From positions 1-18,019 of the forward strand of contig JAGGVJ010000036.1 in NCBI GenBank assembly GCA_021158055.1: DNA of 18,019 nt, in the 5' to 3' direction. The stretch comes from Candidatus Iainarchaeum sp. (GTDB taxonomy: Archaea; Iainarchaeota; Iainarchaeia; JAGGVJ01). The notes under the pieces are model-generated. The model saw only the letters and a program-made list of their open reading frames with translations. It was not told the DNA's origin and did no database searches. Of the stretch, positions 1 to 18,019 are shown piece by piece. The position numbers and the translations under genes are program-made. Within the stretch, counting starts at the first letter, position 1; every line of letters begins with the position of its first letter.

Positions 1-98
1 AATTCAATTATGTCTTGTAATCTTATTTTAAATACTTTTAATACATTCAGAATATATGCATAAAAACAGTATTTTTGCAAGTAAAAGAGGCCTTCTAA

Positions 99-2813
99 AT
101 GACAATCTCCAAAGAAAAACAACAAATAATCAAAACCTCAGGTAACGTCCTGATAACAGCCAACCCGGGAACCGGTAAAACGTACCTTTTAGCCGCCAAA
201 TACATCTCTTTAATAAAAAAAGATAATTTAAACCCGGAAGACATCTTGTGCCTGACTTTCACAATCAAGGCAAAGCAGGAGATGGAAGAGCGGATCATTG
301 CGTTTCTTGAGGAAGAGGGATTAAACATTAATATTTCAAAGATGAATATCCACACTTTCCATTCGTTTGCCTTGGATAATATTGAGGCAGAGGAAGTGTC
401 GTCAAGCAATTTGTTGCGGTACGTTGTTTTTGATTATATTCGCGAGCACGAGCTTTTGAATTACTCTGATGACTATTTGCTTGAGACCATTGTCCCGTCA
501 ATTGAAAACCACATCAGTTACCTGAAAAACTTCGGGATCCTCCCGCAGGATATTGAGAAGGGCAAGGTGGTGCCTTTCCTGAAGGAAATGAAGAGTTATT
601 CGGTTGACGACCTGATTTTGTTTCTTGACGCGTTCATCGCGATCTACAACCAGTACGAGTCTTCGAAAAAACAAGGGACTTGCGATTACGCGGACATGCT
701 CTTGCAGTTTTTGGACCAGAAAAACAATGAAAAAACAATTTCAAAAAACGAAAAACCCTCTAAACAATTCAAGTACGTGCTGATCGACGAGTTGCAGGAC
801 GTGAACAGGATTGAAGCGGAAATCGCGCTGAAAGTCGCCGAGAACTTCTTCGCGGTAGGGGACAAGAAGCAGGCTATTTTTGGGTTTCAAGGAGGGTCTA
901 TTAAGAACTTTGATCTGTTTTCAGACGCGACAAAGTTCGTGCTGTCCGAAAACAGGCGGTCTACCCAGAATATCCTTGATTTCGCAAAGACAGATTACAT
1001 TAACAGAACACAAGACGAAACGCAAAAACAAGACGTGAAAGAATTAAGGAATTCAGACAACACAAAAGGGGAGAAAGTCACAGTCATTGAGTCAGTGAAA
1101 AAAGAAGTCCCTCAATTGCTTGCAGAGTTATGCAGGGCACACATTGATGAAAGCAAAGAAAAAAGCAAAGAAGAAAACAAGACAAAAAATAAAAAAATTG
1201 CAGTCATCGCACGGACCAACACGCAAGTGGCAAGCTTTTCCAGGTATTTGTCAAGCCAGGGAATAGAGCATTCCTCGACTTCAGTGCAGAGCTCAAGGGA
1301 CGCGCGAAAACATCTGCTTGTGTACCTTAAAGGAATTTTAAGCAATGACATCGAGGACGTAAAAGCTTGCATGTTCACTCCTTTTTTCCCTTCAGGCATC
1401 CGGACGGCTTTTGAGCTGGCCAAAGAATATGAATTGTCGCTTGAAAAAGTGTTTGAGGTTTGCCCTGAGTTCAAAAAAACTCGGGAATCGATCAAGACAG
1501 TGAACGACATTGACCTGCTGTTCAAGAACACCTTGCTTCCGGTTGCGTCCACTTGCGGGAAAGGGTATTTTCTGGCCATTGTCCAGTTGCAGAACCTGCT
1601 TGTTGAAGCGATGGACGCGGTTGATTCAAAACAGCTGATGGATGTCTTTTCTTACATCAATTCAGCAGACCAGACATTGGACGAGACCGCGGTGGAAAAA
1701 GACATCGTGATTACAACCGTGCACAAGTCAAAGGGAAGGGAATACGACCACGCGATTTATGTCCCGAGCAAGACCAGGAATAAGCAGGATTTTGTGAAGG
1801 AAATAGTTCACGCTGTGCTGTGCTCAAAGGGAATCGACGCGTCAATCGAGCTTGAAGAAGAAACCCTGCGGATTGATTTTGTCGCGTATACGCGGGCGAG
1901 AAAAAAGCTTGTGATAATAGCTGAAAACGCACACGAATACCTCAATGATTTCAGCGAGGTGAAAACAGTTGAAGCAACTGAAGAATCAGCGCAGTCAACA
2001 GAAGAAAGGCTAAGACGCGCGTATTCTTTGTTCTTACAGGGAAACGCAACGGATGCAGGTAAATTGCTTCACGTTGAATCCGACTGGCTCAATCCGTTTG
2101 TTGAGGATTATTTCACCGCGTTAAAGCATGTCTCTTTCAGCGGTCTGCCAAAAGAGAACCATTCGTATGAGTACCTTAAAAATCAGGTTCTTCACATCAG
2201 GAGTTATTCAAAAGAAATGGATTTTGGGAACAAGGTCCACAAATGGGCGGAAGACATACTTGACGGCAAGGAAGTGACTGACCAGCACCCGACGGTTGAG
2301 AACATCAAAAAAATTCACAGCAGTATTTTAAGCAGCGGGTTTAAGGTTGAAAGCGTGGAGGATTCGTTCAGGGTAAGACTTTCAGATTTAACCGGTGAAA
2401 AAACAAGTTTGCTGTTCAAGGGAAAAATAGATGCAGTATACAAGAAAGAAGACAAATACTTGATCGTTGACTGGAAGTCAAGCAAAAAAGCAGATAGTGC
2501 GAGTGAATACAGACAGCAGCTTGAAATCTACAAAAGGATGTTTGCGCTGAAAAACAATGTCCCGCTTGAGAATATCAGCGTGGCGATCGGGTTTGTGGCG
2601 CTTCGAAACACAATCAACGACGGCGAAATAAATGGCTTTTTTGACGACAAGCAGCCGGCAAAATCTTCATTTAATACAGTGAAAAAAAGAATCGACAGGT
2701 TTTTGGAATGGCAGCAGGAACCAGGGGTTTTCCTTGAAGAATTGTTCAGCAAGCCGCAGGAAGAGCATTTGTGGCAAGCGTTAAAGGAAGAGTTTGAGCT
2801 TGGTTCTGAATGA
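99..2813 (+). CDS. UvrD/Rep (SF1A) ATP-dependent DNA helicase fused to a C-terminal PD-(D/E)XK nuclease (AddA/AdnA-like architecture)
   Basis: Walker A ANPGTGKT, motif Ia LTFTIKA, TFHSF, Walker B LIDELQD, VGDKKQAIFGFQG, ENRRS, TVHKSKGREY and VAYTRARK. C-terminal nuclease motif GKIDAVY..IVDWKS..QLEIY. AGAGG lies upstream of the ATG. Confidence 0.93.
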   Translation: MTISKEKQQIIKTSGNVLITANPGTGKTYLLAAKYISLIKKDNLNPEDILCLTFTIKAKQEMEERIIAFLEEEGLNINISKMNIHTFHSFALDNIEAEEVSSSNLLRYVVFDYIREHELLNYSDDYLLETIVPSIENHISYLKNFGILPQDIEKGKVVPFLKEMKSYSVDDLILFLDAFIAIYNQYESSKKQGTCDYADMLLQFLDQKNNEKTISKNEKPSKQFKYVLIDELQDVNRIEAEIALKVAENFFAVGDKKQAIFGFQGGSIKNFDLFSDATKFVLSENRRSTQNILDFAKTDYINRTQDETQKQDVKELRNSDNTKGEKVTVIESVKKEVPQLLAELCRAHIDESKEKSKEENKTKNKKIAVIARTNTQVASFSRYLSSQGIEHSSTSVQSSRDARKHLLVYLKGILSNDIEDVKACMFTPFFPSGIRTAFELAKEYELSLEKVFEVCPEFKKTRESIKTVNDIDLLFKNTLLPVASTCGKGYFLAIVQLQNLLVEAMDAVDSKQLMDVFSYINSADQTLDETAVEKDIVITTVHKSKGREYDHAIYVPSKTRNKQDFVKEIVHAVLCSKGIDASIELEEETLRIDFVAYTRARKKLVIIAENAHEYLNDFSEVKTVEATEESAQSTEERLRRAYSLFLQGNATDAGKLLHVESDWLNPFVEDYFTALKHVSFSGLPKENHSYEYLKNQVLHIRSYSKEMDFGNKVHKWAEDILDGKEVTDQHPTVENIKKIHSSILSSGFKVESVEDSFRVRLSDLTGEKTSLLFKGKIDAVYKKEDKYLIVDWKSSKKADSASEYRQQLEIYKRMFALKNNVPLENISVAIGFVALRNTINDGEINGFFDDKQPAKSSFNTVKKRIDRFLEWQQEPGVFLEELFSKPQEEHLWQALKEEFELGSE

Positions 2814-2825
2814 TGTTTTTTTGTT

Positions 2826-2852
2826 TTAGTGTTAGTGTTATTATTATTATTA
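2826..2852 (-). repeat. (TAA)5-CAC-TAA-CAC-TAA microsatellite beginning at the stop codon of the HD gene
   Basis: The plus strand reads ttagtgttagtgttattattattatta, which gives seven in-frame TAA codons on the minus strand between convergent genes. Confidence 0.8.
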
Positions 2853-3413
2853 TTTAAAGACTTCTTTCACTAAAGCATCAAATATCCTATAGAGTCTTGT
2901 GCCTGATAATTTATTGGTCATTTCGTCTCTTATTGAAGTGTAATACCATTCAATCTCGTCTTTTGGTGCATTGAATTCACTCCATACGTCAGTGCCGTTG
3001 ATCAGGTCTTCTTTAATTGATGAAAGGTTGGCGTGTTTATCAGCTAAAAATATTAAAAGTTGTTCTTCAGTGCCGTTTTTTATGTTTTGAATGGAGTGGG
3101 TTTTTCGTTGTTTCCAGGAAGCTTTTTGTTCTGCATCACTTGCATCGGGTGTGTTTCCGGGTTCAGTGCAAAAACGCACTAACTCTAAAACATCGGGTCC
3201 AAAATCATTCAACAGGTCTGTTTCTGAATAAGCGGTGTCTTCAAGCGTGTCGTGAAGTATGCCTGCGACAATTACTGTTTCATTTTTTGTTTCATACATT
3301 AAGTATTTTGCAACATCCAGGATGTGCACAAAATAAGGGCAATCGGTTATTTTTCTGGCCTGGCCTTTATGTGCTTCATACGCAGTTGACAGTGCTTTTT
3401 CAATTATGTCCAT
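2850..3413 (-). CDS. Stand-alone RelA/SpoT-type HD hydrolase (small alarmone hydrolase / Mesh1-like)
   Basis: AHKGQARK..PYFVH, AGILHDTLEDT and LADKHANL match the (p)ppGpp hydrolase HD motifs. 187 aa with no synthetase domain. Confidence 0.88.
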   Translation of the reverse strand: MDIIEKALSTAYEAHKGQARKITDCPYFVHILDVAKYLMYETKNETVIVAGILHDTLEDTAYSETDLLNDFGPDVLELVRFCTEPGNTPDASDAEQKASWKQRKTHSIQNIKNGTEEQLLIFLADKHANLSSIKEDLINGTDVWSEFNAPKDEIEWYYTSIRDEMTNKLSGTRLYRIFDALVKEVFK

Positions 3414-3418
3414 ATTGC

Positions 3419-3541
3419 TTATTTGTGTTTTAAAATTAATAAATCTGCCCTATTTTTTGATAAGGAATCGAGATCATGCATTTTACGGGATTTAAGTTCT
3501 TGAAGCAGGTCTTTGCTGACTTGAATTGATGTTGCATTCAT
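3419..3541 (-). CDS. 40-aa ORF, antitoxin/ribbon-helix-helix-like N-terminus, possibly a truncated remnant
   Basis: Hand translation: MNATSIQVSKDLLQELKSRKMHDLDSLSKNRADLLILKHK*. The TSIQVSKDLLQELK strand-helix pattern resembles small archaeal antitoxins. It is below the ORF-track size cutoff. Confidence 0.45.
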   Translation of the reverse strand: MNATSIQVSKDLLQELKSRKMHDLDSLSKNRADLLILKHK

Positions 3542-3580
3542 GGCAAGTATGTAAGTTTTTATCGTGCGTAAATATTTCAG

Positions 3581-4207
3581 TTACATAAAATAAACTGTTT
3601 TTGATATTAATTTCCCTTCCAGCAGATTATTTTTTACTTCGTATTTGCGCCCGAATTTTTCAAGCTCTGTCAAGTCAAAGTTTACGGGTATTCTTAAGAT
3701 GACTTTTGAAAAATGCTTAAATGCAAGTTTCAGTATGTCTTGTCCGTTTGGCGAAAAATTTTCAAGCTTGAAACTTTGAAGAGCAGCGTAGTCCGGACCG
3801 CCCCAAGGCGGGTCTAAAAATATGGCTTCTGCAGATATTTTTGGCGCTTCTTTAAAAAAATCCCCGTGAATGAATTCAATTTTGTCCTGTACCTGATATA
3901 TTTCGGAATTGTTTTTCGCCATTTTCAGCCGGTTTTCATCAATTTCAATCAGATAAACTTTTTTGCAATATCTGGCAAATGCAATTGAATTGCCCCCAAC
4001 ACAGCCAAAAGCGTCAACAATCGTATCGCAGTTAATTAATTTTGCCTGTTTTAAAGCCACTTTTTCAGGGGTAACGGAAAATAACGCGGTTTTATCAATT
4101 TGGATTCCCTTGTCAAACTTTGAAAAATAAAGATATCGTTTATCTCAGTATCTCTGCAATTCTTTGCCGTATGGGCATTTATTTTTATCAGCGTTAGAAT
4201 TTGCCAT
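3581..4207 (-). CDS. Trimethylguanosine synthase (TGS1)-like RNA cap guanine-N2 methyltransferase, interrupted by an in-frame TGA at 4145-4147 (pseudogene or recoded)
   Basis: The frame of ORF 3581..4060 extends to an ATG at 4207: MANSNADKNKCPYGKELQRY*DKRYLYFSKFDKGIQIDKTALFSVTPEKVA. TGS1 motifs present: RY..FS.FD.GI..D, FSVTPEK.A, VDAFGCVGGN, GDF and FLDPPWGGPDY. Confidence 0.9.
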
Positions 4208-4298
4208 TTAATTTTCTTGTTTATTTTTGTATTGAATTTTGACTTGAAAAACTTTTTTGTGCCTGATAAAATTGCGCTCATTTTAACCTGTCCATCTT

Positions 4299-4889
4299 TC
4301 AATCTTTGATGGTTTCTTTTTTTCTCGACTCAAGTTCCTCGCGTGCCATCTTTTTAGCGGTTTTTGAATAAAAATAATCCGCGTGTTCAATTTTTGAGTT
4401 CAACTGGCCATAACGGGCTTCAGGCGAAATATTGCTTCTGGTCACGTCTGCTTTAAAACCGACACTGGAAAAGCACCATAATTTATCGGCATCCCGGACC
4501 AGGCCATCTTCTTTTGAAATGAACCCTTTCCTGGTGTCATGTTCTGAAATTATTTCCAGGATATCCCTGACTGAATCAATGGGGTAATGCACTTTATTCA
4601 GGATCTCTCCCGCAAGTTTTACGCCTTTTTCCTGGTGCTCGTATCTCACAGCCAGTATTTCTTCAGCTGTTGCGCCTTTTTTAAAGATGATAAATCTTTT
4701 TTCACGGGGCATCTGGCTCCAGCCGACATCATGCAGGATTATTGCTGGTATGATGATATTTTCATTTCCCTTTTCCACTTTCATTAATTTTTTTACGTAG
4801 CTGAGCAGAATTTCAATGTGCCCTTTATCATTGCGCTTATTCTGGTAGGGTAAAGCGAGATCAAAAATTTTTTCAAATATTTCTTTCAT
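4299..4889 (-). CDS. HD-domain metal-dependent phosphohydrolase
   Basis: H..(PAIIL)HD(VGW)..H..EHD..DADKL pattern of the HD superfamily. Confidence 0.85.
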   Translation of the reverse strand: MKEIFEKIFDLALPYQNKRNDKGHIEILLSYVKKLMKVEKGNENIIIPAIILHDVGWSQMPREKRFIIFKKGATAEEILAVRYEHQEKGVKLAGEILNKVHYPIDSVRDILEIISEHDTRKGFISKEDGLVRDADKLWCFSSVGFKADVTRSNISPEARYGQLNSKIEHADYFYSKTAKKMAREELESRKKETIKD

Positions 4890-5031
4890 GCATCATCTAA
4901 AGAGTTTACAAATACTTAATGCATTAGTTTTTATTTCGTTTAATGGCGGAAATATGCACTGAAAGACATCAGTCATTGTCTAAGCAATAAACCCGGTTTT
5001 CGCAGGGTGTTCGCCCGGCCGTTTTACATTG

Positions 5032-5382
5032 TTACATCCTGCTATTTTCCCTGATGCTGTTGATGATCCCTGTGATATCCCCGCTTGCTTTCCAGAACGT
5101 TACGGAAACCTCATCAAAGGGGTTGGCGTGGATGTGAAATTTATGCGGGGGAATGTCAATTGATTCGCCTTCATTTAAAACGACTTCTTTGACTGCTTCA
5201 TTTTCTTCAAATAGTTTCATGACACATTTTCCCGTAAGTTGAAACAATGATTTGGGAACAGGCCGGTTGTGTTTTGATAATTCTTGTTTAGGATCCAGTT
5301 CCAATGTTCCGACACTTAACTTTTCATCAGAAAAAGCAATCATGATACTGCCTTGCGCTATATTGTATTTTTCGAATTCCAT
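5032..5382 (-). CDS. Cupin-domain protein
   Basis: LELDPKQELSKHNRP (motif 1) and LNEGESIDIPPHKFHIHAN (motif 2). The expected motif-1 Glu appears as Lys44. Confidence 0.8.
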   Translation of the reverse strand: MEFEKYNIAQGSIMIAFSDEKLSVGTLELDPKQELSKHNRPVPKSLFQLTGKCVMKLFEENEAVKEVVLNEGESIDIPPHKFHIHANPFDEVSVTFWKASGDITGIINSIRENSRM

Positions 5383-5531
5383 GATATCACTTGATATGAT
5401 TTGATGTGATTTGATTTAAATAGTTTTGTCAGACAGTTGGTGGGCGACCAACCAAATGCAGTTTCAAAGAAATCGCGGGGTTTGCGGATGGTACCAAAAT
5501 ATTTTTATAACAAGCGAATCAAACGATTATC

Positions 5532-5981
5532 ATGACTGAAAAAATCAAGGTTATCTGTGCTAATTTAATAGAAGATAACGGCAAAATACTTCTTGTAAGG
5601 GAAACAAAAGAAATAGCAAGAGACAAGTACAACTTTCCGGCCGGAAGGCTTGAGGGAAACGAAAGCATAGTTGAAGGGGCTGTCAGGGAAGCAAAAGAAG
5701 AAACAGGGCTGGACGTCAGACCCGTGCGAATCATCGGGATTTACCAGAAACCAGATTCAAAACAAGAAAATAATGTAACAATAATAGTCTTTAGATCAGA
5801 AATAGTGTCGGGAAAAATAACCGCGTCAGAAGAACACCCTGAAGTAAAGTTTTTTTCGCGCGATGAAATCAGCGGGTTAAACAAAAAAGGGTCGCTTAGA
5901 AGTTCGTATATAACCAAGGCAATGCAGGACTCTGACAACAAGCAGGCTGTCGACCTTTCTTTCCTAAAAATACTGGAGTGA
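5532..5981 (+). CDS. Nudix hydrolase
   Basis: Intact Nudix box GRLEGNESIVEGAVREAKEETGL. TTTTTATA box upstream at about 5502-5509. Confidence 0.92.
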   Translation: MTEKIKVICANLIEDNGKILLVRETKEIARDKYNFPAGRLEGNESIVEGAVREAKEETGLDVRPVRIIGIYQKPDSKQENNVTIIVFRSEIVSGKITASEEHPEVKFFSRDEISGLNKKGSLRSSYITKAMQDSDNKQAVDLSFLKILE

Positions 5982-6024
5982 AAATACCACTGCAAAGAGC
6001 CGTTTGCTGCAAAATTTTAGCATT

Positions 6025-6510
6025 TTATCTGTCTTCGATGAACTGCGCGATTTTTTCAGGCACAAGATGTTTCCACTCAATGTTTTCTTTGATGTTCTGC
6101 CTTATTTTTGTGGAGCTGATCCCGTCAAAGATTTCAATGTCCTGCACTTTGTATCCTTTTGACAAAAAAAGCGCCTTTACAAAAGCGTTTCCTGTGAAAA
6201 CCACCTCAAAGTCAGGGCATGCGCGCTCAATGCTTTCCATCCATTCGCCGTGGCTTTGGCAGTCTTTGATTGGGACAATAAAGTATCTGTTTCCGGGTAT
6301 TTTTGCATCTTCAAGCGCGGCTTCAATCATTTCAGTCCTTTGCTTTGCGCTGAAAGGGTTTTTGGAAGTGTTTTCATCCTGAGCGCTCCCGATTATAATA
6401 ACCAGTTTTTCACACGCTTCAAGGATCCTTTCAACTGCCTTCAGGTGGCCGTTGTGAAACGGCTGGAATCTTCCTATAAAAAGCCCTGTTTTTGGTTCTT
6501 CTTTTTCCAT
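6025..6510 (-). CDS. nadM: Nicotinamide-nucleotide adenylyltransferase (archaeal NadM/NMNAT)
   Basis: GRFQPFHNGH (HxGH), IGSAQ, NPFSAKQR and ISSTKIR. Start is ATG 6510 or GTG 6519. Confidence 0.92.
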   Translation of the reverse strand: MEKEEPKTGLFIGRFQPFHNGHLKAVERILEACEKLVIIIGSAQDENTSKNPFSAKQRTEMIEAALEDAKIPGNRYFIVPIKDCQSHGEWMESIERACPDFEVVFTGNAFVKALFLSKGYKVQDIEIFDGISSTKIRQNIKENIEWKHLVPEKIAQFIEDR

Positions 6511-6599
6511 CAAAGACACAAACCTGTTAGTTTCTTTTAATCTTTTTCTTTTGCAGCCTGCTCGATTTTGCCGTCTGTTTCACAGTCTTTTGCCACTTT

Positions 6600-7517
6600 T
6601 CATTTCAGGCATTCCAGCATGATTGCTTTTTGCATGTGGAGCCGGTTTTCTGCCTGGTCAAAAACAACGCTGTGCCTGCCGTCAATAATCTCGGCAGTCT
6701 GCTCAAAACCGCGCATTGCAGGAAGGCAGTTCATGAAGATGAAGTCCGGCTTTGCGCCCTTGACTATCTCGGAATTCACCTGGAACCCCAAAAACTTCTG
6801 CACACGCTTTTCCTTTTCGCTTTCCGGGATGTGATAGCTCATCCAGCTGTCGGCGTAAACAATGTCAGCGTCTTTGATTGCTTCTTTTGCGTCCTGGGTG
6901 ACTGTTATTTTTGCTTCTGAAACCTGTGCAATGGCATTTGCCTTGTCAACGATTTCCTGTTTCGGTGACAACTCGGACGGACAGCCCACAGAAACATCTA
7001 TTCCCATGTGAGCGCACCCGATGATCAGCGAGTGGGTCACGTTGTTGAACCCGTCTCCCAAAAAGCACAGCTTCAACTTGTCAAAGCGTCCTTTCTTTTC
7101 CTTGATTGTCAAAAGGTCAGACAGGATCTGCACGGGGTGAAAGTCGTTTGTCAGGCCGTTTATCACGGGAACCGACGCGTTTTGTGCCATTTCAACCAGG
7201 TCATTGTGTTCGAAAAGACGCGCCATGATTATGTCAACGTACCGCGAGCTCACTTTTGCGGTGTCTGCCACGGTTTCCTTGCTTTTGAAAGGGCTTGACT
7301 GGCTGTCTATCACAAGCGTGTTTCCGCCCATGGACTGCATTCCCACGTCAAAGGAAATTTTTGTCCGCAAAGACGGTTTTTCAAAAAGCATCATCAGTGT
7401 TTTTCCCGTCAACGCGCCCGAGTACACCTGCGGGTTTTTTTTGATGTCGCCTGCAAGCTCGACAAGATGCAGTATTTCTGTTTTGTCCAGATCAAACAAA
7501 GAGAGTATCGATTTCAT
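6600..7517 (-). CDS. argF: Ornithine carbamoyltransferase
   Basis: FEKPSLRT carbamoyl-phosphate loop, HPVQILSD, GDGFNNV, NCLPA and DQAENRLH. Co-oriented downstream of argG with a GGTGG SD. Confidence 0.93.
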   Translation of the reverse strand: MKSILSLFDLDKTEILHLVELAGDIKKNPQVYSGALTGKTLMMLFEKPSLRTKISFDVGMQSMGGNTLVIDSQSSPFKSKETVADTAKVSSRYVDIIMARLFEHNDLVEMAQNASVPVINGLTNDFHPVQILSDLLTIKEKKGRFDKLKLCFLGDGFNNVTHSLIIGCAHMGIDVSVGCPSELSPKQEIVDKANAIAQVSEAKITVTQDAKEAIKDADIVYADSWMSYHIPESEKEKRVQKFLGFQVNSEIVKGAKPDFIFMNCLPAMRGFEQTAEIIDGRHSVVFDQAENRLHMQKAIMLECLK

Positions 7518-7625
7518 TTCATGCCACCAACCAACTGTTTAAATAAAAGGTACTTGTTTGTAGTTAACAAAGTTTCCCTAATGTTTAGTTTTTGCCGATT
7601 ATTTATTTCTTTGCAATTCAAGTTT

Positions 7626-8843
7626 TCATTTCCTGAGTGTAAGGCGCAGTGCATTGAGTTTGATGAATCCTTTTGCATCTTTGGGGTCATAGTCGCCAAG
7701 ATCATCCATGCTTGCAAGGTCCCAGCTGTAAATATTGCTTTGGGATTCCCTGGCGGTCACGAACGCGTTTCCTTTGTAAAGGCTCATCGTCACTTTTCCG
7801 TCGACGTTTTCCTGGCTCTTGTTTACCGCAGCCATCAAAAAGTCCATTTCAGGGCTGAACCAAAACCCGTTGTAGATAAGTTCGGCGATTTTCGGCATGA
7901 GCATGTCTTTCAAGTGAGTCACTTCCCTGTCAAGCACGAGCCCTTCAAGGTCGCTGTGCGCTTTCCAGAGAATTGTTCCGGCAGGGGTCTCGTACACACC
8001 GCGCGATTTCATTCCCACGAAACGGTTTTCAACCAGGTCCATCCTTCCGATCCCGTTGGCTGAGCCAAGCTCGTTCAGATACTGGAAAAGCTCAAGACCG
8101 CCGGTTACGGTGTTTTCCAAGCCGCCGCCTTTGCTTAAGTCTGTGACTTTGACCGGAATCCCGCTTTTGAACTCGATCTCTATTTTTGTTTCAGTGTCAG
8201 GAGCGTTTTTCGGGGAAACAGTTTTTTTGAACATGCTTTCCTGCGCTTCAAACGCAGGGTCTTCAAGCTGCCCTGCCTCGTAGCTTATGTGCATTAAGTT
8301 GTCGTCCATGCTGTAAGGCTTTTCAAACGTTGATTCGATCGGGATTCCTTTTTCCTTTGCATAGTTTATGAGGTCGCTTCTTCCTTTGAACTTGTCAGTG
8401 AATTCGGAGTCTTTCCACGGGCTGATTATCTCAACTTCAGGCATCAGTTGCATGTAGACCATTTCAAACCTTACCTGGTCGTTTCCTTTTCCTGTCGCGC
8501 CGTGGGCGACGATGTTTGTCCCTTCAAGTTTTGCGATTTCAATCTGCTTTTTTGCAATCAGGGGTCTTGCAAAAGAAGTCCCGAGCAGGTATTTTCCTTC
8601 GTATACTGCGTTTGACTTTAACCCCTCGAAAATGTATTTTTCAACAAAATCTTTTTTCAGGTCCTCGACATAAACCTTGCATGCGCCGATTTCCAATGCC
8701 TTTGCCTTTGCTTTTTCAAAGTCGTCTTCCTGCCCGACATCGCCGATGAAGCAGATTACTTCGTATCCCTTGTCAATCAGCCATTTCAGAATCGCTGAAG
8801 TGTCAAGTCCTCCGCTGTAGGCCAGCACCACTTTTTCACCCAT
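7626..8843 (-). CDS. argG: Argininosuccinate synthase
   Basis: [24 protein letters not shown] and [25 protein letters not shown] at 8850-8856. Confidence 0.97.
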
Positions 8844-8911
8844 TGATGTCCACCTCTTGTTTTTGTTTTAAGTTTTTAGTTTGATAGACACTTAATTGCC
8901 TGAAGAGTAGT

Positions 8912-8945
8912 TATAAACACAGTGGCTGTATAAACATAGTGACTG
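8912..8945. promoter_or_regulatory. Tandem 17-bp direct repeat containing TATA-like boxes in the divergent argG / ACT-regulator intergenic region
   Basis: tataaacacagtggctg (8912-8928) and tataaacatagtgactg (8929-8945), 15/17 identical. Each reads TTTATA on the minus strand. Confidence 0.6.
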
Positions 8946-9064
8946 AAACAAAAAACAAAACCGAGAATTGTTCTATTTGAAACATCTACATCAATTGTCG
9001 GGTTATTTGTCATTAAATCCGGGTTCCAGTTAAGTTTATTTGTATCAATGCCCATAATTGGTTC

Positions 9065-9694
9065 ATGGTCACTACAAGCGAACTCACGGAAAAATTCATC
9101 AACGAGCACGTTTCTGTCAAGGACTGCCTGAAAAAAGGCCTTTTAAACTATTCGGCTTTGTCGCGCTTGATTGCAGGCGAGCTTGACATTGAAAAGGAAA
9201 CATCAAAAGAAGCGATTTTGGTCGCGGCAAGGCGGTACAAAGACAAGATGAAAACCAGGCCGCTTGAAGATTCTGTTTTCAGGCTTTTTGAGGAAAGCGA
9301 CATAGAGATAAAGAACAGGGTTTATGTCTACACGCTTGAAAAAAGCATTTATCCGGACGCGCTGATTGACCTTGAAAAACAGGTAAAAAACGACAAGTGC
9401 ATGGTTTTTTCAATTGAGGGAACAAAGACGATCACGGTGATGATCCAGAAAAGATACAGGGATCTGGTTGAGAAGTCGTTTAAGGGATCCATACTCAACA
9501 TAAAAAAAGAATTGTCGCTTGTGACCATCACCAGTCCGGGAATAGAACAGACAAGGGGTGCATTAAGTTACCTTACCGGGCTTTTTTTCGAAAACGGGAT
9601 AAACATACTTGAGTTCATGAGCTGTTATGACGACACGCTCATAGTGATCGATTCAAAAGACGTTGAAAAAGCGATGAAGTTCTTGAATTTTTAG
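9065..9694 (+). CDS. Archaeal ACT-domain protein, predicted regulator of amino-acid metabolism
   Basis: N-terminal helical region (DCLKKGLLNYSALSRLI..EAILVAARRY) and C-terminal ACT fold (SPGIEQTRGALSYLTGLFFENGINILEFMSCYDDTLIVI). Divergent from argG-argF. Confidence 0.8.
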   Translation: MVTTSELTEKFINEHVSVKDCLKKGLLNYSALSRLIAGELDIEKETSKEAILVAARRYKDKMKTRPLEDSVFRLFEESDIEIKNRVYVYTLEKSIYPDALIDLEKQVKNDKCMVFSIEGTKTITVMIQKRYRDLVEKSFKGSILNIKKELSLVTITSPGIEQTRGALSYLTGLFFENGINILEFMSCYDDTLIVIDSKDVEKAMKFLNF

Positions 9695-9749
9695 GTTCCG
9701 GCTTTTAATCTTTGTTTTTGCTTTTATTTTTTACCTTTAACTTTTACTT

Positions 9750-10928
9750 TTATGCAAGATCTATAGTCGGCATTTTATATTCTTCTATAAAATGGACTCC
9801 GATGATATTTGCAATCTCAGGTATTTTAGATGCATCAATCAGGGTTCTGATATTTGCGGTTGTCGTGGTCGTACCGCCAAGAGCGTTTATTTTATCAGCT
9901 ATATCTGTCTTGTCTTCACCGCTGAAAACCAAGACAGTTAAAAGTATATTTCCTGTCCTGTCCAGTGAATCTATCAGATCAGGCTGCATTTTGTACGCCG
10001 GCTGATATATTCCCACCCATTTGACGCTATCCAGGTTCTGGACATTATTCTTTGCAGTTTCACTCATCTTTACAATAAATGCATGTTCCGGGATATAGCC
10101 GTGCATTGTTCCGCCCAGAGAGATGATGTCGTTTTTGTCTTTGTCGTATACCGAGCCTTTGAACTGGACAATATAATACCCGTCGGCTTCAGGAGAATAA
10201 GAGGGAACGCAAAGATTTTTTGGTATGTGGATCCCAATGTGATCCGAATCAATTTCGGAAGAGGAAAATGCTGTAAGTGCCACTAACTTTATCGTTTTGG
10301 GAATTTTGATAATACAATTTTCGTTCGTTTTTTCTCCGTTTGCGTATGCTTTTGATTCTAAATTTGGTTCAGCGTGCTTTATTCTTTCGTCTTGTTTAAG
10401 TTTGCAGATCCATTCAAATTCCAGACCCTCAGGCACTTCTACGTGAACACAGTTGCAAAGGTCCCAATATTTTTTCACGTTCAAGTCGTATTCACTCATC
10501 ACATCTCTGATCTCTTTCTCTGGAAATTTTTCATCAAAACTTACGATTATGCTGCCGGGAAGATAGCTATAATTTTTTGACTTTAATTCATCAATGCATT
10601 GTTTGACATTCACTGCACTGCATTGGTTATTTATGCACGCAGAAGCTCAAATTTCAGTATTTAACGGACACGCTCTGCTGCAGGTACTGACTCGCTCTAA
10701 ATGCCGATGGTGTATGTTGACAGCTATATTCGGCGGTGAACAGCATTCTCCTCCGCTGATTAATATGCAATCGTCATTTCTTTCGCAATATTTTGAATCT
10801 TTATATTTTTCAGGTATCTGATTTGAAGAGGTATCGCTCCAAATCCAGGATCCTCCGATCAATATGATTACAATGACTAAAATTCCGGTCAGGATTTTTG
10901 TTTTTGAATTCATTTTGATCCTTCTCAT
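9750..10928 (-). CDS. Membrane-anchored Cys-rich protein with subtilase (S8) prodomain-like modules and no catalytic domain; single frame interrupted by TGA at 10647-10649
   Basis: ORFs 10647..10928 and 9750..10613 are in the same frame and joined by 11 sense codons (*ASACINNQCSA). N-terminal TM helix; C..NDDC..CC..C..C..CINNQC; YLPGSIIVSF..HAEPN and YYIVQFKG..GYIPEHAFIV..VKWVGIYQPAYK resemble S8 propeptides. Confidence 0.72.
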
Positions 10929-11051
10929 AATCTATTGATTACCTTGTTATTTATAAAAAGTTTGGTGGTGGGTAATATTTCATTTAACACTTGGGATTAA
11001 GAAAAATTTGCGGAACGAAGTAGGCGGACTTACAATTTCCGATAATTTGTG

Positions 11052-11078
11052 TGATTAAAAGAAGTCTGATTAAAAGAA
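11052..11078 (+). repeat. Direct repeat tgattaaaagaa x2 (period 15)
   Basis: Exact 12-mers at 11052-11063 and 11067-11078. Confidence 0.6.
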
Positions 11079-11124
11079 CCCGCGCTTTTTGAGTTCCCTC
11101 CGCCGCCGAAAATTTAGTCCTGTT

Positions 11125-12042
11125 TTATTTCTTTTTTATCAGGAAATATCCCGCGAATAAGATACCTGCCGCACCCACCCATTGCACTGGAGACAAAATT
11201 TCCCCCAGCAGGATATAAGCAAATAGCGCTGAAAACAATGAACCTGAGAGGAAAAATGTAGTCGTAATAAACGGGCCGACTAATTTTATCGCCCTGTATT
11301 GGCAGATCACAGACAGGAAATATAAAATCGCAGTGAGTACAACATAAAACAGACCGCTGAATAATGCGTTTATGCTTTGATGACCCAAAATGAAAGGAAT
11401 AAACATTACTATTAATAATGCACTTAAACAAACCCTGAAGAAGATGACCATATCTGTTGATATACCGTCCATGATTTTCTTGGCGAAAACATTTTGAAAT
11501 GCCACAATCGAGGCAACAAATATTATCAGCAAGTCACCTAATTGAGGAATTGTCATAGCCCCGTCAGTTATCAATAAAAATGCCCCGATCAGCATCATGA
11601 ACATAAAAAATATCGAACTTTTGGGGTATTTTTCTTTTAATAAAATATAAGCAAGAGGCAATACAAACAAGGGGGTTAACCGGGTAAGGAATCCCGCGTT
11701 TACTGCTGTTGTAACATTTTGCCCCAGAAATAAGATTAAAATAGCTGAGGCGGAAACAACCCCGAGAATAACCAAATCCCTTAATTCATATCTTTTGATA
11801 GATTTCAACTTCTTTAACTGTGGCGAGAAGAAAATAAGTGAAATAAAAATGACTATGATGCTCCGTGAAAATGAAAAGGATAACGGGTCCAGACCAAAAT
11901 TTAAGCCCATTTTTTGAATGACTATCAGCAGACCATAAAACAGGGAAGTTCCGGTCAGATAAGCCAATGCGATTTTATTAATTTTTCCTATGTATAAACA
12001 ATTAAATCTATTTATTTTAAGCTTTCTTTTATCAAGCGGCAT
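11125..12042 (-). CDS. EamA/DMT-family transporter
   Basis: About 10 hydrophobic helices in two repeats, with TTAVNAGFLTRLTPLFV..AYILLKEK and AYILLGEILSPVQWVG. Start is uncertain: nearest ATG is 12042, the promoter- and domain-consistent start is ATA at 11991, and the track start at 12156 overlaps the divergent gene. Confidence 0.88.
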   Translation of the reverse strand: MPLDKRKLKINRFNCLYIGKINKIALAYLTGTSLFYGLLIVIQKMGLNFGLDPLSFSFSRSIIVIFISLIFFSPQLKKLKSIKRYELRDLVILGVVSASAILILFLGQNVTTAVNAGFLTRLTPLFVLPLAYILLKEKYPKSSIFFMFMMLIGAFLLITDGAMTIPQLGDLLIIFVASIVAFQNVFAKKIMDGISTDMVIFFRVCLSALLIVMFIPFILGHQSINALFSGLFYVVLTAILYFLSVICQYRAIKLVGPFITTTFFLSGSLFSALFAYILLGEILSPVQWVGAAGILFAGYFLIKKK

Positions 12043-12147
12043 AAACACTGGTTTAGTGGCCCGGGTTGAAACAAAAGGCAGATTTTGCATATTTTTTTGC
12101 ATATTTAAAGACATATTTTTAAAATAACATGCACTTATAGTTAATTT

Positions 12148-13428
12148 ATGGTGCATGCAAAAAAACAGAATTTTCTTTTCCTGATGTCAGCAGCGGTTTT
12201 TATTCTGGTCCTGTTTATTGCTTTTTTGATTTTTTCGCCCGAGACAGGCGGAAAACTGCGAGTGCCGCCGGACCAGGGGATTCAGGCAGAACTTTCATGC
12301 AGTTTTACTGACGACAAAATATTTTGCACCTGGGAAAAATGCACGCACGAAATAAGCTACGTTGTCGAAAACAATGGGAAAGCAAGCCTTGAACACGCTT
12401 CAATAAGGATCACCGCAGGGGGCAGAGAGCAAAGATTTGACCTGAAAAACATTTCTCCGGGAGAAAAAGCAGAGGGGCAGGTAACTGTTGACTCAAGCCC
12501 GGGCACAAACTATCTTTTTTATGACCTGAGCGCTTCAAACGCAAGCATAGCAGACTGCGACGGCATCATAAAAAGAACTTCGTGCCCGAATCTATGCCTT
12601 GGAAAAGGGCTCTGTTATTTGAACACGTGTTCGCAGGACACTGATTACATATGCAGTTACGAGTCCAGAAGCGATTGCTGCGGAAACGGGATCTGCGAAG
12701 AAGGGGAAACATATGCCTTGTGCGAAAGCGATTGCGAGCCCCCGGAATGCGGTGAATGCGAGACACTGGCAGGCGGCGTGTGCGTGACTGACTTTGAAAA
12801 ATGCCCTGAAAAAGAACCGCGAAAACTCACTGGTTTTGAAACACAGCTTGTGCGTTACGCCAGAGAAATCGGTCTGGACGCTGACAGGTTCAAGGCATGC
12901 ATGGAGTTTGACGAGAAAAAAGAAGTTGTTGAAGAACAGATTTACGACGGGTTTGAAAAATACTGGATAAACCACACCCCCACATTTGTCCTGGCAGGAA
13001 ACATCAAGGTAGTGGGCGACAGCACAACGCAAAAAATGGCAGACCTCATTAACCAGGTTTTAAATCAGGAAATTGACACAAAGTCGTTTAAGGCAACTGA
13101 AAGCTACATGGTGATGGCACAGCCAAGTGCTTTTGACCCGGACCAGGTTCAGATACAGGAATTTTTTGACTTCAAGTGCCCTTACTCAAAACAGGCGCAG
13201 TTCACAGTAAAAGAACTTGAGTCGTTGTTTGGCGAAAAAGTCAGGTTTGTGTTTAAGAACTTCCCGCTTGACACTGACTGCAACCAGTTCATTGAAAGGC
13301 AGAAGCACCCCGGCGCGTGTTCTGCGGCGTATGCAGCGGAATGCGCAAGAGACCAGGGAAAATTCAGGGAGTTCAAAGAAAAAGTTTTTGAAGAACAGGA
13401 AGATTCTTTTTCTTTTGTCGTAGAATAA
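12148..13428 (+). CDS. Membrane-anchored protein with Ig/CARDB-like and Cys-rich regions and a circularly permuted DsbA-like thioredoxin domain
   Basis: N-terminal TM helix; YVVENNGKASLEHASIRI (Ig/CARDB-like); CCGNGICEEGETYALCESDC; GLDADRFKAC..HTPTFV precedes EFFDFKCPYS..KNFPL..AAECARDQGKF. Confidence 0.82.
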   Translation: MVHAKKQNFLFLMSAAVFILVLFIAFLIFSPETGGKLRVPPDQGIQAELSCSFTDDKIFCTWEKCTHEISYVVENNGKASLEHASIRITAGGREQRFDLKNISPGEKAEGQVTVDSSPGTNYLFYDLSASNASIADCDGIIKRTSCPNLCLGKGLCYLNTCSQDTDYICSYESRSDCCGNGICEEGETYALCESDCEPPECGECETLAGGVCVTDFEKCPEKEPRKLTGFETQLVRYAREIGLDADRFKACMEFDEKKEVVEEQIYDGFEKYWINHTPTFVLAGNIKVVGDSTTQKMADLINQVLNQEIDTKSFKATESYMVMAQPSAFDPDQVQIQEFFDFKCPYSKQAQFTVKELESLFGEKVRFVFKNFPLDTDCNQFIERQKHPGACSAAYAAECARDQGKFREFKEKVFEEQEDSFSFVVE

Positions 13429-13451
13429 TGAAATTTTCCAGTAATTAATGA

Positions 13452-14468
13452 TTAGAAAACAGAATTCTTTTTTTTGTCGTTAAAAAAACCTGTTATGTTT
13501 TCAGCAGTGGTTTTTAAGATGCGCTCAATTGCTTCCGTGCTGTTGAATGCGTTGTGCGGCGTGATTATGACGTTTGGCTGGGACAAAAGAATGTGATTTC
13601 CCGCCAAAGTCACAAGTTTTGCGTAATCAAATTTTTTTGAAAGAATCTGGCTTTCTTCTTTAATAAGGTCTTCTTCTTCAAGCACATCAAGTCCGGCGCC
13701 GCCAAAAACCTTGTTTTGAAGCCCTTCAATCAACGCATTGGTTTCCACAAGCCCCCCGCGGGCAGTGTTTATCAAAACAGCCCCTTTTTTTACAAGGTCC
13801 AGGTTCTGCCTGTTGATCAAGTGGTGAGTGTGCTTGTTGTAAGGGGCATGAAGAGAGATTATGTCAGAACACGAGAGAAGCTTTTCAAAAGAAACGTATC
13901 TGAAACCCAGCTTTTTTTCAAGCGACGGGTCTTTTTTCACGTCAAAAGCAACCACGTTCATCTCAAACCCTTTTGCAATCCGGATCACGTGTTTTCCTAT
14001 TTTCCCGACACCGACCACTCCAAGGGTCTTTTTTGCCAAGTCAAACCCGCGCAAGTCGTCGATTGAAAAGTCTCCGCGGATTGTTTTTTCGTAAGCAAGG
14101 TGAATCTTTCTTGAAATATTCAGGATGAGTCCGAAAGTGTGTTCAGCAACAGTGTTTTCACCGTAAGAGGGCACGTTGCATACAGTTATGTCTCGTTTTT
14201 TGCATTCGTCGACTGCAATGTGGTCAAACCCTGTTGATCTTGTTGCAATCAGTTTCAATGCAGGCAGTTTTTCAAGCAGATCAGAATCAATTTTTGACGT
14301 GATAAAAACAGATACGCAGTCAAGGTCTTTTGCAAGTTCCGCGTTTTTGCCTGAAAGCTTTTCGCTGAAAAAACTAACCTGCGCCTTTGGCATTAATGCT
14401 TTAAGGAATTCTTTTTCTTCTTCATTTTCAATTTCAAAAAATCCTGTTTTCGGCTTTTGCATGTTCAT
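13452..14468 (-). CDS. D-isomer-specific 2-hydroxyacid dehydrogenase (D-lactate dehydrogenase-like)
   Basis: TRSTGFDHI, NVPSYG..VAEH, GVGKIG (Rossmann fold), INTARG, LDVLEEE and TPHNAF. Confidence 0.93.
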   Translation of the reverse strand: MNMQKPKTGFFEIENEEEKEFLKALMPKAQVSFFSEKLSGKNAELAKDLDCVSVFITSKIDSDLLEKLPALKLIATRSTGFDHIAVDECKKRDITVCNVPSYGENTVAEHTFGLILNISRKIHLAYEKTIRGDFSIDDLRGFDLAKKTLGVVGVGKIGKHVIRIAKGFEMNVVAFDVKKDPSLEKKLGFRYVSFEKLLSCSDIISLHAPYNKHTHHLINRQNLDLVKKGAVLINTARGGLVETNALIEGLQNKVFGGAGLDVLEEEDLIKEESQILSKKFDYAKLVTLAGNHILLSQPNVIITPHNAFNSTEAIERILKTTAENITGFFNDKKKNSVF

Positions 14469-14498
14469 TTTAGATGCCTTGTTGCGTTGATGGGTTAA

Positions 14499-14589
14499 TC
14501 GGCTTGTCCAGTTGTTCGGCTTGTTCAGTTGTTCGGCTTGTTCAGTTGTTCGGCTTGTTCAGTTGTTCGGCTTGTTCAGTTGATCGGCT
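14499..14589. repeat. Intergenic tandem repeat, 5 copies plus a partial copy of the 17-mer tcggcttgttcagttgt
   Basis: Units start at 14499, 14516, 14533, 14550 and 14567, with a partial unit at 14584. The middle three are identical and there are no spacers. Confidence 0.95.
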
Positions 14590-14764
14590 CAGTAGTTACT
14601 CCGGTCATCATAAGTCAGACTGGGACGGTTTCTTCATAGCCATATTAAATATGGTTTTTGTTGTTTTTAATCTGCTTGTTTTATGTTCTTTTGCCATTTA
14701 CTTTGCTTTTTTTGTATCTGTTGTCATTTGCATGCCCGGGTCTGAAAAAAGTCTGAAAAGATAT

Positions 14765-16024
14765 TCATTTTTTTAATTTCAAAAAAATTTCGTTTACTTT
14801 CCTCAAGATTTCTTTTTCCCCTTTGACTTTTCTTCCATGCATCAACACTCTGCCGTCGCAAATTACTGTGTCAACGCAGTCACCTGTTGCAGAATACACC
14901 AGGTTGGACACAAGGTTGTAATTCGGGTTCAGTTTTGTGTTGTTTAGGTCAACCAGCAGCAAGTCAGCCAATGTGCCTTCCTTTATTTTCCCGCAATTCA
15001 GCCCGAACGCTCTTGCGGCGTTCACGGTGGCCATGTCAAAGCATTCCTGCGCAGGCAGGACAACAGGGTTGCCGGCATTTGATTTCTGGAGCAGGGACGC
15101 GAATTTCATTTCTTCAAACATGTCAAGGCTGTTGTTTGAAGCGGAACTGTCTGTTCCGAGGCACACGTTCAACCCGGCTTTTTTCAGTTTTTCAAAAGGC
15201 AGCACGCCCGAGCCAAGCTTCATGTTGGACGCGGGGTTGTAAACTATTGTCACGCCGTGTTTTTTCAGTATCTTTATTTCGTTGTTGTCAAGCCAGATTC
15301 CGTGAGCCGCAATGACATTCAGGCCCGGGGCGAAAAACTCTATGCTTTCAAGGTACTCAACAGGCCTTTTTCCGGTTTTTTTCACGCAGTCATTTACTTC
15401 TTTTTCTGTTTCGCTTAAGTGAATGTGAACAGCCAGGTTGTTTTTTTCAGCGCAGTCTTTTATCCAGACAAGCCCTTCCCTTGACACCGTGTAGATTGAG
15501 TGCGGAGTCAGCACAGGGACTATCCTTGAATTGTTCAGTTTTTTTGCGTAATCAACGAATTTTTGCGCGGCGTCAATTTCTTTTTTTCTTTTGCTTTCAT
15601 CAGAAAAGTCAAGCATGGCGTGGCCGAGGAAAGCGCGCATCCCGGATTCTTTCACTGCCTGCGCAACCGCGTCCATTGAAAAGTACATGTCGTTGAAACA
15701 AGTGGTTCCGCTTTTTATCATTTCAAGGCAGGCGAATTTCGCACCCCAGTAAATGTCTTCCCTTGACAGTTTTGCTTCAACAGGCCATATTTTTTTGTTC
15801 AGCCACTCGTCCAAGACCATGTCGTCTGCAAAGCTCCTGAGCAGGTTCATTGCAGAATGAGTGTGCGCATTGATAAGGGAAGGAATTGCAGCTTTGCCTG
15901 AACCGTCTATTGCAATGTCTGCGTTTTTTTCAATGCTGCTGCCTATTTTTTCAATGCTGTTTCCTTTAATGAAAATGTCTTTGGTTTCATTGTCTAACAA
16001 GACGTTTTTTATTAAAATACCCAT
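14765..16024 (-). CDS. mtaD: Amidohydrolase, 5'-methylthioadenosine/S-adenosylhomocysteine deaminase-like
   Basis: NAHTH, EMIKSGTT, PHSIYT, HIHLSET, AHGIW, NPASNMKL and GTDSSASNN. AGGAG SD upstream. Confidence 0.85.
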   Translation of the reverse strand: MGILIKNVLLDNETKDIFIKGNSIEKIGSSIEKNADIAIDGSGKAAIPSLINAHTHSAMNLLRSFADDMVLDEWLNKKIWPVEAKLSREDIYWGAKFACLEMIKSGTTCFNDMYFSMDAVAQAVKESGMRAFLGHAMLDFSDESKRKKEIDAAQKFVDYAKKLNNSRIVPVLTPHSIYTVSREGLVWIKDCAEKNNLAVHIHLSETEKEVNDCVKKTGKRPVEYLESIEFFAPGLNVIAAHGIWLDNNEIKILKKHGVTIVYNPASNMKLGSGVLPFEKLKKAGLNVCLGTDSSASNNSLDMFEEMKFASLLQKSNAGNPVVLPAQECFDMATVNAARAFGLNCGKIKEGTLADLLLVDLNNTKLNPNYNLVSNLVYSATGDCVDTVICDGRVLMHGRKVKGEKEILRKVNEIFLKLKK

Positions 16025-16088
16025 ATGGGTTTCTCCTTTGTGTTGTCAGTATCAATATTTCAACAGGCATGACCAATCAATGATCAGA

Positions 16089-16544
16089 TCATTCAAGCAG
16101 CCTGAAAAGAAAAGATGACGGTCCCGGCTTGTTTGAACCTTCGCGCAGAAACCTGAACCCGAAGTTTTCATACAGCTTTACGGCTTTGACGTTGCTGTCA
16201 GCCACTTCAAGAATCACTTCCGTACATTGCTTTTCTTTGAAAAAATCCAGTGCTTTTTCAGTGAGTCGGAACCCAACCGAATGATTCCGGAATTCCGGCA
16301 CAACAACAAGCCCCACGATTATTGCCTTGTTTTCTGTGAGCTGAACGTCAATAAAACCCGCGAATTCATTGTTCAAAAACGCGCAAAACATGAAAACGTC
16401 TTTGTCATCGAAGCGTTTTTCAAATTCTTTGAGTGAATCGTCAACGTAAGGAAATTCTTTTTTCATCAGATTGTAAATAGCATCTAACTCGGTTTTTTCA
16501 GCAGGGCATATCCTGATTCCCAGCTGCCCTATTTGTCTGCTCAA
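16089..16544 (-). CDS. GNAT-family N-acetyltransferase (RimI-like)
   Basis: LVVVPEFRNHSVG (acetyl-CoA motif A variant) and LEVADSNVKAVKLYENFGF. TTG start preceded by SD GAGGTGA (16549-16555), which includes the upstream stop codon. Confidence 0.88.
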   Translation of the reverse strand: MSRQIGQLGIRICPAEKTELDAIYNLMKKEFPYVDDSLKEFEKRFDDKDVFMFCAFLNNEFAGFIDVQLTENKAIIVGLVVVPEFRNHSVGFRLTEKALDFFKEKQCTEVILEVADSNVKAVKLYENFGFRFLREGSNKPGPSSFLFRLLE

Positions 16545-16548
16545 GGGT

Positions 16549-17217
16549 TCACCTCAAAATCTTCAGGTACTCGCGGATTTCTTTTTCGCTTACTGAACAT
16601 CCGCCGAACTTGCACGCGTAAAGGCTTGCTTCAAACGCGTGTTTCGGGTGTGAAAACCGGCCTTCGAAAAGCTTGTTTTCATAGGCAAGCGCAACCATTT
16701 CGCTTGAACGGATTACTTTAACGTCTTTGACAATCGAGTTGAAGCGCTGTAACGCGTCTTTGTCTATTGACACGGTTTTTTTGTATTTGAACGACAGGTA
16801 ATCCTGCAGTGACTTCGGGTCTTCAATGAGCGCCCTTGTGGTCCGCTCATCAATCAGGAGAGCGGCGTTTTTTTTCAATGCAAACGCAAGGGCTTCTGAT
16901 TCACCGCGATGAATCAGGTTTATGTTTTTGTTTCTTATGCTCATTATTTTGTTTGCTGAATTTTCAAGCTTGATTGCTTCTTTTTCCATGTTTGAGCTGT
17001 CAATTGTCAAAAGCCCGTTTCTTATCGCGCGCTCTATTCTCATTGCCTTTAGCCTGAACCGCTTTGACTGCTTTGGGTTGTCAACTGTTTCAGAGCGGAC
17101 CGCTTTCAACAATATGTACTCGCCGTTGAGGTCTTCTTTGAGTTCTTCAAATATCCATGCGAAGCAGTTGTCAAAAAGGGTTATTATCGAGCTTGAATCG
17201 CAGATGAGGTCAGGCAT
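16549..17217 (-). CDS. PIN-domain protein (DUF3368/COG2405-like, extended)
   Basis: Acidic PIN residues in LICDSSSII, VRSETV, HRGESEALA and LLIDERTTR. The likely start is ATG 17217 after SD GGGGGTGA (17223-17230), overlapping the upstream stop (ATGCCTGA). Confidence 0.8.
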   Translation of the reverse strand: MPDLICDSSSIITLFDNCFAWIFEELKEDLNGEYILLKAVRSETVDNPKQSKRFRLKAMRIERAIRNGLLTIDSSNMEKEAIKLENSANKIMSIRNKNINLIHRGESEALAFALKKNAALLIDERTTRALIEDPKSLQDYLSFKYKKTVSIDKDALQRFNSIVKDVKVIRSSEMVALAYENKLFEGRFSHPKHAFEASLYACKFGGCSVSEKEIREYLKILR

Positions 17218-17782
17218 TTTTTTCACCCCCGAAGATTGTTTTTGTGGTGCTGAAGCGTTGTTTTAAGTTCACTCCGCGAAAGTCCTTTTCTTCTCTTGGG
17301 GTTTCCCTTGTGGAGCCGATGTAAAGCATTACCTCGTCTTTTGGAGCCCCTGTAAGGTCAGCCGAGTCGGAAAGCGACCTTCCGAGCGAGTAAAGCCTTG
17401 AAGCCTGTTTTATCCTTGCCTTGTCCATCAAAAAAGTGGCGAAGTTTCCTGATTCCTTGTCCAGGACGTGAATTGCGAGTTCTGCCATGTGAAGCGATTC
17501 TGTAAATTTGTCGCCGTTGCCTTCATTTAAGGCCATGACCGCGGAAGAAAGAGTGTGAGTGATGTCTTTGTTGAACTCCCCCCATGTTTTTTGTTTTTTG
17601 AAATGGATTTTTGAAATAATTTTGCTTAAAGAATAGCACAGGAGAGAAACTTTAGCCAAGGTTTTGTCATGGTGGAGTGATGCTTCCTCAATCAAAGTGT
17701 TGCTGATGAAACGAAGCGCTTCAGGGTTTTTTGCAACCCACGCAGATTTTACTCTTTCCATTATCGCCGTAAATTTTACCAT
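17210..17782 (-). CDS. Hypothetical helical protein with C-terminal UPF0175/COG2886-like HTH, partner of the PIN gene
   Basis: ASRLYSLGRSLSDSADLTGAPKDEVMLYIG is HTH-like. The gene is translationally coupled to the PIN gene. Start is ATG 17782 (TTTATTAA at 17803-17810) or TTG 17794. Confidence 0.65.
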   Translation of the reverse strand: MVKFTAIMERVKSAWVAKNPEALRFISNTLIEEASLHHDKTLAKVSLLCYSLSKIISKIHFKKQKTWGEFNKDITHTLSSAVMALNEGNGDKFTESLHMAELAIHVLDKESGNFATFLMDKARIKQASRLYSLGRSLSDSADLTGAPKDEVMLYIGSTRETPREEKDFRGVNLKQRFSTTKTIFGGEKNA

Positions 17783-17852
17783 TTTACCAGTCAACTGTTT
17801 GTTTAATAAACGCTGATTTGTTTAAAATAAGATTCTTCTTTCTTTTTTAATC

Positions 17853-17882
17853 TTTGCGTGAAAACAATTTTGCGTGAAAACA
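17853..17882. repeat. Direct repeat tttgcgtgaaaaca x2 (period 16) upstream of the HTH-PIN operon
   Basis: Exact 14-mers at 17853-17866 and 17869-17882. Confidence 0.7.
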
Positions 17883-17892
17883 GGTTACTGGT

Positions 17893-18018
17893 TTAAAACA
17901 CAAAAACCCTGGCGTTTTTCACTGCGCTTTCGACTAATTTTTTAGATTCAATGGCTTCCTTGCATTTTTCAAGGGTTTCCTTGCCTGCCCGGAGTTCAGG
18001 GTGCTTTGGAACAAAGTA
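17893..18018 (-). CDS. C-terminal fragment of a gene running off the window end
   Basis: Open frame ...YFVPKHPELRAGKETLEKCKEAIESKKLVESAVKNARVFVF* ending at TAA 17893-17895. Function cannot be assigned. Confidence 0.55.
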   Translation of the reverse strand, partial: YFVPKHPELRAGKETLEKCKEAIESKKLVESAVKNARVFVF

Positions 18019-18019
18019 A

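Follow-up and report, generated by a model that had tools for sequence, protein, structure and literature searches.

TGA is the stop codon most prone to near-cognate reading, and in fungi the repair of premature stops is a matter of sexual-stage A-to-I editing. Archaeal selenoprotein genes contain an in-frame UGA within an open frame, and nascent nonsense pseudogenes in reduced prokaryotic genomes are conserved genes that are intact except for one premature stop. UGA can be read by tRNA-Trp(CCA) variants in eukaryotes and bacteria (PMC13092985), and premature-stop-repairing editing in fungi as well as TadA-dependent mRNA editing in bacteria have been described (PMC6160140, PMC12214031).

Here, we analyze two genes that are each interrupted by an in-frame TGA and located in a window of 18,019 nucleotides, the whole stretch of DNA studied. 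The window is part of a metagenome bin (45 contigs, 1.15 Mb, 94.9% complete) of a small-genome DPANN-type archaeon, which is the sole member of its family among the relatives' genomes compared. An earlier note on this window had drawn attention to the two stops, each splitting a frameshift-free frame that ends in TAA, and to an apparently damaged start codon in a third gene, and had proposed early pseudogenisation as the simplest explanation. Both frames were confirmed, both stops are present in contigs from two sequencing runs (X1 and X2), and early pseudogenisation is also the explanation favored here, given a genome-wide mix of TGA, TAA and TAG lesions with at least one frameshift.

Two conserved genes are interrupted by TGA

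The two genes and their stops are the following:

3581..4207, minus strand: gene of the Tgs1-like RNA cap guanine-N2 methyltransferase family, 208 codons, one internal TGA
4147..4145, minus strand: site 1, in-frame TGA (TAC TGA GAT), codon 21, in an invariant Trp column within the motif Y-W-D/N-x-R-Y
9750..10928, minus strand: gene for a membrane-anchored or secreted protein, 392 codons, one internal TGA
10649..10647, minus strand: site 2, in-frame TGA (ATT TGA GCT), codon 94, inside a conserved Cys-rich module

The methyltransferase frame extends from ATG 4207 to TAA 3583..3581 with the TGA in between and no frameshift, and it matches PF09445 with an E value of 4.3e-30 and 104.9 bits (cut-off 22). 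Gene callers report only a 159-aa remainder starting from GTG 4060 (P0004). Methyltransferase homologs made up 66 of 174 candidates at E <= 0.001, and the nearest full-length one, P0003, shares 79% identity with coverage of 100% of the 208 aa. The interrupted column is W21 in all 18 aligned homologs, which points to TGG (Trp) to TGA as the ancestral change. When metagenome contigs were queried with the single methyltransferase protein, no close relatives were obtained; the alignment query did retrieve relatives at 80 loci, one of which ends short of the column. None of the 79 loci readable at column 21 has a stop there: 58 fit W-x-x-R with TGG, and inspection by eye showed W at a further eight and F, Y or H at the other 13.

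The second frame runs from ATG 10928 to TAA 9752..9750 and is the same on both sides of the TGA, again with no frameshift. It encodes an N-terminal hydrophobic anchor, a Cys-rich module, a fervidolysin-N-pro-like domain (PF22148, residues 117-189) and a C-terminal domain. The C-terminal half is 49-63% identical to P0070-P0081, and fusions of the Cys-rich module with the N-pro-like domain occur in the single proteins P0166 and P0107. The last conserved C-x-x-N-x-C motif of the module follows four codons after the TGA, and the last two cysteines of the module are located downstream of it. In about 11 of the homologs listed, the best stretches begin at the N-terminal anchor and continue past codon 94, in about nine further listed homologs the match begins at query residues 78-93 and crosses this codon, and a 217-aa ORF of a relative also spans the position. 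The column itself holds varying residues (Y, S, G, F, I, L, Y, L, N, H, T, V), and among the 13 aligned homologs reaching this position there is neither a Trp nor a Cys. The proposal that both TGAs lie one change away from an original TGG therefore holds for site 1, where Trp is invariant among the aligned homologs, and not for site 2 with its variable column. At class level, two of 40 relatives gave a match to the site 2 protein, both weak. Both stops exist and break conserved sequence.

Stops of other types and a frameshift occur in the same genome

The bin was screened for same-frame stop junctions. A hexamer coding-potential screen with fixed thresholds returned 162 junctions (81 TAA, 51 TGA and 30 TAG) and missed both window sites, and was therefore replaced by a best-of-six-frames screen. 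Junctions were then tested for Pfam matches spanning them; these were 98 TGA, 36 TAG and 45 of 185 TAA junctions, the last being those without a start codon up to 12 codons after the stop. Above-cut-off matches spanned none of the 98 TGA junctions, two of the 36 TAG junctions and two of the 45 TAA junctions tested. The test is insensitive, as both window sites lie outside Pfam-covered stretches and were missed, so that zero of 98 is still compatible with further TGA-interrupted genes. The in-frame stops within domains are:

C16:79027, plus strand: in-frame TAA inside a NUDIX domain, 50 bits
C36:878, minus strand: in-frame TAA inside a NUDIX domain, 45.3 bits
C19:33569, minus strand: in-frame TAG inside a HycI-like domain, 23.7 bits, cut-off 23
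C9:3447, plus strand: in-frame TAG inside a Ser_hydrolase domain, 24.2 bits, cut-off 22

The HycI-like and Ser_hydrolase scores are barely over their cut-offs. In addition, ThiC is frameshifted near C3:6143, with profile positions 174-328 in one frame and 321-416 of 420 in another, which brings the tally within Pfam domains to two TAA, two TAG (plus one borderline case) and one frameshift. A further lesion is located at C21:27430. The presence of TAA, TAG and frameshift lesions in the same genome argues for ordinary early decay rather than for a special reading of TGA. The earlier note had named in advance a mixture of internal stop types with frameshifts as speaking against special decoding, and such a mixture is what the genome contains.

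It is probable that both TGAs arose through ordinary nonsense mutation in recent times and that this DPANN-type archaeon can dispense with the two genes. The mutations would have arisen recently and would be fixed as far as the contigs show, aRF1 would terminate translation at each TGA, and the full-length proteins would be absent or present in traces only. The single lesion per gene would reflect the young age of the mutations, and both TGAs would be part of gene decay at a low background level, from which in-frame TAA and TAG codons and a frameshift have also arisen elsewhere in the genome. Both genes have thus presumably lost their function, and both mutations appear to be recent. In annotation, the methyltransferase and secreted-protein genes should be treated as disrupted.

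Seven in-frame stops per 1.15 Mb correspond to about 0.1 per 18 kb, which is a lower bound. Two TGA-interrupted genes in 18 kb exceed this genome-wide density, in a window that was chosen after the fact.

UGA as terminator and the tRNA-Trp

Another explanation is that tRNA-Trp(CCA) reads UGA via a C:A mismatch at the third position and that the TGA alleles are tolerated as nearly neutral or even regulatory. We regard this as unlikely, and the same applies to its consequence that the cell still forms a certain amount of the full-length methyltransferase and perhaps of the secreted protein. What speaks for leaky decoding is that site 1 falls exactly on a Trp column, such that near-cognate insertion restores the native protein, that both genes are otherwise intact, together with two features of the tRNA-Trp of the genome (C42:15481-15634, anticodon CCA). 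By manual numbering it contains U11:A24, the state to which the Hirsh suppressor mutation (named G24A) leads in E. coli, and a G-U pair 27:43 that closes the anticodon stem; this stem, however, has five base pairs and not four. That a tRNA-Trp with U11:A24 and the weak G-U pair misreads UGA usefully and allows the methyltransferase to be made at a reduced level is slightly less likely again. Two genes that are intact save for one stop, with TGA in both cases, are also the pattern that tolerated readthrough would leave.

The behavior of TGA elsewhere in the genome stands against leaky decoding. UGA is the commonest terminator; 539 frames of at least 150 codons end with it, and 82 of these, including a Pelota-like gene on C28, have G as the next base. 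Domain matches stop just short of such terminal TGAs, as seen for OTCase, Pelota and RuBisCO, and a gene within the window served as control:

6600..6602, minus strand: ordinary terminal TGA of the ornithine carbamoyltransferase gene

The OTCace match extends to profile position 155 of 157 and leaves off four residues short of this TGA. Among the junctions tested, TGA was spanned by no domain match above cut-off, whereas TAA and TAG were, and the site 2 column is never Trp in the aligned homologs. The survey on tRNA-Trp variants deals with bacteria only (PMC13092985).

It had also been suggested that UGA followed by G is read through in a context-dependent manner, since terminal TGAs in the window are never followed by G. 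This is correct for the nine TGA-terminated window genes (next bases T, A, A, A, A, A, T, A, C), and with G at 15% an outcome of nine non-G bases has a probability of about 0.23; genome-wide, the 82 of 539 frames mentioned above contradict it. After an internal stop G is expected in 34% of cases, because it has this frequency at first codon positions of long ORFs, and its occurrence at two of two window sites corresponds to p = 0.11. Of the seven in-frame stops found, five have G as the next base (p = 0.048, post hoc). The contrast between UGA-G and terminal UGA thus vanishes at the genome scale.

No dedicated machinery for decoding stops was found. Neither a tRNA with a UCA anticodon nor an altered aRF1, both of which the earlier note had proposed to look for, was encountered. 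UCA is absent among the readable tRNA genes, a set that is incomplete and includes one unparsed tRNA-like gene. For the latter (C36:16065-16175), an aragorn deletion scan gave many conflicting anticodons and Rfam produced no alignment; our guess is that it may be tRNA-Asp, because CTGTC is present and Asp is otherwise absent from the tRNA list. The search for tRNA-Sec (RF01852) gave 32.2 bits at best, well below its cut-off of 47, and the matches are ordinary tRNAs. The aRF1 carries NIKS and Y-x-C-x-x-x-F, presumably the usual release-factor motifs.

If leaky UGA decoding did take place, it would represent an early ambiguous stage on the way to UGA-to-Trp reassignment and a first indication that archaea may decode UGA ambiguously, a reading which the present data do not favor. 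No report of UGA-to-Trp reassignment in archaea was found in the accessible parts of the literature.

Both stops are present in contigs from two runs

It is quite improbable that the TGAs go back to an error in sequencing or in the consensus, or to the assembler's choice of a minority allele, with TGG or a different sense codon present in the cells. The bin consists of 45 metagenome contigs, restoration of TGG at either site would create a GGG run, and word depth was modest with about 11 in X1 and 17.5 in X2. As they stand, however, the sites contain no homopolymer, and contigs from X1 and X2 cover both of them and carry the identical TGA at site 1 as well as at site 2. This renders unlikely the systematic consensus error that had been considered before. 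The two runs are two samples of one study and possibly the source data of the bin itself, and the allele check was made on their contigs, from which rare variants are dropped. Records 2 and 7 of X1 do not differ from the window in a single letter, and record 9 of X2 differs in three, none of them at either TGA. Moreover, the truncated ORF products are present in a protein collection on four contigs for site 1 and on two contigs for site 2. A third run, X3, contains a cold-seep relative that is mostly 90-95% alike; its word depth was 0.6 in the interval containing site 1 and zero at site 2, and no listed piece covers either TGA site. Among the runs listed for this sequence, none is recorded as an RNA run.

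Editing and recoding

Restorative A-to-I editing of the mRNA, which would convert UGA to UGI, read as UGG, at both sites, is very improbable. A single edit would restore Trp at site 1, and the earlier note had envisaged that one mechanism repairs three sites, the third being an ATA codon at 11991 regarded as the damaged start of an EamA-family gene. The reading frame shows otherwise:

11125..12042, minus strand: EamA-family transporter gene, 305 codons from ATG 12042
11989..11991, minus strand: ATA codon, internal Ile (Ile56 of the open frame); the frame is free of stops from 12156 to 11991

The protein matches PF00892 in two stretches (E 4.8e-29, 101.8 bits). Its frame is open from 12156, and several ATG codons lie in frame upstream of the ATA; the closest of them, at 12042..12040, precedes it by 17 codons and yields a protein of 305 aa. 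In EamA relatives from the same class the open frames measure about 300-325 aa, with most matches starting at query residues 57-70. The open frame, the ATG at 12042 and the lengths and match starts of the relatives together identify the ATA as internal, and the EamA gene should be annotated as intact with its start at 12042.

The TadA-like deaminases suggested as editing enzymes were not found either: PF00383 and PF14437 had no matches in this 94.9% complete genome, with controls positive in 12 of 14 genomes. PF02137 also gave no match, a result that carries no information as its control was negative everywhere. The TAA stops in the NUDIX domains are not at Trp positions (motif read by eye), and the G-A-G context of the sites is unlike the TadA target, which is U-A-C-G. 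With no lesion at the ATA, no UGA-G contrast and neither a UCA anticodon nor tRNA-Sec nor a deaminase, the readthrough and editing interpretations are unsupported.

Recoding of TGA as selenocysteine, or genome-wide in the manner of code 4 or code 25, is extremely improbable: Sec could stand for Cys in the Cys-rich module at site 2, but tRNA-Sec stays at 32.2 bits against 47, the columns are Trp or variable and never Cys, aRF1 has its usual motifs, and domain matches end at TGA, the terminator of 539 long frames. A reassigned code according to tables 4 and 25 (UGA-to-Trp and UGA-to-Gly) is at odds with the CCA anticodon, the five-pair stem, the 539 TGA-ended frames and zero of 98 junctions in Pfam matches, in agreement with the earlier view that code 4 is not supported, and a selenoprotein gene is at odds with the same columns and with no tRNA-Sec over the cut-off.

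Comparison with known systems

The locus illustrates that, when one 18-kb window is read, single nonsense mutations can mimic recoding in a metagenome bin; the choice between recoding and decay is settled by counting frameshifts and all three kinds of stop across the whole genome. Archaeal selenoprotein genes share with it the in-frame UGA in an open frame, and differ in the tRNA-Sec and in the nature of the affected columns. The stop repair by A-to-I editing known from fungi and bacterial TadA resembles site 1 in that a single A-to-G change at the RNA level would restore Trp, and differs in that no deaminase-fold gene was found here. Zinderia (PMC13092985) is alike in that UGA stands in frame where Trp is expected and that the only tRNA-Trp found has a CCA anticodon; it is unlike the present genome, where the anticodon stem has five pairs, UGA is the commonest terminator and in-frame UGA is not recurrent (0/98). 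That survey covers bacteria and not archaea, whereas the host here is archaeal. With nascent nonsense pseudogenes of reduced prokaryotic genomes, the two genes share the single premature stop as the one flaw of a conserved gene, the accessory functions affected and the occurrence of other stop types and a frameshift in the same genome; there is no substantive difference between them, the loss of function being presumed in our case.

Two interrupted reading frames and an intact EamA start

Two genes in the window are each interrupted by an in-frame TGA within an otherwise continuous frame ending in TAA, as the earlier note had described:

4207 to 3581 (-): Tgs1-like methyltransferase gene, from ATG 4207 to TAA 3583..3581, with a single internal TGA at 4147..4145 (TAC TGA GAT, codon 21)
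10928 to 9750 (-): gene for a Cys-rich secreted protein, from ATG 10928 to TAA 9752..9750, with a single TGA at 10649..10647 (ATT TGA GCT, codon 94) in the same frame

A third lesion, a damaged ATA start of the EamA transporter gene at 11991, had been proposed and linked to the two TGAs by a single mechanism. No stop interrupts the EamA frame between 12156 and TAA 11127..11125 (-), and in-frame ATGs lie upstream of this ATA. A start at the nearest of them, 12042..12040, yields a protein of 305 aa, which fits the relatives within the class, whose open frames comprise about 300-325 aa and most of whose matches start at query residues 57-70. No damaged start need therefore be assumed, and of the supposed trio of lesions only the two in-frame TGAs stand.

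Read through, the methyltransferase gene encodes 208 aa matching PF09445 (RNA cap guanine-N2 methyltransferase family, E 4.3e-30). Among 174 candidates, 66 were homologs at E <= 0.001, the nearest with 79% identity over the full length. The TGA column is occupied by Trp in all 18 rows of the alignment (query and 17 homologs), in the motif Y-W-D/N-x-R-Y. Using this alignment, we fetched 80 metagenome loci and checked the same column: a W-x-x-R pattern with TGG was present in 58, Trp was recognized by eye in eight more, 13 had F, Y or H, and one locus ended short of the column; none of the 79 loci reaching it carried a stop codon there. On this evidence the ancestral codon was TGG. The first in-frame start beyond the TGA is GTG 4060, 28 codons downstream, where gene callers begin a remnant of 159 aa (P0004) that lacks the conserved N-terminal motif. 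One metagenome relative (locus L151) has an in-frame stop two codons ahead of the conserved Trp (KVY*YWQSRN), which could mark either a boundary between genes or a further damaged copy.

The 392-aa read-through product of the second gene starts with a hydrophobic anchor at the N-terminus, followed by a Cys-rich module, then by a fervidolysin-N-pro-like domain (PF22148, residues 117-189) and by a C-terminal domain with 49-63% identity to a series of homologous proteins (P0070-P0081). An exhaustive search with its first 194 residues matched 106 proteins (E <= 0.001). In about 11 of these the best stretch extends from the anchor over codon 94, and in about nine further homologs it begins at query residues 78-93 and crosses codon 94 into the N-pro-like domain. 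The aligned homologs share the module Y-C-E-x-D-x-D-C ... C-C ... C ... C ... C-(I/V)-x-N-x-C, the last motif of which lies four codons downstream of the TGA. A 217-aa ORF of a relative is likewise unbroken across this position, and in two homologs (P0166 and P0107) a single chain contains both the Cys-rich module and the N-pro-like domain. Given this continuity over codon 94, the TGA interrupts a single gene and does not separate two consecutive ones. The column itself varies among the aligned homologs (Y, S, G, F, I, L, Y, L, N, H, T, V), and the ancestral codon therefore cannot be named. The view that each TGA is one step away from TGG thus holds for the methyltransferase gene and is a possibility for the secreted protein.

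Base calls at the two TGA codons

Two samples of one study, assembled separately and flagged as possible sources of the window DNA (runs X1 and X2), provided contigs covering both TGAs, with no difference at either. Word depth was about 11 in X1 and about 17.5 in X2. X1 records 2 and 7 contained no deviating letters, and X2 record 9 (3500-11469) contained three, at 5042, 5044 and 6424. Both TGAs are real: the agreement argues against a one-off assembly error, as far as contigs that hide minority alleles and stem from the same sequencing chemistry can tell.

Genome and host

The window makes up all of contig C2 in its genome bin, which comprises 1,147,527 bases in 45 contigs (42% G+C; 94.9% completeness, 0.05% contamination) and bears archaeal marks in the form of two eRF1-domain proteins (aRF1 and Pelota) and many tRNA genes with introns. 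Since genomes of class-level relatives are small (0.4-1.5 Mb) and the closest matches of the argininosuccinate synthase in the window are records labelled Nanoarchaeota (79%), Candidatus Woesearchaeota (77%) and Candidatus Micrarchaeota (76%), the host is treated here as a DPANN-type archaeon. The genome collection searched holds no other member of its family.

A contig from X3, a cold-seep run that is mostly 90-95% alike, links position 5376 to 6033 through 49 other letters; the NUDIX gene at 5532-5981 is therefore missing from that relative. Elsewhere the bin encodes a Cas12f1-like/TnpB TNB domain (C12, about 1590-1919, -) and a D12-class adenine methyltransferase followed by a DpnII-type restriction endonuclease (C21, about 36262-36774, +).

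Interrupted genes across the genome

A junction was defined as a stop at which the stop-to-stop segments on both sides outscore the other five frames in a hexamer model (449 long ORFs as training set; segments of at least 20 codons each and 100 together). There were 319 of them genome-wide (98 TGA, 36 TAG, 185 TAA), both window sites included. For testing, the stop was replaced by X and the joined translation compared with Pfam, the criterion being one domain match crossing the X; the first confirmed crossings were chosen by eye from the junction list, ahead of the systematic batch. None of the 98 TGA junctions, all tested and three of them scanned again with longer flanks, gave a crossing above cut-off (one, MFS_1, was sub-threshold with 23.1 bits versus 33.4). 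Two crossings each were found among the 36 TAG junctions, all tested, and among the 45 of 185 TAA junctions without a start codon within 12 codons past the stop. A separate screen for frame changes produced 13 candidates. The interrupted genes are:

C19:33569 (-): HycI-like protease, TAG, 23.7 bits versus a cut-off of 23; G next
C9:3447 (+): Ser_hydrolase-family gene, TAG, 24.2 bits versus a cut-off of 22; G next
C21:27430 (-): GNAT, TAG, borderline, match beginning four residues past the stop; G next
C16:79027 (+): NUDIX hydrolase, TAA within the Nudix box, 50 bits
C36:878 (-): a different NUDIX hydrolase, TAA, 45.3 bits
C3 near 6143 (L039:5842-6623) (-): ThiC in two frames, profile positions 174-328, then 321-416 of 420

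The Ser_hydrolase match begins at profile position 69 of 172, and the gene may have further lesions upstream. The ThiC split is a clear one, caused by a frameshift or by an erroneous indel. A second possible frameshift cuts an AAA_33 domain at profile position 97 of 143; the remaining 11 candidates were neighbouring genes or had no match. The Pfam test is insensitive, since it overlooked the two TGAs of the window, neither of which lies in a stretch covered by Pfam.

At C36:85492 (-), a TGA-G ends an archaeal prepilin-peptidase-like gene and is followed by an in-frame hydrophobic stretch, which reads as if the final membrane helix continued; an open frame of 829 codons comes next. This TGA may close the gene normally or may mark a third gene that is interrupted.

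In total, the genome holds at least seven in-frame stops (two TGA, two to three TAG, two TAA) and at least one frameshift, and the lesions hit accessory genes (two NUDIX hydrolases, HycI-like protease, serine hydrolase, GNAT, ThiC, the methyltransferase and the secreted protein). Such a mixture of all three stops with frameshifting is among the outcomes that the earlier note had named as refuting UGA-G readthrough and A-to-I mRNA editing, the alternatives it raised; it looks like low-level ongoing gene loss. G follows both window TGAs (2/2, p = 0.11), which is unremarkable because G opens 33.8% of codons in long ORFs; for all in-frame stops the figure is 5/7 (p = 0.048, post hoc).

Reading of TGA in the host

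The evidence indicates that TGA is read normally in this organism. It ends 539 frames of at least 150 codons (TAA 478, TAG 155), and Pfam matches stop just short of terminal TGAs (OTCase at profile position 155/157, RuBisCO at 299/299). The impression that terminal TGAs are never followed by G does not extend beyond the window: G is next in 82 of the 539, including the gene for Pelota, whose eRF1_3 match reaches profile position 105/106. Nor is the decoding machinery visibly altered. None of the tRNA genes found, an incomplete set with one tRNA-like gene unparsed, has a UCA anticodon, no tRNA-Sec reached cut-off (best 32.2 bits versus 47), and aRF1 carries NIKS and Y-x-C-x-x-x-F, its usual motifs. 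Deaminases of the CDA fold had no match in the genome (PF00383 and PF14437; controls positive in 12 of 14 genomes); in the search for ADAR-type deaminases the control was positive in no genome. Recoding or editing is thus without supporting evidence in the genome.

Both Aragorn and the Rfam tRNA search overlooked the gene for tRNA-Trp, which was located by a pattern search permitting long introns:

C42:15481-15634 (+): tRNA-Trp, anticodon CCA, 80-nt intron after position 37

The intron carries a C-box-like ATGATGA; archaeal tRNA-Trp introns encoding a box C/D guide RNA are known. The unparsed tRNA-like gene (C36:16065-16175, -) has good acceptor and T arms, about 37 extra bases and an anticodon arm that could not be placed; it includes the sequence CTGTC and may be the tRNA-Asp that the incomplete tRNA list lacks. 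Two tRNA-Lys genes (C33:32109-32204 and C33:36451-36545, +; CTT and TTT by reading) have an insert in the D-arm region, the canonical tRNA intron position being 37/38.

UGA is the stop codon most easily misread by tRNA-Trp. Folded after in-silico removal of the intron, the host tRNA-Trp(CCA) has a five-pair anticodon stem with an outermost G-U pair, and U11:A24 by manual numbering. The G-U pair and U11:A24 might conceivably favour leaky reading of UGA; we consider such leakiness improbable. Variants of tRNA-Trp(CCA) able to read UGA are described for eukaryotes and bacteria in PMC13092985, whose survey covered bacteria only. Literature searches, at the level of titles, returned no paper on DPANN archaea that read through or reassign UGA. 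The finding is an ordinary one, two real TGAs and, of three claimed lesions, one that is no lesion.

Follow-up and report, generated by a model that had tools for sequence, protein, structure and literature searches.

The minus strand of the 18,019-nucleotide stretch of DNA analysed here (the window) carries, at 3581–4207, a TGS-family (RNA cap guanine-N2 methyltransferase-like) gene, recognized by its translation, by Pfam PF09445, by its match to the human structure 3gdh_A and by 79% identity of the read-through protein to an uninterrupted 208-aa relative (P0001). The best explanation for its present form, with a probability of roughly 0.55, is that the gene was recently acquired and has been freshly inactivated by a TGG to TGA change at Trp21. 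It consists of 208 codons with one in-frame TGA, and then ends with TAA (3581–3583). The codon directly 5' of ATG 4207 is also TAA, so that this ATG is the earliest possible start. The translation is MANSNADKNKCPYGKELQRY*DKRYLYFSKFDKGIQIDKTALFSVTPEKVA...DAFGCVGGN...FLDPPWGGPDY...KTVYFM* (asterisks are stops). Beyond the TGA there is no other stop or frameshift in the 208 codons, and all columns that are invariant in a 27-row alignment of the window with 26 relatives (A1) are retained; since the gene is otherwise flawless apart from one codon, any inactivation would be very recent. The ORF list for this locus holds 3581–4060 alone, a 159-aa frame with a GTG start (Val50, 4058–4060, minus strand) that is the first in-frame start past the TGA. 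The window's own truncated product is also present in a public protein collection (P0002; 100% identity, 76% of the query). A sequence-only reading of this DNA had described a frame interrupted by TGA at the conserved Trp of a K-Y-W motif, with an N-terminal extension that the ORF track misses. The translation and the 3gdh alignment agree on the former, the residue being human Trp648, and the ORF list does lack the N-terminal part.

The in-frame TGA (4145–4147, minus strand) is codon 21, preceded by TAC (Tyr20) and followed by G, and no stable structure was found 3' of it (z = +1.24). It replaces a residue that is invariant in A1, where all 26 relatives have Trp. A 154-row tree alignment has Trp at the same site in nearly all its rows of either kind: 107 of the 109 prokaryotic ones, if the window is taken with its TGA read through, and 36 of the 38 of eukaryote type. 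TGA occurs there in the window only, and all full-length prokaryotic TGS-like members examined have Trp. The human TGS1 study assigns Trp648 to the hydrophobic core of the N-terminal extension (PMC2709555). Contigs of two vent samples (runs X1 and X2, from the same study but assembled separately, X1 being possibly the window's own source) show 0 differences over 3629–4767, TGA included, in a comparison made on contigs, which drop rare variants or minor alleles. Word depth is 17.5 in X1 and 11.2 in X2, and the sole variant listed in 1.6 kb is at position 4768. A metagenome-assembled genome, contigs that hide minor alleles and two runs of one study leave some room for an unrepresentative stop, whether an error of sequencing or assembly or a variant strain in a main population with TGG, but the two runs, assembled separately from different samples, agree with each other, which makes this improbable.

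In this genome TGA serves as a normal stop codon. Open segments of at least 200 codons end with TGA in 350 cases, TAA in 333 and TAG in 99. A greedy gene set (1061 genes, of which 1037 have a stop codon and the other 24 are cut off by the end of a contig) gives 459, 458 and 120, respectively. ArgG (405 residues) terminates at TGA, and its relatives align as far as residue 403. Same-frame pairs after TGA, TAA and TAG number 212, 214 and 78, to be compared with the 350, 333 and 99 long segments, so there is no excess for TGA. An open same-frame segment of at least 15 codons lies upstream of 250 genes (behind TAA in 144, TGA in 81 and TAG in 25), and a Pfam domain crosses the junction in 0 of the 81 TGA cases, a test that is insensitive, being blind outside Pfam domains and missing the TGS-like gene, where PF09445 starts at residue 61. 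Elsewhere in the window, 5.5 kb away, a second gene (9750–10928) may run through a TGA, and G follows there too; MAFFT suggests continuity with P0231, while BLASTP aligns residues 201–389 only and does not confirm homology across the TGA junction.

The Rfam tRNA model gives 32 matches in the genome, none for Trp. An anticodon was assigned to 31 tRNAs, and UGA is read by none of these. ARAGORN predicts 21–22 tRNAs at default thresholds and hundreds of implausible ones when relaxed. None of the relaxed 'tca' candidates and three 'cca' candidates (7 loci) is a tRNA by Rfam, and the only 'tta' prediction is a class II tRNA with an intron. For tRNA-Sec the highest score is 32.2 bits, short of the cut-off of 47. 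Because the genome employs TGA as an ordinary stop, the TGS-like gene is interrupted rather than recoded. Decoding of TGA by rule, either as Trp or as selenocysteine, is hardly credible. The TGS-like frame is open under code 4, but a genome with TGA reassigned to Trp, like NCBI table 4, is contradicted by the stop usage, by the lack of Pfam domains across the 81 junctions and by ArgG, which stops at TGA where its relatives end. A selenoprotein was likewise rejected, as the tRNA-Sec score falls below the cut-off, the 'tca' candidates are not tRNAs, the position is that of a buried invariant Trp and no hairpin follows the TGA.

The main alternative to recent inactivation is that the gene is functional, with near-cognate tRNA-Trp reading UGA at codon 21, so that the stop is tolerated or keeps the enzyme low while some full-length product is made. 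UGA is the leakiest stop codon and tRNA-Trp its usual near-cognate reader, so that read-through would restore exactly the wild-type residue. Occasional decoding of this kind would be consistent with a single damaged codon in 208, with the conservation of the A1-invariant columns, with the contigs of both samples having nothing other than TGA at this site, and with the possible second TGA-interrupted gene nearby, where the TGA has the same following base. There is also a precedent in tRNA-Trp(CCA) variants with 4-bp anticodon stems, which are reported to read UGA in some organisms (PMC13092985). It is at odds with the standing of TGA as joint commonest stop, with open frames behind TGA that are not in excess over those behind TAA or TAG, and with the Pfam result at the 81 junctions. 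Neither a stimulatory hairpin nor a tRNA with a UCA anticodon was found, and no m7G-forming enzyme is evident, so that it is not apparent why the product would be needed. On balance we regard functional read-through as somewhat unlikely.

Judged by its sequence, the read-through protein is a true member of the TGS family and not a generic methyltransferase of the RsmD/Trm kind, as the sequence-only reading had proposed. It scores 104.9 bits with PF09445 (Methyltransf_15; gathering score 22, E = 4.3e-30), whereas RsmD, the 16S rRNA m2G966 methyltransferase, was rejected at 24.6 bits, where 117.5 would be required (NCBIfam TIGR00095). The catalytic domain of human TGS1 (3gdh_A) aligns with residues 15–207 (E = 4.7e-47), a stretch that takes in the N-terminal extension as well as the Trp that stacks on m7G. 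The Pfam and 3gdh_A matches both go far beyond what chance would give. The extension spans residues 7–44 (4076–4189, minus strand), equivalent to human Leu634–Ser671 by the 3gdh alignment, the residue roles in PMC2709555 and the conservation table. Within it, R19-Y20-[W21] corresponds to human K646-Y647-W648, and F43-S44, at human F670-S671, would complete the predicted m7G pocket. The coding sequence thus contains the extension, with R19, Y20, F43, S44 and T46 all encoded and TGA as the codon for Trp648.

The Rossmann-fold methyltransferase core (residues 61–191; 3635–4027, minus strand) covers profile positions 2–139 of the 165 in Methyltransf_15. Its AdoMet-binding motif, V64-DAFGCVGG-N73 (3989–4018, minus strand), includes D65, equivalent to human Asp696 in the 3gdh alignment. 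In A1, G71 of this motif is invariant and D65, F67 and G72 are nearly so, and in the tree alignment 106 of 109 prokaryotic and 38 of 38 eukaryote-type rows have D at the D65 site. The acceptor motif D132-P-P-W135 (3803–3814, minus strand) aligns with human S763-P-P-W766; W135, the predicted m7G-stacking residue, is W in 154 of 154 tree rows. Y140 (3788–3790, minus strand) aligns with human Tyr771. Altogether, R19, Y20, F43, S44, T46, D65, P133, W135, Y140 and P174 match human K646, Y647, F670, S671, T673, D696, P764, W766, Y771 and P806. In human TGS1, the substitution W766A leaves <1% activity and S763D 97%, and the N-terminal extension is required, residues 653–853 being inactive (PMC2709555). 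Giardia Tgs2 31–258 is likewise inactive (PMC1865056). For the human and Giardia enzymes, and for Tgs1 of S. pombe, AdoMet-dependent N2 methylation is known to depend on prior N7 methylation, as in m7GDP, m7GTP or m7GpppN (PMC2709555, PMC1865056).

These requirements bear on the possibility that translation really starts at GTG 4060 and yields the 159-aa protein, a methyltransferase core stripped of its extension and with a different substrate. Gene callers do predict this ORF (as in P0002), and PF09445 proteins of ~200 aa that have no N-terminal extension (NTE) are known in prokaryotes, where they form the outgroup rows of the tree. The region 5' of the GTG is, however, conserved as protein with all relatives, which implies that it was coding until very recently, and no purine-rich ribosome-binding stretch lies ahead of the GTG. 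A start at Val50 drops the pocket residues F43, S44 and T46, and human TGS1 653–853 and Giardia Tgs2 31–258 lack less and are nevertheless inactive (PMC2709555, PMC1865056). We consider such a product quite improbable.

The tree, a quick IQ-TREE analysis with SH-aLRT support only, contains 154 rows (109 prokaryotic, 38 eukaryote-type and 7 NTE-less PF09445). A branch with support 99 splits the 147 NTE-bearing rows from the 7 NTE-less ones, which include P0056, named RsmD by JGI; the window branches with the TGS rows and not with these NTE-less proteins. The sequence-only reading had called the gene eukaryote-type, and this label is not supported. The window lies outside the 38-row eukaryote-type clade (support 97), which holds three named fungal rows and the long proteins, and whose 'eukaryotic' label is based on those named rows and on architecture. 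Searched against Pfam, 12 proteins of that clade gave PF09445, generic methyltransferase models and one weak WW match. The window pairs with P0001 (support 96) within a group that contains Saccharibacteria, Nomurabacteria, Paceibacterota and Patescibacteria rows, its nearest named rows being Patescibacteria. The 109-row prokaryotic branch includes, besides Patescibacteria, rows from Legionella, Methylocystis, Nocardia and Bdellovibrionota. Residues D132, L42 and R172 of the window contrast with S (38/38), W (37/38) and F or Y (36/38) in the eukaryote-type rows. The prokaryotic-branch signature (DPPW, Leu for Trp669 and mostly Arg or Lys for Phe804) is common to the NTE-less outgroup. By tree position and signature, then, the gene is a member of a prokaryotic TGS branch and is not eukaryote-type by descent.

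The family is not unique to the window's genome, and relatives occur in 75 species-representative genomes, including those of cultured Legionella, Methylocystis, Nocardia, Sinosporangium and Actinoallomurus. No conserved operon was seen around the TGS-like genes among 125 neighbouring ORFs at 33 loci (35 loci were chosen from the 75, two of which yielded no ORF calls). NUDIX, cupin, Dus and NTP_transf_2 each recur at 2 of the 33 loci, and HD at 0 of 33. A metagenome scan with a single TGS-like protein produced 122 pattern matches, of which 0 were confirmed. Prokaryotic TGS-like members pass no NCBIfam model, and within the literature searched no studies of them were found. They have ~200–230 aa, are 40–79% identical to the window's protein, and have in common a CP[FY]G...KYW...FS.TPE extension and the DPPW/Leu/basic signature. 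Examples are P0008 (a 'RsmD family RNA methyltransferase' from a Patescibacteria MAG) and JGI entries named 'trimethylguanosine synthase'. Further homologues come from Methylocystis, Legionella, Nocardia, Bdellovibrionota and Woesearchaeota.

Like human TGS1 (residues 618–853; PDB 3GDH, 3EGI), the window's protein is predicted to combine a helical extension (K/R-Y-W, F-S-V-T-P-E) with a Rossmann core, and it has the AdoMet Asp, the stacking Trp of xPPW and equivalents of Tyr771 and Pro806. Unlike the human domain, which forms the C-terminal part of a protein of 853 aa, it stands alone with 208 aa, has Asp for Ser763, Leu for Trp669, Arg for Phe804 and Val for Arg807, belongs to a host without known m7G caps, and is encoded by an interrupted gene. 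By its published description, Giardia lamblia Tgs2 is similar in being a small stand-alone protein (258 aa) with DPPWGG, and is itself eukaryotic. That report gives Asp140 and Trp143 as essential and the N-terminal segment as required, and lists m7GDP, m7GTP and m7GpppA as substrates, to which one methyl only is added (giving m2,7G), with no need for RNA or protein cofactors (PMC1865056). The rRNA m2G methyltransferases of the RsmD/RsmC type have the same fold and the same guanine-N2 chemistry, but are without the extension and match weakly (Cons_hypoth95 32.1 bits, beside the low TIGR00095 score). Giant viruses, Mimivirus among them, also have Tgs homologues, and a PF09445-type domain is found in those on IMG/VR giant-virus MAG contigs. 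Relatives are encoded by 111 viral stretches, and are much more distant (identity reaches 37% at most where the match is partial, and 30% in the best match of nearly full length), none being close to the window's gene.

The host is a small-genome, DPANN-like archaeon from a hydrothermal vent, known from a metagenome assembly. Its SSU rRNA scores 1439.9 bits with the archaeal model against 1089 with the bacterial one, in keeping with the prokaryotic origin first proposed for this DNA. No TGS-like orthologue was found in 40 same-class relatives, the best match (E = 2.3e-19) covering residues 39–134 only, in a 351-aa frame. When the phylum was searched at E <= 1e-25, the window's own genome was the single match among 215, the other 214 being without the gene. 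The GC content of the gene (0.359) is at the 9th percentile among the 1061 genes. The rest of the contig fits the lineage, with ArgG 64–65% identical in two same-class genomes. By these comparisons the gene would have been acquired horizontally, with Patescibacteria-like bacteria as the most likely donors.

Under the preferred explanation of recent acquisition and fresh inactivation, an ancestor of the vent archaeon would have gained a prokaryotic-branch TGS gene horizontally, and one substitution, TGG to TGA at the invariant Trp21, would have knocked it out in the sampled population. By analogy with the solved human enzyme, the intact protein would bind AdoMet in the Rossmann core via D65 and E88, and its N-terminal extension would close the pocket that holds a 7-methylguanine nucleotide. 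There m7G, with its positive charge, would be stacked on W135 of DPPW and bounded by S44, with its phosphates contacted by R19/Y20 and Y140. Transfer of a methyl to the exocyclic N2 would give m2,7G. A further step to m2,2,7G is more doubtful, as Arg stands here at the position of the hydrophobic Phe804. With TGA read as a stop and, as we infer, not read through, ribosomes would release a 20-residue peptide. The sole in-frame restart, at GTG (Val50), would yield a protein without the whole extension, which should be inactive by analogy with the human and Giardia fragments. A search of the genome for capping enzymes gave none, the match to a cap N7-methylase is below its cut-off, and a TrmB-type match is marginal and partial, so that no source of an m7G substrate is evident.

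TGS enzymes are textbook enzymes of eukaryotes and giant viruses. The compact prokaryotic branch has 40–50% identity to human TGS1 and a complete cap-binding extension, and it is patchily distributed over many bacterial phyla and a few archaea. A wider proposal is that this subfamily N2-methylates an m7G-bearing 5' end or nucleotide (a dinucleoside-polyphosphate cap, or m7GDP/m7GTP), is the stock of eukaryotic TGS1, and is made in this archaeon by low-level UGA-to-Trp read-through. The activity is suggested by retention of the whole m7G-nucleotide pocket of the cap hypermethylases, and the ancestry by an ancestral-looking signature common to the NTE-less outgroup. Taken as a whole the proposal is speculative and rather improbable; if true, it would provide the first hypermethylated cap-like structure beyond eukaryotes and their viruses. 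For annotation the locus is a warning, since ORF callers mask such interrupted genes by giving a truncated 159-aa protein. For the organism it captures one moment of gene flux in a reduced genome, a lone horizontal acquisition in its phylum with a single nonsense change. For the family, the pocket and the spread of the prokaryotic branch, which includes cultivable and harmless genera such as Methylocystis, make it directly testable which m7G substrate prokaryotes hypermethylate.

Read on the minus strand, the TGS-like gene runs from an ATG at 4207, directly preceded by a TAA codon, to a TAA at 3583-3581, a frame of 208 codons with a single internal stop, the TGA at 4147-4145 (codon 21). Retranslation reproduces the protein quoted in the sequence-only reading, which had rightly remarked that the ORF track omits the N-terminal part: the only TGS-like piece in the mechanical ORF list is a truncated ORF of 159 aa beginning at GTG 4060, and P0002 in the public protein collection is precisely this call. 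With the stop read through, the protein reaches 104.9 bits (cut-off 22) on Pfam Methyltransf_15, the RNA cap guanine-N2 methyltransferase model that the same reading had proposed as an HMM check; the RsmD-type and Trm5-type Pfam models score about 30 bits. No NCBIfam model is passed (RsmD TIGR00095, 24.6 bits vs a cut-off of 117.5). Among solved structures 3GDH, an active fragment of human TGS1, matches best (E = 4.7e-47), and the alignment, spanning residues 15-207, thus takes in the stretch upstream of the Pfam domain.

In human TGS1, as described by Monecke et al. 2009 (PMC2709555), an N-terminal extension (NTE, Leu634-Ser671) completes the m7G pocket; Lys646, Tyr647, Glu667, Phe670, Ser671, Val672 and Thr673 bind the m7G cap, Trp648 lies in the NTE's hydrophobic core, Trp766 stacks on m7G (W766A activity <1%), and a shorter fragment, 653-853, has no activity. 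In the 3GDH alignment the counterparts of Lys646, Tyr647, Trp648 and Glu667 are R19, Y20, the TGA and T40, those of Phe670, Ser671, Val672, Thr673 and Trp766 are F43, S44, V45, T46 and W135, and D65, Y140 and P174 correspond to Asp696, Tyr771 and Pro806. The TGA thus replaces Trp648, a Trp that is invariant in a 27-row protein alignment, as the sequence-only reading had claimed. Broken frame apart, all the sequence criteria tested place the gene in the TGS family, and its predicted mode of action is like that of TGS1 and Giardia Tgs2. A functional 159-aa form is highly improbable.

Logan contigs of two metagenome runs (X1 and X2; two samples from one study) contain the TGS-like region, and the window DNA occurs in hydrothermal-vent metagenome runs. 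Contigs of X1, which may be the window's own source, cover all 1601 bases, and in X2 positions 3629-4767 lie in one 1139-base contig with a word depth of 11.2. Over 3629-4767 the contigs of both runs show zero differences from the window, making an isolated assembly error unlikely. A minor TGG allele may still be concealed in the contigs. That the TGA is an unrepresentative allele is improbable.

The window is an entire contig of a 1.15-Mb assembly (45 contigs, 94.9% complete, 0.05% contaminated). With the archaeal model the SSU rRNA reaches 1439.9 bits, with the bacterial one 1089, and relatives have genomes of 0.4-1.5 Mb, which is DPANN-like. TGA is a regular stop in this genome. It ends 350 open segments of at least 200 codons (TAA 333, TAG 99), and separates same-frame neighbours in similar proportions (TGA 212, TAA 214, TAG 78); in a greedy set of 1061 genes over 1.046 Mb, 459 end at TGA, 458 at TAA and 120 at TAG, while 24 run off a contig end. 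The ArgG gene of the window terminates at TGA, and with two relatives of the same class (64-65% identity) the alignment extends to residue 403 of its 405. No tRNA-Sec exceeds the Rfam score (32.2 vs 47) in the genome, a UCA anticodon is absent among the 31 anticodon-assigned of 32 Rfam tRNA matches genome-wide, and the RNA 3' of the TGA is no more stably folded than shuffled versions of it (z = +1.24). Among 81 genes with an in-frame upstream TGA and open segment, no Pfam domain crosses the stop (0/81), a test that is blind outside domains and that the TGS-like gene itself escapes. Recoding of TGA by rule is accordingly very improbable. UGA has tRNA-Trp as its near-cognate reader, and this tRNA was not found among the 32 matches despite the 94.9% completeness rating; numerous tRNAs are clearly missing from the assembly, and many of the others contain introns of 15-35 nt. 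A UGA that is read through to yield the TGS-like protein is possible, if doubtful: the rest of the frame is perfect, the contigs of both samples show no letter other than the TGA, and tRNA-Trp at UGA would restore the native residue. In some organisms, variants of tRNA-Trp(CCA) whose anticodon stem has 4 bp are reported to read UGA (PMC13092985).

A second gene of the window, at 9750-10928 on the minus strand, may also run through a TGA (10644-10646). A membrane anchor and then Cys-rich sequence are encoded by the 93 codons upstream, as in the homologues P0231, P0218 and P0233, where the anchor is N-terminal; past the TGA, which is followed by G as in the TGS-like gene, lies in the same frame a 287-aa ORF with a Fervidolysin-prodomain-like region. 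A MAFFT alignment crosses the stop, and BLASTP covers residues 201-389 only, without confirming continuity. Elsewhere in the genome, four paralogous DUF2341 genes (C31 L148:4910-5371, C18 L120:1-468, C8 L101:1278-1769, C36 L158:14109-14681) and a similar gene without a Pfam hit (C15 L113:5608-6081) have a common conserved leader, …FLVCLFNYFICVLL.RF.GFF., in frame ahead of a TGA and directly before the signal-peptide region. This could be upstream DNA kept as such, or it could be translated.

A word-indexed protein search returns 66 relatives, and an exhaustive search over 1.84 billion representatives returns 5252 at E <= 1e-3, of which 550 reach E <= 1e-30; the best-scoring are about 200-220 aa, followed by long proteins (about 300-1400 aa) with a C-terminal domain. 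Scanning one genome per prokaryotic species confirms 75 loci, in MAGs of Flavobacteriaceae, Saccharibacteria, Paceibacterota, Nomurabacteria, Doudnabacteria, Woesearchaeota, Bdellovibrionota, Planctomycetes and Verrucomicrobiota, and in isolates of Legionella (four species), Methylocystis (several), Nocardia, Sinosporangium and Actinoallomurus. Viral contigs hold distant relatives only (<=37% identity), mainly giant-virus MAGs. A quick IQ-TREE analysis of 154 distinct rows, supported by SH-aLRT only, includes the window, the complete set of 59 short proteins, every one of the 57 locus translations in which the domain is fully covered, each fourth long protein in order of score (34 of 132), named fungal proteins, and seven NTE-less PF09445 proteins as outgroup. 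A branch with support of 99 divides the NTE-bearing rows, including the window, from this outgroup. The label 'eukaryote-type' is not supported, as the window is outside the clade (38 rows, support 97) that unites long proteins with three named fungal proteins. The remaining 109 prokaryotic rows form three groups without resolved mutual order; in one, whose named rows are Patescibacteria, the window pairs with the uninterrupted 208-aa P0001 (79% identity, support 96), and the other two archaeal rows, L024 and L029, lie elsewhere in the tree. Three columns separate the prokaryotic from the eukaryote-type rows cleanly: Ser763 (Asp in 101/109 vs Ser in 38/38), Trp669 (Leu in 108/109 vs Trp in 37/38) and Phe804 (Arg/Lys in 65/109 vs Phe/Tyr in 36/38). 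The outgroup shares the prokaryotic states (Asp 7/7, Leu 5/7, Lys 7/7), which speaks against the prokaryotic genes having arisen recently from crown eukaryotes.

Three short rows of about 220 aa (P0189, P0045 and the Planctomycetaceae MAG locus L074) fall inside the eukaryote-type clade and have Ser at the Ser763 position, a placement that suggests eukaryote-to-bacterium transfer or bin contamination. In L084, a MAG labelled Methanobacteriota archaeon, a TGS-like gene (match 5622-6281) has SPPW, the eukaryote-type motif, and falls into two pieces in the same frame, at profile positions 10-93 and 93-190. Either a broken gene or an intron, the latter in a eukaryotic contig that was mis-binned, could account for the split. 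Frames of about 480-610 aa in MAGs labelled proteobacterium, Pseudomonadota, Enterobacterales or Myxococcota (L078-L082, L086, L087) have a fused architecture, an additional region preceding a TGS-like domain that begins at profile position 22 and thus is without K-Y-W.

No orthologue occurs in 40 genomes of the same class (0/40; best match residues 39-134, in a 351-aa frame), and of 215 genomes in the phylum only this one has a match at E <= 1e-25. The gene (GC 0.359, 9th percentile of the genome's genes) and the adjoining HD_4 (RelA/SpoT-hydrolase-like) gene (0.379, 15th percentile) together span 2850-4207; the arginine genes at 6600-8843 are in the 92nd-95th percentile. The low GC is suggestive of acquisition, not decisive. 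The TGS-like gene lies between HD_4 and HD genes, with cupin and NUDIX genes nearby. Neighbourhoods of 33 relatives have no operon in common; NUDIX, cupin, Dus and nucleotidyltransferase genes each occur twice. The NUDIX hydrolase gene is immediately upstream in Legionella santicrucis (L072:5603-6001) and two genes upstream in a Doudnabacteria MAG (L031:5091-5564); that of the window (5532-5981) is three genes away on the opposite strand. This proximity (2/33) hints weakly at a link to nucleotide or 5'-end metabolism.

No mRNA capping enzyme was found in the archaeon's genome, the cap N7-methylase match falls short of its cut-off (19.3 vs 26.6), and a TrmB-type match is marginal and partial (23.8 bits, profile positions 2-61), so that no source of m7G is evident here. 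According to PMC1865056, characterised enzymes need just AdoMet and m7GDP, m7GTP or m7GpppA; the target in bacterial carriers may therefore be a free nucleotide or a non-canonical 5' end. The favoured explanation of the TGA, with a probability of roughly 0.55, is a fresh knock-out, in which a one-step TGG to TGA transition would have inactivated the gene. It is favoured because TGA is normally a stop here and no recoding apparatus was found, because the gene is accessory and alone in its phylum, because no substrate is evident, and because one transition from TGG suffices.

A 2008 paper regards the family as apparently confined to eukaryotes (PMC2588526); JGI already labels such prokaryotic proteins 'trimethylguanosine synthase', and no study devoted to them was found in the literature searched. 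As a TGS member by sequence with a broken frame, in a family already known, the locus is a new, though probably dead, member, and the testable question is the prokaryotic TGS-like branch as a whole, rather than this single locus.
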